A stretch of DNA of 64,000 nucleotides, taken from the NCBI GenBank assembly GCA_965649765.1, contig OZ287748.1, positions 79,794,001 to 79,858,000 of the forward strand, in the 5' to 3' direction. Below the pieces are notes generated by a model. The model saw only the letters and a list, made by a program, of their open reading frames with translations, was not told the DNA's origin and ran no database searches. Each line of letters starts with the position of its first letter. The first letter of the stretch is position 1. The translations under genes and the position numbers were made by a program. The DNA is from Bispira polyomma (taxonomy: Eukaryota). Of the stretch, positions 1 through 64,000 are shown piece after piece.

Positions 1-330
1 GGAGAGGAAAGAAAGCTGGAAATTTTACGTCCCACAACTATAATTGCAATGGTTTCCGATTGTTACGATAGGTCGGGAGCAAGGCCCGATAGATCAGGAC
101 CAATCGGAGATTTTTCTATTATGAACCAAAAATATCCTCCCGATTGACCAAGATAGGTCGTTACAACCAGTTACAACCATAAAGATAGGTCGTTGTCAAC
201 GTCGATAGGACAGTACCTTGATCCTGATAGGTCGGTGCCTCGATCCTGATTATTCGCTACCTCAATGAGATAGATCTTTCAATTATGCAATCGAGAGGCG
301 TACGGAACCTCACGATTCGCCTCCAAAAAT
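1..330. repeat. Fragment of a non-autonomous DNA-transposon-like repeat with internal GATAGGTCG-type motifs
   Basis: Repeated gataggtcg/cccgat motifs and CpG richness resemble the interior of the MITE at 39902-40478. Runs off the window edge. Confidence 0.4.
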
Positions 331-869
331 ATATATATAGGAGGAGAGCACACAAATCCAGACAGTTTTTATAAAGAACTCAAACTGGCCGCAGTGAGAC
401 CCAGCAAGTTCTATATAATTAATATGGCTCAAAATGGCCATGGTAGGATCCAGAAGCTTCTTCATTATTAATGTGCCTCAAAATGGCCCTAGTGAGACCA
501 ATTATCTTATCATATAAAATAGGTCACAAAAACAAGGTCGATTGAAATAATGTATTCTATAGGTGGCCATAGTGGTACCTGGGTATCATCACGCCCAAAT
601 ATTATTCTTCCCGTCAGCGATGATATCATTCATTCTTGTCCATTTCAGCGGCAACACCATTTGTTGTTCAGGCGAATACTAAACTCATATTCAAGCGTTG
701 TCTACCGTGTTTCACCATTAAAATAAAGTTAAAATCGTCTTTCAGGGTTTTTTTTGGTTTTTTTTTGTAAATTAAAAAAAAATCTTAATACTTATTTTTG
801 AATTAGTTACAAAAAAAATAAGATAACATGAAGTTATCATTACTGTACATTAAATACAAATCTACTGCT

Positions 870-1500
870 TTGCAGGGGCAATATCTTTCCTGCAAAGGGA
901 ACTCAATACGCTAAATGAGACAAGGAAATATTCCAAAATCATAGTCAAGGGATGTAACAGATCAGTAATCTAGGATTGTAGGTGTGGTGGAGGGAAGTTC
1001 TAGGTAGGGAAGGCAGATTTGAAGAGGTGAGTCTTAAGGTGCTTTGTAGAAGATGTTACTGAAGGACTAGGTCTGATATCAAGTGGGAGAGAGTTCCAGA
1101 AAGTAGGTGCATAGTGGCTAAAAGATTTGGTGAAATGTTTTTGGGATTTGTGTATTCTAGAGTCAAAAGAAGGGACTTGAAGGAACTTTGATTTCGGGCA
1201 GCTATGTCTTGTGTTTCTAGACGAGGTCTAAGGATGGAGTATTTTCTTGAGGTATACTGGTTGGCCATATTTTAGGACCTTACATATGGTCAACCCAATT
1301 TTGAACTGCAGCCTATGTTTAAGTAGTAGTAAATGGAGTTTTTAATCTGAATTTTAATAGTTTTAGATGGATACTAAGAACAATAAATGCTATTTTGTTT
1401 AATATTCTGTTGATAATTTTTACTTCTTTTTTTAGATATATGGTTAATGATAGCATATTATATATTCTGTTGGCATCAACAAAGAATTGATTGTGAGAAA
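870..1500 (-). mobile_element. Decayed L2/CR1-group LINE 3' fragment
   Basis: Minus strand reads SFSHYAPTFWNSLPLDIR...KHLKTHLF, the typical C-terminus of an L2 ORF2. Broken by indels. Confidence 0.7.
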
Positions 1501-2512
1501 GCATTTCCTGTTTAGTTAAGTGTTCAATTCAGTTGCACACAAAATGTAATAATACAACGTTAACTCTGTCTTGCCATCATATTTCTCAAAGCGACAGCTT
1601 CCACCTTTTTGCCAGTTACAAAGGGGAAAAAGGAACATAGAACATATAGTACTGCTACACACAATACAATATTGTTATAAACATTACCCTCAGAATTATT
1701 TTGTGCTATATTTGTTTAAAGTAGGTAGTCTAATTAAAGAAGATTTCGAAATATTATCGTTGTACAAATATGTATAAATAGAGATTTTATTTAAGTTTTA
1801 GATAATCAATAGCCACGTTCGACTGGTATAAAAGATACTTTTCTTATTTAATCTGAAAGAAAGATAAGTATCTCTCACTGTTTGTCTGGTCAATATTTAA
1901 AAAAAGATAAGTATCAAAGTTATATACATATCTCGCTGGTTAACTTTCTAAGTAAATCATGTGACTGCCTTGCAAATATAAGGTTCTAATAGGTTTCAGT
2001 AGAAAGCACTCTGAAGTCTGGACTTCCATAAAAGGATATTTAGTTGTTTTCGACGTCAACCACCATGCGTTACGCTTTATATAATAATGAAAATTTAATC
2101 AAATATTACCTTATCCCCACAAATATTTGCTTGAATGAATATCTTATATGGACCTTTAATTTGACATATAGGTTAGGATTCCTGAAGTTATTGTTTTTTT
2201 ATGTAAAATATTGCTATATCGCCCACTAGGCATGTGGTAAACCACAAATATTTCTTTTGACCATTTCCATTGGTCTTCGGGAGTAGATATTTATTTTTCC
2301 TGTGCAACTGGTACCATAATAGTTAAGTATCTCTGTTAATGCGCCTGTGGGCGGAGTTCACAGATAAGTATCTGAAACGCTACCAGTAGAACAGCCTAAT
2401 TAACACCAACAGGCCTGCCTTGTAGTACTCTTGGTTTATGACAATATACAGATGATGACTTCCTTTGAGTTTGACATTGTCTGACACAGAATATAGAGAC
2501 TAGTTGATTGTA

Positions 2513-2567
2513 CTAGTCATCTATATTGTAACTAATTAATACTTCTTTTCTTTCTGGAACATACTTT
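2513..2567 (-). pseudogene. DCTD: Orphan terminal coding exon of a dCMP deaminase duplicate (intact: [R]KYVPERKEVLISYNIDD*)
   Basis: ttactttacag acceptor; paralogous to 12301-12355, with flanks 2480-2800 matching 12265-12735. Resembles the DCTD C-terminus RKFIP..KIVI. Confidence 0.75.
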
Positions 2568-3585
2568 CTGTAAAGTAATAACAGAAAATTGTTTCATTAA
2601 GTAGACATTAAATTTAAACCCAAAAAGTTAGCAGTCCAACTCCACAAAAATGTAATTTTTGCGATATGTTTAAATATCATTTTTTAATATTTTACTGGAA
2701 TTTAATTGTTGCTGGCCATTTTTTTTCATTAAAAATTGTTTTTACTTTAAAGTTTGTTTTAGAATTGTATTAGCAGTGTTATTAATAAAAATAATATTCC
2801 CAGGGACATTTGCGTTCTAATAGGATGGCTTTGTTTTTGAGGAGCAGCTAATTGTTTACTTTTAAGTGTTTTAAGGCAAAATGTGAAGATTAAATTTGTT
2901 GTGTATGGAGAGATAAAAGTATGTAGATACTGATGATAATAAAACTGGAGAAAAAAGGATATATTAAAGCTATAATATTTAATGAAAGTTTTTTGAACAA
3001 TATCACTAAAAAATATGGTGTACTAAAAAATTAAAGAATACTGTGGCTGAAAAAGTGGGCCTTGGTGCTGAATTAATTAAAAAGAAGTACATGTAGGTTA
3101 CTGACAGAATTCTTGTATAAACACTAGGAAAGTCTTTGGAAGCAGACCACAGAGAACAATTAGAAAATACATGTGTGAAGTGGTGAACTAATTAAAGTAA
3201 GGTGTTACATAGTATTAACACTTTAAATAGGAATAAAAGTTCTGTTTGAATGAACAAAAAAACAGATTTCTTTGAACATGTATGTATTTGGAAATGCATG
3301 TGGGACCAAGACAGAATTATAGAATATACACTAAAAGGAACAGCCTGCAAAACAGGCCAGAGAACAATAGAAAGTACAAGACTAGTGTGAAGTGGAGAAC
3401 TAATTATAGTTGGGAAAGAACTTTTCAAATAAGAGGAAAATAAAATTTGTGTTTAAACTAACAAAATATCCAAAGAGATTTAAAAATATAGATATTTTGC
3501 CCATTTCATATTTATTTATTTGCTATAAAAGCAGTTCTGATAAAAACCTATTTGGGAAAATATAATATCAGGATTATAAAAGACA

Positions 3586-4791
3586 ATGAATACACCAAAG
3601 AGACCTAAGGCAGACATGTCGTTCTCTCCTGAACAATTACTGCCCAGCAAGGAATATTTTAAAGAACTGTTTAGGGAAGTCTTAGATGAAAAATTTAAAG
3701 AGTACCTGAAGCCTATAAATAAGGATATTAGTGATTTACAATCTGGACTGAAAACTATGAAAGATGAGCAAGCAATAGTTGTGAAAGAATTACAGGATGA
3801 AAATGTCAAGTTGCAACAGCATATAAAAAGATTAGAAATGTTTCAGAGAAAGAATAACCTGAGGCTTTTTGATGTTCCTGAGGAGAAAAATGAAAACCTT
3901 GAAGAGAAAATAATTAACTTGTGCAACAAATATTTGCATCCTTCATGTGCCTTGAATAGTCGTTCATTCGAAAGGATACACAGGACTGGACCACTTATAA
4001 AGGACAGGAGCAGAACAGTGATAGCAAGACTGTCTCATTTCAAAGACAAGATTAATATTGTAAAACTGCGAAAGCAACTGATTGATGTTGAACATATCAA
4101 TGTTGCAGACGACTTCTCACCACAAGTAGAAAAACAACGTAAATTACTGTATCCAGTGATGACTGCTGTTAGGTCAAAACTTGGAAAAGAAGATAGATCA
4201 AAAATTTTCTTGAAAGAAGACCAGTTGATATTTAAAGGGTTATCATACCGTGTAGAAGACTTGCACAGATTACCTGAGGAGCTGAATATCCAGAAACTGT
4301 TCACTCCAAGAAAGAACAACATTACAGCTTTCTTCACAAGACACAGCATGTTGTCGAATCATCATCCCTGCAACTTTATGGTAAACGGAACACGCTACAC
4401 AAGTATGGAAAAGTTTTTGTTCACTTCTCTTGCTAGGTTGTTCCAAGATAAGGAGTTAGTGCAAAGGATTAGCAACGAAAATGACCCAGTGGAAATTAAG
4501 AAAATGGGAAAAAGAATGAAGAACTTCGACAAGTCTGTGTGGCACACAAACATTGAAAATATTCTGCACCAAGGACTGGCAGAAAAATTTTCACAAAATC
4601 CTTTATTGGCATCTGGACTACTGGCAACTGAGGATAGCATCATTGTGGAAGCAAACAAGTTTGACAGTGTTTTTGGGATTGGGCTTGCTTTGGGTGATCA
4701 AAATGTATGGAATCAAGACAAATGGCGTGGGGACAATCTAATGGGGAAAAGTTTGATGAAAGTGAGGGACCTGCTGAAACAAGGAAAGTAA
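3586..4791 (+). CDS. LINE ORF1p: coiled coil + L1-type RRM/CTD + C-terminal NADAR (YbiA-like) domain
   Basis: L1 ORF1 motifs RKNNLRLFDVPE, ERIHRTG, VIARL, ADDFS..V...R. NADAR motifs in aa ~247-398: FF..S.LSN.HP, SME, KFSQN, LLAT, IVEA...D..FGIG, GDNLMGKSLMKVR. Confidence 0.93.
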   Translation: MNTPKRPKADMSFSPEQLLPSKEYFKELFREVLDEKFKEYLKPINKDISDLQSGLKTMKDEQAIVVKELQDENVKLQQHIKRLEMFQRKNNLRLFDVPEEKNENLEEKIINLCNKYLHPSCALNSRSFERIHRTGPLIKDRSRTVIARLSHFKDKINIVKLRKQLIDVEHINVADDFSPQVEKQRKLLYPVMTAVRSKLGKEDRSKIFLKEDQLIFKGLSYRVEDLHRLPEELNIQKLFTPRKNNITAFFTRHSMLSNHHPCNFMVNGTRYTSMEKFLFTSLARLFQDKELVQRISNENDPVEIKKMGKRMKNFDKSVWHTNIENILHQGLAEKFSQNPLLASGLLATEDSIIVEANKFDSVFGIGLALGDQNVWNQDKWRGDNLMGKSLMKVRDLLKQGK

Positions 4792-5324
4792 CTCTTTAAG
4801 ACACTATAATAGTATTTGTTGTAACATATTTCTAATATTTATATAAATATCAGACACTAAAATAATAATTTTTGTGACATATTTCAAAGATTTATAGATA
4901 ACAGTAATATTATGCGTGCAAAAGATTCACAAAAAAGACATCAAAAATTATTGATATAATAGATTTTAATATATCTTTGATGCTAAAACAAAAGACTGAG
5001 TAGATATTATTTAAAAGTGTTGACATATTGAAAATGAGTAGCTTAATAGACATATCACTGAAAGGCACTTTATAATGCAGGTATGCAAAATTTAAAATAG
5101 ACATGTATGTGTAAGTATTTAATTTCCAATTGTTGATACACGTAAGTATTTAATCTAAAACCAACGACTCATTTAAAAAAAAAAAAAAAAAAAAAAAAAA
5201 TTTGGAATAAAAGTAGATGCACTATTGACATGTCTATTATACAAGTTACTTAATTCAAAATAAAACGATACATGTATGAGTATGTAATGCAAAACTAATC
5301 ACAAAATCCCTGTTTGCGTAGAGA

Positions 5325-5396
<72 letters not shown>

Positions 5397-5928
5397 TAAT
5401 AATATTTTGTATATAGTTATAAAGCAAAACCTAATTCAAAACAAACCGATACATGTATGTTTGCTTGAATGTGTTATGTAAAACTAATGATACACTAAAA
5501 TCCCTGTTTGGAGATTTTGACTCACAATAGAAGCTGTATTTAAACATAGAGACAATACTATTTAAGGTTATCACCATAAGAGTAAAAGGTTTCGTTTAAA
5601 ATATTTGTACTGGGCACAGTAACTATCTTGAAACATATCTCATCCCAGTTTTGGATAGAATGGACAGGTGAAGGGGTACTATTACCCTCTATTATTTTAA
5701 ATTGGTTATTTCATTAAGAAAACAAAAAATATTGATGCCTATAAAACACTTTGTTTCTGAAACTATGAAGTTGCCTTTTGTGTTTAGTGTTTATCTGTGT
5801 ATATTATGTGTTTTATGTGTGGTAAACCTTGATATTATGATCCATTGTAATAAGTTAAAATGTGTCACAGTTTCTGGAACCAAAACTCTGCCTACTCAGA
5901 TGAAGATAGATACAGATAACTTTTATAG

Positions 5929-6864
5929 ATGAATATACCAAAAGATTCCATATGTATCAACTCTTTCAATTGTAGAGGACTAAGAGAAAACAAAAAGAGA
6001 AATACTGTCTTTAATTGGCTGAAATCAAAACATTTTGGGGTAACAATGTTGCAGGAAACGCATTCATTGGAAGCTGACGAAATAAAATGGGCAAAGCAAT
6101 GGGATGGGGAAATTTACTTTTCACATGGTACTAATCAAAGTAAAGGTGTAGCTATATTGATACCGAAAAATCTGATAGAAAAGATAAAGATTGCTAAAAT
6201 TGAAAGAGATCAACTAGGTAGGGTTATTATTATACATTGTGAAATCCAAAGTAACCATTTAACGCTTGTAAATGTGTATGCACCTACGAAAGATAAATCT
6301 GGTTTGCAACTCGAATTTTTACATAATTTAAAGGAAATGCTTGAGGAGAAGAGTGACACAAATATAATCATCGGGGGAGATTTTAATACTTATTTAAACT
6401 TTAACTTAGATAAAAGAGGAGGTCAAACAGAAACTGAATCAGAATATTCTAAACAATTGTCTATGTTTGCGGAAGAACTTAGTTTAACTGACATCTGGAG
6501 AATTAGAAACCCAACAGAATTAAAATTCACAAGAAGAGAAAACTCAAGATCTGGTTTGGTGCAATCAAGACTTGACTACTTTTTAACCTCTAGTCAAATA
6601 AATTATCAGATCTCAGATTGCTCTATTAAACCGGGTTTTAAATCAGACCACAGCCTTGTCAAACTAAAGCTACAGCTTATTCATACTCAGCCGAGAGGTA
6701 AAAGTTATTGGAAGTTTAACAATAGTTTATTACGCGATAGCACCTATGCAAGCTTGGTAAAACAAGAATTGCAAGATATATCTGGTAATGAATACTTAAA
6801 AAATAAAAACACTCTGTGGGATTTTGCAAAATGCCAAATACGCAGTAACTTTATCTTACTGTAA
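5929..6864 (+). CDS. LINE ORF2 N-terminal part: APE-type endonuclease (frameshifted near 6845)
   Basis: SFNCRGL, LQETH, NVYAP, GGDFN, SRLDYF and SDH motifs, followed by the WKFNNSLL linker. Confidence 0.93.
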   Translation: MNIPKDSICINSFNCRGLRENKKRNTVFNWLKSKHFGVTMLQETHSLEADEIKWAKQWDGEIYFSHGTNQSKGVAILIPKNLIEKIKIAKIERDQLGRVIIIHCEIQSNHLTLVNVYAPTKDKSGLQLEFLHNLKEMLEEKSDTNIIIGGDFNTYLNFNLDKRGGQTETESEYSKQLSMFAEELSLTDIWRIRNPTELKFTRRENSRSGLVQSRLDYFLTSSQINYQISDCSIKPGFKSDHSLVKLKLQLIHTQPRGKSYWKFNNSLLRDSTYASLVKQELQDISGNEYLKNKNTLWDFAKCQIRSNFILL

Positions 6865-9718
6865 ATCACTTTCTAGAAAAAATAGAGAAAAAGAAAACAA
6901 CTTGTTCAAAAATATAGAAATACTAGAGAGGGAAATATTAGAAGATAAAGAAAAACTCCAGGAATATTATAAAGTGAAAGGGGAATGGGAAGAAATTCAA
7001 ACTGAGAAAGCTGAAGGTGTAATGTTAAGGTCAAAGGCACAATGGGTGGAAAAGGGTGAAAAAAATACCAAATATTTTCTAAATTTAGAAAGAAGAAACT
7101 ATAACACAAAATATATAAAGAAATTATTAACAAGTAACTCAACTGAGTTGACAAAACCAGACGACATTTTAGCAGAAGAAAAATCCTATTATCACAACCT
7201 TTACTCAACTCGGGTGAATGATGAACAAGGACTATACAAAGAATTTTTAGACAGTACACCAAGACTAAATGATATTGATAAACAGATTTGTGATGCTCCT
7301 TTAAAGCTTGAAGAAATTTCAAAGGCTCTAAAGCAATTAAAAAATGACAAAACTCCAGGTAGTGATGGCTTTACCACAAACTTTTATAAATTTTTTTGGC
7401 CTGATATCAAACTTTTATTATTTGACAGCTTTAAGTATTCTTTTGAACACAAACTTTTATCAAATGATCAGCGAAGAGGCATACTTAATCTAATACCCAA
7501 AGCTAATAAAGATCTGCGCTATTTGCGAAATTGGAGACCGGTAAGCATTTTGAACACAGATTATAAGATATTGACTAAATCATTAGCAAATAGAATGCAA
7601 CTGGTGTTACCTAGATTAGTTCAAAATGACCAAGTAGGTTATATCAAAGACAGATATATTGGTGAAAATGTTAGAATTATTGAAGATATTATGTCATCTA
7701 CAAATCTGAGACACATTCCAGGATATATAGTACTTATTGATTTTGAAAAAGCTTTTGACAGTGTGGAATGGTCATTTTTGTTTAAGACACTAAAGACATT
7801 CAATTTTGGACCAAGTTTTCTCCAGTGGACTGAAATATTTTACAAAAAGATTCAATCTTGTGTCACAAATAATGGGTATCTTTCAGAATATTTTGAACTG
7901 AGCAGAAGCATAAGACAAGGATGTCCTTTGTCTGCACTTCTTTTTATTTTGGTAGCAGAAGTTATGGCAATCAAGATCAGAAAGAATGAAAACATAAAAG
8001 GAATTACTGTTGAAAAAAAGGAATACAAAATTTGCCAATTAGCAGACGATACCACCTTGTTTTTGAGTAATATTGACTCTCTTGTTCAATTGATATCGGT
8101 GCTTGTGAAATTTCAAAATTGCTCAGGTTTAAAGATAAATCTAGAGAAATCTGAAGTAATTCCAATTGGAACATGCAAATTTAAAGATATAAAGTTACCT
8201 AAAGCAATAAGTAAAATACACATCAATAAAAATGCTTTTAAAACATTGGGTATTTGGTTTTCATATAATTTAAATGAATCAACCCATCTGAATTATGAGA
8301 ATAAATTAAAAACTATGGAATCTATAATAAATATTTGGCATAGCAGAAACCTTTCTTTGAAGGGAAAAATATTAATCATGAAATCGTTAATCCTTCCACA
8401 AGTGAATTATGTGTTATCTGTGACTTATAGTCCCCTAAATATATTACAGAAAATAGACAAATTGTTATTAAACTTTCTCTGGGGAAATAAACCCCCAAAG
8501 ATAAAAAGAAGTGTCATAATAGGAAATTACTCTGAGGGCGGCCTTAAAATGCCCGATATTTTTACTATACATACAATATCAAAAATAAAATGGATAAAAA
8601 AATTGATAACCGAAAACAAAGAAAGAAATTGGCAACCTTTATTTCTGTATCTTTTCAATATAAAAATGAACAGACTGAAAAAGAAATTACCTCATGATCT
8701 AAGAAATAAATGCCTCACCAGCTTTCACAAACAGCTTTTTGACTGTTGGGAAACATTTCATGGTGTCACACCAGGAACAGTTGAGGAAATATACAATGAA
8801 TTCATCTTTGACAACAAGTTCATTTGTTCAGGAAAAAAACCGTTAGAAGTAAAGGATTTTAAACTACCAAAAGGCAATTTTGAAGATTTATTGGTGAAAG
8901 ATTTAGTATCAAAAGCAGGTCCCTTTATAACACTAGCGGAATTTAATGCCAAATATAAAGTTGCTCTTGACAGACTGAGCTATAACAAGGTCATTACATC
9001 TATACCTCAAACTTGGAAAAGTAAAATTAAAGGAAAACAAATATCTACAAACTTGGCTATAATCAAGGCCATAGCAATCACTGTGAGGGGAAGATTATCA
9101 GAATTTTCAAAAGTCAATAATAAAGCACTTTATTGGATTGCCACAGGTACAAAGATACAAGAACCAAAAGCAGTGGAAAAATGGATAGAGTCATATCCTT
9201 TTCTAGAAAGTGCTCCATGGCACAATATTTTTAAAGCGATTCATGTAATATCTAATGAGCCTTATCTTCACTCTTTTCAGTATAAAATTGTAAACAGGAT
9301 TCTCAATTGTAATAACAATTTACATAAGTGGAAAATCAAAGAATCTGCAGCTTGTTTATACTGTGATCAAATAGACACTTTGGAACATCATTTATTTTTC
9401 TGTAGGCATAGTAAAAATTTCTGGGATAAGTTTCAAGCATGGCTCTATAATATTTTAGTAATGAATAATGAAGCTGATTTAACAATATGTGAAGTTTTAT
9501 TTGGTTTCGAGATGGATAAAAATAAAAATATTTCTTTTAATTATTGTAAAAATCTTTTAATTTTACTGAGTAAATGGTACATAAATATAAGAAGGACTGA
9601 AAATAAACCTTTAGTTTTTGATGAATATCTAGGGATTATAAAATCCAAAATCATAACCTATTTAAGTGCAATCAATGAGATAAAAGCAGATGAAAGAGTT
9701 GATACAGGCAATCAATGA
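6824..9718 (+). CDS. LINE ORF2 remainder: reverse transcriptase + C-terminal CCHC zinc knuckle
   Basis: KTPGSDG, NWRPVSILN, DFEKAFD, RQGCPLS, QLADD, CLYC..DTLEHHLFFC. The true end is probably 9788, since a 40-bp duplication truncates the frame. Confidence 0.93.
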   Translation: MQNAKYAVTLSYCKSLSRKNREKENNLFKNIEILEREILEDKEKLQEYYKVKGEWEEIQTEKAEGVMLRSKAQWVEKGEKNTKYFLNLERRNYNTKYIKKLLTSNSTELTKPDDILAEEKSYYHNLYSTRVNDEQGLYKEFLDSTPRLNDIDKQICDAPLKLEEISKALKQLKNDKTPGSDGFTTNFYKFFWPDIKLLLFDSFKYSFEHKLLSNDQRRGILNLIPKANKDLRYLRNWRPVSILNTDYKILTKSLANRMQLVLPRLVQNDQVGYIKDRYIGENVRIIEDIMSSTNLRHIPGYIVLIDFEKAFDSVEWSFLFKTLKTFNFGPSFLQWTEIFYKKIQSCVTNNGYLSEYFELSRSIRQGCPLSALLFILVAEVMAIKIRKNENIKGITVEKKEYKICQLADDTTLFLSNIDSLVQLISVLVKFQNCSGLKINLEKSEVIPIGTCKFKDIKLPKAISKIHINKNAFKTLGIWFSYNLNESTHLNYENKLKTMESIINIWHSRNLSLKGKILIMKSLILPQVNYVLSVTYSPLNILQKIDKLLLNFLWGNKPPKIKRSVIIGNYSEGGLKMPDIFTIHTISKIKWIKKLITENKERNWQPLFLYLFNIKMNRLKKKLPHDLRNKCLTSFHKQLFDCWETFHGVTPGTVEEIYNEFIFDNKFICSGKKPLEVKDFKLPKGNFEDLLVKDLVSKAGPFITLAEFNAKYKVALDRLSYNKVITSIPQTWKSKIKGKQISTNLAIIKAIAITVRGRLSEFSKVNNKALYWIATGTKIQEPKAVEKWIESYPFLESAPWHNIFKAIHVISNEPYLHSFQYKIVNRILNCNNNLHKWKIKESAACLYCDQIDTLEHHLFFCRHSKNFWDKFQAWLYNILVMNNEADLTICEVLFGFEMDKNKNISFNYCKNLLILLSKWYINIRRTENKPLVFDEYLGIIKSKIITYLSAINEIKADERVDTGNQ

Positions 9719-10011
9719 GATAAAAGCAGATGAAAGAGTTGATACAGGCATCAAAAATATATTTAATTTGATTTTGAGACATTTGTAGACAGATTCTTGG
9801 TTCCAGAAATAGTAGATATATGATAATAGTAGATAGGTTTTACCACCCACTGTTAATGTGTTGTGTATTTGTTGTGTATTTGTGACTGTACTGTTGTGTC
9901 TTGTGTAACCTTTGTTTTGTGTATTGTTATGTATCACATTATTCTGCTGTTCCTGTCGTAAATAACATTATAGAAAATAAAAATATTTAAAAACAAAAAA
10001 ACATCCCCAGT

Positions 10012-10050
<39 letters not shown>

Positions 10051-10081
10051 AAAATAATATTCTGCTTTTACAGATTAAATT

Positions 10082-10335
10082 GGGGCCGCGGTGGCCTAGT
10101 GGTTAGCAAGCATTGCGCTTCACAATCACTGGTCTCTCACCTCTGGGCGGCGTGAGTTCGAATCCCGTCGATGCCTATGTGGGAAAGGTGGTAGTTCCTT
10201 ACTGTGGGCCGCTGGTGTCAGTGCAGAACCTTGACCGACTGTATGCAGTGTTTCCTCCAGCGTTTCCAACTACTCGTCCCAATATAACCTACTAAAAGGT
10301 ACTGGAGTGGTCGTTAAATATCCAAATTCAAATTC
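10082..10335 (+). mobile_element. tRNA-derived SINE (copy 1)
   Basis: A box TGGCCTAGTGG, B box GTTCGAATCC, (CAAATT)n tail; near-identical to 53211-53466. Confidence 0.9.
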
Positions 10336-10336
10336 T

Positions 10337-10485
10337 CTACAGTAACTCTTGATGAAGTCAGAAAAATTATACTTACACCCGTAAAATCTTGCTTGTTAGA
10401 TCTGTGGCCTACATTTCCTGTTTAGGAATGTATAGACATTTTATTGCCCTCAATCACCAAACTTATTAACCTCTCTTTTTTGAAT
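10337..10485 (+). mobile_element. L2/CR1 RT fragment
   Basis: Reads VTLDEVRKII..VKSCLLD..ECIDILLPSITKLINLS, the L2 RT N-terminal motif. Confidence 0.65.
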
Positions 10486-10824
10486 GTAAACTTATCTTGC
10501 CCATTTATTGCAGCTACCTAACAGACACTATGTGAACTAGTACCATTGTAACTAGCATTACGAAACATACCCCCCCCCCCCCCCACACACACACACTCAT
10601 ACTAGTATGAACTATGTCATTGGTGCAATAATCATAATAACCTCATGGCTTGCAACATTGACCATTCATGTATATTGAATCATAACGTTCTGCACATATA
10701 GTAAAGTCATAACATAACTAAATAATAATGTCACCCAATTACATTTTGGTAGCTTCCTTGTCTTCTTGTTATATCCTCCTTGTCGCTTGCCTGTCTGTAT
10801 GATGTGGCATTAAGTTTAGCATGG

Positions 10825-11575
10825 TTTTAGACTATGGTGACGTGGTCTTAGGCTACTGTGACATGGTCTAAGGCTTATGAAATGGTCTAAGGCCTAGACT
10901 ACTGATTTTGAAACCATCGATCATGGTCTGAAAGTTTTTGGGTTTAGGAAAAATCTTTGACTCTATCTTTTCAAACTCACTTAGACTATATGACATGGTA
11001 TTTAAACTACTGATGCATCATCTTATGCAACCGAGACATGGTATTAGGCTAGTGTGACATAGATATATGCTACTGCCATTTGGTTTTAGGCTACTGAGGC
11101 ATGATGTTAGGCTACTGAAACATGATCTTAGGCTACTCATACGGGATCTTGGGCAACTGATACATGTTCTTAGGCTATGTGACATGGACTTTTGCTACTG
11201 ATGCATCAACTTAGGCTACTGTGACATGGTGTTACATGAACTTAAGTTAGGGAAATGGTATGCTTTTACGATGCTGCAACTGGGTCTTAGATCCCTGTGA
11301 AATGGACTAATGTGACAAGGTTTTAGGCTACACAACATAGTCTTAGGCCACAGTGATATGATGTTAGGCTAGTGTGAGATAGTCGTGGGTTATTGTGACA
11401 TGATCTCAGGCTATGTGACATGGCCTTACCTTATATGACATGGTCTTAGAGTACTACAACATGGTTTTATGCTATGTTACATGGTCTGAGGCTAGTGTGA
11501 CAGTGACTTATGTGACATGTTTAGGCTAGTGTGACATGTAACCAGGCCACCTGACATGGTCTTATGCTCCTGTAT
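10825..11575. repeat. Degenerate ~21-bp minisatellite (TTAGGCTACTGTGACATGGTC)
   Basis: Dozens of imperfect tandem units are visible. Confidence 0.85.
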
Positions 11576-11584
11576 ATGGTCATA

Positions 11585-11870
11585 CTCAGTATTATACTAA
11601 GTATGGGGAGGTAGGGGCCCACTGTGCAAGGAGGAAAGAGAAGGGACTTACTGTGCATCAAGGAAGGAACTTTCACAAATTGAAGTAGATATTTAGTATG
11701 TGGAGAGGTAGGGGCCCACTGTTCAACAAGGAAAGAAAGTTTTAAAATTTAAGTATTATACTTAGTATATTGGAAGGTAGGGGGCTCACCGTGCAAGGAG
11801 GTGGGGCCCACAGTGCAACAAGGGAGGAAGTTTTAAAAATTTAAATATTATAATACTTAGTACATGTATG
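11585..11870. repeat. Degenerate tandem repeat containing GGAGGTAGGGGCCCACTGTGCAA
   Basis: Three or more imperfect copies. Confidence 0.7.
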
Positions 11871-12800
11871 CATTCAATATGTACAAAATTACAACGGCTG
11901 AAACTGAAAAATTTAGGAAAATTTGGTTTATCAATTGATTTTGGCATTTGTCCTACTTTTTAAATGGAGTAGACACAAGAAACGGACACAATAAATCATG
12001 ATGTGCTTAGAAGCCGGTCCACGTATACCAGAAAACACTGATGTTATAGGTTAAGTTTAACTGAATAAAGATAGCAAACTTATTTTTTATGTTTTTCAGA
12101 TGTTAAGGAACAGAAAATATTAGTAATGAGAGTATGTAGTAATCCTGTGTTCGTTTTTACTGTTAATAACACTTCTCTATGTTTTAGATTATCATCAACA
12201 CAAACAAGGATGCCTTCTTAGAGCTGTTGCTTTCTGACAATATACAGTTTATAACTTTCTTTGAAATTGTCTGACATATGGTAGAGACTAGTTGATTGTA
12301 CTAGTCGTCCATATTGTCACTAATTAATACTTCTTTCCTTTCTGGAGATTACTTTCTGTAAAGTAATAACAGACATTTGTTTCATTAAGTAGATAATAAA
12401 TGTATTCAGCGCAAATTATCATTTAACTGTTAAATATCCCTTAACATAGCATAAAAGATAAACTTGAAATATTTAACACAAAAAGTTGACAGTCCAACGC
12501 TACAAAAATGTCATAGATTGCAATATGTTTAAATTTAATTTTTTAATGTTTCACTTGAGTTTATTTGTTGCTTTGTCATTTAACATTTTATTAAAATTAG
12601 TTTTTACTTTTAAAATTTGTTCATGAAATGTATTACTCATATAACTATTAATTGATCATATGGTATGCCTTAAAAATACAATGTAAAGATATGTGTAGCT
12701 CTGCTTTGATAAAGTTTGTTAATGAAAATAATATTCTGCTTTAAAAATTAATTAAAAAAATCCTACAAACTGGTACAAATAGTAGTGTTGACATAAATAC

Positions 12801-13013
12801 CTGAATTTTATCCCTGCTTTTTCCAGCATCCACTTGGAGGCTTTTGTATCTTCATACTGACTGTGCTTGTCAGAAAGATACACTATATCTTTAATACCCC
12901 CCTGGATCAGAAACTTTGCACATTCATTGCTAGGAAATAGTGTAACATAGATTGTGTACTTTTTGATGCCAAAACTGTTTTGTTCATAACAGCATTGAGT
13001 TCCGCATGACACA
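12801..13013 (-). CDS. DCTD: DCTD coding exon 3 (frameshifted)
   Basis: CHAELNA motif in one frame and IYVTLFPSNECAK in another; AG/GT boundaries. Confidence 0.85.
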
Positions 13014-13519
13014 CTGAAATGCGAAACATATTAAATTAACTGTTTTAGAAAATGTGTTATTGATGCACTAAGGTCTAAAATTATGCCACTGTGAACCAAA
13101 ATATGTGGGCCCTATCATTAGACAAAATCATCGTATTAGTTTTCAAAACGTAATGCCAGTACTGCACTAATAAAAGTGTTCTGATATTTTAATACATTCA
13201 GTTAACTTATGTATGAGACAAAATTAAGTTGTAGATTTAATGTGCGAGACAAAATTAAGTTGTAGATTTATAGCTTTGGGTTTTTGTTTATCTGATAGCA
13301 CTTAAATTATGTAAACTACCTCAATAGTCATTACTAATATTGAAATTATACAGGTGGACTTTTCATATACTGTTAAAAATTTTATTCGTTTTCAAAGGTA
13401 TTTTCCAGTTAGTGAACAAAACCAAAAGTGGGTGGTTAATTAAACATCAGAGGCGAGGGAGACTTCCAAGACTCAATTAAACACATACTTAGCCTACGCT
13501 TCTTTTCAGTATGTTTTTC

Positions 13520-14930
13520 TCGGCCAGCGTCGGCCGATTTTATTGCTCACTATGTAATACAACCAAGTGCTTCCTTTCAGCATATTTGCATCAGATCCGA
13601 TCATATCATATCCAATTTTGAAACAAAAATGGCTACAAAAACACTGTAATAGGTATAGTTTTCATGCTATACACTCAATATTCATCGGATGTTGAAGTTA
13701 AAAATGGCATGGGAAAGCTTATTTTGTTGTAATAACTGTGCTGTTTTCCCCCACCAAAATCTGTTAAAACACGGCTCAAATATTTAAGTTTATAGAGGGG
13801 TACCCCATTTGATCTTACTCTTATACTGTGAATAATACGTCATAGTAACGTCATAATGACGTCAGTTTTGCAGCTACCTCATAACTTACAAATAAAAGGG
13901 AGTAAAAATTGGAATCCATTTATAAACCTTAATATCTGAGTTGTTTCTGAACTAATTTTGGTGACCATACTACACATATTGAGTATAGATCTGATAAAAG
14001 GAAGCGCTACATCGGTCGACATCGGATCGGATCGGACACACACACAAATCGGCCGACATCGGCCGATGTACCGCTTTCTTCCCCCCCCCCCCCCCCCCCC
14101 CAATCTATCCAAATATACATGCTCAGTCAGGACAAGGCGCAGTAACCCTGATAAATTATACCTTAATATTCCCACTTTCGACCTTCGCATCCACAAAACC
14201 AAAGTTCAGTTCAATCACTGCCTAGCTTATGATGGCCCCCTCATTTGGAACAGCCTACCTGATCATGTTCGCCTGGCTCAAAATTTCTCCTCTTTCAGGA
14301 GTAAGCTGAAGGCCTACCTTTTTGAATAGGCTTTTCCACCTTAGCCCTGCAACCATTTACGGTAGTCTCCCTGGTTACGACTTGCATCTGTCCACTATTT
14401 TTGATTAATGTTTTGGGTTTGTTGCGCCTTAGAATTTGTTGTACAAAGATTAAGCGCTATAAAAGTACGACTAGATTAGATTAGATTAGATTATGGAGGA
14501 GTACCCATTTTTACTTACGTGCGAGTTGTGACGTAGCTGCAAAACGTGACGTATTATTTACTTTAGAAGGGAAGTTACATGGGGTACCCATCTATAACAT
14601 TAAATATCTGAGCCGTTTCTCAACGGATTTTGGTGGGGAAAAAAGCACAGTAATCACAATGAAATAACCTTTCTCATGCCATTTTCAACGTCAACATCTG
14701 ACGAATATTGAGTATATATAGGATGAAAACTATACCTATGATAGCATTTTTGCAGACATTTTTGTTTCAAAATCAGACAGTCCTGACGATTTTTTTCCCT
14801 CCCCAAGAGATAAAATATGTTGGCCAAACAGACGTCGGCCGACGTCTGATTGGATCTGATCCAAATCTGCTGATGTAAATGTGATGGGCAGTTTTCTGTA
14901 GGCCCGACAACCCCAACCAATATAGGCAAA
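13520..14930. mobile_element. Two inverted copies of a non-autonomous DNA-transposon-like repeat flanking an L2 fragment
   Basis: About 13590-13880 is the reverse complement of about 14530-14875 (e.g. ttttcccccaccaaaatctgtt versus aacggattttggtggggaaaa). Confidence 0.7.
14103..14492 (+). mobile_element. 5'-truncated L2 LINE 3' end
   Basis: GPLIWNSLPDHVR..FRSKLKAYLFE*, a gcgctataaaa motif and a (TTAGA)n tail. Confidence 0.85.
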
Positions 14931-14997
14931 TCCTAGATCTGCCACTGGATGTACATTTTTCCAACAGTCCATTATGTACTTTTAAGGTGTTAATTCA

Positions 14998-17900
14998 TGT
15001 ATTAAGGAGGCTCTTGTTACTATTTTCTTTGTTCTAATTACTTCATTAGAAACTGTATATAATTAACACATATAGGTAATGTTATTAAAAGTAAATGTAA
15101 TTAAACAGTTTAAAGTAAGTCAAGCAAATGAATATTACTAATCATGTTTATAAATAACAAAGCAAATGTCATTAAAAGTTTATAGTTAAAAAGTAAATAC
15201 GACATTGTCAAGTAACTAAGTATTATGTTAGTATATAAGTTTAAAGCAACATGTTTATTAATGAATCTTTTGTAAGTATGTGGTATCATCATATTTTTGA
15301 CAACTATATGTTCTAACATATAATGTATTTTATCAATGTATAAGTATGTAGTTTTATACGAGTCTGTGCACTAAGAAACCTTGTTTCCTGTACATCATTC
15401 CTTAGGAATGTAGTCCAAGGTTCTTCCCATATTTACACCTAGGTTTGGCAAAATATGTAATCATGTGACCCTTTCAGCTATCAAAAACTATATTACCCAC
15501 AATCCTATGCAGGTCACATGACACCCCATATAAGGCAATGTTATCTAAATATTATCAGATAACTGGTCACATGACCATCAACAATTCTTTCTTCCTAGTC
15601 ACATGACCATCAACAATTCTTTCTTCCTAGTCAGATGACAAATCACATGACCCTTGCCAAGACTATATAAGGCAATGGTTTGATCACATGACCAAGCAAT
15701 GCATCAACATTTACTAAATTACTAACTTTCTGATCATGTGACTTCTATATTAGGTCATTTTACTTATTTTCTATAACCATGTGACCAGTCTTTCCTCCTA
15801 CACACAGGTACTTCTCAATCACATGAAACAGCAATATCATACTGCATGTGTGTGTTTTACACACACATGATATATTCTACCATTAGTTCAAAGTTTGTTT
15901 AAAGTGAGGTACTCAGGTAATCTGATTAAAAACACTCCTGATATCTGCTAGCAGTTCCAGTTTACATGATGATAGCACAAGTTTAAATTTCAAGTATCTT
16001 AATTCAGGATAACTTTTCAGTTAACAATATTGTGAGTTGTAAATGACCTTGTTTTTGTACTAAGTTGATGAGTATTTGTGTTGACACATTATACAGAATT
16101 TTCAAAAGGATAAGTTAACTGTAAAGATTAACACATGTACTGTTTCTTTCATTGATGTAAAAGGTGACACACTATGTATTTGGTTCACATAATATTCTGC
16201 ATTGTACAGCAAACAATATACATGTGTGTTTGAAAGCTAGTGTATAAATATAATTTACTGATGTATAGTTCTGTTTCATTTAAATTTCTTGTATATAGCA
16301 TATATTAAAACACTGTACAGATGTATTACAATGAATTTCAAGTGTATTGTCTCTCAACTGTCACAGACAAGTATTGTTCTTTAAATCACCTTTTATGTAT
16401 TTACTATATACTACTTTACTATATACGGTCTCACTCTTCAGGCCTGGCCCACCATCCACCTCCCAGGTCTGGTAAATCCCCAGAGTTCTAAAATAAAAAA
16501 AAAAAATATTATGTATATATAACTACTGTTACTTGGATATCCTTCATGAACTAATGTATTGTTTAAAGACATAACTGATGACAATTTATTACTACTGGTA
16601 TACGTCATTACATTTATCATTTGGTATGTTTATTGCTACATATGGGTGTATTTACATAGATTTGATGTTATATTAATTCATTTATTACATTGTGTCACTT
16701 TTATAATTGTTATCTTTTGTATTCACAAAGACTGATGTGTTACATTGTATTATAACTTCAATTTGTAAAATATTTTACTGGTATATTAACTGTATCACTA
16801 GAAATTACATTTCAATTACTGTTAGTGTGTAATATTTCATTTAGAGACACTTACATTAAAATCACGTGTTCTTGAGGACTGAACACCTCCACTTTATCTT
16901 CCACAGTCTCTTGACTCGTTTCAGCTCTCCTAAAAGTAAAAACATCATTATAACCCAGTAGAAACCTTTTGTCACATAATAACAATAACATAGTACGTTA
17001 CAGTTACATTTCTTCAAATATTTTATACTTATACATTAACAAATCTTGCGAAGTATTTGAAAAACATAAATGTTTACTTAATTAATTTTAAAATTGTTAA
17101 AAAATAATTTTACTCACTGGTTTTGCAAATCCATAGTTCTGACCCCAAACCATGTGGGTCCAGGTTTTTATATCCACACTTGCCATCTTCCAAATATTCA
17201 TACGCCTCAAAAATCCTCTTAATCTTCATGCTTCAGCCACATACCAAATCCAGGGAACTGTCCTACATCTCCAAAAAAGGTAAGCCTTTCACACTTACCA
17301 AAATCAATTTTTTTTTTTAATTTTTAAAAATTATTGTATTCGTACACAAACTTTTATAATGCATGTTACTTCTACTTGTATTTCATTTAAGCCATTTAAA
17401 AAAGAGCATCATTCTTTAATACAATAACATATTTATTGTGGAACTATAATCCTTACAAGTCATTTCCTGTAGATGAAAGTTTGTCATTCCAGGCTAATGT
17501 AGTCCCTTCCCTAACTCTTCTTCCCTAGCTTATCTCATAACATCAACATATGAAGGTTAACACTGTAATACCATATCTATGAGGACACTATTTTGTGGTT
17601 AAAAGTTTTATCTCTATTTTATTGCTTTGCCCTTGTGTTTCTGAAATATATGACATGATTTTACCTTGGTATATTCAGCAATGCTATTATAACACAAGAT
17701 ATTCCAGTGCTATTAATTAAAAGTCAGTTATAAATGAATTGTTGTTATTGTAGGAACTTGTAATATTGTATGAGTGTTGTATAATTCACAATATTTGTAC
17801 AGTGATGTATTAAGTAAGACTTGTTTAATTATCAATTACAAAAACACATTTTTACAGTAATGTCATAAATTTTTGCCTTTTACAGTAACTTCCTGATTTT

Positions 17901-18770
17901 TTGCCTTTTACAGTAATATCATGAATGTTTGTGTCAAGTCATGGGACATGACTTCTGTTGAAGGGAGAGATATTATTAAGGAGGCTCTTGTTACTATTTT
18001 CTTTGTTCTAATTACTTCATTAGAAACTGTATATAATTAACACATATAGGTAATGTTATTAAAAGTAAATGTAATTAAACAGTTCAAAGTAAGTCAAGCA
18101 AATGAATATTACTAATCATGTTTATAAATAACAAAGCAAATGTCATTAAAAGTTTATAGTTAAAAAGTAAATACGACATTGTCAAGTAACTAAGTATTAT
18201 GTTAGTATATAAGTTTAAAGCAACATGTTTATTAATGAATCTTTTGTAAGTATGTGGTATCATCATATTTTTGACAACTATATGTTCTAACATATAATGT
18301 ATTTTATCAATGTATAAGTATGTAGTTTTATACAAGTCTGTGCACTAAGAAACCTTGTTTCCTGTACATCATTCCTTAGGAATGTAGTCCAAGGTTCTTC
18401 CCATATTTACACCTAGGTTTGGCAAAATATGTAATCATGTGACCCTTTCAGCTATCAAAAACTATATTACCCACAATCCTATGCAGGTCACATGACACCC
18501 CATATAAGGCAATGTTATCTAAATATTATCAGATAACTGGTCACATGACCATCAACAATTCTTTCTTCCTAGTCACATGACCATCAACAATTCTTTCTTC
18601 CTAGTCAGATGACAAATCACATGACCCTTGCCAAGACTATATAAGGCAATGGTTTGATCACATGGCCAAGCAATGCATCAACATTTACTAAATTACTAAC
18701 TTTCTGATCATGTGACTTCTATATTAGGTCATTTTACTTATTTTCTATAACCATGTGACCAGTCTTTCCT
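14998..18770 (+). mobile_element. LTR-like non-autonomous element: ~800-bp direct repeats at about 14998-15797 and 17971-18770
   Basis: Only about 3 visible substitutions between the repeats; purine tract GAAGGGAGAGA just before the second copy; TATA and TCACATGA clusters inside; no gag/pol ORF. Confidence 0.65.
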
Positions 18771-19081
18771 GTAGGATTCCAGAGAATGGAATGTCAATGA
18801 GTCATGGCATGCATTCTACAGTTAGGTATATAAGGAGGCTTTTTAGCCAGTTTAGACAGAGAGTTGTTTAGAAGAGACCCATATGAACTACTAAGAGTGA
18901 TGTAACTCAGCTTATAGGAAATTTAACTAGAGGCACCATCAAGAAAGAACTTGTACTTTTTTATATATTTTTATGAACATTGTTATTTTGTTGTTAATAA
19001 AAGAAGAAAACATATATTGAACTTTCATTTGACCCAAACAATTGTCAAGTGGGGAACTCAGAAGAACACGACCTACCTACA
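18770..19081 (+). mobile_element. Solo LTR (312 bp)
   Basis: TGTAGG...CCTACA termini with internal TATATAA and AATAAA; no matching TSD. Confidence 0.7.
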
Positions 19082-19304
19082 GTTGATTAACAAGGAACAA
19101 TAACTTGGCATCTAGACCACCTCCACTTGACACATGTCTTATTCTTATTTTACAAGAATAACTTACTGTAATTTAAATGTATAAAACTAATCAAAACAAC
19201 TCAAATTCATTTGTTTCATAATACAATTTTACTTGATAAAACATGGGCAAGACTCTTTTGACAGTTATTTTTAAATACCCTTACCCAACTAACTATAGTC
19301 ATAC

Positions 19305-19440
19305 CATGAAAGTGTTTGTTATTTAGACCATCGTCTGTACTATTTCCCCAAGGCATGACGTTATCACTGCATCTTTTTGGCATGCCATTATAACCAGTAC
19401 TAACTATGATATGATCTTCGTTTACAATACATGCCCCAAC
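19305..19440 (-). CDS. DCTD: DCTD coding exon 2
   Basis: AG|VGACIVNEDHIIVSTGYNGMPKRCSDNVMPWGNSTDDGLNNKHFH|GT; not present in the ORF track. Confidence 0.88.
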
Positions 19441-20286
19441 CTAAAAACAGAGGACAGATTTTACAAAATAGTAAGAAAAGAAACTTATGTGCAAGTTTCT
19501 TTAAGATAGTCCTGCTAATATTAGATGGAAAAATTACATATAAACAAAACTTTTTGGAATAATTGTAAATGAACAGAAATACTAAAGCATTATTTGAAAT
19601 ACTTATGACTGATCAGGCATTCTATTAAAGCATTTTTTGAATAATCTAAAAAAATAAGAAATACAAAAGCATCTTTTGCAATACATTTAGTTAAATGATC
19701 AGAAATACTGAAGTATAGCTGCCCATCACATTGTTGCAATATACTAAATATCATAAATACTGAACTAGTTTTTTTTTTGGCAACATATCCAAATGCACAG
19801 AAACATTTTTCGCACTATTTCTTAATGAGCATAAATAGTAAAGCATTTTTCACAATAGTTTTAAATGACCAAAATTACTCGTTGGACTGCAACATAATTT
19901 AATGGTGAATATCTCTTGAGAAATACTAAATTTGGCTATTGATTTAGCTGAATTACGTCACTTTTTGGTGTAATCACAGTACATTATTATATATCTGGGA
20001 CAGAAATAAATTCAAGATATTATATCCTTGAACTCCACCACGAAAGATTACATCAAAAAGATTACATTTTAGCTTTCCCTTATAATCATTGATTCTATCA
20101 TTTCAAGTCAGGTGATTTATTTCATTTCGAAATCCAAGTGATATACATAATAACAATCTTTTCAATACTTTTAAACATAATAATATCAGTCGAATAGACA
20201 TCAATAATATTATTACTGATCAGTAATAAAGGAAAATACTTATTTTTCTTGCCAGTCGTATGGTGGGTAATATAAGCTTTCTTTAC

Positions 20287-20415
20287 CTGTGTTCTCGGAT
20301 CTTTGCTCCTTTTAGCAGAAAGTAGTTCTACTCCCATGAAGTACTCTTCCCATCCCAAGTAATCCTGTCGTTTCTGTTGTGTTTTAGTATCTGACTGTAC
20401 TGTACTGTCAGCCAT
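20287..20415 (-). CDS. DCTD: DCTD coding exon 1
   Basis: MADST...DYLGWEEYFMGVELLSAKRSKDPRTQ, then a GT donor in phase 0. Confidence 0.88.
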
Positions 20416-21714
20416 CAGAAGAGGTATGTGTATTGTAATTATATATATATTATATTTCCAAGTAATGATGGATTAATAAAAGAACTTGACTTTCTTAAAA
20501 GTTTATAGAAGAAATGTAAGGTATATCCAGTAAGTTTTTATTTCAAAGTAGATGCTCTGTTGAAAAAGAAATATACATCCAGCAAGTTTTTAAAAGGGCA
20601 GAAACTGCAGATTTAATTACCATCAAAATAAAGCCAGTTAAAAAGTCTGAATTTTTTAATATAATAAATTGTTTCTAACAGGACGGTTTGACAAATCGAG
20701 GGAGTTAAACCACAAATGTATCAGTATATATATAGAGTGGTGCTTTTTTATTACATATAGTTACTTATTACCAGATGTTTTATACAAAGTAGAGCAAGTA
20801 GAAGTACTTCACCAAATGTTTGGTCTACTAAGTTGTTAAGCACAGGTTCTGTTAAAGCCCTAAAGGCATTTATAAACAAGTTCTCACGCGTTATACACAC
20901 ACATATATGTCCTCAAGTCAAGCGACAGAGGATCACTGTTTACATGACTTGTCTACATATTACACTATCACAGACGTCATAGTGTCCTAAATATGGTGCA
21001 TAGACTTTTATTACTTCACAAAATAATTTGCGTTCATAGTTAACTTAAGGAAATTAAAGCGTAATAAATCATAATGCACTCATGTATAAGCCTGTACAAG
21101 TATACCAGAAAACTATGACGTTTTAGGTAACGTTGGACTGAAGGAAAATAGCAGCCAAATTAATTTTTTATGTTCTATAGATACTAGAGAACAGAACATA
21201 CAAGTAAAGGGAAGAGTATTCAGTTATGGTAACTCCGGTAGATATATTGAATTACGCTTTGTTACGCCGTCGCCTGGTCAGTGTGTGTAGAGATTTGACC
21301 GTTACCGCTCTCCTAGGAAAACTGTTACACCTATGTCCTGAAATTTACAGGAAATGTTCTTTATTACAAAAGCTTGCCTGGGAGTAATTTCGGCCTCATT
21401 TTGAAAAACAAGATGGCTTTTAGAAAATAAAGCGTTTCTTTGAAAATAATCAGGCTTTAACCGTGTCTGTTTCTCAGCAGTGGAAGGTTAAATCTGTTTA
21501 CGGGTGATATGTTTAATGGATATATATGTCCTGTATAAGCATGCAGACATTTGATTTTGAATCTCCTCATTCAAGGTTATCATGGGCTGGTAATCTTTTC
21601 CTTTAAAATGCTTTGATAACCTGACGGTACACATGGCAAGGTGCATACTATCAGTTAAATCAAAGCATTGTCTAGGACAGAAAACTAGGTCTAGTAGAAA
21701 TGATGGAAAGAAAC

Positions 21715-22645
21715 ATATGTGAAGTAGTGGTTAGGGGATTGGTCTCATGATTAGGAAACATGCAGCACATTGGTGAGGGGGTTTGTCTCATGATTAGGAA
21801 ATGACTTAATAGTTAGGGAGTTTGTCTCATGATTAGGAAATGGCTTAATGGTGAGGGAGTTTGTCTCATGATTAGAAAATGACTTAATAGTTAGGGAGTT
21901 TGTCTCATGATTAGGAAATATGTGGCTTATTGGTTAGGGGAGCAGGTCTCATGATTAACAAACATGTGGCCTTGTGGTTAGGGAGTTGGTCTTATAGAGT
22001 TGGTCTAATTGATAGGAAATATGTGACATAGTGTTTGGGCAATTGGTTTCATGGTTAGGAAACATGTGGTCTGCTGGTTAGGTAATTGATCTCGTGATTG
22101 GGAAAAATGTGGCCTAGTGGTTACACTGGATAAGGAGTTGGTCTCATGATTTGGAAACATGCAGCATTGTGGTGGGGAAGTTGGTCTCATGATTAGAGAA
22201 CATGTGGTCTGGTGGTGAAGGAGTTGGTATCATTAGAGAACATGTGGCATTGTGGTAAGGGAGTTGGTATCATGATTAGAGAACATGTGGCATTGTGGTT
22301 AGGGAGTTGGTATCATTAGAGAACATGTGGCATTGTGGTTAGGGAGTTGGTGTCATGATTAGAGAACATGTGGCATTGTGGTTAGGGAGTTGGTATCATT
22401 AGAGAACATGTGGCATTGTGGTAAGGGAGTTGGTATCATGATTAGAGAACATGTGGCATTGTGGTTAGGGAGTTGGTATCATTAGAGAACATGTGGTATT
22501 GTGGTTAGGGAGTTGGTATCATGATTAGGAACATGTGGCATTGTGGTTAGGAAGTTTGTGTCATGATTAGAGAACATGTGGTCTTGTGGTAAGGTAGTTG
22601 GTCTCATGATTGGGAAACACGTTGCCTAGTAATTAGGGAGTTGGC
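21715..22645 (+). repeat. 40/43-bp minisatellite derived from a SINE/tRNA A-box head
   Basis: Unit AGAGAACATGTGGCATTGTGGTTAGGGAGTTGGTATCA(TGA)TT; similar to SINE heads at 24447, 31745-31815 and 35497. Confidence 0.85.
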
Positions 22646-22647
22646 AT

Positions 22648-24945
22648 CAGTAGGTTTCCATTAATGGCTGAGGTTATTGGGGTGTACGTCTTTAGCCAAA
22701 GGATTTCTGTCCTAAGCCATGGCCATCCGTTGAATACTGACTTTACAAGTTATTACTAAGTATGCACAAGTGAAAATAAAACATATTCAAAGACTTGGCC
22801 AAGTGTTGGGTAACAAACCCACCATATTTTATTACATTTAAAGACTATTTATTTATTGCAGAGCACACAAAAATAGTTGTACACATATTTTATATTTATT
22901 TTAATATAGTAATATGTATAAATTACAATGTCATAATACAAAACAAATTAACATATTACAATAAATACCCAGCCCTCTAGTGGGCTTATAAGTCACTTTA
23001 ATATGTTTTAGCATAATATTGGCATGAATGGTTACAGCTTAACAAGGTCCATTTTGAAGTCATAGCACATTCAAAACAGAAATAAGGGATGCTTTATATG
23101 TATTACAGTAATATAGAAACTGGAAAAATGCAATTGTTGCTTAATTTACTCAAAGTGTATCCCTCAGGTTCCAAATGGTACGGGAGTTGTTTTCAGTAGG
23201 TTTCCATTAACACCTGAGGTCATTGGGGGTGTACCGTCTTTAGCCAAAGGATTTCTATCCTCGGCCATGGCCATCCGTTGAATACTGACTTTACAAGTTA
23301 TTGCACAAGTGTGCACAAGATTCCTAAAGTTTAATGGTGTATACACAAGGTATCTCGAAAGGTCATGCCTGGACGTTCATGTTGTGTTTAACTTTTAACT
23401 GTGCTATGGTATACTTTGTTTTTCTATCACCAAGGCATGGGTAGTGGGATATATACTTATTTCTCTACTGGTGATCCAGGTGGTCTTTAGGATCACAGAT
23501 CACAGTCTTTGGGATTTCAAAACGTAGCTGTAATGCGGGCCGAGCTTTGCATGCGTATGACCAAGGCATCCTTAGATGATGCACTGTGTTAAATTTGTCA
23601 CTGTATAAATTCTTTTACTAGGAAAAACAAAAGAGACTAAAAACAGAACTAATAGTTACAGGAAATCAAACTTTCCATAACAAAAACAAGATGAGTGATG
23701 TAACAACACAGGAAACTAATATACACCACAAGATGAAAGCAGACACCATGCCGAGATGAAATAGTCATATTACAATTAAGTGAAAGGGAAAATAGAGAAA
23801 AACACATGTTAGAGGAGAGTCTGGCTACAATGAATAAAATATTTACAATGCATATTAGTATTAAACTATTATTGTCACCCTACTAAGATATAGATGGGGG
23901 ACACCTACAGCCTGTCTGTCATGGTGGAGTCTTTAAATGACAATACACTTACAGGCAGTAATGGCTGTGGAAGTATAAACGACAATAATTTACCTCACAC
24001 CCCCCCTTCCTCCAAGGAACCCTCCACATGTTTGCCTGTGTCTGTTGGGTTTGTTTGTCACCAGGGCTCTTATTCACGAAGGGACTTAGACAAGTCTTAA
24101 ATTAGTATACTTTTGTTCTCGATTTAAGCCTAAGACCTAGCTAAGTCTCTTCGTGAATACAGGGCCAGGATTACACAAATGCTACTTGTATAGAGGGATG
24201 GGACATGGGCTAAGGGACAATTAATGAAACTTTGGAGTGTTCTGGAAAGAAAGATGGATCCTGGAGTTTTGTCACTGTGGTGCCAACTATGTTCACTGCA
24301 CAATTTCCAGTAGGGATAGCACTGTGGCTGGACATAATATTTTAAACGTCCAGACTGTAGCACACAGTGTGAGACTGGTCAACAATGTAATGTACATGTA
24401 TATTAATGTCTTATAGTAAAATATAATTTGTTTTTTTCTTTTCGGTCTCCCGTGGCCTAGTGCTTAGGGAGTTAGTTTTTCTTTTCCTGCTAAAATAAGA
24501 CTGCCTTGATTTAATGAAATGTAAGAGTAAAAACGAGTAAAAATTAGTTTATAAAATCGAAAGTTCTGATAACATAAGTTTGGATAATAGAGGTTCTACT
24601 GTAGACGGAGGTGTTGGATATGGTTGTGGCCACAGGTATAACAAAGTCGCACAGTTCAGGACACAGGGAATGTAACTGCAGACAGAGTTTTGTGATGTCT
24701 AATGTAAGAGTACACTATGGCTTTAAATGAGCCCCCTCAATCACCAAGAGACCAAGGAAATCATAATGCACAGACTAACTTCAAAGACTTGGCCAAGTCT
24801 AGGAAAATAAAACAGAACATATTTGATTAGATTGAAGGACTAGTTCTTTATTGCTGAGTACACATAAATACATGTCCACACATTACATAGAAACTCAAAA
24901 TGTAATTTTTGCTTAATTTACTCAAAGTGTATCCATCAGGTTACA
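22648..24945. repeat. Local shuffled duplications (22648-22755 ~ 23194-23303; 22786-22880 ~ 24780-24875; 23137-23170 ~ 24909-24942)
   Basis: Direct sequence similarity. Confidence 0.7.
24061..24168. mobile_element. Palindromic Harbinger-like MITE
   Basis: TIRs ggg..ttattcacgaagggacttag / ctaagtctcttcgtgaatacagggcc; same family as 36654-37077 and 39362-39470. Confidence 0.75.
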
Positions 24946-25423
24946 ATATAACCTTGAGAATATATAGAACATATTTTACAGGTTAAAATGTAACAATGAT
25001 TAAAGACATTTTGTTGCGATTGAAGTTCTTAACTTAAATTTGATGATGTCTGCATATATTGTACACAAGAAGCGAGCTAAAGCAGTGAAAAACCGGAGAA
25101 TAATAAAAGTATCAACTTCTAGTTTAGTGAAAAAAGTGGCACATACACAGATACACTGGTACACATACTTTAAATCAAAAGTCAAATCTCACCATAGAAC
25201 ATCACAAAGAGACAGACCACTAAATAGCCAAAACGTGTGAAATGTGACTGATCTTAAACAGCCAGTACAATATGAATCTGAGGTAATAGCTAGTGGAAAA
25301 TTCCAAATCAACACATACTGAGCATATTGTAAATTGATTAAATCAAAAAAAATTTCAAAATAACAGTTACAAAAAAATAACAGTAAAGACGACACATCAT
25401 AATAATTTACAATAAACTAAGTA

Positions 25424-25579
25424 CAGCAGAAACTCTATTATCCAAACATATTTCTACTCTTCCAGGGTTTTTATTGTTTTATACTAAAATACCTCTTCTA
25501 TTTTATGAACCTTCAATTATCTGGATAATTTATATCAATCTTACTCTCCCAATATGTGTGGATAATAGAGGTTCTACTG
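25424..25579. mobile_element. Tc1/pogo-type MITE (related copies near 24560, 34030, 45442, 51658, 63590)
   Basis: TA TSD; TIRs cagcagaaactctattatcc / ggataatagaggttctactg. Confidence 0.75.
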
Positions 25580-26894
25580 TACTGAAAAATAAAATGAAAA
25601 GTAACTATAATTTAATGGAAATAAAGTGGACCAAGGAAGATATGTATTAGTATTTGGTACTATGTCTTTTAAAGTTCTTTACTGTATTCATGTACAGAAA
25701 TATGTATACGACAATGTTAGCTTTATAAAGCTTGTTTGGAAAACGAGTTGTACATGGCCATTAAATAGAGTAGCACTTTTATACATTCCATCTTTAACAA
25801 ATACAACCAGAACAAAAGTGACACGGGATAAACAGTATGCTCTTCACAAAATATTTTTTTAAATACAACTTTTATCTTAAGTAAATTCATATTTTCCACA
25901 ACATTAATTAACAAATATATATCTTATACAAACAATGTCTATATTACAACATGACCAATTTTAACATGGTCCCATGTTATGTACATTTCCTAATATTGTA
26001 AAGTTTGTAATTTGAAATATGGCTATTAGTTTATGACATTGTAAGGTCAAGGGTGTAACCATGGTGATGTAAATCAACAGAAACAATAACAAGAAATAGT
26101 ATAGCAATCACAGTACATTTATTAACCTCATAAAAAATATAACCATATCACAGATAACTATATCACAGACAACTATATCACATAACACAACATGTTTCTA
26201 TCTCTTTCCCTTTAAATTTACTGCAATGTGATGTAGAAGTTCTATACCACCAATTTGCCACCCAAATTGATGTCAAGACATAATGGGGTTTGTAAGGAAA
26301 CTATGGAGTGTGTATTGAGAGAAATCTTTAAGTATAAATAAGCCTATGTGGAAAGGTATGACTTTAGATTAATTCTGAAAGCAGTTAGGTTTGTCGGATT
26401 GCAGGTATCAGGAGAAAGCTTGTTTCATTCACTAGGAGCTGCATAAACCTTAAATTTAAACTAAAAACTTCTTAATAAGCTTGAACAAGTATTAAATCAA
26501 GTATAATTTGTTTAACTTATTCTTGAAATCAAATACTTTCTTTGAATGGAAATATTGTCATATACAAGTTACAGACACCAGCAGAGTGGTGGGGGGAAAC
26601 ATAGGGTAATGTTACGGACAACAATAGACAATAAATACATGTCATATTAATCGTATAAACGATATACTTTGCAAAGCACAAGAAATTTTCCAGGTTTAAC
26701 TTCAGACTCCATAAGTATATGTATGTACAGTTGAACCTATGGAAGTGACCAATCTGACACTGATCCTTACTAATGTAAGTGCAACAATTATTCAGTTATC
26801 ACTTGACAACACCGATCCATACTAACCCATGTGCTACAATTAATCGGTTATAATTTGTCAACAGTGATTCTGGCTTCTTCTCCAATTACTACAA

Positions 26895-27230
26895 TTACTC
26901 TGTTACAAGTTGACTACACTGATTCTGGCTTCCTCTCCAATTACTACACTGAAAGCACAGACGTCCAGTGGCTGCTGGTCCATTGTGAATTTGAGCACCA
27001 CAGACATTACACAACATCATATTTGGTGCTGCAAGTTTTGTATGGCTAGCACACAACTTTGGCTTCACCCGAGTGACCTGATTTGGAGTCCAGACCCCAC
27101 AAATGACACACTTTTCGGAGTTCTTTCCACCACCAGGGCCAAACTTGAATTTGGTGGGAGCATCACAGAACACGCATAGATGGTATTCAGTAGCATTAAA
27201 AGCTGACACTGTCTTGGTACACCGCAGGCT
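26895..27230 (-). CDS. Terminal exon of the NACHT/TEP1-like gene: Cys/His-rich zinc cluster (PHF5A/Rds3-like ligand pattern)
   Basis: tttatacag acceptor, phase 0; SLRCTK..CVFC..CVIC..CASH..CNVC..CFQC..QCSQLVTE*. Candidate AATAAA at 26118-26123. Confidence 0.8.
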   Translation of the reverse strand, partial: SLRCTKTVSAFNATEYHLCVFCDAPTKFKFGPGGGKNSEKCVICGVWTPNQVTRVKPKLCASHTKLAAPNMMLCNVCGAQIHNGPAATGRLCFQCSNWRGSQNQCSQLVTE

Positions 27231-27394
27231 CTGTATAAACATATACAACATGGACAGTTGGACACTTTATGGTATGTTTTTTATTACAACGGACACAGTC
27301 TATGTACTGGATTAGGTCAGGCTGATAGACTAGTACAAAGGCGCTTAGGTGGATTTAAAATCCACCTTCACCTGTGACATATATATATCTTATA

Positions 27395-30210
27395 TAACAT
27401 AACATAACATATTGCATTTGATATTGCGCATTTTTACAATTCTGTTTCAAATGCGCATTTACATGTAAGTCTACTTGTAATACTTGTCAAAGAGATATTT
27501 CTTAACTTTTTTCCTAAACAGTTTTAGATTGTTACAGTCCTTGATGTTGCAGGGTAACTCATTCCACAATGATGGGCCGCTCACACTGAATGATCTTGAT
27601 GCAAAAGTGTGTCGGCTTGTTTTAGGTACATGAAGATTGTTTGAGAAAGTCGAGGATCTGAGTCCTTCTCTGAACACTGGTTTTTGAGTCAGCAGGTTTT
27701 GCAAATATTCTGGAGCATTTTCTTGCGGGCAATTGTACACAAGCACCATAATTAAGCGTCCCTTGAAAAGGGCGCTTATTTAGTTTCACCCCTGGTTTCC
27801 TCACCGCCGCCGCCGCATGGTCTTCCTTGAATATCTCCTTCAATATTATCTGCATCAAAATTATTTTTGGCAGTTCTCTTAACCAGGAGTGGGAAATTTT
27901 TTTGATATTCTTGGCTTTGAACTTTGGCCTACTTAAATGTCAGGTGACCCTGGGGGTGTAAAAGTGCTTGTCACTAGGTTTTCTCAAAAAGTATTCATCA
28001 TAGCTTAGTTAAATTTGGTATGTACCTTGGTAAGGCAATTTTCAGGACAGGAGACGCTGATGAGATTAATCGGATGATAATTGACCGATTGCCAACCGAT
28101 TGATTTTTATTGAAATGCGAAAAATCGGTACTTTTTTGCTATCTCGGAAACTATTGGGATTTCGGCTTTTTCTTGGTATAAGTTATTCATCTACTTTTTG
28201 ATTTTATGTATGATGTAAAAATTTCACAGTTCTAAGTCCAGTACTCAATGAGTACCGAGTACTTCAAACGAGTATTTTGCTCTATTTTGCTCTATCTTGC
28301 ACTGTTATCAACTTTTCTTTTGAAGTACTTGTCATAGTTCAATGAAATTTTCCATGCACATTGCAAATACCAAAGCATAGATGTCCGTAAATTTTTAGAT
28401 CAATCTGGTGATAATTGACTGATTGACAGGGTCGATCAATCATACAAAATGGGGAAAAAAATGTGTTGATGGGTGCTTTTTTGAGCGTGTGAGGATTTTT
28501 TTTATTTTTAATTTTAGACCAGTACATGTAGCGCGTAACTTTTAAAGAATAGCCAGAATTTTTATTTATTTTTTACCCCATCCAAAAATATGCGATCGTT
28601 ACTGATATAAAACGATTTTAATTTCAAAAATTTTAAAAATTAAGGTTTTTTTTTAAATGTCCATTATCTCTGAAACGGTGCTAGATAGAGCGATTTCGAG
28701 CTCATTTTCGACCCACAGGGTTGATTTTGCTTGTACATAAATTTTTAAGAAATTTTCAATTGTGGCGGCCATCTTGAATTTCTGCGTCTTTTTCGAAAAT
28801 GTCAATTATCTCGGAAACGGTGCTAGATAGAGCGATTTCGAGCTCATTTTCGACCCACAGGATTGATTTTGCTTATATGTAAACTTTTAAAAAAATTTCA
28901 ATTTTGGCGGCCATCTTGAATTTCAGTATCTTTTTTGAAAATGTCAGTTATCTCGGAAACGGTGCTAGATAGAACGATTTCAAGCTCATTTTCGACCCAC
29001 AGGGTTGATTTTGCTTATAAGTAAACTTTTAAAAAATTTTCAGTTTTGGCGGCCATTTTGAATTTCTGCGTCTTTTTTGAAAATGTCAGTTATTTCGGAA
29101 ACGGTGCTAGAGAGAGCGATTTCGAGCTCATTTTCGATCCACAGGGTTGATTTTACTTATATGTAATCTCTCAAAAAAATTTTAATTTTGGCGGCCATCT
29201 TGAATTTCTGGGTCTTTTTCGAAAATGTCATTTATCTTGGAAACGGTGCTAGATAGAGCGATCTCAAGCTCCTTTTCGACTCATAGGGCTGATTTTTCTT
29301 TTATGTAAATTTTTATAGTAATTTTTGATTTGGGCAACCATCTTCAATTTCTGCGTCTTTTTAGAAAATGTCTGTTATCTCGGAAATGGTGATCCTTTTC
29401 GAGCTTACATTGACCAAAAGTGCTGATTCTGCTTATATGTCAACTTTTAAACAATATCAAACCTTGTACACTAAACAATTTCATTATTATTTCAACTTTA
29501 GGGACGCTTCGTTTTTGTTATCAAAAATCGTATTCTAGTTTTGAATTCAATCCTGGCAGCAATTGGTAGCCAGTGAAGTAGCTTTCTGGATTCAGTCGAG
29601 CTTTCATATTTTGTCCTGTTAAGTACTAATTTGGCAGCTATATTTTAAACTCTTTGGAATTTCTTGATTGAGTTTTGTGGTAAACCAACAGTACACTATT
29701 GCAAAAATCGAGATGTGACATTACTAAGCCTAGAACTAGTGTGTGTGTTGCTTCCGTTGTAAGGGTGGATCTGATGTTTCTAATTCGGTGAATGTTTAGC
29801 ATAGCTACTTTGCATTTATGGGTAATATGTTGTTTGAAGTTGAGGTGGTTATCCAAATAGACTCCTAGATACTTAATGTCAGCGCTTGAATTAACATCTT
29901 CACCATTCACTTTTAAACTATGTAAGAAACATTTTTTGAGTTGCTTTGGATGGCCAAACAGGATGAATTCAGTTTTAGAGCTGTTCATTTTAAGACGGTT
30001 GGAATCCATCCACAATTTTATGTCCTCAGCACAATTTTCTAATGATCTAAGAGTGGTGGCTTCTGCTGAGATGTTGTTGGCTGAGAATGACAATTTGATT
30101 GCATGGTCGTCTGCATATCCGTGCAGTGACATATCAGCTGGAACTACGTATTTCAGGGTACTTGCATAGCTAGAGTGGAGAGTTGGACCTGCACAACTGC
30201 CCTGCGGTAC
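27395..30210 (-). mobile_element. 5'-truncated L2 LINE interrupted by a Helentron-associated element
   Basis: RT motifs VPQGS, HGYADD, KYLG; C-terminus SFSVSGPSLWNELP..KKYLF; (ATGTT)n tail. The frame ARIEFK-I-MVLVY is restored when 27753-29539 is removed. Confidence 0.9.
27753..29539 (+). mobile_element. Helentron-associated non-autonomous element (HINE/DINE-1-like), copy A, with a 142-bp tandem array
   Basis: 5' subTIR AAGCGTCCCT within a hairpin, (GCC)n, 142-bp repeats at about 28655-29450, 3' subTIR AGGGACGCTT, CTAGT terminus; inserted in a T run without TSD. Confidence 0.85.
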
Positions 30211-30528
30211 TGAGACATATACACATGGTGACATGTGTATACACTTAACATATACACATGTTGTACTGGTATATTTATTATTCAGGTTGATTTGTATATG
30301 TTTTTAGTGGTAATGATTACAATTTGCATTTAATTGTTAAAGATTTTACTTGATAATTTTTTTTCTTTGTAGCAATGTTTCATAGACCTACATTCTCTGT
30401 GGCTGAAGCCCAAAGCATTACATTGGAGATTTTTGTTGTTTATTTTTATTGCAAGTGAAATTTCTGTATTTAACAAAGCTTTTTGAAACTTTATAACTGA
30501 CTATGGACCAAAAAGGGTGAAAATCGGG

Positions 30529-30765
30529 GAAAAAACAGAAATTTTTCTGGCGCCAGGGGTCAAACTTTTCACTGACTGTGAAGGGGTTAAGCTCTCAGGT
30601 GTGGTGTTAAATTCTTACTGCTATTAGCCATATTTGAGTGGCGTGAGAAAAAACAGGAATTTTTCTGGCGCCAGGGGTCAAACTTTTCACTGGCTGTGAA
30701 GGGGTTAAGCTCTCAGGTGTGGTGTTAAATTCTTACTGCTATTAGCCATATTCGAGTGGTGTGTC
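30529..30765. repeat. ~119-bp tandem duplication spanning a piggyBac-like right terminus
   Basis: Two copies of ...ctgtgaaggggTTAA plus flank. Confidence 0.7.
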
Positions 30766-33635
30766 AATACTTATTTTTCGTCAATTTACGTCACCAATAC
30801 TTATGTCTCTGCATTCGAGTAGCGCTCAACCGTAAAGAAATAAGTATTGAACTAATTCATATATATCAGCTGCTAACTTCTATTACCAATGCCACGTGAC
30901 TTAAAAATGGTGGGACAAGTATCAAAATCCTATAATGAATGAAGTCCTAGTGTTATATTACACATATTTTTTTAATAAATATCTTACATGTACGCATATA
31001 TTCTCGTCTATCCATTTCAACAATGAAATACTGCCTTATATGAGCACATGTTCTTTAGTTTCCAAAGCACGCGATTACGGCAAATACGAAAATGAGAAAG
31101 TATATAAACAAATATAAAAATGGCTAACCGTATTTAACGTTAAATATCTCGGTCATTTTTCAACGGATTTAGATGCAACAAAAAGTACAATAATTGCAAT
31201 TAAATAAGCTTTCTCAAAAAAATTTTACAAAAATTTTAGCTTCAGTAATTTTTGAGTTATCGGCAATTTAGCTTTATACGTCGAAATGATGTAGGTTTAA
31301 CAAAAGCAGGCCAATATCAGCATATAGTTGTAGACGAAATGGGATTGGCTGAAAATCTGGGGATTACCAAACAATATATATTCTATAAGTATTCATATTC
31401 TACTGGCTTGCTTTTCTATAAGTATTTATTTTAATGCGCAGGTGGGCGGGGCCTAAATACTAATTGGAAAATGACGCCAGTAGAATAGCTCTATTGGTTG
31501 GCTACAGGAAGCAATCTGATTGGCTGAAACTATAACAATTCTAAGGAGCCCCTGATATAGCTACATCTGGATAAATGGTGACTATAAAACATTTTATACA
31601 TTGATTGTTCAAACTTAATCATCTGATGTCAAAAAATGATAAAATATGTAAAAATTTCTGATAAAAAGATATTGAAAATTTTAGTTGAAACTGAATGCTG
31701 TAACATTCCAGCTGAACAAGGTGACCCTGCAATTCACCAGACCAACTTCCCCACTAGGAGTTGAACCAGAGACCTTCTGATCACAAGGCCAACCTAACCA
31801 CTAGACCACAGGAGATAATAGAGGCATCTAAGTACATACAATCTATAAGATACTAAAAGTGCTGAATTTACATGTACCTCGATATTGAAATTTCCTTCCT
31901 TTTTACACAAGTTTTGGAAGGAACACTAAAGAGGTCAACAAACCATTGATTGATAGCACTATCATTGTGTATTAGACCAGAGTTACACAGTGGCTGCTTC
32001 TATTAGTGATTGTTCCCAATACATGACTCACAAAAGCTTCCAAGTGGACAGAACAATGCACCTAACTTATTGTATGTTTGAAACAGTGTAGTATCCAACA
32101 CACCAAATATCTTAATGTGCTTTGTGTAGTTGTCCTGGTCTTGTTTGAATATATTTAGATGTGACTAACTCTTTTAATTAAAATGTCAAACTTGAATCGT
32201 TAAAGAGATGTAACTTAAGAATAAACCATTGCTCCTGTATTCAAACTTGAAACTTTTAAAATAAACAGGAAAAACATTGCCAAAACTTATCAGGGATAAG
32301 TGGAGTACTAGTAAATATACACAAAAAAAGACAACAAAAACAACCCCAAATGCTATTTCTGGTAGGATTAATTCTTCTACCATTATTCTACAACATATGT
32401 AACAAATTTTCCAGAAATTCTTTCCAAAATGAACAATGCTCAGGTGTGCTCAGGTATGCTACTGTAATGATAGTGTTTAATTACATCCTACTATAGTGCA
32501 AACATTTACATATTTCTCATGATTTCTTTCGAAAAATAAATGTAGTTTGTTACAGGTACGACAGGGAAAAAAAAATTCCTCTTAATTATCTTGATTTATC
32601 GAGATATTATCTCGACAATTCAAAAAAAAATGTTGACCTTTATAAATAAAATATATAAAGGTTGGCCCTTATACCCTTCCCTATACACGATTGATCCTTT
32701 TACTTTTATACTCTCATTGTAACCGATTTCACATAGATTCTTCCAAAAGTATTATGAAACTCTTTGAGTAGATTGATGAAGACATCAATGTCAAGCCTAA
32801 CAAAACTTTGTAGGAGAATGTAGTGCACATTATGCAAACAACTGTGGATTTTTTTTTGGGGGGAGGGAATAATTTGGAGCAACAATTGCATTAATTCTTA
32901 GTTTTAGTACGTTCCCTCAAATAGATCAGGGCAGCAGAGATTAGCACAGTTTATGACCTGGGCCGGGGAATAAACTGAACACTAAACACATACTCAAGCT
33001 GATCTGAAGGCTGTTTGTGTATGTGAAAGTCCTGGTATAGAAAATCAAACCCAACACTGGTGCAACCAGTTTTTGTATTTAGATCTTTTAATGATTAAAT
33101 TCATAAATCGAGTCAGGTGTTCATATAAATGTTTAGGAAATTACAGTAATCAGAAATATAAAAACTACAAATTTAAGTTCAGTATAAGTTTAAGCTTGAG
33201 GATAGTGTCTTTTTTTAAAACTAGGCCTCAGGGTCATATTTTACATAACTTGTTATTCTTAAACTCACCATAATCTCAAAATAAGCCAAGGTATTTGTTT
33301 GTTAGCAAGAAAGATGTCTAAAATCTGAAGAATTACCAACGTTTTGTGCTGGAAGCTATTCGCTCTATTTAAACTATTTCAGGTTATTTAATGCAAAAAA
33401 TAGCTAAAATCTAATCTCTGGTGAAACTTTTAACCAAAGCAGTACCGGGTATTTCCATAGTTCCCACAGTAGGGTTTTAACTTGTTCCAAAACATTATAT
33501 GCACACTTTATCTCTTTCTCACAAGAATGTAAACAATGGTTTCCACCATTTCTTTGAGATGTTGCTACAAGTACCTGGGTTTGTTACTCTCATCAAGAGA
33601 TACACTTTGTGTCAAACTGCTTTGTCAGGATTTTT

Positions 33636-33882
33636 GTTACCTCCACCAAAGACGTTATGTTTTTGCCTGTGTCTGTTAGGTTTTTTGTTACCAAGACTAC
33701 ACAAAAACTACTGCACTGATTTCACATAAAATTTTGTGGAAGGATTGAGCACATGGGCCAAGGGAAGAATTCATTCAACATTAGAGCAGATCGGAGTAGA
33801 AGCGAAGGTCCATGAACTTTTATTTTTAGTTTTTGGCTTGGGTATGTGCTGTACTCCATGCACTTTTAGTTTTATCAGACAC
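33636..33882 (+). mobile_element. Short degenerate HINE-type element (related fragment at 63090-63185)
   Basis: Head ttacctccaccaaag..ttatg; tail ..ttggc..cacttttagtt. Confidence 0.55.
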
Positions 33883-34579
33883 TTAACGTCTGTACAGCAC
33901 AAAAACAAGACAGAAAGTTTTCGCTCTGAAAAGATCATCGAGATATACATTATACGTGACTTAAATTTGTTGTGTTTAAATGACAAAACATTGTGAAAGC
34001 TTTCTCCAAATATTTAATTTATTGCTATAGAATTTCAATTATCTAAACTTCTATTGTCCAAATATTTAATTTTTTTATGACTACAATTCCTCTCTCCAAA
34101 ATATTATATTGTCGTATTGTTCTATTGGTATTCTACTGTCGTGTACAGAAATGTCTCTTAATTTATGAACCTTCTATTATGCAAACTAAATTTTGCTCTC
34201 CAACATGTTCGGATAACAGAGGTTCAACTGTAGTTGTATGTTTGACCTTGATGCCAGTGTTACTACTACTGTAGAAAAGTATGACCTCCAATAGGTCATA
34301 CATTATTACCAATATAAATGTATTCTTAAATATTCAGTTTCTTTTAACATTTTAAGATCTAAAACAAATACATGTAAAGCAATTTTAATATGTTAAACCG
34401 GATGTAACTAAACAACAATGTGTAACTTTATTAATGGATTATGAGCAGCTTTCAATCTAAAAGGGCTCATTATTAGCAATATATTCATGTAGTCTTTCCT
34501 GCTTTCCTGCATCAAACACAACATAACAATACGGCACCAGTAACTCAAAGAATAAAGCAACAATGAAGGATGCATTTAA

Positions 34580-34762
34580 ATCACTCTCACTCATGTGGGT
34601 TTGAATGCTGTTTGTTCCTTCATGTGACAAAGTTTTCAGGTACTTGCCGTAGGTCGGTGGTTTACAGTGCTTCAGCACTGGTTTTTTCCACCAATAAAAG
34701 TGACTGTTGCAATATAACCTAAGCTGTTGAAAGTGACGTAAAAACCCAACTGAATTCAAATG
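34580..34762 (+). mobile_element. SINE core/tail fragment
   Basis: ggtcggtggttt..ccaccaataaaa.tgac..aatataac..gttgaaagtgacgtaaa resembles the tail of the SINE at 10082. Confidence 0.65.
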
Positions 34763-34799
34763 TAAAACAGTTAGGAATGTATATATTATTATAACTTAC

Positions 34800-34872
34800 C
34801 ATTGCATGCTTGACTCTGAGCATCTGGGGTGTACTGAAAGATCTAAAGTCATTCCTCAGAAAATTCAGCAAT
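34800..34872 (-). CDS. NACHT/TEP1-like gene, penultimate exon (LLNFLRNDFRSFSTPQMLRVKHAM)
   Basis: ttttccag acceptor and gtaagt donor; phase 2 in, phase 0 out, matching both neighbouring exons. Confidence 0.8.
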
Positions 34873-35014
34873 CTGGAAAATTAGAAATTTATCAAAACAC
34901 ATACAGGAAGGAACTTAATTAAAACTTTAAATAAAGGGTATCTTTGTTTAAACAAGTTATATTTTTGTGATGGATAATGTTCTAAAGGGTCTGGACAGAC
35001 TGTATGACTTTTAA

Positions 35015-35286
35015 CTCTTTCGACCGTAGTTTGTCGATTAGCAGCCAAAAGCAAATGTTACTTCAGAACCTTTGTCTGTCGGCAAGCAATTGACACCCAA
35101 AAAATATTATTTTAATTTCCTTCAATTATCGCAATACAAAATTGTTAAAAGCAAACTTCCATGAGGTCGTTGTTTAATGCCGGAAGTAGTTTGTAGTGTG
35201 TGTTTTAGTGACTTTAGCTATCTGTCACCTATTACCGAAAAATTTCCTTCAGTATTCGGTGGTACTTTTTTGGCAGTAGCAAAAGG
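35015..35286. mobile_element. piggyBac-like MITE
   Basis: TTAA on both sides; weak TIRs ctcttt/aaaagg. Confidence 0.45.
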
Positions 35287-35730
35287 TTAATAAGAAAGAT
35301 ATCACTGGTCCTACTCAATCAATTAAGGAAATCCAAAGGGGGAAAAAACAAAATCTGCGACTTTAATTAACAATAATCATTGCAGTAATTTGCTGTATTA
35401 TAAAAAAAATGTTTAACAGGAAAAACGAAACAAACAAGTTTTGCTTATCTTCAGGCAGAATTTTTAAATTTATAAAATATCATTGTTTGTGATCTTCCAT
35501 GGCCTAGTGGTTAGGGCGTTGGTTTGGTGATCAGCAGGTCCCCGATTTGATTCCTGGTAAAACCATAGTTGTCTTTAGGAATTAACATCCATGGTTGTCA
35601 CTATGTATTAGGATCTTTGTTAATGGTTTATCAATTCTGATGCTACACTTTAGAAAATCCCCCTACCACCATTAAGGCACGTTAAAAATCAATAATACAA
35701 TAAAACAACACAATACATCAGTCTTATTAC

Positions 35731-35879
35731 CCAACTTTATCTTTTGCATTTTCTAAATGGTATGGCAAATCCAGGGCAGTGCAGCTCTTGTCCTGGCAGA
35801 CATCTTTGTAATATGCAGCTAGAAGACTGTGCCATGTGGTCTGAACTCTGCCTGTTGACAAGACCTCTTTCTGTACAGC
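35731..35879 (-). CDS. NACHT/TEP1-like gene exon (AVQKEVL..WHSLLAAYY..LDLPYHLENAKDKV)
   Basis: AG/GT boundaries; H..LA.Y and LPYHL motifs typical of the post-NACHT helical region of TEP1/NWD proteins; in frame with 59766-59969. Confidence 0.85.
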
Positions 35880-36653
35880 CTTAAAACAACACAATTAGAG
35901 TTGTTTTTACTCTGAAAAGGGTGCGGCCATCTTGAAAAGCGCCACCATGTTGGACATAACAATGTATAGCCTTCTTGGTGGTTAGAAACAATCGACTTGG
36001 CAAAACTGACGAGTGTCAGATTAATATTTTTCACACTGTGCATCTGTGTTTTCTTTAAAAGACAGCTCTTGTTTGTTTAGCAGCACCTTTACTGTATGAA
36101 CCTCTAGCACATGTATATAAACAGCTTGGCAGGGCAACATTTTGTTCAGATAGTAGAATATTCATAAACAGAAGAGGCATTTTAGAATCAAATAATTAAA
36201 AACAAACATTTGGAAGAATGGAAACAGGTGCATAATAAAGGTTCAACCGTATCTTGTGCCAAATATTAGTTAACTGGGTCACAAAATTAAATTGGCTACC
36301 AGTCTAACCAAGTGGTCACCAGGTTTTCACAAACTCAGCAGCAAAAAAAACATCAACAGTAAAAAAAGCTTGTCCATTTTTGTATTTATGGTATATGAGT
36401 GGTTCAAAATTGGCATTTAAAAAAATCTTTTTCTTGTAAATGAAGAAAGTTATATGAACATGTATATCTTTTTATAAATATAAGTGAACCATTACCTTGC
36501 AATAATTGAAAACACATCCGAAATATTTATCTAAAATAATAAGGTTGTTGTGAATAATTTTATATAAATAGTTCATATAGAAAATAGAAATTCCTACTTG
36601 GTACTTTCAGCTTTTCGACAACACAGTTTTGACTTTGAGAGACATTGGCAATC

Positions 36654-37077
36654 TGGGCCTGTATTCACTAACAGACTTAGCCAAGTCTTAGGTCTAAATC
36701 TAGTACACTGCAAAACAGCTCTTAACATCAATACTAGCACTTGTGTAATGCCATTATAACTTGCAAAGTAGTAAACTTCACAAAAGGAATCAAATAAAAT
36801 GAAAACTTTAAAATGGCTGTGTACACCTCGACGGTCAAAAAATTGTGAGGATTCAAACAAGATCACATGACCTGGTCAAGGATGCTTTAATAAGTACACC
36901 ACTGAACAACAGGTTTAAGGTAGCATGATAGCTTTTTTCGGCTATTTAAACGTGGTTTAGTTGATGGCCATCAATTATAGCATATGTTAGGATGAGGTAA
37001 GTGTATTTTAATGCTATAAAACTAGTATACTTTTGTGCCTAAGACTTGGCTAAGTCTGTTAGTGAATATGGGCCCAG
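36654..37077. mobile_element. Harbinger-like MITE with ~40-bp TIRs
   Basis: ctgggcctgtattcactaacagacttagccaagtcttagg ... cctaagacttggctaagtctgttagtgaatatgggcccag. Confidence 0.8.
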
Positions 37078-37632
37078 TAGAAAGAATGGAAACCCCCCCC
37101 CAAAAAAAAATTCTGCAGAACTCAGAATTATTTAGACTCAATGCAATGTTTTAATCATGCCTTTATTTTACACCTACAAAATAAAATGTAAAAAACAAAC
37201 AAACCAGACATGATATCTAAAAATCCCAAGCTCACTGTTTGATCTTGCATACTTTAATCCTGGAAAGTGTCAGGATTCCAGGCCTTGGAAATTGCTAGTA
37301 GGAAGCTTAGCACTCCAGAGTTTGAAAGTAGCTACATTATTGGATCAACCATAACATTTTCACTATTCTAACTTTTTTTAAGTTAGATTTTCTCTTAGTA
37401 ACAAAATGTACAATTTTTTTAGCGGTGCTCAAATCTTAACACATGCACAAATGTAACATTTACAAACGCAGACAAAATAGGAAATTCTACTGAAAAACAG
37501 GTGACTTATTTGTCCAAACACTTGTTCTATGAGGGATTTTAACATGTTGGTTAGGTGAATCCCTGATATGTCCCCATCAGGAAAAGTCCTCATCAGCAAG
37601 TTCCCCAACAGGAGAAATCCCTATAAGCCTAA

Positions 37633-38272
37633 TGCCATGGTCACACTGAGCTTACATTTCGCTTATGCACAAAAAATGACTAACGTAAGCTAAATTGTAG
37701 TGAACGTAAGTAAAATGTAGTAAACGTAAGTAAATTATGGTACCTTAAGTTTTGTTATTTCCCGTTTAAAAAAAAATGTCTTAATTTTTGGACTGCTTGA
37801 AATTTTTTACGTTTTTAGCCGTTTGCTGATAATTTTTATTGCAACGGGTGGTGCGTTAGCGGCAAACATATTCAATGCGTATTTGACATAAAGTATGGGA
37901 GAAAAAAAAATTACTAAAAAATTTTAAAAATATTTATTAAAACTATACCTACCAATAATATTAACAATAATATTAACGTTAAAACCAAGGAGAACGGGAC
38001 TGAAACAGGTTTAGAAGCGTGGCTAACGTATTTCTAAAAACGTGGCTAACGAGGCTAAAATGTGGCTATCGAGTTAAGACTAATTGAAATCGCTATTAAA
38101 ACATATTAAATGCATGTACAAACATGTACAGATGCGTACTGAACATGTACAAAATGGCCCATACATTTGATTTTTGCTACATTTCCCGATTTTCTCACGG
38201 GATTTTCACTTCGTTTTCTCTCTTTTACGAAAAAAAAAACGTAATGAGAACGTACTCGGTGTGACCACAGCA
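37633..38272. mobile_element. PIF/Harbinger-type MITE
   Basis: TAA TSD; TIRs tgccatggtcacac / gtgtgaccacagca; internal aacgtaag repeats. A shorter relative lies at 58655-58876. Confidence 0.8.
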
Positions 38273-39361
38273 TAAGTGCAGGGGGAGTTGGGGGGGGGGG
38301 GGGAATTTTTAGCATAGTTTTTATTTTTCAAGTTTTCAATTTATTAATATTTGAATTTAATAGCCACAGAACTAAAGTCTATATTTTTTTTATATTTTGG
38401 ACATAGCTAATTCTATATTTCGGAAGAAACTTCAGGAGCTCTGTCTTGAATTAAATAATGGAGAAATATCACTCCAAGAATTTCTCAAATGTGTGGGTCA
38501 AACCATAAGATTTTATTGATGACAACAATAATTGCCTGGTAAGACTTTGTAAACTTTGAGAAAAATTAACACAATTCAAGGTCATATGTTTAAAAGATCA
38601 GCCACAACATGGTAATAAATAGACTTTAATTGTCAGGCTCAGTGTCTAAAATGATTTTTTTTCATCATTATACCCATAATCAGGACATGACATTTAACAT
38701 AACATTTTTCATGACAATCATTTTTTGCCTCAAACTCTGAAATTCAGCAAAACGTCTCTCTTGTAAATATTACACCATTGTTGTAGTTCCTTTTTTATTT
38801 CCTTTAAGTACGATTGTATTTCAAGTGGAAATAAGTGGGCGTGCAATACGAGAAGATGAAAAAGTGAAGTTTAAAATCTGTGGTTTTTTAAAATTTTCTC
38901 CAATTTATCATCAAGTGCTCCTTACCTAGTGAGGACCTTGTGCTAACTTCAACATGGAGCATTCATAACAACCATTATTACAGATGAATTCAGACTAAAC
39001 ATTACTTTGGCTTAGCCCATGAAATGACATTAATTTTTCATCCTCACACTCTTCCTGCCATAGCTACTGGCTGTATAAAACAGTCATGACAGAAAAACAA
39101 AAAAGTTATTAAAAGTGTGCAATTAAACCACATAGAAGATAGTTCAGAAAACGTCGTCCTAACTGAAATGTAAAAATGCTGCAGTAAATCCACATACACT
39201 CTTCAAATTATGGTAATGAAGTTTAAGTAAGTACTTAAAATGCTCAAACTATTTTCAAAATAGAGTACATATGTATTTAAAATTAATGAATGTTTTAGCA
39301 TTTTAAATACATGTACAGTACATATGTATTAAAAATTCCATGTTTTGTAAGGGTACTACAA

Positions 39362-39705
39362 GGCCCGTATTCACGAAGGGACTTAGCCAAATCTTAGGCT
39401 TAAATCTTGCACAAAAGTATACTGATTTAAGCCTAAGACTTGGCTAAGTCCCTTCGTAAATACAGGCCCAGGAATCTAGAACAGCACGAACGAATTCTCC
39501 CTCAAATCGGGGGCTTTAACAGTGTATTTTTTAGAGTGTCCAATAATTAACATATGCAACTTATTTTTTAGAACAACCACAGAATTTGAGAAACAGGGGG
39601 AGATCCACAAAAGGGCTAAGTCTAGACATTGTCCTAAATCTAGCACAAAGGTCAACAGGGGCCTAGATGTGTTCTAGATTTAGCCCTTTTGTGAATACCT
39701 CCCAT
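39362..39705. mobile_element. Two short palindromic MITEs (39362-39470, 39595-39705)
   Basis: Near-perfect inverted repeats, related to 24061 and 36654. Confidence 0.75.
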
Positions 39706-39901
39706 AGACATTGCACAAATGTATGGTGTTGAGAAACAGCTTTATGGTAGAAGTTTATGGACATTCTATAAAAATATGGACAGTTTCAGGAGGGTAAACG
39801 TGACTATTAAGTTCTGTTATTACTCAATGTCAGTGTGTTATGAAAATAATCCATATTTTTAGCCACAACTTAATACACTGAAATTCACACTGAACTCCTA
39901 A

Positions 39902-40478
39902 AGTGGTGATTCCACATTCAAGTACGATTAGCAAAATGGGCCCGATTTTTTAGTCGGAAAGGTCGGGGCGAAAAAATCAATAAAATCTTTTTGTGGGCAA
40001 GGAAATTAAAATGTGGGGTGACCTTCCCGATAGAACGGGACACTGACCCCGATCTTACTTGAACCTATGTAGGATCGAACCTACTGGTGATAGGATCTGA
40101 TGTATCACCCTAGGATCGAACGTATAGCCAATAGGATCTGATGGATTCATATCCCCTACCATAAGGATTGAACGTATAAAAAGTCAAAGTCGGGACTGCA
40201 TTAGGACAGGCCCGGAGTAACATTAAGACCTATCAGACAGAACGTATCACCAATAGGATCGAACTTATTCGCCGAAGCCGACTTTCCTATTTTTATAGGT
40301 CGGGACACAGGTCGGGGACTCAAGTCGGTACACTTTTTGAAAAAATTAAGCATGCTTAACTTTCTTGCCAACCTTCCCGACCTTTCAGCCCCCGACCTAT
40401 ACGTTTCGCCGCTTTTCCTGTTATCGATCACAAAGTTGGGCAGCTCGGGGACTAAATCCTGATAGTGGAACCACCATT
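39902..40478. mobile_element. PIF/Harbinger-type MITE
   Basis: TAA TSD; TIRs agtggtgattccac / gtggaaccaccatt; internal ATAGGATC repeats. Confidence 0.8.
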
Positions 40479-42503
40479 TAAGGGATTTAATTTTAGACAA
40501 AAAGAAGGCTTTATGTTTCAAATTAAATTTATTTTTTCAAAGTTGAATTGCAGATAAAGCTAGCAATTTTAATTTGTCAATAGAAGTTATGATATGTCAC
40601 GATGTCAGAAAACATTAAAAAAGTGTCTATTTTTTCCATGCTCTTCTTACTTCTCCTTCTATAAACTATTGTATTGGGACTTAAGAAACCATTCTAGGGG
40701 GCCAGTATAAATACTTCATTGTACCATATGTCCTCTTCTTTGTCTCCTGAACTGATTTATTATTAGTACTACATATCTTGATAAAGCATGAAAATATTGC
40801 TGACATTTTTCTGAAAGGGAATGGGTTTTCTTTTGTTGGTGAACACAGAACATAAATAGTGTCTGCCTTTTATGGGTGTCAATAATTGTGACATAATCAT
40901 AGGCATTCCAAATACATAGAATACAGAACAGAATAAACAAAGCAAAAATATTGAAGTAAACATCTGATCATGTGGCCCTTTTGGCGGGAAGGTGGACTAC
41001 TGTATATACCCATTAGCTGGTTAAGGTAGTGATATACCTTAAATTTTGCATGTCTGTATTGGCCAATGGGTTGGATAGCTCCAACATATAGCTATATTAG
41101 GAAATGTTAGTAGTATTTTGTTTTCAGACCTATATTTACAGATTAGGAATTGAACAAAAATTTAAAATATTTTCTCAAGACTTTATTTAGTATTCATTCT
41201 TACGTAATTTTATAGACTAGTGCAAACAACTGTTCAACTATATATAACTCAAACATGTGAATAATACTAGATTTTTAAGATAACCCATTTTAATTATGGG
41301 GGAAACTTTTTATTCCTTTATCTTTTCTATCTGTGTCAGAATATTTTTTATATTTTCAATAAAGTATTCAAGTATGTTTTATCATTCATTCAATACAGAA
41401 GTAGAAGTAAGATTATATTTTTGAACCATAGTAAATGAAGTTAGGTTCGAATAAGTAAAAGGAGGGGCATATATGGGAGATAATATGGCATGTATTTAAC
41501 ATCTAAGACCTCAGCAGCAGTGACTTATCGTAAGTTAATAATACCAGTGCAAGAACAGCATATATAGCAAGTGTAACACAATACCATTTCATTAGCACAG
41601 CAGCAAAAAACGTGTTAATTAGCAGCTGTTACTTCAGAGGTGTCTGTTTAGAGGCAAGACATGACTTCAAATACAAGCATAATCTTGTTAAGCTCAAAAC
41701 TGTGTCACATATTCAGGTATTATTATTAAAGAATTTCTACCGTGGCCTTTATTGATATATGATTGGCTAAGGAACATTTATAAACTATACCCATTTCACC
41801 TACAACAAATAAATGACTTGTGTACGAGATGCCTTACTGCATCAAATTTTCAATTTTCCCAGCTTATACTTTTCTATATTTTTAGTATGCCATTTTAGTA
41901 TGACATATTTCCCTACTTTATGTAGTCAGAAAAAGAATTTGAGTTCAATTATTCTCAGGTTGACCCATTATTTGGCCTATATTGATTGGACTAAATTGAT
42001 CAGTGGTCTTTGGAAGCAATAAAAGGGGAATACTACTTTTTGTACCTCTGACTACTGTTATTGTTGCAAACACACAGTAGCAGTGCGCCCTATGCAAGGC
42101 TAAGTATACTGTCCTGTTTCCTTAACAACCATGTTGCTCACTGTCATGTTATCAACACCTGGACCTGGATTTGTCAAAAGGTTTCAAACTTAAATCCGTA
42201 ATAAATTTAAAATATATGTCCTGACTGTAGTTTTGTGGGAAACAAAGCTATCTAAAATCTAACCCAATATTTGAGTTCCTAACAGAAAGCTCTATCAAAA
42301 TGAATTGTAACATGTCTGGGTTATTCCCGTTAATAAGAAAGTTCATATACATGTTTAGTGTTTAAGTTTAAGCAGGAGTCTCTGTTAAAGACCTTTGATA
42401 AATACTATATAAGGTCAAAATTGCCACTCATCTAATATTCACAACATAATAAGGCCTTATCAGAGGGAAGTTAAAAAAGGTGGCAAATTAAAGTGAAACA
42501 CTA

Positions 42504-44561
42504 ACTAGAAAAAGGTTTTTGATATTAAAAACGAAGCGTCCCTAAAGTTAAAATAATAATGAAATTGTTTAGTGTACAAGGTTTGATATTGTTTTAAAGT
42601 TGACATATAAGCAGAATGAGCACTTTTGGTCGAATATAAGTTAAAAATCACTCTATGTAGCACCATTTCCGAGATAACAGACGTTTTCTAAAAAGACGCA
42701 GAAATTGAAGATGGTTGCCCAAATCAAAAATTACTTCAAAAGTTTACATACAAGCAAAAACAGCCCTGTGGGTCAAAAACAAGCTCAAAATCGCTCTATC
42801 TAGCACCGTTTCTGAGATAACGGACATTTTCGAAAAAGGAGCAGAAATTCAAGATGGCCGCCAAAATTGAACATTTTTTGAAAGTTTACATATAAGCCAA
42901 CTCAACCCTGTGGGTCGAAAATGAGTTCGAAATCGCTCTATCTAGCACCGTTACCAAAATAACGGACATTTTCGAAAAAGGCGCAGAAATTTAAGATGGC
43001 CGCTAAAATTGAAAATTTTTTGAAAGTTTACATACGAGTAAAATTAACCCTGTGGTTCGAAAATGAGCTCGAAATTGCTCTATCTAGCACCGTTTCCGAG
43101 ATAACAGATATTTTCGAAAAAGGCGGAGAAATTCAAGATGGCCGCCAAAATTGAAAATTTTTTGAAAGTTTACATATAAGCAAAATCAACCCTGTGGGTC
43201 GAAAATGAGCTCGAAATCGCTCTATCTAGCACGGTTTCTGAGATAACGGACATTTTCGAAAAAGACGCAGAAATTCAAGATGGCCGCCAAAATTGAAAAT
43301 TTTTTGAAAGTTTACATATAAGCAAAATCAACCCTGTGGGTTGAAAATGAGCTCGAAATCGCTCTATCTAGCACCGTTTCCGAGATATTGGACATTTTCG
43401 AAAAAGACGCAGAAATTCAAGATGGCCGCCAAAATTGAAAATTTTTTGAAAGTTTACATATAAGCAAAATCAAGCATGTGGGTTGAAAATGAGCTCAAAA
43501 TCGCTCTAACTAGCACCATTTCAGAGATATTGGACATTTTCAAAAAAGACGCAGAAATTCAAGATGGCCGCCAAAATTGAAAATTTTTTGAAAGTTTAGA
43601 TATAAGCAAAATTAACCCTGTGGATCGAAAATGAGCTCGAAATCGGTCTATCTAGCACCGTTTCCAAGATAATGGACGTTTAAAAAAAAAACCTTAATTT
43701 TTAAAATTTTTGACATTGAAATCGTTTTATATCAGTAACGATCGCAGATTTTTGGATGGGGTAAAAAATGAATATAAATTCAGGCTATTCTTTAAAAGTT
43801 ACGCGCTGCATGTACTGGTCTAAAATTAAAAATAAAAAAATCCTCACACGCTCAAAAAAGCACCCATCAACACATTTTTTTCCCCATTTTGTATGATTGA
43901 TCGACCCTGTAAATCAATCAATTATCACCAGATTGATCTAAAAATTTACGGACATCTATGCTTTGGTATTTGCAATGTGCATGCTAAATTTCATTGAACT
44001 ATGACAAGTACTTCAAAAGAAAAGTTGATAAAAGTGCAAGATAGAGCAAAATAGAGCAAACTACTCATTTGAAGTACTCAGTACTCATTCAGTACTGGAT
44101 TTAGAACTGTAAGATTTTTACATCATACATAAAATCAAAAAGTAGATGAATAACTTATACCAAGAAAAAGCCGAAATCCCAATAGTTTCCGAGATAGCAA
44201 AAAAGTACCGATTTTTCGCATTTCAATAAAAATCAATCGGTTAGTAATCGGTCAATTATCATCAGATTAATCTCATCAGCGTCTCCCGTCTTGAAAATTG
44301 CCTTACCAAGGTACATACCAAATTTCATTGAGCTATGATGAATACTTTTTGAGAAAACCTAGTGACAAGCACTTTTACACCCCCAGGGTCACCTGACATT
44401 TAAGTAGGCCAAAGTTCAAAGCCAAGAATATCAAAAAAATTTCCCACTCCTGGTTAAGAGAACTGCCAAAAATAATTTTGATGCAGATAATATTGAAGGA
44501 GATATTCAAGGAAGACCATGCGGCGGCGGCGGCGGCAGCGGCGAGGAAACCAGGGCGCTTA
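42504..44561 (-). mobile_element. Helentron-associated element, copy B, with a longer 142-bp array
   Basis: Reverse complement of 27753-29539 with two more repeat units; the 5' hairpin is deleted. Confidence 0.85.
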
Positions 44562-45765
44562 ATTAATATACATTGTAGATATATATTAAGGTAGACTATA
44601 AAAGTATATGGAAACTATATTTAGCAATATTTTCTTGGAATTTACGTAGACACTTTAGAGATTGTGAATATCAAAATTATAGAAAGTTAAAAATGTTGAC
44701 TCTTATTTTACTGGGCATCAGCCATATTTACTGAGAAAGAAATGATCACTTGTGTTAGTAAAAAAAACCCCACAAAACCTAAAGATACCAGCACAATTGC
44801 ATGTCATAAAGACAAGTAAAGGAATCGTTAAAATGGATGGCATATGGCATGGAATATTATGGTGCAAATTGATTCAAGTTTAAGTTGCAATAAACAAGAT
44901 TTTCATACCAATATTATCAGTATTTCCAAGTTCAATACTTCTTTAAACAAGGGAACAGTCACACTCATTATGATAATTAAAATCGGATTTCAAATTTATT
45001 CGGTTACCTTTCTTCTAATATGCCTAGTTGTTTTGATTTTGCAAATCATGTTGTCCCCCATATACCCCATTCAGAGAAAACTCAGTGGGAATAACATCTA
45101 TCTTGCATGCCACTGTAAAAATAAATGAATTGTGAGGAAATGGACAAAAACAAAAAAACACCCCCCCAAAAAATTAAACATTTTACAAAGAAGAAAACAG
45201 AATCTACTCCAAATCAACAGAGAACTGGGAGAGAGATTAGTCTGTGTAGCAATATATATACATTGTTGTACTGCTGCTTGTGTGACTATAACTACTCTAT
45301 GTACATGTGTGTGTCTGCCTGTGGTGAACTTACAGAGATACAACCCTGGGATGCACTGAAGGATAAAGATGGGGGATTTAAAATACAAAAATGTCAGGTA
45401 AGGTGATAGAGATCCTTTACTTCCTAATTTACACAATAAATACAAGTAGAATCTCTGTTATCCAAATGTCTATTATCCAATTATATAAATAATTATCTTC
45501 GCTCTTCCACATTTTACACTTTCTAATCATTTTAAGTACTAAAGGCTTATACTTTTATGAACCTTCTATTATCTGAACAAAATCCTGCTCTTCAAACATA
45601 GTCGGATGACAGAGGTTCTGTAGTACGAAGGAGATTGTCGATAATATTATAGCTTGTATGTTTTTACAGTTGAGTTGTTTGTTTTTGTTTTCCTTTACAC
45701 TGAAGATCTGAGTAACTCCTTTGTGTAATTTTTCCCCACGTACATTGTGGTAGAATTACAGACTA

Positions 45766-45990
45766 AAAGGGTGAATATACCTGGCCGATTTTGCCTCCGA
45801 ATCCATTATCCGACGTCCATTTCCGTCATCTAAAAAAAATCAAGAAATAGAAAAGTAGAATACACCTTACCGACGCCACCTCAGATTTGGTAGCCGATTT
45901 TTTAAAATATCCATATAGCATTTCAAATGACAGAAATGGATGTCGGATGACGGATCAGAAAGCAAAATCGGACAGGTATATTCTCGCCTT
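45766..45990. mobile_element. Palindromic MITE
   Basis: gaatatacctggccgattttgc...gcaaaatcggacaggtatattc long inverted arms. Confidence 0.7.
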
Positions 45991-48287
45991 AATATGTTTA
46001 AAGGCAATGCTGAAGTAAAAAGTTCTCCAACTGAATTTTAATTTATTAAAAACAAGAAAGCAAATTAATGAACCAAAAATTGCAAACAAAAAACTCAATA
46101 TGCCTAAATTTGACAGCTCAAAAAAAAAATTACAAACCAATATAATTCCCCTCAAAAAGAGACAAATGTGAAAATATAAAAAGAACACACCTGCAAAATA
46201 AAAGAGAGCTTATTACCTCACAAAATATTTGGCTTTGGGGACATATTTTACAGGGGGTATATTTTACAAGGTAGAATTTTCTACCTTTTCTGGCTTTGGT
46301 TTTATAGTTATTTATATTTATTATTCTCCATTCAATGAAAATGAACAGTAATACTGCATAAAGTTCAACTGCTTATGGCTTAAAACCATAACAACAGAAT
46401 AAGTAACACATTTAATAGAAATAAAACAAGTTTGGGGGTCTTTTACTACAGTGGTAACTCAGGCATAAATTCTTTTTAGATATTTTACATTGTCTTGAAT
46501 CTTTGTACCACTTACTCCAAAGCTTGCACCACTTTGTGTGGACTCCATTTAAACTTCTCTGTTTACCGATTATCATTCAAGTGTTAAACCACATCAAAGG
46601 GCACAAAAAGTTTAAATGGTTTTTACGCCACCACCGATTGTCAACAACACATATATTGGCCCTGAAGGGAATTAATCACTCAAATAGACTTCCCTGTAAT
46701 CAATAAAGTGTTTTAATTAAATGCACAAGGCCCAAAATATTGCTGCCCCTAAAAATATTTTAATTCCTTCTGTTTGTTTTTCTATACAACACTTAGTGCA
46801 ACAAAGGGCTATTGCACTTTTCAGCGTTTATTGGTAGAATCTGTGACAGCAAAAATTTGTTCCAAAATTGTCCTTGTCAACTGAACTAACTGGACCAAGG
46901 CAGGAAAAAAACAAAGAAAACAGGAATAATCAGAAGATACGGGTACCCATTAGTAACAAGAGGAAAATGGGGCAATACAACATCATTTGTGTTCTGTGGA
47001 GGAATAAATTAACAAAATTTAAAGAAATAAATGCTTGTATTGAATTTATTTTCATTCCCTATTTTACTAAAACTGTACATTCTATATAAAAATTTATAGC
47101 TTTTCGGAGATATTCAATTATCTTGTTCCATTTCAAGTTCAAAAATATATTTACCCCCACCAATCCAGGAATTTTTTACTTATAAGTCATCTGTTGAGTA
47201 GAACATTTTTATCAACACGGATGTTTACACAAACTGATACTTGACCCCTAAAATTAATCAAATAGTAATCCTTTAATCCCTTAGAGATTTACAATTGAAA
47301 AACTAGAAATCCATAATATTCTTTAGAAGAAAACCTACGATCATATGCAAGGTGTGACACAGCGAATTTGACAATTTTAGGCCAAAATACTCCAGGATAT
47401 TTTTCCAGGAATTAAAATTATTGCCAAAAATATTTTCCTCAAAATATTGTTAATCTATTTTGTTGATGATCCCACAGTTTATAGACCAAATTTTTAAGGT
47501 CAACCTTTGACAGCAATAATGTTTTAAACCTGTTATTTCTAACAGCATATTTACCTCTTAATACTTTAAATAAATACACAACTCATGTTAATTTTGGGTG
47601 TGACATGTGGGTATATATACAAACATTGTTTACATAAGTATCTATTTTGCTAGAGAAACTGAATGATAGATGAAACCTTGGAAAGATAAACTGAGAAAAA
47701 AGCCTCCTACTTAATAAGGAAGGAGAATGTCATTCTTTGGTCATTAATTTTCCTTCAATTACATGACTGTGGGTTAAATCTTCCTGTCACAAGGTCCATA
47801 TAAATTGGTGTTTAAACATCAACATTTTAAGACCAAGACTTCTTGATTTGACAAATTAAAAAGCCTGATTTTGTTATAACAAAATAGGATTGTTTACATT
47901 CACCCCCACACACAAACATATGTGGACATATATATGTATAAATGTGTGTGTATATATAAAGATGGTCACACAGATTTAACTGTTAATTATTTTGACAGAA
48001 TTTTGACAGAGTTATTGGACAGTAGGACCACCATATGAGCTATATCTCAAGTGTACTGTACCATAAATACTATTAATCTGACTGGACTGAAATCTCTGGA
48101 TAGCTGAGGACCACCATATGAACTATATCTCAAGTGTACTATACCCATAAATACACACAGCATGTGTGCACAGGATCCCACAGTACTGGCACATTGATCT
48201 ACTTGTGTTTTGATAAGTTAAATCAACAGGCCTTCCTCTAGTTACACACAGGACGGCTTGCTGACAAAGTCTGGATAACGAGGATAA

Positions 48288-48290
<3 letters not shown>

Positions 48291-48322
<32 letters not shown>
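48291..48322. repeat. (TA)n microsatellite
   Basis: Directly visible. Confidence 0.95.
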
Positions 48323-48324
<2 letters not shown>

Positions 48325-49559
48325 GAAGACATGTCAATATCCAGTCGGTTACAGTGGATCGGACAAATTAAACTGGACATTTCAATTGGAATATAAGATA
48401 AATACATTGAACAGCTACTGAACATCAAATGCAAGTTGTTGGTTGTTTTAAAATTTAAATGGATATAGACATTCCATTCTTTTTATACAGGGAATTTCCA
48501 AGATTCACATAAATAAGTATTGGGGGTTACAGTGTCTGTGTAAATCAGAACCTTTTCTATTAACCTGTGCTGTTTTGAATAACATGGTTCTAGGCAGGGT
48601 TAACTTTTAATCACTGCATGGAATACAGTTTAATGTAGAGACCATATATATATATATATAGATATGCAGCATACTGGCTTGTTTTTAATACATTAATGCT
48701 GTTCTGTAATGGTATCTTTGCACATAACTATTGGATTATTGTTGGACTTAGATTATCATATTTGTACATAACTATTGGATTATTGTTGGACTTAGATTAT
48801 CATATTTGTACATTTATATATATATATCTCCAGTTGTTCACAAAAGATCATTTATATTCACATACATAGTAATGAAGATCACTAGTTTTGCACTACCATG
48901 CAACCCCTACAATTGTCCACTGCTTTTAAACACCATATTTGGCATCAAACAAATTCCATACATATCTTCAATACTATTCTCATTTTCTGGGTGGATGTTC
49001 TTGAATGCTCTTAATAACTTTAAATCTCTGAGACTAAACTACTGTGGTTATACTTCTGATACACTGTATTTGCTGTCTATACATAGTGGTGCACATCAAA
49101 CTAAAGTGTATTAACCCTGTTATATTATTTAACTATGAATGATATTTTTAATCACATAATGGGATGACAAGGAGAAATACTTCTATTTAAGCAGGATTTC
49201 CACTTAACAGGGAAGCTACTACACATTTTATTCCACATAAAAGAAAAATCACCTTAACAGAGTTCTACTTAAAAGATTTTGACTGTACATGATATATTCA
49301 CTTGTCTTATTTACATTGTGTGTTTATATATTTAATAGGTGAAATACTGAATGACACGTTGACCCACACATCTACACCAGAAAGAGGATACACACCTGCA
49401 AACACTGTGCTTTGCTTTTAATGATATTTTACCCCGGGAAATAGTGCTAATTACCAATCAGATCCCCTATTAACGAGTGACAAAAGGAAGGGCTATATTA
49501 TCTCAACACACAAATTCTCATATATCCCTTTACACCACTAATGACACAGAGCATACACA

Positions 49560-51629
49560 ATGGCCACAAGTCACCTTAGTGGTTACCACACTCAGACGTT
49601 TGAAGACAGCTCGCAGTTTGAGACCTTGGAATGCTGCCTGCTCTGTTTGGATACATACGATAAGCCCACACAGCTCCACTGTAAACATGTGTTCTGTGAG
49701 CAGTGTCTGCGTCAGTACACACAAATTTATGGCCAACAGCAGGGGCAAGATAACGGGGTAGCTGTATCTTGCCCCATCTGTAGTAAGAAGACACCACTGC
49801 CAGATGATGGATTGGCTGGTTTGAGTCATTCCATCTCAAAATGTATGGACCAACTGTCCACAGCAGAGACGCAGCACAGATGTGAGTCTTGCTTATATAA
49901 TAACAAGACAGAAGAAGCGGAGTACTACTGCAACAAATGCTTCTTGAATTTCTGCCAGACCTGTAAAAATGCTCACCACAATCATTCAGTGTTTTCTGCC
50001 CATACTGTGATTCACATTTCCAATAAGGATTCTATCAGCTTGTTCTGTGCCCAGCACGGCAGGCTTCCTAGTCTCTACTTCTGTACTGACTGCAGCATTC
50101 CAGCGTGTTCAGTGTGTGTGATACAATTACACAACAAACACAGCAATACTCGTCTCAGTGAAGCACTAAGTGTGAGGAGAGCCAATCTCAAACAATCCCT
50201 CAACAAGCTCGGACCAAAGCTAGAGAAACTCGCGGTCAAACTAAGAAAAGTTAGTCATGATTTTACTAGTCATAGGGACAGTGTGTTAGTAAGCGAAGCT
50301 TCAATGGATTCCATGTACCCCGAAAGTGAAGGGCAACAAGAAATGATTCCTCTGAAACTGTGTGAAGACATCAATGACAATGTTGAGTCTAAAATACGGG
50401 TCATTGATAGGGAAATCAAGAAATTACAGATGCTCTATGATTTAGTGTCCAAAAGCCTTGAAATGTCCCAGTCCAAGAAACTGCTTCTTGTATACGATGC
50501 CCTGATGTCAAGGTTACAAACAGTTATTGACACCGAACTAGAACAGCTCCAGAAAGACATCGCATCTAAAATTGAAAGGGAACTTGAAAGCTCAATCCAT
50601 GTCAATGGAAATCATACCGTTTCTTCTAGTTTAAGTTTCAACAGTTTAAATGAACGTCGCAGTATATCTATGACTGGAACATCAACCAAAAGCTCCCCCG
50701 CTCATTCTCAGCTTTCTCTCGAAGGTGGAACAATGGATGGTGACACAGATCACTTCATGCTCTTTAAGCCCAAACTCACTTGGAAGATTGAGAAGACAAG
50801 GTCTGAAGACCTTTGGAATCCATCAGGCGTTGCTTTTCACCCTTCTGGTAATCTTGTGGTTGCTGAATATGATGTTGTTACTGAAAAGAACAATCGCTTA
50901 CGACTGTACGATGCTGGGGGCAAATTGAAGGGCATGATCGCCACTGGCCTCCTCAAACCTCTTGGAATAGCCGTGAACAGAGACGGTAACATTGCAGCCA
51001 CAGACTGTGCTGGAAAAAGGGTGAAGATCTTTTCTCCAGATGGTCACATGCATTTAGAATTTGGTAAAGGTAATTTTGGTTGGCCCTATGGATTGGCCTG
51101 TAATAGCAAAGGTGAATACATTGTTTCAGATACATTTCACGATACTGTTTCAATATTTTCGCGCGATGGAAGAAAGGTGAAAACTTTCGGCTCCACAGGC
51201 AGTAGTCCCAGTCAGCTGAGGAATCCTTTCCATATTACTGTTGATAGCAGTGACAACATTGTAATCTCTGACTATGGAAACAAGTGTATCAAGGTGTTCG
51301 ACATCAGAGGAGAGTTTATGAATGTCTATTTATCTGATTCACAAAGGCGAAAATCGACCGAGTCCGGTAAGCCAAGTAGGAAAAGACGCAAGCTGAAGGG
51401 TCCACGTGGCATTGTGGTCGACATTCGAGATAATACCCTGGTTGCTGATGACAGTGGCAGGGTATGTCTATTTGACCCTAAAGGGACATACACACGAAAC
51501 CTGTTGACTGATGAAGACACAGTCAAGTATCCTGAAGGACTTGCTACAAACAGAAACGGTGACCTGGCCATCACGGAATGGAACACGAACAATATGCTCT
51601 CAATTAAAGTATTCCATATGTATGAATAG
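49560..51629 (+). CDS. TRIM-NHL E3 ubiquitin ligase (RING, two B-boxes, coiled coil, NHL propeller; TRIM2/3/71-like), single-exon CDS
   Basis: C3HC4 RING CLLC..CKHVFCEQC..CPIC; two B-boxes; NHL repeats PSGVAF, PLGIAV, PYGLAC, PFHITVD, PRGIVVD, PEGLAT. Probable 5'UTR acceptor at 49337-49338. Confidence 0.93.
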   Translation: MATSHLSGYHTQTFEDSSQFETLECCLLCLDTYDKPTQLHCKHVFCEQCLRQYTQIYGQQQGQDNGVAVSCPICSKKTPLPDDGLAGLSHSISKCMDQLSTAETQHRCESCLYNNKTEEAEYYCNKCFLNFCQTCKNAHHNHSVFSAHTVIHISNKDSISLFCAQHGRLPSLYFCTDCSIPACSVCVIQLHNKHSNTRLSEALSVRRANLKQSLNKLGPKLEKLAVKLRKVSHDFTSHRDSVLVSEASMDSMYPESEGQQEMIPLKLCEDINDNVESKIRVIDREIKKLQMLYDLVSKSLEMSQSKKLLLVYDALMSRLQTVIDTELEQLQKDIASKIERELESSIHVNGNHTVSSSLSFNSLNERRSISMTGTSTKSSPAHSQLSLEGGTMDGDTDHFMLFKPKLTWKIEKTRSEDLWNPSGVAFHPSGNLVVAEYDVVTEKNNRLRLYDAGGKLKGMIATGLLKPLGIAVNRDGNIAATDCAGKRVKIFSPDGHMHLEFGKGNFGWPYGLACNSKGEYIVSDTFHDTVSIFSRDGRKVKTFGSTGSSPSQLRNPFHITVDSSDNIVISDYGNKCIKVFDIRGEFMNVYLSDSQRRKSTESGKPSRKRRKLKGPRGIVVDIRDNTLVADDSGRVCLFDPKGTYTRNLLTDEDTVKYPEGLATNRNGDLAITEWNTNNMLSIKVFHMYE

Positions 51630-53210
51630 AAGGTTGAAAATTCAGTAATAATAATAATACAGCAGAGAACCTCTAGCATCCAAACATGTTAGGGAAAGCA
51701 AGGCTTTGTGGGTATAATAGAAGGTTAATCAAATAGAAGAGTTATTTTAGTGCAAAACAATAGGAAAACATAACCTTGGGATAGAACAAAGCAGTTCATG
51801 AAATTAAATGTTTGGATAATAGAGATTCTACTCTAATAAAATAAGGGGAATACTAACACTACCTAAGTATTTTGTAAAATAGGTTTGATGTGTTTTAAGT
51901 TTTAATTTGTTTTAACATACAAATTATGTGTGTTAGTCTTTCATTTAGACTGGGACATTAATGTCTTGTTAATTAGTCTCACTTTTTCCAGTGATACTGA
52001 AATCATGTTACGTTCATGTCTATATGAGGGTGAAATAACTGCAGAGATGTAGAGAGTTACAGTATTTTATTGACAGATTGTTAATTCTAAATAAATGTTA
52101 ATATATTTTGTGATATCCATTGATTGTGGCACAGTGATGCCCTAACAAATTCTGTGGCAAAATTGCTGCTGACAAATTCGACGTACCCCATTGGTCAAAA
52201 TTAAATACAAAACAGTCAGCTTGATTGTTTTAAACTGTGTACATTACAAAAATTTAATGCCAAAAATAGTTTTTATCAAGGGATGTCCACTGTTGAACGT
52301 CTTCATGTTAAATAAAGCTGCCTTATGGTAAATAGATACAACATTGTCTATATTGAATTATATCAACCCCCAAATATGAACTGCAATTTTGTCCTATGCT
52401 AAGTCACCATTTTCAAATGGACTGTGTGCAAAAACAGCCAGACATAAAGAGAGAATTATTTTGTTTGAATAATATAAACTTCATAAAATAGGAGATTATT
52501 TGTTTATTTTTGTACACAAGAAGTACATAAAGATAGAATAGAGAACAGTAGACAAAATAAAGGAATATCAAAAACTTAAGGTAGTTCTATTTTTAAGAAC
52601 TCCATATAGAATTATCAAAGTGTGGGTGGTTTTGCAAAAGTTTCCTTGATTCTTCTTTATGGCACTGGGCAAATAATTGTTATAGCAGTAAAATGAGAGA
52701 AAGAAAGGGGGGAAAAACACCCTCAACAAATGGCAGGAGACATTCCTCTCTGTGAAGTAAAAGCACTTTAATGATAGGCCTCTATAAACCAGCCTCACAC
52801 TTTTTCCCCCACTCTTGCTCCAATAATGTGAAGGGAAAATTACACATACCACTCTTGACTCTTTTTCCCTGCAGGCTTTTCAGCCCTTCTCTCCTTCGTG
52901 TTATTACGAAATTGTCATAAAAACTTCTGATAAAACCACTGCTGCATAATTAAAAGGAAAGATTGTGCTTGTGCTACAACTTACAGACCAATTTTTTTAC
53001 CTGCGTGTAGAAAGAAAACCGTACCATTTCAGAATCACAATTATTGTCAACAGCCAAAACCCCCCACCAAATTGTGCAATGTCTCAAGTTTAGGTCAAGG
53101 TTATAAAGAGCACAGTACAATAAATGATCCAACTACTTATGATGCTGCCTCGCTAGATATTTTCGTCATCGGCAAAATAAACATACTTTTAATCAAAGCA
53201 AAGACATGGA

Positions 53211-53466
53211 TTTGAATTTGAATTGGATATTTAACGTCCACTCTAGTACCTATTAGTTGGTTATATTGGGACAGGTAGTTGGAAACACCAGAGGAAACAC
53301 TGCATACAGTCGGTCAAGGTTCTGCACTGAAATCAGCGGCCCACAGTAAGGAAGTACCACCTTTCCCACATAGGCATTGACGGGATTTGAACTCACGCCG
53401 CCTAGAGGTGAGAGACCAGTGATTGTGAAGCGCAATGCTTGCTAACCACTAGGCCACCGCGGCCCC
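53211..53466 (-). mobile_element. tRNA-derived SINE (copy 2), full length
   Basis: 14-bp TSD AGCAAAGACATGGA at 53197-53210 and 53467-53480; A and B boxes. Confidence 0.92.
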
Positions 53467-56148
53467 AGCAAAGACATGGAACTTCTATTTCCTGGTATAT
53501 GGGAGGTCAATCTATAACAATAATAACAAAGCATAGTAGTCTATTAAAGGCATTTAAAATGGCAATAACGAAAATATCTACTTCACAAAAATATCTAGCG
53601 AGGCAGTAGCGGGATAAACATCTTAGCTTATGAAATAAATGAATTAGAGGCACTTGTCTGAATCATTGTACAGTAGGTAAATCAAGTTACACATTTCCAA
53701 TGAATTACATATATATCTTTTGATATCATTAATTATTTTATTTTTGAAGTCTATGATGACAACCTTTTCCTTAAACAGTGATTAAACATAACAGTTCAAG
53801 GTCGAAATCATAATTCCTGGTCAAACTAAATTTACAGTTTGATTTCTACACTAAATACATGCAATTTTTGCATTTGAACTCGAGTGACAGTAACAAAAAA
53901 TTTCTATGGTATGGACTTACAAAAAATAAGTACCAGTATTAACTATTTTCACAAAGGAAAATCTTCAAAATTGAAAATTTATTCCCAGTCAAAATGAAAA
54001 CGTCGATCATTCTTTTCTTTTTTTCTAATAATGGAAAACCAATATTAAAATTAAACTACACTAAAATTCTAATTTCCTTGTTAAAATTTCCACTTATACA
54101 CAAAGTATTTGGCATGTCCTGTCATTATTCTAAAGTCAATCTAAGGTCACACATTATATACATATATACTGGTACTTTTCACCATTCTCTCATCTCCCAT
54201 AGGAATCTGAATATATATAGACCCACAGTGCATACCTCTTTAGAAAGGCATAGATTTTCACTTAAGATTAACGTATATCTTTAATGAATCATCAAATTTA
54301 CTGTGTAAGAGGTATGCACTCCCTATTCACCTATGCTTATGGCAGACAACCTTTGCTAAATACAGATTAGAACTGGTCTTATGGCTTAGTTAATAATCTG
54401 GTCGTCTCCAGCGATGAGTTTTTAATCCCAGTTGTCTGTGGTTACTTATTGTTTCAAAATTTTGGTGAGATGTCATGTGAATGAATTAATATCATGGTAA
54501 ATAGAATATGTGAGGGCATTAAGAAAAATATACAAACAAAAACAGACTTCATTAGTTTTGCACTACATAATCCCAGTGAGTCAATAATCGTGCCAGCAAA
54601 TACCCTTTTTATGTAGATAATTTGTCATTTCTTTCTATATACGAAGAAAGAGTAAGGGGTTATTTAAACACACACTTAGAATTCATGTACTTCTAACTTA
54701 CCTGAACTACACCTCTTGCCAGTAAATAACCAATCAAGTTTTTTTACCTTACTTCCAAAGAAGAGTAAATATTACCAGTTAGAATTACACCTTGTTTTCT
54801 CAACGTTAACAAATTTCTGCTACCATATATTCCAGTTAAAAGACTCAATTTTATTAATGGAATGGTATTATAATGTCCATTAAAATAGAAAAAAATAAGG
54901 AAATACGATGAACAGGACTATAATAATTAAGAGTCTTATAAACAGATCTCATTTTCTCTCCATTGCGATGACTCATAGTTCCTTTTGACTACATGTATTC
55001 GGAGTTAAGAATTTCAAACATGCCACATTTTCCAGAAACTTACCACATCATAAAGTCATAAGTCATGTAATATAAACCAATTGGGACAAATTTATATGAA
55101 AGATGATTTTCAATGCGTCTGGTTATTCAATCTTGTGAATAAAAGAGCATTTTTAGTCAGAATTTACTTTCGGTAATTTTACAAATGTGGTGAATTTCAG
55201 AATTCTTAACTCTAATTATAATTACGCCTAGGCCTGCATATACTGAACTTCTCAATCTGAAACTCACAGTAATCTTAAAATATATCCAGCTGTATCTTTG
55301 TGTACGATGACATTTAAACTATGACCACATATTTAAGTTTATTCCTGAAAGCTCTATTAAAATGAACGGTAACATGTTATTTTTTTTAAGAATGAAATCT
55401 ATTTCTCTGGTATTTGAATTTAGGCACAAGTTTAAGTGTAAGACCTTTAAGTGTAAGACCTTTGTTACGACCCCTGGTTCATGACAAGTCAATAGGATAT
55501 TGGGTATGCAAATTTCCGCTCATTGGAAATGAAACAAACCATCAACGCAGCCTATAAATAATACTTAATAGTCTTTAAGTAAAAATAGTTTAATTTCCTT
55601 ATCAAACAGGAATCAGGAGAAAAAATTACAGTAGTATTTTTTTTGTCTCTCAAAGTAAATATCTCCATTCATTAATAGTAGGGAAATTACTACAAAACAG
55701 GCGGCAACCAGTTGATAGGTTAATTAAACTGATAAGCAATTTACACTACAAACGGGTCTCAAGTGATGTCAATGGTGATAATCTTTTATCCGATATGGTT
55801 TATTACGTCAAGCTGAAATAATGAAGTACACATAGGTATAAAGTTTCCCATAACTTATATCACACACGATGTTTTATCACCAAATTGTGAAACTGATTCT
55901 AATAGGCTAAGCACCAGGATTTAACGTGGCATGAACTACAGGGCTATTCTAGCCTTACTTGCACCCCAGGCCATGCAACTCCATAACTAATCCCTCAGGA
56001 AACAACCATTACTAGGCTTAGGGACCAAGAACTTCTTTTTTTCTGACAATGCTGACCGCAATTAGCAAGCCTACTGTCAATTTTTCAACATACATGCCAC
56101 AATTGAGAATCAAACCCTGAGTCCAGTGGTGGGAGGTGAGAGTGTTAT

Positions 56149-56460
56149 GTCTAATCTAATCTAACTTTTATAGCGCTTATCACTGTTCTAGCAGATTCTA
56201 AAGCGCTGCAGAAAGAAAATCATTTTGACAATTTCATATAACCATTAGACGTACAGGGGTCATGACCATGGAGACGCTAGAGAAATGTAGGGAGGCTAAG
56301 GTAGAAAAGCCTTGCTAAATAGGTAGGTTTTGAGCTTTTTCCTAAAACAGGCAAGCGAGGAGTCAGTGTGAATATCCATTCCACAGCTTAGGAGCATCAT
56401 ATGAGAAAATAATGTTAAAATGTCTTTTTGACTTGTGAACTGATCGTACAAAGGTACACT
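56149..56460 (-). mobile_element. L2 LINE 3' fragment
   Basis: (TTAGA)n tail, gcgctataaaa motif, FSYDAPKLWN..FRKKLKTYLF; related to 14103-14492. Confidence 0.8.
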
Positions 56461-58011
56461 ACCTCAACACCACCAAGGCCCCTATATTTTGAATAGGATT
56501 TAGTGTAGTTTGAGTTTAGTTGGGTTTTATGTCGCTTTCTACAGCTTATGTCATGTTGCAATGGCCAGAATATTTAAGATAGAAAAACAGAAGATAACCG
56601 AGGTGTCACAACAGGAACAACCGTTTCTTGGCTTATGGAATAAGAGATTCTTTTTCTGACATTAAAGCTGGTTGCAATTTGATTTTTACTCAACAAGTAT
56701 TTTGTATTACAAAGGTAGATGAAGGTAGACTACAGTACAGATTAAAAGTGAACAAAACAGTAATAGCAAATTATTATATTTTGACCGATATAATTCATGT
56801 CAGACATTCCTTGGATTTGCAAGCTATTTCTAAAAATAAAACAAGGCTACCTTTTAAAACAAGATAGGTTTTTTTTACTCTTTTAAGATTTTATTACTTA
56901 AATGTAAGAATTACTGTATTTAACAGTATCAATATTACCTAATTACATATTCAATCAGGTTCCCCACAGTGAAGAGCAGGTCGGTCGTATTTCATGATAT
57001 AAGACAAATTAATGAAGACAGGGGAGTAACCGCATTTGTAACATATTTTTGGCATTTTATTACACAAAAAAACATAACAATAAACTATTGTACACAACCA
57101 CCAATAATTTAAAGGCACCTTACTTAAGTGCACTAGGTGACTTTAACCATTAAGCAGGATATACACTACCTATTGTTAATGTATTAGTACAACAAGATAT
57201 TTTTGTCACTCCAGATATCATTGTCTGAAAGTACAAATGAAAGCTTCCAAGGGTGTCAGTATCTGATTACTTAAACAACACAGCCAGGATAACCATGACT
57301 TTCAATTACGACTGTCTAAAATTTGTCACACACTTAAAATTTTAGCAACGATAAAACAGTCAGTCACTTTGATGAAAAGTGTTCTTTGGTCTATAATTTG
57401 TATATCTTATCTACAACCAAACTTGTGTCACTAGTGTTTATTCTTAATATTGTACCATTTTGTTTGTTTATATTCAGTTATGTGGCAAAAGGACAATATT
57501 ATAAAAACTATTGACACCCAAGTTAATATTCACCTTTCTAGTATGTAAAGTAATTATAAAATTACCTATTACATTTTGAATGTAATATTAAATTAGCATT
57601 TTGCCCATTTTAGCATAAGAGCCATTTGGTCTTTGTTTTGTCTGCCCAATTTATACTTCTCTTACTGCCAATAAACAATTAATAGCTTTGTTTATTCAGC
57701 TTTTTTATGCTCGTTCTCCCTTGAATGGAAAATCTTTAAGTCTGGCTGAATCTTTTTAGATCAGCTCCCAAGATAAATACACGCATTGTGCATATAGATA
57801 TATATCACTAAAAGCTCATTACGAGTAACCAGATCAGATGAGCATTGGGCAAATAAATGACATATATGAAAAAAAAATCTGTTTTATAAGTCAAAGAAGA
57901 CAAACAGAATATATGACATGCAGATTTTTTATGATGAGTTCTCTCAGTCAGTTAGTGAGCACTTGACTAAATTAAAGGCGCTGACCTGTGAATAGAATAC
58001 CGATTTTGAAA

Positions 58012-58149
58012 ACATTTCCTAACTTAACTGTCACCTTCATAAACCACGCACACTATGATTTGTTAAATGGATAAAACACATATTTCCTAACTTAACTGTC
58101 ACCTTCATAAACCAGGCACACTATGATTTGTTAAATGGATAAAACACAT
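58012..58149. repeat. 68-bp tandem duplication
   Basis: Two near-identical units. Confidence 0.85.
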
Positions 58150-58654
58150 TCAACACAGCACATATAATGCTATTTACCTCTTTAAGACAAGTACAGTCAA
58201 CTACAACACCCAGCACCAGGTATCTATAACTGATATGTCCCTAACTTAAGAACAGTGACTCTAACAGGACAAGCTTGTCTTGCTGAGTTTGGTTGCTTCT
58301 AAAGTATGGTAAACTTTGGGACGTAACAACTTCAGAATGACCCAGACTGGTTTTTTATCATACGGTTACTTATGTGTACTTAAGTAGGTCCACACAGTAA
58401 AACAAAATAATTCAAACAATTAAAAGTATAGCAGGATTTAGCTAACAATGTTAATTTCTCATGTTAGATGCGTAATAACCCTTTCCAAACCAGGGGATAT
58501 ACTGAAATTGTACCACTTTTGTGGTCTTGGAGTTTTAGAGACAGTCAGGCTTCGCCTCCTTGTTCCTACACCTCCAATTATGGTAATATGACCTTAATAT
58601 CTCTGTTCTTCCGTATTCATTGCTAAAATAGCTCCAAACAAATTCCCTATCTAA

Positions 58655-58876
58655 TGCTGTGATCACAAAAGATGGCTAACATAAGGTGAAACGTTACCAT
58701 TTTCATAGTGAACGTAGAGTACTTAAGTAAACGTAAGCAAACGTAAGCATGAGTGAGTACGACCGATACTTTGATTTTTGGCTATGTTTCCCCAAATATT
58801 CACTTTGATTATTTCCGTTTTCTTACGTTTACAGAATTTTAAACATAACACGAACATGCTCAGTGCGATTACGGCA
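58655..58876. mobile_element. Harbinger-type MITE (family of 37633-38272)
   Basis: TAA TSD; degenerate TIRs; aacgtaag repeats. Confidence 0.65.
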
Positions 58877-59311
58877 TAAGACAGGTGAAACAGGTGATTG
58901 GGAAAACAGTGTGTTTAAGACAGTCTGCCAATGTGTCTTGATTTGTAAAAGAGTTGCTTTGGAATACAGATGACAAAGGTTCTAACCCAGGTTACAGGAA
59001 ACTACTGTATAAGTCAAAATTTTAACTGGAAGTAAATTTCACTAATTTACAATTTTGGAAAAGTTCCCTGGTATTAATTTTCACCACTGACTATTTTTTG
59101 TTAAAACATCAACAATATAAGTTTCAAATTTTCACCAGGAAATTACCTTTCACTATTCAGGCTCATTAGCTTAAATAGCTAAAATTATTTCCTGCTGAAA
59201 AGTTACAGTACATTTAGAGGCTTAAAATAGCAGACATTGAAAAAATAATCGACCCCAATCCTTTTCAGATAATATGGCTGGGATAACCATTGTAAAGATT
59301 GAAAGAACATT

Positions 59312-59388
59312 ACACCTCTGGCAGGTTTCGATCCATGGACCTGTCGCTCATGAGGCGGACACTTAACAGTTGAGCTAAAAGGGAAACC
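59312..59388 (-). pseudogene. tRNA-like remnant (CAT anticodon), tRNA pseudogene or SINE head
   Basis: TAGCTCAACTG A-box-like, CTCATGA loop, GGATCGAAACC B-box-like; acceptor stem pairs poorly; partial second copy at 59551-59583. Confidence 0.5.
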
Positions 59389-59765
59389 CCTGAAGCACAA
59401 GTTATTAATGCACACATATACACTAGTATATTATATACCTCTTCTGTCTTAAGGGTCTTATATGACTACATTATTACTCTACCATGATTGGCTTGCGAGA
59501 GAAGAGGATCTTGCCACTGATCTCAACGATGTGAAGATGAAAAGAAAGTTACACCTCTTTCAGGTTTCGACATGCCGCTCATGTAATATATAAAATTCCT
59601 GTGTTGTACTCTTTAATATGATATTTTATTGGTTAAAATCAAGCAAGAGAATAATAACTTTAATAAAATAAATCTTAAACATTTATTCTTATTGGTGTCA
59701 AAAGAGAAGAGAAATTGACTTTACACAGTTCTACTTGAAGGAATTTGACTGTACAATAAACTTAC

Positions 59766-59969
59766 CTGAAGAATTGTGTTGTGAAAGAACTGAATGCGAG
59801 GCTCTCCGGTGTGCCACACTGTGATCATGCGTATCAGAGGTTTAAGCTGTCTCCTCAAAGTTGCCCAAATCACGGGGGGTGCTTCTGTTTTGTTTTTAAA
59901 GTCACCGAGTAAACCAGGAATGTGAGACTCTGGGAGTCCATCCATGGAGAAGCAAATCAAAGCCAGCAC
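59766..59969 (-). CDS. NACHT/TEP1-like gene exon (winged-helix region)
   Basis: AG|VLALICFSMDGLPES..PPVIWATLRRQLKPLI..FFHNTILQ|GT; 68 codons, phase 0-0. Confidence 0.9.
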
Positions 59970-60492
59970 CTAAAGAGTTGAGATGTAGCTTGTAAGGCAG
60001 ATTGGCATATACTTAAATTATTCGTGAATGGGTAACAGGATTCTCCTCTACTGAAGGAAATTCCAGGGTAACAGGTTGCAAAGAGCTATAGTCAATAACA
60101 CAAACACAACAGAAACACGACTTTAGGCATTTCCTAATGGTTCAGTAGATATAGCTACAAGACAGACTGACATAAACTTAACCATTCATGAAACCGGAAC
60201 AGAAGTATGTGTCTTGAAGAAAATTCCAGGGTAACAGGTTGCAGATAGCTAGAGTCACTAACACATACACAACAAATGACAGTAGGAAATCTTTTTCAAA
60301 CCCAACTCTACAAAATATAATTATGCTTGGGCAATTCAAACTTAGTCTTTATTTCATTTTACTAATTGTACTAATTGTTACTAATGTGTTAACCTACCTA
60401 TTGCTATGTCCAATTGGTTTTAACATAAATTTGGAAAATATATGTGCTTGTGTCACAAAATCAAAGCGCTTTAGCCTCGGCTATTGGAAATC

Positions 60493-63049
60493 TCATAAAC
60501 AATATTTTATTGGAACAAAGCAATCAGGCAAAATCAAAAAGATTATTATAAAGCCTTCTCGCAGGAAGATATATATACAAAAGAAACAAAATAGAAAAAT
60601 AACACAGAATGACGAATGAAAAGATGAGAAGGTGTGTGGGCACTGTAGTGATCAAAAAAAAATTCCCTTAAAAATTCCCTTAAAAATTCTTGAACTGTTC
60701 GAAATTTTGTCTGGTTTTGTTCAAATGTCAAGTCAAGGCTACCAAATAATAGAGTTTCACTTGAAACAGCAGGAATATCATATAATTTAGCTAACATTAA
60801 CTGTCTCGGTATGGCATAGTTTATACAATCTAAAAGGAAATGTGTATTATTTTCATCAGATAGGCCACAGTCACAAGTGCAATTGCTCAAAACATGTAAA
60901 TATTTTGTGAGGTGTTCCTTAAGAGGGCTACAGTTCATGCGCATTCTAGCATGAATTGCATTCCAGTACCGTTCACCTTCAACAAACAATTTTTTACGGA
61001 ATTTAACTAGTTTTTCATTACACTTAAATTGTCGTTTGCGTAATATGTATTTGAATGTAGAGAGAGTTGTTGCATATTTGAGTGAGTTGTCAAGTTCATT
61101 CCAGAGTTTTATCCCAGCTGGAATGAAGGAACTTTGATGCATATTTATTCTACATTTTGGAACCTGAAAATCATGTCGGTTTCGAAGTTGATATGTGATG
61201 GTACTTCCAATTGTAGGAGGAATTAAGTTTTTTAGATAACTCGGAGCTAAATCATGTGTAATTTTATACATCATTATCAACACATGCTGTTCACGCCTAC
61301 TGCATAAATTTTGCCAGCCTAGTTCCTCAAAGAGTGAGCGAATGTTAGATCTAAAAGGAGCACCAGACACAAGCCTCATAGCATTAACCTGAATACTATC
61401 TAGTTTGCGTAAATCAGAGTGGCTAGCTCCAGCCCAAACAACATCACCATATTCCAAAATGGGTCTAATAAAAGCAAAGTACATTTTTTCCAGTGTAATT
61501 CTGCTAACTTGATATTTTAACTGCTTTAGCATGTTCAATCGCTTTCCAGCTTTAGTACTGATTTGATCTATATGCATATGCCAGCCCAAGTTATCCTCAA
61601 GCCAAAGCCCTACATGTTTATGTTTAGCCACATTAACAATTGGTGTGTTGTGTAAGTATAACCTTGGATTTTCACTTTTGTGATGTTTGAGGCCAATAAT
61701 CATTGATTCGGTTTTTGAAGGATTGAAAGTAACAAGCCAATTCTGAGACCATTTTTCAATATTTTTTAGGTCCTCATTTAATTTAATTGCTGAATCTATT
61801 CGATTGTCAACTTCAATAAAAAGGCAAGTATCATCTGCAAAAAGTCTTAAGCTACAATTTTTTACAACTTCTGTAATATCATTAATAAAAACCAAAAACA
61901 AAAGAGGCCCCAGTACTGACCCCTGTGGTACCCCAGCAAATATTTTGCTCCAGTCTGAAAATTTACCATTGATAACAACTCGTTGCACCCTATCTTTTAG
62001 GTAATCTTCAAACCACTGGAATAATGTACCACTGATACCCCATTTCTTCAGTTTGAATAACAATCCCCGATGCCAAACGCGATCAAAGGCTTTAGAAATA
62101 TCAAGGAACACAACTCGTATTTCTTTGTTTTGAGATACCGCTGAGCAAAATGTATCATATATTTCAATTAATTGGGTGATTGTTGAGGAACCTGGCAAAA
62201 AACCCTGATTGCTAAACTGATAGGAAGAAATTGTCTTTAAAATGATTATATAAGTATTTAAAAACTATTCTCTATACCATCTTTCCCAAAATACTGAGAA
62301 GAGATACAGGTCGATAGTGTCCTAACACATTCTTGCTGTCTTTTTTGTGTAACGGTACTACATTGGCTTGTTTCCACAGCTTAGGAACTTTCCCTGTAGA
62401 CAATGAAAGGTTGAATAATTTTGTTAATGGCTTTACCAATGAGCGATTTGCTAGTTTTATAAATTTAGGTGAAAGACCATCGGGGCCATATGATTTGTTA
62501 CAGTTAAGTATTGATATCTGGTCAAGTACTTCTTTTTCTGACACTACAATGTTGTGTAAAACACCACCCAATGGGGTGTCATCAACTGGTAATTGAGCCT
62601 GCTCTTCTCTTAATATACTAGCTTCGGCAAAAAAAGAATTAAAAGCATTTGCTTTTTCTTTATCATCAGTTATCAGAGTACCATCCTGAGATAACATAGG
62701 GGGAATAGATTTATCAGTAGGCTTTTTCAAAAAAGATTTTGCTAGTTTAAAGAATGAGCCATTATTGAAATTTTCTGCATTAAGTTTCATATAGACCTTA
62801 TTTAGATGGTCATTCTTACAGCGACTGACTTCACGATAATAAAAATTTCTTTCATGCCTATAGTTATCCCATGAAGAAACGGTATTTGCGCGTTTTGCCT
62901 TAGAATATAGGCGGTTAACTTTACGTCGTAATCTACGTAGATAGCCATTGTAAAAAGGTTTATCAAAAGAACGGACTGTCACTTCCTTATGTGGAATACA
63001 TTCTCGAGCTGATAGTAACAATTTTTCTGTAAATAACTTACATGATTTT
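60493..63049 (-). mobile_element. 5'-truncated CR1-group LINE (RT + C-terminal Zn finger), frameshifted
   Basis: ORFs 62272-63021 and 60546-62198 with YRPVSLL, DISKAFD, GVPQGSVLGP, LFADD, CDCG..HFLLDC; AATAAA at 60506-60511; 11-bp TSD TATTGGAAATC at 60482-60492 and 63050-63060. Confidence 0.92.
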
Positions 63050-63247
63050 TATTGGAAATCATTTGTTCCTCTTCCTCTTTTTGGTATGTCAGCCATCTTG
63101 GAATTTAATCTCATCTTGGACTGACAAGCAAAGGTAACCGACAAACATGGGCGGAAAAAATAACCTCCTTGGCAGAAGCAATAAAGGCAATACTGACACA
63201 ATAGAAACACAGTCAGAGATAGTCACGTATGTTTCCTCAAGACTAAC

Positions 63248-63460
63248 CTTTAGCATGCATTCTGTTTCATCCTCATGCAGCAACCTTTGGAGCACCAACT
63301 CAAACAATCCATTCAAATCTGGAGGTAGAGACTCTACTTTGTGGGTCAAAGTTCTGAAGTCTCCATGGACACGCAGCTCCTCACAAGCTATGGACAGCCA
63401 CAGAGGGTTAGCTGACCCAAGGTGAGAGACTAGAGTGGCCAGCTGGGCAGAGTCCAGTGT
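63248..63460 (-). CDS. NACHT/TEP1-like gene exon (helical domain after NACHT)
   Basis: AG|TLDSAQLATL..SANPLWLSIACEELRVHGDF..LPPDLNGLFELVLQRL..MLK|GT; 71 codons. The gene continues beyond the window. Confidence 0.9.
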
Positions 63461-63592
63461 CTGCAGGAAAATAGATACAGTAAACATGCAGCTCCTCACA
63501 AGATATGGACAGCCACAGAGGGTTAGCTGAGCCAAAGTGAGGGACTAGAGTGGCCAGCTGGGCAGAGTCCAGTGTCTGTAGGAAAATACTGT
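63461..63592 (-). repeat. Tandem duplicate of the acceptor and 5' part of the 63248-63460 exon
   Basis: Near-identical copy at an offset of 115 nt, so out of frame. Confidence 0.85.
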
Positions 63593-64000
63593 ATAACATC
63601 TATTATCTCAATTATTCGATTTTATGAACCAATTTTCCAAAAAAGTATTCCTTCCCTATATTATCTTTACAGTACAACACATATTATCCAAACTTCTATT
63701 GCATTCTTCAATTACATGTTTTCACTGTCACTGAAAAATAATTTTTTTTTTGCATTTTTAACATTTTAAGGTGAGTTTGAAGAGATAGATTTTAAGCTTT
63801 TTCCGTAACCTATAAAATGTTTTGAGTGATTTAAGCTCAACTGGGAGACTATTCTACAACATAGGGGCTGCAACAGAGAAGCTCTAGATCCAGCACCCTT
63901 GGTAGGTTTTACAGAGGAAAAAGAGTATAACCTCTGTACAAACTTCTATTTTCTGCCTTATAATGAGTAAAATGAGTTCATCAAATTGACAATTCAGCAC

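Follow-up and report, generated by a model that had tools for sequence, protein, structure and literature searches.

The NADAR domain encoded by ORF1 of a LINE retrotransposon in Bispira polyomma was found to belong to a fusion inherited from the ancestor of a large LINE radiation, and sequence comparisons indicated that purifying selection acts on the domain as strongly as on the RNA-binding core of the same protein. The window analysed comprises 64,000 nt of B. polyomma DNA (assembly GCA_965649765.1, contig OZ287748.1, positions 79,794,001-79,858,000, forward strand), and it contains a 7.2-kb, poly(A)-tailed LINE with a TSD on both sides. The first-pass annotation of this DNA had taken the ORF1-NADAR combination to be novel. 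This claim is withdrawn; NADAR in LINE ORF1 is already known from oyster, where YbiA-family NADAR appears to be present in ORF1 of several Tx1 LINE families of Crassostrea gigas as entered in Repbase, a point treated in one paragraph and a supplementary alignment (PMC12477816, Genome Biol 2025). The same paper describes a single Gypsy lineage of Ectocarpus with NADAR domains, and the role suggested for both the oyster Tx1 and the Gypsy NADARs is RNA-intermediate processing. We likened the oyster families to the window element from the published description: they likewise have ORF1 with YbiA-family NADAR and are invertebrate elements of the L1/Tx1 superfamily. A literature search found no further papers tying NADAR to LINEs beyond PMC12477816. 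New in the present analysis are the fold-level evidence for an L1-type core, a measure of how large and how deep the radiation is, the estimate of selection, a conserved long inter-ORF spacer, and an active site that has lost the canonical lysine (K-less) and tryptophan (W-less).

All features of the element lie on the + strand. ORF1 (3586-4791) is an uninterrupted frame of 401 aa, as had been claimed, and its protein is 100% identical in three further copies. It encodes a coiled-coil helix (aa 22-88; 3649-3849), assigned from the AF2 model aligned to the human L1 ORF1p trimer 2YKO; an RRM and CTD-like region (aa 89-245; 3850-4320), assigned from AF2 and the Foldseek matches 2YKO/2YKP/2YKQ, 2LDY and 2W7A; and NADAR (aa 246-401; 4321-4788), delimited by Pfam, phmmer, Foldseek and the family alignment. 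The 5′ TSD, ATAAAAATAATATTC, occupies 2785-2799, and the identical 15-mer recurs where the poly(A) tail ends, at 10048-10062. The earlier reading that the fusion lies inside the TSD-defined element and travels with it was borne out, because the 15-bp TSD brackets the whole unit and copies are found family-wide. The first bases of the TSD 15-mer are indistinguishable from the A tail.

The Pfam NADAR model (PF08719) matched aa 252-397 with an E-value of 2.5e-37 and 129 bits (gathering cut-off 35.1), and the match spanned model positions 9-162 of 163. A phmmer search against PDB returned 8bau_A, the NADAR of Phytophthora nicotianae (3.4e-14), and E. coli YbiA 2b3w (7e-4). Foldseek matched 8BAU (E 8.6e-11, TM by target 0.74) and YbiA 2B3W (TM 0.76), and AF2 pLDDT was >90 across the domain; the earlier description of a complete NADAR domain was thus confirmed. 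Besides this common fold (TM 0.74-0.76), the equivalents of E43, K75, W89, E125 and D130 are conserved; however, 8BAU and YbiA stand alone, whereas the window NADAR is fused to an RNA-binding-type protein. The sequence and model comparisons place the domain in the NADAR superfamily and the YbiA subfamily. The subfamily-defining Glu at the E125-equivalent position is E355 in the window ORF1p. NADARs of the DarTG1 type (BC4488 subfamily) have Asp at this position, are extended by a basic stretch at the N-terminus and lie next to a DarT1 gene. An antitoxin of that type was excluded because residue 355 is Glu, not Asp, and no ART gene was found beside ORF1-NADAR, whose neighbours are LINE ORF2 and the UTRs.

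The ORF1p core gave no Pfam match at E<=0.1, the Transposase_22 and L1 ORF1 families included, and phmmer found no match to aa 1-246 among PDB sequences. An AF2 model computed from an alignment of 28 family sequences (mean pLDDT 89.9, pTM 0.71) predicted a long helix (aa 22-88), an RRM-like alpha/beta unit (aa 91-175), a CTD-like small alpha/beta unit (aa ~179-240) and the NADAR fold (aa 246-400). When the model was compared with PDB by Foldseek, NADAR structures ranked first and were followed by nine chains of the human LINE-1 ORF1p trimer (2YKO/2YKP/2YKQ), the best of which, 2YKO, matched with E 1.4e-6 and TM 0.68 over ~215 aligned columns; L1 RRM-CTD and RRM structures came after these. Because the sequence searches were empty and the fold search alone produced matches, the similarity of the core to L1 ORF1p is structural only. 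The model nevertheless demonstrates, at the level of predicted fold, a type-II (L1-like) nucleic-acid chaperone with coiled coil, RRM and CTD, in agreement with the first-pass annotation. Human LINE-1 ORF1p (2YKO/2YKP) has these three parts in matching order; in contrast, identity to it is 15-20%, and the window ORF1p gives no Pfam Transposase_22 match and adds a 155-aa enzyme domain after the CTD.

A six-frame search of the 1.04-Gb genome scored 107 matches among 2,360 first-look candidates; the genome contains over 100 full-length matches. Most of those scored span aa 1-401, with identity from 100% down to 36%, and many are stop-free. Twenty-one intact ORF1s from separate places in the genome represent at least 14 lineages with 32-60% pairwise identity. 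A word-indexed protein search found 25 relatives in other assemblies. The layout of ORF1-NADAR, spacer and APE-RT recurs in other assemblies, and a second organism has copies ~94% identical. A profile search of 1.84 billion cluster representatives (50% identity) yielded 5,391 at E<=1e-30. Among the 150 representatives listed, ~140 are 330-530 aa long and match the profile end to end, the remainder being multi-NADAR proteins or short fragments. The ESM Atlas includes clusters of proteins of 415-489 aa with NADAR in every member, whose taxon label, where given, is Annelida. Many of the "NADAR proteins" on record for invertebrates such as molluscs and annelids probably come from LINE ORF1 and not from host genes.

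Between lineages, synonymous change was saturated (pS over the Jukes-Cantor limit, or dS ~2.8-2.9), and omega between subfamilies is therefore an upper bound only. NADAR dN between lineages was 0.21-0.32; with dS saturated and NADAR dN this low, omega is far below 1. Of 8 divergent pairs, 6 had a NADAR dN equal to or lower than the RRM+CTD dN, and in the remaining 2 the two values differed by no more than 0.013. Within-subfamily pairs had too few differences for a meaningful dN/dS. Over sequences down to 25% identity, 16 columns were invariant, 15 of which lie in the NADAR half, and E275, W319, K334 and E355 are among the invariant residues. The first-pass annotation had proposed looking for other copies and taxa with the ORF1-NADAR-ORF2 layout and estimating dN/dS of the domain. 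The first search gave the >100 genome matches and the other assemblies, and the second pointed to purifying selection; since the fusion is family-wide and appears to be so constrained, it is neither unique to this copy nor evolving neutrally.

Active-site residues were mapped through the phmmer alignment to 8BAU, which is ungapped from E275 to F286 and around 352-370, and their roles were taken from PMC11543638. P. nicotianae E43, K75, W89, E125 and D130 correspond to E275, K305, W319, E355 and D360, all kept; R79 and Y84 correspond to K309 and F314, so that a basic and an aromatic residue are kept; K50 is lost (L282) and W133 is changed (F363). R93 and D86 are without conservation in the window ORF1p. 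E43 and E125 are the distal-ribose glutamates, and E125 defines the YbiA subfamily; K50 touches adenine and pyrophosphate, and W133 touches pyrophosphate (PMC11543638). Mutation of K95 in E. coli C7 NADAR, the equivalent of K50, abolishes efficient ADPr-guanine hydrolysis; K95 is essential for rescue from DarT1 toxicity, and K95A is inactive (PMC11543638). The first-pass annotation had correctly read FGIG (F363) and LA (L282) in place of the usual WGIG and KA. It had passed over the latter change as cosmetic, however, and in this it was mistaken, because the change removes the K50/K95-equivalent lysine needed for efficient hydrolysis (PMC11543638). Its description of the hydrolase as intact stands in part: both glutamates and the Asp are kept, but the K50 equivalent is lost and the W133 equivalent is F363. 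Near the lysine, the E. coli YbiA alignment contains gaps and is ambiguous, and this residue was therefore assigned from the alignment to 8BAU, which has no gaps there, and from the K-bearing family members.

The residues that the first-pass annotation had listed as retained (E275, K305, W319, K334, E355 and D360) are all present and are invariant or nearly so in the family. All 45 of the family sequences compared have E275 and E355, and 43 of 45 have D360; across 28-45 family members W319 and K334 are invariant and K305 nearly so. The canonical Lys is present in 28 of 43 members and absent in 15, and the canonical Trp is confined to the deepest lineages. The states are ordered: the most distant lineages have K and W, an intermediate set has K and F, and the set of the window element (identity >=45%) has L/I/Q/E at the Lys position together with Y/F at the Trp position. 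In a quick maximum-likelihood tree of 43 sequences (IQ-TREE, SH-aLRT; midpoint root for drawing only), the W-less sequences (30 rows) lay on one side of a branch with 99% SH-aLRT, and the K-less sequences formed one supported group of 15 nested within them. We read the Lys and Trp changes as losses because the canonical state is found in other NADARs. While the K-less clade diversified, E275 and E355 did not change and D360, W319 and K305 hardly did, and the NADAR dN of the clade was no higher than that of K-bearing pairs. This retention of the catalytic acids and this level of dN suggest that function was retained and recognition of the ADP moiety altered; the clade of the window element probably still catalyses, with altered substrate recognition.

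The best explanation of the fusion, to which we give an even chance of being right, is that ORF1p-borne NADAR clears ADP-ribosyl-type adducts from the nucleic acids handled by the RNP. In its favour are the architecture, the family-wide occurrence, the purifying selection and the biochemical precedent of YbiA-subfamily, eukaryotic and phage NADARs. Cis-preference of ORF1p is established L1 biology. ORF1p would bind in cis the RNA that encodes it, and such binding and coating would load many copies of the glycohydrolase on the element's own RNP. NADAR would then hydrolyse ADP-ribosyl-type (N-ribosyl) adducts on template RNA, nascent cDNA or the nicked target. These adducts could come from host base-modifying ADP-ribosyltransferases or from PARP signalling at the nick; left in place, they would obstruct reverse transcription or tag the intermediate. 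Retrotransposition is reportedly promoted by PARP2 acting at the nicks of L1 integration, so ADP-ribose chemistry at the target site would not be foreign to LINE biology. In the clade of the window element, where the pyrophosphate- and adenine-binding Lys and the Trp are replaced and E275, E355 and D360 are kept, catalysis may proceed with shifted recognition. Against this explanation is the active site itself, as judged from the alignment: L282 replaces the Lys whose mutation (K95) abolishes efficient hydrolysis, and F363 replaces W133. A search of the genome for transferases of family PF01375 gave 0 matches; the controls equally gave 0, so this blank carries no weight.

A narrower alternative is that NADAR serves specific counter-defence, in which the host, its microbes or viruses ADP-ribosylate G or C of retroelement RNA or cDNA and NADAR solely erases the mark. 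There is a phage precedent: T4-like phages use an orphan NADAR-type antitoxin-like enzyme to defeat DarTG1 (PMC11825919). Invertebrate nidoviruses show repeated NADAR insertion, often beside macrodomains (PMC11848433), and the independent gain of NADAR by these viruses and by Ectocarpus Gypsy fits a recurrent parasite-side need. The phage enzymes of T4 gp30.3 type, the nidovirus pp1a/pp1ab insertions and the Ectocarpus Gypsy Pol-NADAR resemble the LINE case in that NADAR is borne by a parasite, with the presumed role of protecting or processing its own nucleic acid. They differ from it in their carriers and fusion partners, and experimental support exists for the phage case only; in addition, phage NADARs have His at the E125 position (PMC11543638), whereas the window ORF1p has Glu. 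The stepwise change of W to F and then of K to L/I/Q/E on well-supported branches could reflect an arms race; however, conservation of NADAR is purifying and not visibly diversifying. Pierisin and CARP-1 are secreted or stored toxins without demonstrated retroelement restriction, and we know of no such base-ADP-ribosylation host defence in animals. We consider this alternative unlikely.

The lost adenine and pyrophosphate contacts in the clade of the window element would also fit a substrate other than full ADP-ribose. NADAR might then act on NAD- or ADP-ribose-derived groups at RNA ends, not on modified bases; products of 2′-phosphotransferase or RNA-ligase pathways and ADP-ribosylated 5′ phosphates are examples, and such groups have been proposed for RNA-virus NADARs. 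This is close to the RNA-intermediate processing proposed in PMC12477816, and nidovirus NADAR co-occurs with macrodomain, Tpt1-like and 2′-5′ RNA ligase domains (PMC11848433). In contrast, Pfam revealed no RNA-repair partner domains in the window element, and all tested NADARs work on base-linked ADPr (PMC11543638, PMC11125620, PMC12945103). NADARs of the YbiA subfamily, of eukaryotes and of phages hydrolyse guanosine-ADPr, and some cytidine-ADPr, on DNA or RNA (PMC11543638, PMC11125620, PMC12945103). For DarT1-linked, sigma70-linked, YbiA and phage NADARs, guanosine-ADPr hydrolysis was observed in vitro and rescue in cells differs (PMC11125620); some NADARs, one from a sponge included, reverse cytidine-ADPr too (PMC12945103). 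An RNA-end substrate thus seems quite improbable.

The K-less group raises the further possibility that, in the clade of the window element, NADAR is a pseudo-enzyme kept for ADP-ribose or nucleotide binding, folding or RNP assembly, catalysis having been lost with K282 and W363. The inactivity of K95A in E. coli C7 NADAR (PMC11543638) and the position of the 15 K-less sequences, a single supported group nested among K-bearing ones, speak for it. However, E275, E355, D360, W319 and K305 are invariant or nearly so in this clade, catalytic acids so retained would be unusual for a mere scaffold, and NADAR dN there shows no rise over K-bearing pairs; we regard such a loss of catalysis as very unlikely. 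A copy-specific chimera, a captured host exon or an assembly artefact has a negligible chance of accounting for the fusion, given >100 copies with the same junction, at least 14 diverged lineages, other assemblies, independent read sets and a TSD enclosing the whole unit.

From the accessory domains of ORF1p one can learn which challenges a LINE faces in its host. NADAR appears to be kept by purifying selection across this LINE radiation and was gained independently by LTR elements, phages and invertebrate nidoviruses; this conservation and these gains argue that ADP-ribose-type marks on nucleic acids matter to genetic parasites in animals. [quoted passage not shown] If so, W363F followed by the change of K282 to L/I/Q/E would be the trace of adaptation to an altered adduct or of evasion of a host inhibitor. 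Apart from this proposal, the LINE NADARs, some with the canonical lysine and some lacking it, are natural eukaryotic domains that are easily expressed and could help to identify the family's physiological substrate.

Outside ORF1, the element has a 5′ UTR at 2800-3585, delimited by blastn against sister copies L002-L014 and comparison of their 5′ ends. Its initial ~15-30 nt vary among sister copies, and the common sequence begins at ~2815-2832. The inter-ORF spacer (4792-5928) is 1.1 kb long, AT-rich and ORF-free, with an A26 tract at 5175-5200 and an A63 tract at 5330-5392, whereas the spacer of human LINE-1 is 63 bp. By blastn it is retained in all sister copies compared, and relatives from other assemblies have spacers of 0.65-1.1 kb between NADAR-ORF1 and ORF2; this conservation rules out the long spacer as an insertion. 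ORF2 (5929-9718) encodes APE endonuclease, reverse transcriptase and zf-RVT (Pfam Exo_endo_phos, RVT_1 and zf-RVT). It is followed by the 3′ UTR and poly(A) tail (9719-10047), the A35 tail (~10013-10047) adjoining the 3′ TSD. The best PDB relative of ORF2 is human L1 ORF2p (1e-69), R2 proteins matching at 6e-20 or weaker. The APE, RT and C-terminal zinc-binding domains, the affinity to human L1 ORF2p, the poly(A) tail and the TSD identify an element of the L1/Tx1 superfamily, a classification made at superfamily level. Target specificity is frequent among Tx1 elements. In the window element's family, no common target sequence was seen in the flanks of 11 sister copies, and site specificity was thus not indicated. 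Positions 1-12 kb of the window were scanned with Rfam and for tRNAs, and no match was returned.

ORF2 of the window copy is interrupted. A 2-bp deletion at 6845 splits it into frames 5929-6864 and 6824-9718, and two further changes are an additional A at 9711 and, where ORF2 ends, a tandem duplication of 40 bp at 9668-9754. The two deleted bases were present in all 7 sister copies examined, one sister copy had ORF2 open over 1273 aa, and the bases were also present in the dominant contigs (98-100% of summed depth) of 4 of 4 public read sets, which are DNA-like contig sets. These findings confirmed that the 2-bp deletion is private to the window copy. The window element is a copy with an inactivated ORF2, and it belongs to a young LINE of the L1/Tx1 superfamily that is present in many copies. 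The read sets showed a 5′-to-3′ depth gradient, as for a 5′-truncating LINE.

Among the listed matches of the profile search of cluster representatives (150 of 5,391 at E ≤ 1e-30), the best-scoring relatives of the NADAR half of ORF1p were P0057 (4240 aa), P0058 (1075 aa), P0080 and P0061. The only Pfam domain in these proteins is NADAR, present in tandem with 3-7 units per protein. These four proteins may be products of host multi-NADAR genes, or of gene models that fuse several LINE ORF1s. At the opposite end of ORF1p, the family alignment revealed a motif, KRxxxEMSFSPE (aa 5-17; window ~3598-3636), that is kept in most lineages and contains a Ser-Pro site. Human ORF1p has proline-directed phosphorylation sites; the Ser-Pro motif is reminiscent of these.

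ORF1 and ORF2 are separated by an unusually large spacer (window 4792-5928) of 1.1 kb, which is AT-rich, lacks an ORF and includes internal A26 and A63 tracts. The spacer is kept in sister copies of the LINE, and distant relatives have counterparts of 0.65-1.1 kb. Comparison of full-length copies (window 2800-2832 and L002-L014) revealed at least four unrelated variants of the first 15-35 nt, located upstream of the start common to the LINE copies, TGTTTTTGAGGAGCAGC... The variants suggest that the 5′ end bears extra nucleotides that vary, or that alternative heads exist there.

A repeat is present just past the 3′ TSD (window 10082-10336). blastn detected the same repeat in two unrelated loci, L015 and L030, with 93-95% identity; it is probably a SINE. 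ARAGORN and Rfam scans of window 1-12 kb gave no match within it. By eye, the head of the repeat has a tRNA-like appearance. Degenerate tandem arrays, with units of 20-21 bp and ~10 copies per array, are found at 11007-11502.

Elsewhere in the window, reverse-transcriptase (RVT_1) fragments on the minus strand (60546-63021 and 29638-30234) belong to other retroelements, and a single-exon ORF of TRIM-NHL type (49560-51629, plus strand; 689 aa) encodes RING, B-box and NHL repeats.

Follow-up and report, generated by a model that had tools for sequence, protein, structure and literature searches.

A 12-ligand zinc exon at the end of a DUF4062-NACHT gene shared by Bispira polyomma and corals

The question raised by this locus of Bispira polyomma is whether a gene of the TEP1/NWD1 group can end in a compact zinc domain at the place of its WD40 repeats and, if so, what such a domain may be and do. 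A preliminary description of the window, that is, the whole 64,000-nucleotide stretch of contig OZ287748.1 (C1) analysed here, had joined five exons of the minus strand into a STAND/NACHT protein terminating in a zinc cluster like that of the spliceosomal PHF5A/Rds3, and had proposed a sensor or decoy role for it.

The terminal exon and its gene

All five exons are found where they had been placed, with AG acceptors, GT donors and phases that chain as 0/0/2/0. The last one, entered through a phase-0 acceptor at 27230 and closed by a TAA stop ending at 26895, encodes a 111-aa product that carries the KCVIC and CSQLV motifs and the 12-ligand tail originally described (putative ligands C4, C19/C22, C41/C44, C60/H63, C74/C77, C92/C95 and C105, in the order C, CxxC, CxxC, CxxH, CxxC, CxxC, C). 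A search across the 1.035-Gb genome indicates a single copy of this exon, whose sequence is identical between the DNA contigs of two samples.

Twelve additional exons, all of them within 15.5 kb upstream of the window, extend the gene to 17 exons, which are all in phase and free of internal stops (Table 1). From its predicted start codon, the encoded protein would have ~858 aa (about 857-860), and the splice junctions, including those of the 24-kb and 7.6-kb introns, are likewise predictions. The resulting architecture consists of a DUF4062 domain, a NACHT domain, a winged helix with a short helical domain and the 111-aa zinc domain. The spliced gene model was searched exon by exon, never as a joined protein. 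In this way, DUF4062 (PF13271) was recognized above the cut-off at C1:79873106-79873255, and the NACHT region, with intact Walker A (GESGIGKS) and Walker B (LIVDG) motifs, matched AAA_16 (E=1e-3), NACHT (E=4e-3) and NPHP3_N (E=0.02), which bears out the NACHT/STAND membership assigned to the exons upstream of the zinc exon. The upstream domains that had been anticipated were thus retrieved in the case of DUF4062 and NACHT, but not in that of TROVE (PF05731), which gave 0 matches on C1 and whose matches in this genome map to C4, C6 and C9. The true TEP1, with TROVE, DUF4062 and WD40, is a separate gene (C6:61.86-61.94 Mb), and the ordinary PHF5A of the genome is located at C6:47.64 Mb.

Table 1. 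Exons and related features of the zinc-domain gene of Bispira polyomma. Coordinates upstream of the window continue its numbering; adding 79,794,000 gives the position on C1.
Feature	Coordinates	Strand	Remarks
Terminal coding exon	26895..27230	minus	111-aa domain, 12 putative zinc ligands, stop codon
Exon D	34800..34872	minus	end of shortened helical (HD2-like) domain; fused to exon C in the coral gene
Exon C	35731..35879	minus	helical domain following winged helix (HxxLAxY..LPYHL-type motif)
Exon B	59766..59969	minus	winged-helix region, FFH at end; coral orthologue 41% identical
Exon A	63248..63460	minus	post-NACHT helical domain (NPLWL motif); coral orthologue 44% identical (E=6e-17)
Exon A paralogues	C2 (two), C3
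Intron where the gene exits the window	63461..64000	minus
Partial tandem duplicate of exon A start	63480..63575	minus	own AG acceptor; 84% aa identity over 32 codons; ends close to the real acceptor; probably unused
NACHT exon	64773-64570	minus
NACHT exon	66187-66063	minus	Walker B
NACHT exon	67951-67846	minus
NACHT exon	69007-68892	minus	Walker A
NACHT exon	70163-70017	minus
DUF4062/linker exon	70724-70616	minus
DUF4062/linker exon	71201-71106	minus
DUF4062/linker exon	72038-71921	minus
DUF4062/linker exon	77578-77468	minus	carries SITHME
DUF4062/linker exon	78201-78112	minus
DUF4062/linker exon	78819-78725	minus
DUF4062/linker exon	79483-79193	minus	first in-frame ATG 79474

Among the 150 scored WD40 matches listed, none falls near the locus, and no WD40 exon was found between the zinc-exon stop and the next gene downstream. 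Because the next coding sequence found on the same strand is an unrelated dCMP deaminase (DCTD) copy, WD40 exons are absent after the zinc exon.

Several other features of the region deserve mention. The DCTD copy (window ~20470-12750, minus strand) looks degenerate: its frame is interrupted after the CHAE motif (13011), ahead of the next motif, and a Ser replaces a zinc-ligand Cys (PSNEC for PCNEC). The same region contains a local duplication (18344-18087 and 15370-15113, near-identical). Introns of the zinc-domain gene harbour high-copy repeats, including LINE reverse-transcriptase fragments, at 27650-29620 and 63048-62275. More DUF4062 and/or NACHT-helical paralogues occur at C2:14.047-14.062 Mb (+), C2:66.80-66.82 Mb (-), C3:28.14 Mb (+), C4:24.94 Mb, C4:2.68 Mb and C6:61.39 Mb, in all cases without a nearby TROVE match, and may carry other unusual sensors; the zinc-domain profile found no match near the paralogous DUF4062-NACHT genes on C2 and C3.

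Homologues and the coral orthologue

A survey of homologues by word search and a large profile search found the zinc exon in five other animals, with identities of 32-54%. The 12 ligands, including the His of the third pair, are invariant in 6/6 species, and every homologue shows a phase-0 acceptor immediately before an LRC motif and a stop a few codons past the last Cys, within about six residues. With respect to the closest homologue, 32 of the 59 conserved residues are coded by a different synonymous codon. Since ligands, acceptor position and stop position are kept in the five animal homologues, comparison at the sequence level indicates that the 12-ligand exon is not a chance frame, and the common start at an acceptor just before LRC implies that it needs upstream exons. 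Scans of JGI metagenomes gave no zinc-domain homologue, and one candidate of the large profile search (P0006), a bacterial-type repeat protein, was rejected.

The Pocillopora homologue offers the clearest view of the whole gene. Its orthologue, minus the first exon, which sits on contig L052, occupies 9.3 kb of contig L045 in the order DUF4062, NACHT, exon A, exon B, fused exons C and D, and zinc exon. Its last four introns, all of phase 0, coincide in position with those of Bispira polyomma. The downstream neighbour, which clusters at 90% with the SLC15A4 of P. meandrina (CAH3151665.1), is a SLC15A4/PTR2 gene, whereas the neighbour in Bispira polyomma is the dCMP deaminase copy. In the P. meandrina assembly GCA_942486045.1, an independent gene model of 817 aa with DUF4062 and AAA_16 matches ends at the zinc-exon stop. 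A long tandem repeat array (L045:2480-4170) fills an intron between linker exons of the coral orthologue.

The length of the repeat-filled introns in Bispira polyomma could suggest that the zinc exon is part of another transcript and that the NACHT gene ends elsewhere. Such an arrangement is scarcely credible in view of the coral gene, where the same order is contained in 9 kb and an independent model finishes on the zinc exon, and of the acceptor shared by all homologues. Thus, given the matching exon order and intron phases together with that gene model, the fusion of NACHT and zinc exons is, as far as genomic sequence can tell, real and common to coral and Bispira polyomma, and the zinc domain occupies the WD40 position of a TEP1/NWD1-type gene, as had been proposed.

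The fold of the zinc domain

In PHF5A, five CxxC pairs are permuted over three zinc sites (pairs 1+4, pairs 2+5, and pair 3 with two single Cys) to form a trefoil knot, whose stem is built by the N- and C-terminal strands, and the structure study of this protein found the same fold in Rds3 only (PMC5458519). The zinc domain resembles PHF5A/Rds3 in its succession of a single Cys, five pairs and a single Cys (a layout present in 6/6 species), in the alternation of helix-type and knuckle-type pairs, in its hydrophobic N- and C-terminal segments, in the 6-9 residues that precede the last Cys (9 in PHF5) and in an aromatic residue three positions after the second pair, as Y36 of animal PHF5A. On the other hand, its third pair is CxxH, its first five linkers are longer (14-18, 11-18, 15-17, 10-11 and 13-17 residues versus 11, 3, 12, 8 and 10 in PHF5), the basic C-terminal helix of PHF5A is missing and, unlike PHF5A, the domain is fused to a STAND ATPase and evolves fast.

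With the ligands anchored, the flanking residues of PHF5 score above shuffles when fitted to the zinc family (z 4.3), with a positive tendency in each of the seven blocks (z 1.4-2.2); the PHF5-versus-family score is about -1 to -2, whereas family members reach 24-52 among themselves. Of 120 permutations of the blocks, the true order occupies rank 15, and the KCVIC block matches the fourth pair of PHF5 better than the second. Consequently, KCVIC speaks weakly for PHF5, and most of the signal would correspond to a generic treble-clef and alternation character. Profile comparison went against the proposed relationship, with HHalign probabilities of 4-10% (global 1.3%), and neither the exon nor its homologues matched Pfam PF03660 or the PDB entries of PHF5A/Rds3 at E<=10. 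Pfam scans of the exon and all six homologues returned weak zinc-ribbon and RING matches at most, and PDB sequence matches to ribosomal bL32/bL31 were discarded as chance. In the ESM Atlas, nothing was found at 0.9 or above, the nearest features being NOA36 (0.79) and, among the structure rows, FAM76 (TM 0.32), both below threshold. As the two AlphaFold models, from a single sequence (an all-beta artefact) and from six sequences, have a pLDDT of 49 each, the fold searches, which matched nothing, are uninformative. In sum, the PHF5A/Rds3-like fold of the preliminary description finds a match in ligand order and helix/knuckle alternation, but not in any significant profile or structure hit, and the zinc domain should not be filed as PF03660.

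A domain unrelated to PHF5A, made of unknotted treble clefs like FCS/MYM fingers or the Cys-rich NOA36/FAM76, is a real possibility, although clearly below even odds. In such a domain, C41/C44 would pair with C60/H63, C74/C77 with C92/C95, and C19/C22 with C4 and C105. The knuckle-to-helix spacings (15-17 and 13-17, typical of self-contained treble clefs, versus 12 and 10 in PHF5) and the wide loop between pairs 1 and 2 (11-18 versus 3) argue in this direction, as do the modest rank of the block order, the largely generic nature of the alternation signal and the two sub-threshold Atlas features. The best non-ribosomal PDB profile match is also an FCS finger, that of PHC1 (2l8e; positions 37-63, E=0.17), which shares CxxCG-x-aromatic-x-P followed by RxC at a similar spacing. 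However, this match covers one site, leaves the terminal single Cys unexplained and corresponds to a finger ending in CxxxC, where the segment of the zinc domain ends in CxxH; no Pfam match to FCS, NOA36 or FAM76 was obtained at E<=10. Moreover, a lone terminal Cys with exactly five pairs, in helix-knuckle-helix-knuckle-helix order and between hydrophobic terminal strands, is the layout of PHF5/Rds3 (PMC5458519).

We infer a fold of three treble-clef zinc sites in a ring closed by the first and last Cys. Regarding the connections, the pairing of knotted PHF5A/Rds3 (1+4, 2+5, and 3 with the single Cys) has nearly an even chance, a ring of three treble clefs joined between neighbours, and so without a knot, would be rather unlikely, and some other arrangement of the ligands less likely again.

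Putative function and relation to known systems

DUF4062 has been described as a TIR-like NADase, whose activity was demonstrated in human TEP1, where it depends on E1008, and in the bacterial anti-phage system Swarozyc, whereas full-length NWD1, NWD2 and NPHP3, that is, 3/4 human DUF4062-NACHT proteins, were inactive in vitro (Osinski et al., doi 10.64898/2026.05.01.722283). The same authors proposed that a signal sensed by the WD40 domains leads to oligomerisation of NACHT and to activation of the NADase (doi 10.64898/2026.05.01.722283). In the present gene, exon 1 matches the TEP1-TIR chain 11gz (E=1e-4), whose numbering is self-consistent (positions 115, 83 and 15 being E1008, R976 and R908). 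The SITHME motif of the coral protein aligns with SVTEME of TEP1, with its Glu on E1008; this alignment, made with the coral exon, is weak alone (E=0.14), and the presence of the same motif in Bispira polyomma, together with the numbering, agrees with the placement. The Arg of an ERYGW motif falls on R976, and the R908 position is occupied by Thr, as in the active Klebsiella enzyme. The N-terminal domain is therefore predicted to have a TIR-like NADase fold with residues matching E1008 and R976 of TEP1, and a putative activity.

By comparison with APAF-1-type STAND proteins, a mechanism can be envisaged in which inhibition and ligand sensing would fall to the zinc domain instead of WD40 propellers. 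The zinc domain would keep the ATPase off until a ligand, either a pathogen or a damage signal, is bound. Release of the zinc domain would allow NACHT to oligomerise, the clustered DUF4062 domains would then hydrolyse NAD+, and the loss of NAD+ would result in a death or defence signal. Such a STAND protein of the TEP1/NWD1 group, with the zinc domain as sensor or inhibitor in place of WD40 and an NADase output, is our main reading, with a probability of roughly 0.55.

Variation in corals has a bearing on this function. Among Pocillopora-type samples, which may mix cryptic species, the last 78 residues of the zinc domain occur in 36 distinct forms, with 32 of the 78 positions variable and the ligands fixed in all variants but one. 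Six DNA haplotypes contain 19 non-synonymous and 3 synonymous segregating sites, a pN/pS of about 1.5 that is not significantly above 1 (binomial p=0.28). The NACHT-core exons of L045 also show more amino-acid than silent changes with respect to contigs L048 and L050 (in exon A, 8 non-synonymous and 0 synonymous changes plus a 6-nt indel), so that the amino-acid excess extends beyond the zinc domain; for two nearby introns the identity is 98-99.7%. Altogether, this variation fits a fast-evolving immune gene, short of proof.

An opposite role, that of a scaffold for housekeeping or development comparable to NWD1 or NPHP3, with a silent NADase and a constitutive protein- or RNA-binding zinc module, is unlikely. 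It would accord with a single-copy gene kept with conserved introns from corals to Bispira polyomma (many NLRs form expanded families instead) and with the inactivity of most human DUF4062-NACHT proteins, but both species retain the catalytic Glu and the high amino-acid polymorphism among Pocillopora samples would be unusual for a scaffold. The sensor role first suggested is thus plausible from position and polymorphism, whereas the decoy role is unsupported. A mimic of spliceosomal PHF5A that catches pathogen effectors aimed at SF3b would suit the PHF5A-like ligand layout and a location where STAND proteins have their sensor; nevertheless, profile methods detect no likeness to PHF5A, the domain lacks the basic C-terminal helix and, being common to corals and Bispira polyomma, it is of old origin and not newly captured. 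With a PHF5A that hardly varies and a zinc domain that has ceased to resemble it, mimicry of its surface is very improbable.

The most ambitious version of the sensor reading, an old animal immune receptor with NADase and NACHT under a knotted PHF5/Rds3-type zinc sensor and with diversifying selection in reef corals, is a doubtful proposition, with the odds well against it. If true, it would represent the first use of the PHF5/Rds3 knot outside the spliceosome, for which we know of no earlier example, as well as a sensor that is not built of repeats and is diversified by selection in reef corals. In any case, a second family beside PHF5A/Rds3, either knotted or unknotted, would bear on the origin of the knot, and the variability in Pocillopora points to a candidate coral immune locus. 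The STAND backbone was already known, but the terminal domain and the DUF4062-NACHT-zinc combination were found neither in Pfam, where the zinc family has no model, nor in the literature searched, which also contains no description of the deposited coral protein. DUF4062 was recognized only recently as a TIR-like NADase. Here, a small protein (about 820-860 aa) has one candidate sensor of 100 residues replacing large WD40 propellers, and the activation model could therefore be tested by deletion or swap of a single exon.

Among known systems, the closest are TEP1, NWD1, NWD2 and NPHP3, with the identical order of a TIR-like DUF4062, a NACHT with Walker A and B motifs, a winged helix and a helical domain, and, in the case of TEP1, with the residues matching E1008 and R976. 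The present protein (about 860 aa) differs from them in the absence of the TROVE/vWA, WD40 or TPR arrays, and in a short helical domain directly followed by the 111-aa zinc domain. Evangelion is described as a bacterial DUF4062 anti-phage system with a C-terminal auxiliary domain. Swarozyc similarly combines a DUF4062 NADase effector with a C-terminal auxiliary domain, which senses the phage portal, and shares with our gene the STFTD motif at the R908 position, but this prokaryotic system lacks a NACHT and carries a winged helix, not a zinc-bound module, as auxiliary domain.
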